Shown here piece after piece: positions 1-10,538 of a stretch of 10,538 bases of DNA. Position numbers and translations under genes: made by a program. The notes beneath the pieces are model-generated. The model was not told the origin of the DNA, did not search any database, and saw only the letters and a program-made list of their open reading frames with translations. Each line of letters begins with the position of its first letter. Within the stretch, counting starts at the first letter, position 1. Source of the DNA: Thermotogota bacterium (GTDB taxonomy: Bacteria > Bipolaricaulota > Bipolaricaulia > UBA7950 > UBA9294); NCBI GenBank assembly GCA_039679545.1, contig JBDKUT010000139.1, forward strand, positions 1 through 10,538, in the 5' to 3' direction.

Positions 1-273
1 GTTCCCCTCCGAGCTGAACACGGGAGCCACGGCCGCGAGGCGGTTGAACCCGTCGCGGACGTGCGCGATGACCGGGACGAAAAGGTTCGCCCTCCGGTGG
101 AAGGCATCGCCGCCGAAGAGGTAGCAGTCGGCCTTGAACCGGCGGCCCGCCTCCTCGAGCGCGGGGAACAGCGCGAGCTGCTCGGCGAACCGCGTCCCGT
201 AACCCTCCGGTGTCGGCAGGCTGAACGCGGTCCAGTCGTGGAAATGAGTGTCCGAAAAGATGATTGCGCGCAT
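1..273 (-). CDS. Mre11/SbcD (T4 gp47-like) metallophosphoesterase nuclease, 5' part; runs off the left edge
   Basis: Not in the ORF track. Manual translation from ATG at 273 gives MRAIIFSDTHFHDWTAFSLPTPEGYGTRFAEQLALFPALEEAGRRFKADCYLFGGDAFHRRANLFVPVIAHVRDGFNRLAAVAPVFSSEGN, with phosphoesterase motifs DxH, GDxFH and the start of GN(H). RBS GGGAGGGG just upstream. The SbcD-type assignment also rests on its position next to recA. Confidence 0.88.
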   Translation of the reverse strand, partial: MRAIIFSDTHFHDWTAFSLPTPEGYGTRFAEQLALFPALEEAGRRFKADCYLFGGDAFHRRANLFVPVIAHVRDGFNRLAAVAPVFSSEGN

Positions 274-289
274 GTCCCCTCCCGGTCCT

Positions 290-306
290 ATATATCCCGC
301 GGCGCG
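290..306 (-). promoter_or_regulatory. Putative promoter element (GC run followed by ATATAT) upstream of the nuclease gene
   Basis: Minus strand reads cgcgccgcggg-ATATAT-16 nt-ATG. A matching arrangement precedes the SNF2 gene at 10313-10330. Confidence 0.45.
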
Positions 307-307
307 A

Positions 308-322
308 GCGAAATTATTTCGC
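308..322. promoter_or_regulatory. Perfect 7-1-7 palindrome GCGAAAT-T-ATTTCGC, putative operator, copy 1
   Basis: AT-rich dyad in intergenic DNA. The 15-mer agcgaaattatttcg (307-321) recurs exactly at 7881-7895. Confidence 0.6.
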
Positions 323-334
323 ACCGAAAGCGCA

Positions 335-358
335 CGGCCGGAGGTTCCCCTCCGGCCG
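335..358 (-). terminator. Stem-loop downstream of recA, possible intrinsic terminator or mRNA-stabilising hairpin
   Basis: 10-bp perfect stem cggccggagg/cctccggccg. The loop is GGAA (GNRA) on the minus strand. Only a weak U tract follows (tgcgcttt). Confidence 0.55.
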
Positions 359-465
359 CTCCCGCCCGCTGTTCCCGAACCGTAGCCGTCGCTTGAACTT
401 GTTGAGCGTGTCCCTGCCCTTCCTGTTCAGATTCTTTGCGCCCGCGGGGTCGGCGCCGTCAGATG

Positions 466-1614
466 CTACAAGTCGTCCTCGGGCTTGATGTCCTCCTCGC
501 CCTCCTCTTCCTCCTCGCACTTCGTCTCCGTGTTGCCGGCGGCGAGGACGAACACCGCCGCCTGTTCGATGAATGAGCAACCCTTCGAGTCGCGCATCGT
601 CTCGACCCACTCCTTCATGGAGAGCGCGTATTCGGCCGGGTCCGCGCCGTCCATGAACGACTGCCCCTTGAGGATCGGGTTGAGCGTGTAGGTCGTCTTC
701 CCCTTCTCGCCGACGAGGACGCCGTAGCGGACGAGCGTGTTGAAGAAATCCTCCTCCCACACGATGCCGCGCTTGTCGAAGTAGATGCAGAACTCCGTCT
801 CGAGGAACGGGCGGAAGCACTTGTTCTTGATCGTGCGCGCCTTGACGCGGACGCCCTCGACTTCGCGGAACTTCTCCGTTCCCTTCGCGCCCTTGACGCT
901 GCGCTCGCGGAACAGCTTCTTGACGACGGTGAGGAAGATGCGGATGCTCGCGTAGAACTTGAGCGCCCGCCCGCCGACGCTGTCCTGTTGCTTCCCGGGC
1001 GCCGGGCTGAACGTGCCGATCTTGTCGCGGAGCTGGTTGACGAGCACGAGCGCGGCCCCGGTGTTCGCGAGCTGCTTGCTCACCTTCTTCAACCCGCGGG
1101 AGAGGACGCGGGGGAGCGCCGCGACGACGGCATCCTTCGTGGACTTGTCCTCCTCCTGCTCCGTGATGAGCGCGGCCACGGAGTCGAGGAAGATGACGAC
1201 GGGCTCCTCCGCCGAAACCTCCCCCTCGAACTCGTCGAGGATGCCGACCATCGCGTCCATGATCGTCTCCGCGCTCGCGTCCCCGCTCTGGTCGTCGTAG
1301 GCGAGCCGGCCGAGGTCGAAGCCGACGTCCTCCGCGCGCTTCTTATCGAAGGTCGCCTCGATGTCGTGGAGCACGCTGAGCCCGGGGTTGGCGCTGATGA
1401 GCTGCGTGACGAGCGTGGTCTTTCCGGCGCTCTCCTCGCCGCTCACCTCGACGATGCGGCCGGCGGGCAAGCCGCCGCCACTGATGACGTTGAGCTGCGG
1501 GATGCCGGTCGGGATCCGGAACGGGACCAGCGCCCGGTCGTCGTCGCTGCTCAGGGTGAGGTTGATCTTGTATTTGCGGTTGATCTTCTCGAGGATGGAC
1601 CCGATCTTCTTCAT
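466..1614 (-). CDS. recA: RecA-family recombinase, divergent phage type (382 aa)
   Basis: IPTG..LN...GGGLPAGRIVEVSG, Walker A GEESAGKTT, catalytic DIE, Walker B FLDSVAAL, NQLRDKIG, GGRALKFYASIR, KNK, and an acidic C-terminal tail. Confidence 0.96.
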   Translation of the reverse strand: MKKIGSILEKINRKYKINLTLSSDDDRALVPFRIPTGIPQLNVISGGGLPAGRIVEVSGEESAGKTTLVTQLISANPGLSVLHDIEATFDKKRAEDVGFDLGRLAYDDQSGDASAETIMDAMVGILDEFEGEVSAEEPVVIFLDSVAALITEQEEDKSTKDAVVAALPRVLSRGLKKVSKQLANTGAALVLVNQLRDKIGTFSPAPGKQQDSVGGRALKFYASIRIFLTVVKKLFRERSVKGAKGTEKFREVEGVRVKARTIKNKCFRPFLETEFCIYFDKRGIVWEEDFFNTLVRYGVLVGEKGKTTYTLNPILKGQSFMDGADPAEYALSMKEWVETMRDSKGCSFIEQAAVFVLAAGNTETKCEEEEEGEEDIKPEDDL

Positions 1615-1617
1615 GCC

Positions 1618-2811
1618 CTACTTCTTCCCGGCGTCGCGCACGCGGGCGATGAGGTCCATCGCGCGCTGCTTCGACGACCCCTCCGCGGCGGGCTTCGCCG
1701 CGGGCGCGGGCTTCGTCTCCGCCTTCTCGGGCGCGGGCTTCGCCGCGGGCTTCGCCTGCTCGGGCGGGGCGGCCTTCGCCGCGGGCTCCTGCGCGGGCGC
1801 CTTCTTCGTGAAGAAGGACTTGCGCGCCGGCGGGGTGGCCTTCTCGGGCTCGGGCTCCGCCGCCTTCTCCGGCTCTTCCCGGGCGGCCTGCGTCTCCTCC
1901 GCGGCCTGCGCCTTCCCGCGCATCATGGCCCGGGTCGACTCCGTCTCCGCCATCTCAGCCCTGTTCTTGAACCGCTCGGGCGGAACCTTCGACGGCGCGG
2001 CGCCCGCGGCGCCCGTGATCGTCGGCAGGAGGTTGACCTCGAAGTGCCGCTTGACCTCGATCGAGATGACGCCGTCGTCCTCGACGGGCGGGAGGATGCG
2101 GATGCGGTTGACCCCGGGCTTGAGGTTGAAGAACTGCACGCGGTTGCCCCCGGCGTCCACGGCGTCCCCGGTGTCGCCGAAGCGGACGGCCTCGACTTCG
2201 CCCGTCTCGAGGTTCACGACGCCGCCGGCCTTCTTCGCCTTGAGCACGTCCCCCGTCTTGAGCAGCTCGGCCATCGCTTCCTCCGAGAGCACGGTGCGGT
2301 AGAGCCCCGTCTCGAGGTTGATGACCTTCTCGCCGTCCACGTCGGGGATGGCGCCGCGGTAGTCGCCGTCGGGGAGCAGCAGGTTCGTCTCGCAGCGGGC
2401 GGTGTAGCGGTTGTCGGTCGGCCGGTCGCCCTGCTCGAACTCGATCTCGAGCGCGCTGCCCTCGTCCGGATCCCACACGAGCCCGTGCGCGGCCTGCTTG
2501 TTGATGATGGCGCGGATCTGGTTGAACAGCGTCGGCGACGCGTAGAGGATCTGCGGCGTGAACGGCGCGCCGCCGGTCTTCTCGTTGAGGTCGATGATCT
2601 GGTAGACCTCGTAGGTCGTCGGGCGCAGCCGCCGCGCGGCCTGCTGGATCCCCTTGTCGCCGGAGCCGAGCGCCTTGTCGACCGCGGCGCACACCGGGCA
2701 CTTGCCGAGGTGCTCCTCGAGCCCGAACGTCTGGTAGCACAGCACCTGCGCCGGCCCCGTCTCGGGCTGCTTGATGCTGCCCTCCCTCGTGGACTTGCCC
2801 CATTTGAACAT
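1618..2811 (-). CDS. gp32-like zinc-binding single-stranded DNA-binding protein, apparently circularly permuted, with a Pro/Ala/Lys/Glu-rich tail (397 aa)
   Basis: LCYQTFG...KCPVC, ARRLRP, WDPDEG.ALEI and FFNLKPGVNRIRILPP...EVKRH match gp32-like SSB segments as I recall them. AGGAGG RBS before ATG 2811. Lies between polA and recA. Confidence 0.82.
   Translation of the reverse strand: MFKWGKSTREGSIKQPETGPAQVLCYQTFGLEEHLGKCPVCAAVDKALGSGDKGIQQAARRLRPTTYEVYQIIDLNEKTGGAPFTPQILYASPTLFNQIRAIINKQAAHGLVWDPDEGSALEIEFEQGDRPTDNRYTARCETNLLLPDGDYRGAIPDVDGEKVINLETGLYRTVLSEEAMAELLKTGDVLKAKKAGGVVNLETGEVEAVRFGDTGDAVDAGGNRVQFFNLKPGVNRIRILPPVEDDGVISIEVKRHFEVNLLPTITGAAGAAPSKVPPERFKNRAEMAETESTRAMMRGKAQAAEETQAAREEPEKAAEPEPEKATPPARKSFFTKKAPAQEPAAKAAPPEQAKPAAKPAPEKAETKPAPAAKPAAEGSSKQRAMDLIARVRDAGKK
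1688..1754. repeat. Four copies of gcgggcttcg encoding KPA repeats in the SSB tail
   Basis: Exact copies at 1688, 1706, 1733 and 1745, inside the low-complexity AKPAAKPAP coding region. Confidence 0.8.
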
Positions 2812-2823
2812 GCTGAACCCCTC

Positions 2824-3060
2824 CTAGTGTGGAAGTTGCCCGAGCTTGCGCCCGGTCATCTCGAGCAGCGTCTTGAGCGCCGCGTTTACTTGTGCCCGTT
2901 CCTCCGGCGTGAACATGCCCCACGTGGCCGGCTCGCGGAACGCTTCGAGGGTCGCCTCGATGTTGATGAACAGGTCGAGGATCGCCAACCCCTTCTGACT
3001 GATCGTGTTGTTCGCGCGTTCCGCCATCTCCGAATGCCCCCGGTTTAAGTAACCCGTCAC
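2824..3060 (-). CDS. Small hypothetical, probably helical protein (78 aa; alternative ATG start at 3027 gives 67 aa)
   Basis: Fills the gap between polA and SSB. The GTG overlaps the polA TGA (GTGA). GC-rich third codon positions in the body. No recognisable motif. Confidence 0.7.
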   Translation of the reverse strand: MTGYLNRGHSEMAERANNTISQKGLAILDLFINIEATLEAFREPATWGMFTPEERAQVNAALKTLLEMTGRKLGQLPH

Positions 3061-5492
3061 GCCGCAAGATCCATCTCGTCAGCGAACGCGAGCGCGGCCT
3101 TCCCGCTCCCGATCGTGAGCATGTTCGCCCAATCCCCGCCGATCTTCATCTCGCAAGTGAACGGGAAGCCGGCCCACTCCTCGACGTAATCGGCCTCCAT
3201 GATGGGAACGATGGCCCGGATCGCGACCGGGACAAGGTCGGCCCGGACCGAGAACATGACGCTATCGTGGACCGGGACGATGAACTTGATCTCGCCGCGG
3301 TCCTCGTAGCCCGTCTCGTCGAGCCACCGCCGGATCGCGATATACTGCCTGAGCGCGATCTCCGCCGCCGTCATCTGAATGTAGTTGTTCGCGGCGATGT
3401 TGTCGCAATGCTTAAGGAGCTCGCGGTCGTTCGAGAACTTCGCCGCGTTGAGGATCTTGCGCAGGTCGCGCTTCCGGCCGAAATGATTGTCCACGAACCC
3501 CGTCTCGCGCATCCGCTCGATACGCTCGAAGCGGTGCGCCGCCGCGACGTGGTAAACCAAGTCGTATTTCTTCATCTTCTCGCGAACGTAATCCACCGGC
3601 TTCCGAAGCTGCTGCGCAAGCCGGTATTCACCTGCGTTGTAGTTTTTCGCGAGGACGACCCGCTTCATGAGGTCGCGCTGCGCCTTCGTGTAGGTCGTGA
3701 CTTCCTCGACCTCGATCGCCGTCTCGCCGTAGAAGTCCTTGCCGTCGAGGAAGATCTGCATCATCTTCGGGTCGCCGCTGGAAACCGCCGTGATGCGCGG
3801 CTCGAACTGCGACATGTCGAACTCGAGGAACACGTGCCCCTCGTCCGCGATGAAGCACGAACGAAGGTCCGCTTCCTTTTTGTCGATGTTCTGCATGTTC
3901 GGGTCGGAGCTGCTGAGCCGCCCGGTGCGTGCCCCGCCCTGATTGAAATTGGCGTGGATACGCTCGTAGTAGAGCGTGCGCTCGATCAGCGGCTCGAAGC
4001 TCTTCGTGATCTTGTCGTTGATGTAGGTGTATTCGTTGATCGTCTCGATGAGCAGGCGTTGGAGCGCCGTCTTCGGGTCCGCATCCTGCGCGCAAACCAC
4101 ACACGCGCCGGACACCCCCTGCCGCTTGATGGTGTAGATCGTCGCGCCCTTCGCGATCTTCGCCGCGCAAATCGGGCACGCCGTCTCCTCGTCCGCGGTT
4201 CCGCTCGCCCCGAGCTTCCCGTCGATGTCGTGGAGCAGGTCGGCCCGCGTGTCCTTGTCCGTCTTCCACTTCCCCGTCGGCGTCCGCGCCGTGAGGACGA
4301 TGCCGCTCTTGAGCAGGAGCTCCGGGAAGACGTATTCCTTGCCGAGATCCATGACCGTGCAATGGTCGCGCGACCAGCCGGTGACGTTGTAGGCGATCTC
4401 GCGCAGCGTCTCCTCCGCCGAATCGCGCCGCTTGCGTGCCGCTTCGAGGCACTCGACCGCGCGCCGGTTGTCGAACCGGATGCCCTGTTGCTCAAGCCGC
4501 TTGAGAACGTGGATGACCTGCCACGTCTCGTCGTAGAGCCGCGCCAGCGTGGAATCCTCCGCCATGATCTCCGCCTGCTCGAGGAAAACGCGCGCCGTGA
4601 AATGCGCGTCCCGGGCGCAGTAACGGAGCAGCATCTCGAACGGGACCACCTCGTAACAGGAGTCGTCCGCCTCGAGCCTGCGCTGCGTGTCGTCCGGGAG
4701 GAGGTGCAGCGCGGAACGGCGCAATCCGCCAACGCCGCTCGCGGGGACGCCGATCTTGAACTTCGTGACGCCGCGCTTCGACGCCGGGGGGATCTCCTCC
4801 AAGATGGTGAACCGGGCGCCCTTCTCGCGCAGCGCCCCGAGCGCCTTCTCCGTGATGACCTTCTCCGACTTCCCGGAAGCGATCGCGATGAGCCCCTCGA
4901 GATACTCGATCTCCTCCGGGAACACGCCGTCCGCCTTCCGGACTTCCCAAAGGAGCGACTCCATCTCCGCGGCGAAACTCTCCGTGTCGTAGCGCGTCCT
5001 CCACGCCGCGAGGAACGCGGAGACGGGCGACTTGAAATTCTCGATCTGCAAGTAGCGCTTGACCAACGACTCGAGGTCGCCGCGCTGCGCTTCGGCGTCG
5101 GCGATGCGCTCGATTTGCAGCGTGTCCCAAAGCTTGCCCGCGATCTTCACGTCGAAGAACTCGAAATAGCCGGCGTCGAACTTGGCATTCTGCGCGATCC
5201 AGTCCCGCGCCGGGTCCGCGAAGATGCGCCGAAGGTCCGCCAGAATCTTCTCGACCGGAACGGGGAAGCGGATCGGAGCGCGCCCCTCCCGCTTCTCGAT
5301 CGGGACGACGTAGCCGCGCTGCCGCTCGAGCATCCAGAACCCGGCGCAGAGGATCCTGTTCGCCGGGTCGGGCGCCTTCGCGATGTTGCTCGTCTCCAAG
5401 TCGAACGCGACGATGCGCTCCGCCTCGAGCGCCGCGATGAACTCCGCGTAATCGCGCGCCGTCCGAACGATCGTGTAGATGTCCTCGCTCAT
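3057..5492 (-). CDS. polA: Family A DNA polymerase with 3'-5' exonuclease and no 5'-3' nuclease domain (811 aa)
   Basis: ExoI AFDLET, ExoII QNAKFD, ExoIII YCARD, TGRLSSSDPNMQNI, motif A FDMSQFEPR, motif B RDLMKRVVLAKNY, motif C VHDS. Start reassigned from 6185 to ATG 5492, which has an AAGGAG RBS directly after the primase TAA. Confidence 0.95.
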   Translation of the reverse strand: MSEDIYTIVRTARDYAEFIAALEAERIVAFDLETSNIAKAPDPANRILCAGFWMLERQRGYVVPIEKREGRAPIRFPVPVEKILADLRRIFADPARDWIAQNAKFDAGYFEFFDVKIAGKLWDTLQIERIADAEAQRGDLESLVKRYLQIENFKSPVSAFLAAWRTRYDTESFAAEMESLLWEVRKADGVFPEEIEYLEGLIAIASGKSEKVITEKALGALREKGARFTILEEIPPASKRGVTKFKIGVPASGVGGLRRSALHLLPDDTQRRLEADDSCYEVVPFEMLLRYCARDAHFTARVFLEQAEIMAEDSTLARLYDETWQVIHVLKRLEQQGIRFDNRRAVECLEAARKRRDSAEETLREIAYNVTGWSRDHCTVMDLGKEYVFPELLLKSGIVLTARTPTGKWKTDKDTRADLLHDIDGKLGASGTADEETACPICAAKIAKGATIYTIKRQGVSGACVVCAQDADPKTALQRLLIETINEYTYINDKITKSFEPLIERTLYYERIHANFNQGGARTGRLSSSDPNMQNIDKKEADLRSCFIADEGHVFLEFDMSQFEPRITAVSSGDPKMMQIFLDGKDFYGETAIEVEEVTTYTKAQRDLMKRVVLAKNYNAGEYRLAQQLRKPVDYVREKMKKYDLVYHVAAAHRFERIERMRETGFVDNHFGRKRDLRKILNAAKFSNDRELLKHCDNIAANNYIQMTAAEIALRQYIAIRRWLDETGYEDRGEIKFIVPVHDSVMFSVRADLVPVAIRAIVPIMEADYVEEWAGFPFTCEMKIGGDWANMLTIGSGKAALAFADEMDLAA

Positions 5493-5502
5493 CGTATCTC
5501 CT

Positions 5503-6540
5503 TTACAAGCGCCTGCGCGCCGCGAATGCCATGTAGTGCTGAACGTCGTCGGGGTCCATGCTCGGCCGCCCCGCCTTGAGCCAATCGCCGGGATCGCCTT
5601 CGCGGAGACGGAGAACGAACACCCGCTCGGGTCCGGCGTGAGACGCGATGCGGTCCGCGACCTTGAAGATGTCCGCGTCGGAAACGTCCGCCTTCCCGTC
5701 CAGCGTGACGATAATGCGCTCGACCGGGAGCGCCGCGATGCGCTTCGCCTTGTCGTCCGTCGCCGCCTTGCCGCCGAGCGCCACGCCCCACCGGAAGAAG
5801 CGGTTGATCCCGAAGGCGTCGAACGCCCCCTCGACGACGTAGACCTCCCGCCTGCGCCAGCGGTTCCACGCCAACCCGATCGGGAAATGCCCCGTCCCTT
5901 TGCCTGGCAGGCGGGGGAACTCGACCCCTCCGACCTTCGTCGGCTGCTCCTCCGACGGGTAGGTGTAGCGCCCCGTCGAATCGCGGAAGTAGTAGTAGAC
6001 CAGCGCGCCCCGTTCGTCATGAACGGGGATGACGACGGTCGGGCGTGAAGCGCCGAGCACGGCCCTGAACTCGTAGCGCGCGACCTCTTCCCTCGACAGC
6101 CCTTTGTCGAGGAGCAGGCGGAGCGCCTGAGCGCGCGCGTCGACGAACCCCGCCTCATCGTCACCGAGAATCGAAACGGTGGCACCCGGCCACCGAATCA
6201 CATCCCACGGATCCGCGGGCGCGCCCTCCGCCTTCCGGGCGGTCGCGCCCCCTAGCATCTCCTCCGCCGTGCTCGCGACGCGGCACCCGACCGCCCGCGC
6301 AACCTCCGCCCCGATCTCCGGGCCGAAGATGAACCGGGCGGCCTTGCCGATGTCCCGCGACGAGTAGCCGCAGCGGAAACAATGCGCCTGCCCGCGTTCG
6401 GCATTGATGTAGAGGTGTCGCTTGCGGTCCGGGCGCCCCGTCTGCCGGGCGCATTCCGGGCACTCGAGCTGCACCTCGCCGCCGCTCGAGCGCCGGGCGC
6501 GGTATCCGCTGAGCGTCTCGAGAAGAAGGGAGACGCTCAC
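5503..6540 (-). CDS. DnaG-like phage primase (Zn finger plus TOPRIM, 345 aa)
   Basis: CPEC...HLYIN...HCFRC zinc-binding domain, VVIPV, TOPRIM VYVVEGAFDA, ALGGK, VTLD, GDPGD. The GTG start overlaps the helicase TGA. Confidence 0.92.
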   Translation of the reverse strand: MSVSLLLETLSGYRARRSSGGEVQLECPECARQTGRPDRKRHLYINAERGQAHCFRCGYSSRDIGKAARFIFGPEIGAEVARAVGCRVASTAEEMLGGATARKAEGAPADPWDVIRWPGATVSILGDDEAGFVDARAQALRLLLDKGLSREEVARYEFRAVLGASRPTVVIPVHDERGALVYYYFRDSTGRYTYPSEEQPTKVGGVEFPRLPGKGTGHFPIGLAWNRWRRREVYVVEGAFDAFGINRFFRWGVALGGKAATDDKAKRIAALPVERIIVTLDGKADVSDADIFKVADRIASHAGPERVFVLRLREGDPGDWLKAGRPSMDPDDVQHYMAFAARRRL

Positions 6541-7868
6541 TTGCGCCCGCCCTGCGCCTTGCGCTCCCCGCGGAGCTGCGCGTAGTAGTCGTCAAGCCGG
6601 ACGTGTTCCTTGTATTGCTCGTAGGTCATGTCCGCCTCCGTCATCTCGAAGATCGGCCCGTCCCGGTGAACGGGGACGATGAAGCCCGTGATGCCGTTGC
6701 GGTTCTTGAAGTTGACCACGCGGCAATAGTTGAGCTCGCGCTCCGGCGGGGTATGCAGAATCTTGAAGCCTACGTCGATGACGCCCTTCTTCCCCTTCGA
6801 CTTCGCGACGTCCTCGTCCGCGTTGAGCTGCGACGCGCTCCACCCGACGAAGCGGTGCCGCTTCGCGACGGTGCGGAACTGCCGCCAGAGGTTCTCGATC
6901 TCCGTCCACTCCGACCGCTCCTGTTGCGCCGGCTTGATGAGGTCGAGGTAGTCGATGATGACGACGTCCGGGTGCCATCGCTTCCGGGAAAGCCGGGCGA
7001 GCAGCGCCTCAAGGTCGTAGAGCGTCGAGCGGTCGTTCGCCCATTCCACGAACTTGATGTCGCCGCCGACCTGCCGCACGGTCGCGATCTGCCGGATGAC
7101 CTCGTCGGCCCGGTCCCCGTATTCGTGGACCGGAATCCTCGTCATGAGGCAGTCGAAGCGGAGCTCCTGATCCGTCTTGTCAAGCTCGCAGGTGAGCGTG
7201 ACGAAGAGGACTTTGCGCTTCGCGAAGAGCGCCGCCCTCGCGATGTTGAGCAGCAAAACGCTCTTCCCGCCGCCGTAGTCCGCGGCGACGAGCCCGACCT
7301 GCCCGAACCGTAGCCCGCCCTGCGTGTTGTGGTCGATCGTCTGCATGCCCGTCGGGATGCGATCGTCTTGGAACTTCGTCGTCATGTATTTCACCCGCTC
7401 CGCGAGCCCCTCCGTCCACGACGGCGGCTCCCCCTCGACGGCGAGAACCTTCGTCTGCGCGGCCTCGATGCGCTCGACGACCTTCGCGAAGTCGCCGGAG
7501 AGGATGTCGTCCTGACTCTCGCGGATCGCGTTGCCGAGCTCGATCTCCTTCACGAACTCGAGCATGTTCTCGGTGTAGAACCGCTCGCTCGTCTCCTCCG
7601 CGGAGGGGAGCCCCGCGAGCAATTCGAGGATTTCGTCCGCTAGAAACCGCTGATTGCGCTGGATGTAAAGCGTGATCTCCGCGATGCCCGGCCCCGCCTC
7701 GTAGCGCTCGACGTAGCGCTGGACCGCCTTGAAAAGAATCCCCTCCGCCTGCACCGTGAAATACTCCGGCTTGAGCAGGTGGAAATAGGTATCGAAGAAC
7801 CGCGGATTCCCGAACAGCAGCGCGAAAATCCCGTGCGTGAATTGGACGCCCTTGTTCGACTTCGGCAT
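6537..7868 (-). CDS. DnaB/T4 gp41-like replicative helicase (SF4, 443 aa)
   Basis: IPTG..ID..TQGGL, Walker A ADYGGGKS, Walker B VIIDYLD, SASQLN, and arginine-finger KNRNG. AGGGGG RBS. Confidence 0.93.
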   Translation of the reverse strand: MPKSNKGVQFTHGIFALLFGNPRFFDTYFHLLKPEYFTVQAEGILFKAVQRYVERYEAGPGIAEITLYIQRNQRFLADEILELLAGLPSAEETSERFYTENMLEFVKEIELGNAIRESQDDILSGDFAKVVERIEAAQTKVLAVEGEPPSWTEGLAERVKYMTTKFQDDRIPTGMQTIDHNTQGGLRFGQVGLVAADYGGGKSVLLLNIARAALFAKRKVLFVTLTCELDKTDQELRFDCLMTRIPVHEYGDRADEVIRQIATVRQVGGDIKFVEWANDRSTLYDLEALLARLSRKRWHPDVVIIDYLDLIKPAQQERSEWTEIENLWRQFRTVAKRHRFVGWSASQLNADEDVAKSKGKKGVIDVGFKILHTPPERELNYCRVVNFKNRNGITGFIVPVHRDGPIFEMTEADMTYEQYKEHVRLDDYYAQLRGERKAQGGRK

Positions 7869-7881
7869 CGGTCCCCCTAAA

Positions 7882-7896
7882 GCGAAATTATTTCGT
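7882..7896. promoter_or_regulatory. Near-perfect palindrome GCGAAAT-T-ATTTCGT, putative operator, copy 2
   Basis: Matches the copy at 308-322 at 14 of 15 positions. It overlaps the stop codon of the 172-aa ORF and ends 13 bp before the helicase ATG. Confidence 0.55.
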
Positions 7897-8406
7897 CTCT
7901 ACCCGGTCGCTCTTCCGCTGATGCGCTTCGAGGTAGCGGACGACGGACGCCTGCCAGATGCCGAGCGGCTGCGTCTCGTCCTCGAACAACTCGCAAAAGT
8001 GCGCGTTGCCGACAAGCTCCTCGGCGGGGACCGTGATGAGATCCCAATAGCGCCGGTCGTTCAGGATCTCGTGGATGCGCCGCTGGTGCTCCTCGCTCGC
8101 CGTCCTCTTCCGCAGGCCCGCCCAAAGGTTGACCGCGCCGGCCTGAATGAGATGCTGCATGTAGCGCTCGCCGGAGAGCGTGACGAGCGTCGGGGGGACG
8201 CCACAGCGCGTCTTCTCGTGCGTGCATGCCGCCTCGATGTAGACCTCGACCGGGCGCCCGAACTTGCGGGCGAGATCCGCGACGCGGGCGAGGATGTCAA
8301 TCTCGCCCGCCGTGAACGCCCGCTTCATCTCGTGACCCGGAAAATACCGCTTGACGAGCGCGCGGTAAACCGTCCCCGCCGCCCCTGCTTCTCTGACCGT
8401 TGCCAC
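7888..8406 (-). CDS. Hypothetical protein (172 aa) between the two helicases
   Basis: AGGAGG RBS. The GTG overlaps the upstream TAG (TAGTG). Fills the gap with globular-looking composition and no recognisable motif. Confidence 0.82.
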   Translation of the reverse strand: MATVREAGAAGTVYRALVKRYFPGHEMKRAFTAGEIDILARVADLARKFGRPVEVYIEAACTHEKTRCGVPPTLVTLSGERYMQHLIQAGAVNLWAGLRKRTASEEHQRRIHEILNDRRYWDLITVPAEELVGNAHFCELFEDETQPLGIWQASVVRYLEAHQRKSDRVETK

Positions 8407-10295
8407 TACCGTTTCCTCCTCGCTCTCATGGCCGCTCGATCGCGCATGAGAAACGTCCTGAGATTGCCCTTCGTGCGGAGGTTCGCGTAAATGTCGTCCT
8501 CCACGCTGTTCTTGATGCGGAGCTCCCTTCGATAAATAGCCTCATAAACCTCGCTGCCGATGCGGTTCGTGCGCCCGTCGGCCTGATACATGTTGCCGAA
8601 ATTCCAGTCCCGTGAAAAGTTGAAAATCTGGTTGACGAATTGGAGCCCGATGCTCTCGCTGATCGTACCGTAGGTCGCGATGAGAACGCGGAATCGGTGC
8701 TCCTTGAAGTCGCGCAGGATGGCGGTCTTCTTCGGGGTCGCCATGCCCCCGACAATGGCGCGGAAATCGGCCTCGATCGACTGCATGGCCCTCGTCAGGA
8801 TTTCCGCCTCCCCCCGGAAGAAGCACCAGATCTGCACGCGGTCGTCCTCGGGGATGTCCTCGAGAATCTCGAGCAGGCGGTCGAGCTTCGGGTTGCGGTC
8901 GAGGAACACCCGACCGCGATCCTTGTCGTCGTAGAACCCTGAGCAGATCTTGCGCTGCTGCATGCGGATGCGCTGGATCTCCGCCATGAGCCCGCCCGCG
9001 GGGATGTCGTCCGCCTCCTCGATCGTCACGAGCTGCGGCTCCTCCGGCACCTCGATCTCACCGCCCGCCTCCTCCACTCGGCGGTAGATCTCCTCCGCCC
9101 GCGCGTCGAGGTCGGCAAGGCGCGCCGCTTGCTCCCCGGCCGGCGCCAGCTCGTAGTGCTTGACGATCTCTTCCGGAAGGTCGAGGCACTCCCGCCGCTC
9201 GAACGAAAGCGTGAGCGGCTCGAGCCGCTTCTTGATCTTGTCATACGAGCCCTTGTAAGGCACGAGTTTTTTGTAAACCTTGCCGACGGGGAAGAAGTAG
9301 GTGTTCGTGAAGTGGAAGAAATCGGCGCCGAACGTGGCGCCGCCGTCGAGGATGAAAATCTGCGCGTAACTGTCCATGATATTTTTCGGCGTGAACGTGC
9401 CCGTGAGGATCTGCCTGAACTTGAGCGACGTGGCCTGCCGCGCGAACTTCCGGATCGCCTGCGCGCGCTTGCTCCGGGACATCGCCTTCGCCCGGTGCGA
9501 CTCGTCAACGATGAGCGTGTCGAACACCCCAACCAATTCGTCCCGGATGAAGCCTGCCGGCGTGAGAAGACACTTCGCCGCGATGTTCCACGAGAGCGCG
9601 TAGGCCTGATATTCGTTGAACCCGCCGCGCGCGACCTTCTCGAAATCCGCCGTGCTCAAGATCGGGCGCATGGCGAGCGAGGAAAGGAGGCTGAACTCGT
9701 CGCCCCACCCGACGTCGAGGGAATACGACGGCGCGATGATGAGCGCCGTGTTCGCCTCGCCCCGCGCGGAGCGGTAGGCGAAGGCGTCGATGGCAACCTG
9801 CGTCTTCCCCATGCCGACGTCCGTCGTGAGCCCGACGTTCGGGAAAAGCAGCGCGAAAAGAAAAAGGAACTGCTGATGGAGGAGCGGCTTCCGCTTGAAC
9901 GGGTAGAGGTCGAGAACCCCGGGAACCTCCTCGATCCCGTCGCGGTCCCGCGTCTTCCGCTCCGCCAGCAGACTGAGGAAGGTCCGCAGCGCCGCGCGCC
10001 GCTCCTCGATCTCCCGCGCCGCCGCGAGGAAGGACGGGTCGCGGTGCAGGCCGGGCACCTGCTCGATGTTGACGCCGGCCGGGCAGTCCTCGAGAATGTA
10101 GCGCAGCGTGTCGGCGCTGAGCGGAACGCTCCAAACGCCGGAGAGCCGGAGGAATGTTCGGTCGGGGACGGTGCGCCGGAACGCCACGGCCCGCTCGCTG
10201 CTCCCCTTCATGCGGTCGACCCGTAGGTGCAGCGCCGGCCGGCGCCCCTCCTGCCGCGGTGCCATCGCCATCTGGATGTAGCCCGTTCGTTCCAT
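8406..10295 (-). CDS. SNF2-family (SF2) helicase/translocase (629 aa)
   Basis: HQ (Q motif), DVGMGKT (I), LIIAP (Ia), IVDESH (II), LTGTFTPKN (III), LDLPE, PKLDRLLEIL, IWCFFR (IV), ESIGLQ (V), QADGRTNRIG (VI). Confidence 0.93.
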   Translation of the reverse strand: MERTGYIQMAMAPRQEGRRPALHLRVDRMKGSSERAVAFRRTVPDRTFLRLSGVWSVPLSADTLRYILEDCPAGVNIEQVPGLHRDPSFLAAAREIEERRAALRTFLSLLAERKTRDRDGIEEVPGVLDLYPFKRKPLLHQQFLFLFALLFPNVGLTTDVGMGKTQVAIDAFAYRSARGEANTALIIAPSYSLDVGWGDEFSLLSSLAMRPILSTADFEKVARGGFNEYQAYALSWNIAAKCLLTPAGFIRDELVGVFDTLIVDESHRAKAMSRSKRAQAIRKFARQATSLKFRQILTGTFTPKNIMDSYAQIFILDGGATFGADFFHFTNTYFFPVGKVYKKLVPYKGSYDKIKKRLEPLTLSFERRECLDLPEEIVKHYELAPAGEQAARLADLDARAEEIYRRVEEAGGEIEVPEEPQLVTIEEADDIPAGGLMAEIQRIRMQQRKICSGFYDDKDRGRVFLDRNPKLDRLLEILEDIPEDDRVQIWCFFRGEAEILTRAMQSIEADFRAIVGGMATPKKTAILRDFKEHRFRVLIATYGTISESIGLQFVNQIFNFSRDWNFGNMYQADGRTNRIGSEVYEAIYRRELRIKNSVEDDIYANLRTKGNLRTFLMRDRAAMRARRKR

Positions 10296-10312
10296 GCCCG
10301 CCCCCCTTTTTC

Positions 10313-10330
10313 ATATATGCCCCGCCGCGC
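10313..10330 (-). promoter_or_regulatory. Putative promoter element (GC run followed by ATATAT) at the head of the replication operon
   Basis: Minus strand reads gcgcggcggggc-ATATAT-17 nt-ATG, parallel to the motif at 290-306. Confidence 0.45.
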
Positions 10331-10430
10331 GCGCCATCCTGCCAACGGCGCCCCGCGGGGTGGTGCGGGCGCCTCTTCCCCCGTCCGCAGCATCCGGCGC
10401 CCCGCCTTGGACGTTTAACCGCGTTCCGTG

Positions 10431-10470
10431 AAAAGTGGAACGGACCCCGTCTCCGGGGTCCGTCCGTTCC
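10431..10470 (-). terminator. Probable intrinsic terminator of the upstream gene
   Basis: 10-bp perfect stem acggaccccg/cggggtccgt (10440-10463), extendable to 13 bp with a 4-nt bulge. The loop is GAGA (GNRA) on the minus strand and is followed by ACTTTT. It lies just after a TAA at 10486. Confidence 0.7.
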
Positions 10471-10485
10471 GCGGGGCGCCTGCCG

Positions 10486-10538
10486 TTAGGCCTGCGCCGT
10501 CTGGTCCGCCTGCGTCGCGGAGATCTGCTTCCGCTCGG
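10486..10538 (-). CDS. 3' end of an upstream gene, product unknown
   Basis: The frame reads ...ERKQISATQADQTAQA-TAA with every third position G or C, and a terminator-like hairpin follows. Confidence 0.55.
   Translation of the reverse strand, partial: ERKQISATQADQTAQA

Follow-up and report, generated by a model that had tools for sequence, protein, structure and literature searches.

The window, by which the whole 10,538-nt stretch of DNA analysed is meant, is to judge from its predicted genes a phage replication module in which an SNF2-like helicase, an unknown ORF, DnaB, a primase, a family A polymerase, a 78-aa ORF, an SSB, a UvsX-like recombinase and an SbcD-like nuclease follow each other on one strand (Table 1). 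The tetranucleotide profile of the contig (C139) is the most deviant among the 93 contigs that measure 7 kb or more in the 2.35 Mb bin, and it is therefore likely a phage contig that was swept into a bacterial bin. A search of IMG/VR gave no close relatives of its RecA and PolA, which points to a little-sampled phage lineage that was binned with a bacterium.

Table 1. Positions in the window of the replication genes and of the parts of the putative permuted SSB
Feature	Position (nt)	Strand	Residues (aa)	Remarks
UvsX/RecA-like recombinase	466..1614	-		PHROG 97 E 5e-58, Pfam RecA E 4e-35; begins 3 nt past the SSB stop
Putative permuted gp32-family SSB gene (P0001)	1618..2811	-	397 in all	ORF calling; PHROG 1192 SSB E 3e-8, two stretches
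C-terminal tail	1621..2031	-	261-397	Ala/Pro/Lys/Glu-rich, net +7; basic end, likely amphipathic helix
Block A	2032..2139	-	225-260	GxNxIRILPP strand and His strand with H256 (= T4 H64; codon 2044-2046); usually the core start
New linker	2140..2175	-	about 213-224	Old core end to old core start; pLDDT 58 (aa 211-220); variable among permuted proteins
Inherited extension	2176..2256	-	186-212	Helix and TGE hairpin; common to one canonical clade (P0007-like); pLDDT 82-94
Block B	2257..2748	-	22-185	C25, C38, C41 (= T4 C77, C87, C90), helices, OB strands; approximately T4 gp32 69-239
N-terminal arm	2749..2811	-	1-21	Basic; W-G..[RK][EK][GD]SIK in 3/3 full-length permuted proteins
Shine-Dalgarno AGGAGG	2820..2825	-		8 nt before ATG; overlaps the stop codon of the upstream 78-aa ORF
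ORF between PolA and SSB	2824..3060	-	78 in all	Function unassigned
Family A DNA polymerase	3057..5492	-		Pfam/PHROG
Primase	5503-6540			Upstream of polymerase
DnaB	6537-7868			Upstream of polymerase
SNF2-like helicase	8406-10295			Upstream of polymerase

When analysing the neighbouring genes, a Cys-rich insert (CPIC...CVVC) was found inside the polymerase (about 4070-4200, minus strand), between its exonuclease and polymerase domains; it gave weak matches only (zf-Di19, E 0.07; phrog_13559, E 0.18) and is a possible zinc finger. The 172-aa ORF that separates DnaB from the SNF2-like helicase (7888-8406, minus strand), without matches in Pfam and with a weak one in PHROG (E 0.25), possibly encodes a helicase loader. 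The UvsX-like recombinase has a strongly acidic C-terminal end as against the basic tail of the adjoining SSB, possibly a charge-swapped partnership.

The SSB gene is read from 2811 to 1618 with no internal stops, and the initial annotation was right in describing an intact ORF with a strong ribosome binding site. The residues and motifs that it had listed (C25, H34, C38, C41, ARRLRP, PQIL, WDPDEG and LSEEAMAELL) stand exactly where it had placed them, as does FFNLKPGVNRIRILPP...IEVKRHF, including H256, at residues 227-257 (nt 2133-2041). The stop-to-stop frame comprises 401 codons and only four of these precede the ATG, so that an N-terminal block cannot hide 5' of the start, and a profile search of the window gave no second copy of either block. 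GC3 is 0.95-1.0 across all segments of the gene, compared to 0.87-0.96 in five adjacent genes; together with the good ribosome binding site this even, very high GC3 fits an intact gene that is in use. No RNA holder was listed. The gene also contains a 20-nt direct repeat, 90% identical, at 2201-2220 and 2306-2325, which encodes V(I/V)NLETG twice and whose first copy is absent from the homologue P0002.

Order of the blocks in the SSB core

When P0001 was compared with a profile of 25 canonical sequences, which matches solved gp32 at E 1e-15, two crossed and non-overlapping matches were obtained (E 1e-24 and 5e-15 in a single comparison; 116 bits summed over the blocks), the one of 72.7 bits aligning aa 22-185 with profile positions 69-213 and the one of 41.4 bits aligning aa 218-259 with positions 20-62. 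Two such non-collinear matches were what the initial annotation had proposed to look for in support of a circularly permuted gp32-like SSB. The homologues P0002 and P0005 tile the profile similarly, the block B part first and the block A part second. The 25 sequences had been retrieved using P0001 as query, and checks that are independent of the profile therefore matter, namely PHROG, the SSBs of SP-10 and CP-51, and T4.

BLAST against the SP-10 SSB gave crossed segments (residues 220-264 of P0001 to 21-63, E 4e-8; 39-139 to 80-180, E 2e-4) and those for the CP-51 SSB are crossed likewise, with block A being 47-56% identical to the core starts of the two. PHROG 1192 (SSB) was matched in two stretches, of which block A alone matches the start (profile 24-62). 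A tblastn search of the core against annotated phages returned 12 weak records, 11 of them across aa 219-264, and the matches in SP-10 and CP-51 fall at the starts of the annotated SSBs. T4 gp32 aligns to aa 24-182 only (T4 76-233; hhalign 96.8%) and Pfam gp32 covers aa 15-139 only, at 16 bits and thus beneath its cut-off of 26.8. A Smith-Waterman rotation scan, run against 86 canonical proteins that were not part of the profile, peaked at cut 210-216 in 3/3 permuted proteins, with small gains in score (67.8 to 81.2, 57.4 to 67.9 and 64.1 to 69.8); it was used instead of a HMMER rotation scan, which split the matches of P0001 and P0005 and was informative for P0002 only. No collinear family match to P0001 was found in Pfam, PHROGs, PDB sequences or the ESM Atlas, and phmmer against PDB sequences gave nothing relevant.

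P0001 is homologous to the gp32 core and lacks its usual order, in which the IR(I/F)LP strand and the His come ahead of the three Cys, and because of this reversed order it is classed as a permuted variant of the gp32-like SSB family (PF08804 / PHROG 1192) and not as a standard member. Its two non-overlapping blocks tile the parent domain in swapped order, as in natural permutants. The tail is still C-terminal (order B-A-tail), which makes this a permutation of the core domain and not a rotation of the whole gene. On these alignments, the 397-aa ORF is judged to be a gp32-family SSB with its core out of order.

Homologues and assembly

The search for homologues revealed the same B-A order in P0002 (61% identity over 99% of aa 1-270), in P0005 (about 41% identity in a single collinear stretch, E 1e-57) and, as far as it reaches, in P0006, a fragment on a 992-nt contig that runs extension-linker-A-tail and from which the N-terminal part is absent. 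Among 116 proteins the order was B-A in three and A-B in 105, with eight unscored. The usual A-B order was also found in all 80 of the IMG/VR loci fetched by the block A motif (80 of 95 loci kept), with a pattern that would miss P0002 and P0006, i.e. two of the four permuted proteins. The full-length permuted proteins, of which there are three, group together as a single clade (SH-aLRT 99) in a quick tree of 61 rows, which leaves the sister group unsettled.

The opening 78 aa of P0005, with the same start, are encoded on an independent JGI contig (L085), where they come after a polymerase 41% identical to that of the window and a small ORF. The synteny PolA - small ORF - SSB is common to the two loci; the small ORF of L085 (74 aa) occupies the same place as the 78-aa ORF of the window, without detectable similarity to it, and no relic of block A was found upstream of the SSB in either. 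The P0005/L085 locus and the divergence of the polymerases indicate that the permutation follows a phage lineage whose age is about that of the split. The crossed order is inherited within one small phage clade, placed between PolA and UvsX.

Insensitive pattern scans of IMG/VR, GTDB genomes, 60 bin relatives and one metagenome revealed no further permuted loci. In the ESM Atlas, where only clusters of at least 50 were covered, no feature match was obtained; the best structure match was a gp32-like cluster (TM 0.58, 193 aligned) and the junction region (110-266) matched nothing above TM 0.35. No other gp32-like gene was found in the contig or the bin. In one IMG/VR locus (L063), two canonical gp32-like genes lie about 2.1 kb apart (frames from 3 and 2126, plus strand), which shows only that two gp32-like copies can share one genome. 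In another locus (L080:1907-3367, plus strand) the gp32-like core begins about 197 codons into the open frame, possibly an N-terminal fusion.

The assembly was checked with Logan contigs instead of raw reads. A contig (X1) possibly from the source of the window spans 475-2769 without differences, a contig from another sample of the same study (X2) spans 2090-2753 with 0 differences and bridges B-linker-A, and a third from a different study (X3) spans 1930-2080 and bridges A-tail; the contigs listed for the sample of X2 leave 2045-2089 uncovered. A contig from a second sample across the junction argues that the crossed order is not a misassembly, and X2 and X3 bridge the junctions, where the initial annotation had proposed a check of reads across 2040-2300. 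With diverged homologues in the same order, a single clade and bridging contigs, the arrangement is real in the genome and inherited.

The zinc site

In T4 gp32 the zinc ligands are H64, C77, C87 and C90 (PMC3012046, in part). The three Cys align to C25, C38 and C41, and H64 to H256 via the family profile. The HCCC set is present in P0001 and P0002; in P0005 the His position is taken by Phe and the Cys cluster is without any Cys, and such a joint loss of distant positions is expected if they belong to one shared site. Among the 112 canonical proteins, 73 had ungapped ligand columns (39 dropped), of which 58 carried HCCC, 11 the His without Cys, and four were without the His and at least two Cys; the His is present in 58/58 of those with three Cys. 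H34, considered as a fourth ligand, was rejected, since it is not conserved and is Pro in P0002. When modelled with Zn, H256 contacts C25, in agreement with the earlier proposal of a relocated His ligand, the zinc co-fold giving residue contacts only and not metal distances. H256 is accordingly predicted by the model to complete a His-Cys3 zinc site with C25, C38 and C41.

Zinc-free gp32-like variants occur in both orders, namely the SP-10 SSB (L001:5941-6969), P0005 and 15 canonical proteins, and in these the Cys ligands are replaced by Ser/Asp/Asn/Glu.

Predicted structure

For AlphaFold a block alignment was built from four permuted, 27 B-only and eight A-only rows from separate loci, in which no canonical row joins A to B; the A-only rows are the eight of 24 nearest to the query, as MAFFT placed B rows on block A with all 24. 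The resulting model is one domain with a mean pLDDT of 86.9 and a pTM of 0.81, in which aa 231-266 reach 92-97, the linker (211-220) 58 and aa 1-20 52-55. With two sequences only the pLDDT was 33.5 and the model uninformative. The alignment behind both good models was built from canonical relatives, and these models may echo the fold of solved gp32.

Structural alignment with VIA-align against 48,161 chains placed T4 gp32 first (8gme_B; a modest Z of 5.7, rmsd 4.0, 150 aligned) and RB69 gp32 second (2atq_B; Z 5.6, rmsd 4.0, 146 aligned), followed by a match of Z 3.5. Model residues 17-188 map to 69-239 of 8gme_B and the first 68 residues of T4 are unmatched, as a permutation predicts. Foldseek against PDB and BFVD returned nothing at E<=0.001, the weak BFVD rows including ssDNA-binding proteins. 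A gp32 OB-fold core is thus present in the predicted structure only, on the pTM and on gp32 being the top two VIA matches.

The blocks were also co-folded with zinc as separate chains (aa 18-212 and aa 222-266), which scored 0.87 compared to 0.01 for the best control. Of 157 solved complexes 116 attain the mark, as do 2 of 215 mismatched pairs, and these counts hold here only roughly. The runs share at least 95% of contacts, the partner has a pLDDT of 88, and the confidence of the core falls to pLDDT 56-57 once block A is replaced. Residues 235-240 lie mid-sheet, where they are paired with 71-75 as well as with 120-123, and H256 touches C25 and V40. The models predict the strand at about 233-240 to be a central one of the sheet, between 65-75 and 120-126. 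The co-fold supports complementation of blocks A and B, and its pass may reflect likeness to solved gp32. The expectation of the initial annotation, a single domain with 225-260 packed into the Cys-containing core, agrees with both the single-chain model and the co-fold.

Break point, linker and tail

The chain is opened between the His and the first Cys, where the loop measures 10-20 residues in 70 scored canonical proteins. In T4 gp32 this hairpin (65-76) contacts ssDNA through K67, K71 and W72 (PMC11551737, in part). The new N-terminal arm is modelled with low confidence, and homology to 82 canonical arms was not detected, with 198/500, 213/500 and 79/500 shuffles scoring equally in a test of limited power (8/500 for T4's own arm). 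The canonical arm gives cooperativity in T4 gp32 (PMC12893549, in part). The start of P0001, MFKWGKST (2788-2811, minus strand), resembles MFKRKST, the LAST motif of T4 gp32; homology to it was rejected, the likeness being absent from P0002 and P0005.

The initial annotation had proposed a Gly-rich linker over residues 186-225. A new linker does exist at about 213-224, differing by two residues in length among the permuted members, but the rest is mostly structured and an inherited extension: a profile of aa 170-212 matches 7 of 112 canonical proteins (E 3e-6 to 1e-3), directly after their core. The linker was also considered as a relic of the canonical N-arm and this found no support, as 123-372 of 500 shuffles score equally.

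The tail lacks the acidic character of the family, with a D+E fraction of 0.14 compared to 0.30 in canonical tails, whose median net charge is -10 and of which 7/105 are at >=0. All four permuted tails are net basic (+7, +4, +15 and +4), and since these proteins are kin this is likely one event. Mapping by the profile showed that several T4 DNA-contact positions are changed (K112 to T65, R138 to Y90, F183 to D133 and Y115 to E68) and that others are kept or conservatively replaced (K110, W144 (F96) and Y186). R238, P241, G118 and Y136 match the best-conserved columns of the family and the core has a net charge of -8 vs a canonical median of -7.5.

Proposed function and origin

P0001 is probably the working SSB of the phage, a gp32 core rebuilt in cis that would bind ssDNA; its being the sole gp32-like gene in the contig and the bin, in the usual slot before UvsX, counts for this. 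The chain would have been opened in the loop that in T4 bears K67, K71 and W72, and the old core termini joined through the linker, some 12 residues long. The N-arm, which is new, basic and Trp-bearing, would emerge at the break, where it likely substitutes for the ssDNA contacts of the lost hairpin and perhaps also for the lost N-terminal cooperativity peptide, and the tail would recruit partners, for instance the adjacent UvsX, with basic instead of acidic character.

As the tail was kept last, the simplest route to this order is an internal duplication, which needs an in-frame loss and not a new stop codon. We infer that the most likely course was an intragenic tandem duplication (A-B-A-B-tail), after which the first A and, in frame, the second B were lost, once, in the ancestor of the clade. 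No duplication relic or intermediate was found, and in the core tree the P0007 clade, which carries the extension, did not come out as sister to the permuted proteins.

It is unlikely, but deserves weighing, that block A instead completes the core of a neighbouring chain, giving a domain swap with either intertwined dimers or, on ssDNA, an open-ended chain, whereby cooperativity would come from the topology and no longer from the lost N-terminal peptide. Such a swap agrees with the co-folding of the blocks as separate chains, with the short, variable and poorly modelled linker and with a canonical N-arm that is not detectable, and the models fit closure in cis as well as swapping between chains. 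Against it, five of five single-chain AlphaFold models are confident (pLDDT 84-87, best pTM 0.81), so that closure in cis is geometrically possible, and the length of the linker varies by just two residues.

Less probable still is a gp32-like fold with a changed job, for instance in loading UvsX, in binding RNA or in regulation, instead of coating ssDNA stoichiometrically. The break falls in the DNA-contacting hairpin, other residues stand at some of the basic and aromatic contact positions, and the tails are net basic in 4/4 permuted vs 7/105 canonical proteins, which would suit such a role, the four being kin and the change likely one event. However, the gene is the only gp32-like one in the contig (10.5 kb of a larger genome, which may carry a second SSB elsewhere) and bin, it takes the usual SSB position before UvsX, and both the conserved residues R238, P241, G118 and Y136 and the charge of the core have been retained.

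It is very improbable that P0001 belongs, in collinear order, to a different SSB family and that its block A is a convergent motif, as might be read from the Foldseek result and from the low Pfam score, since block A has 47-56% identity to the SP-10/CP-51 core starts and fills just the part of the profile that is missing from block B (20-62 vs 69-213), and no collinear match turned up in the four collections searched. An assembly artefact or a recent chimera of two SSB genes, which the low depth of the metagenome contig, the use of Logan contigs with nt 2045-2089 uncovered among those listed for the second sample, and a 438-nt contig with a joint 1873 to 2226 could suggest, is already refuted by the homologues of 61% and 41% identity in the same order. 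The bridging by X2 and X3 and the uniform GC3 over the junctions also speak against it, and the odd joint consists of matches of only 19 and 25 nt in a contig whose long ends are unrelated.

Comparison with known systems

gp32 is a textbook SSB and a widely used reagent, and its behaviour is explained by three parts whose order does not vary: a cooperativity peptide at the N-terminus, then the core and finally an acidic tail. In the permuted lineage the zinc ligands are split between the two ends of the domain and the old N-terminus has become tethered, a new end is placed at the DNA-contact hairpin and the tail is basic. A gp32 core read as a working SSB in cis would make the lineage a natural experiment on cooperativity, autoinhibition and partner recruitment in gp32, and it marks a site at which gp32 tolerates new termini. 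It seems doubtful, though worth keeping in mind, that a gp32 rewired in this way (open DNA hairpin, buried old N-terminus and no acidic autoinhibitory tail) polymerises on ssDNA by strand swapping or by its Trp/basic arm. With a Pfam score beneath the cut-off and Foldseek missing gp32, such permuted genes get missed. As a speculation, a rewired SSB might evade the host defences that sense phage SSBs (DARNA preprint 10.64898/2026.02.22.705581 and PMC10732053, both in part).

The core of P0001 is homologous to that of T4/RB69 gp32 (PDB 1GPC, 8GME, 2ATQ; Pfam PF08804), with residues that align at the zinc-ligand positions. It differs from T4 gp32 in that the core is read B-A and not A-B, that the chain is open at the ssDNA-contacting hairpin, that a counterpart of the T4 cooperativity domain (1-21; PMC3012046, in part) is not detectable and that the tail has a net charge of +7, compared to -11 for T4 240-301. 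The SP-10/CP-51-type SSBs (PHROG 1192) have the motifs GxNxIRILPP, H...C...CxxC and DPxxG in common with P0001, and in SP-10 the SSB is followed by UvsX, downstream of a DNA polymerase gene, like in the window; unlike P0001 they keep the usual order and have acidic tails (-46 and -9), and the SP-10 SSB is without zinc ligands. The P0007-like clade (seven metagenomic proteins; L004, L011) comprises the only canonical relatives with the helix and TGE hairpin after the core, and in L004 the SSB is followed by a RecA-like ORF as in the window, but its members have the usual order and an acidic tail.

A search of the open-access literature by title or abstract start gave no description of a permuted gp32-type SSB. 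Natural circular permutations that arose by duplication and trimming are known from saposin/swaposin and from the motif orders of DNA methyltransferases; the permuted gp32-type SSB is real and rare, natural circular permutation itself being already known in other families. Like the saposin/swaposin-type permutants, P0001 combines the same fold with a rotated sequence, a break in a surface loop and old termini bridged by a short linker, and unlike these its C-terminal tail remains last.
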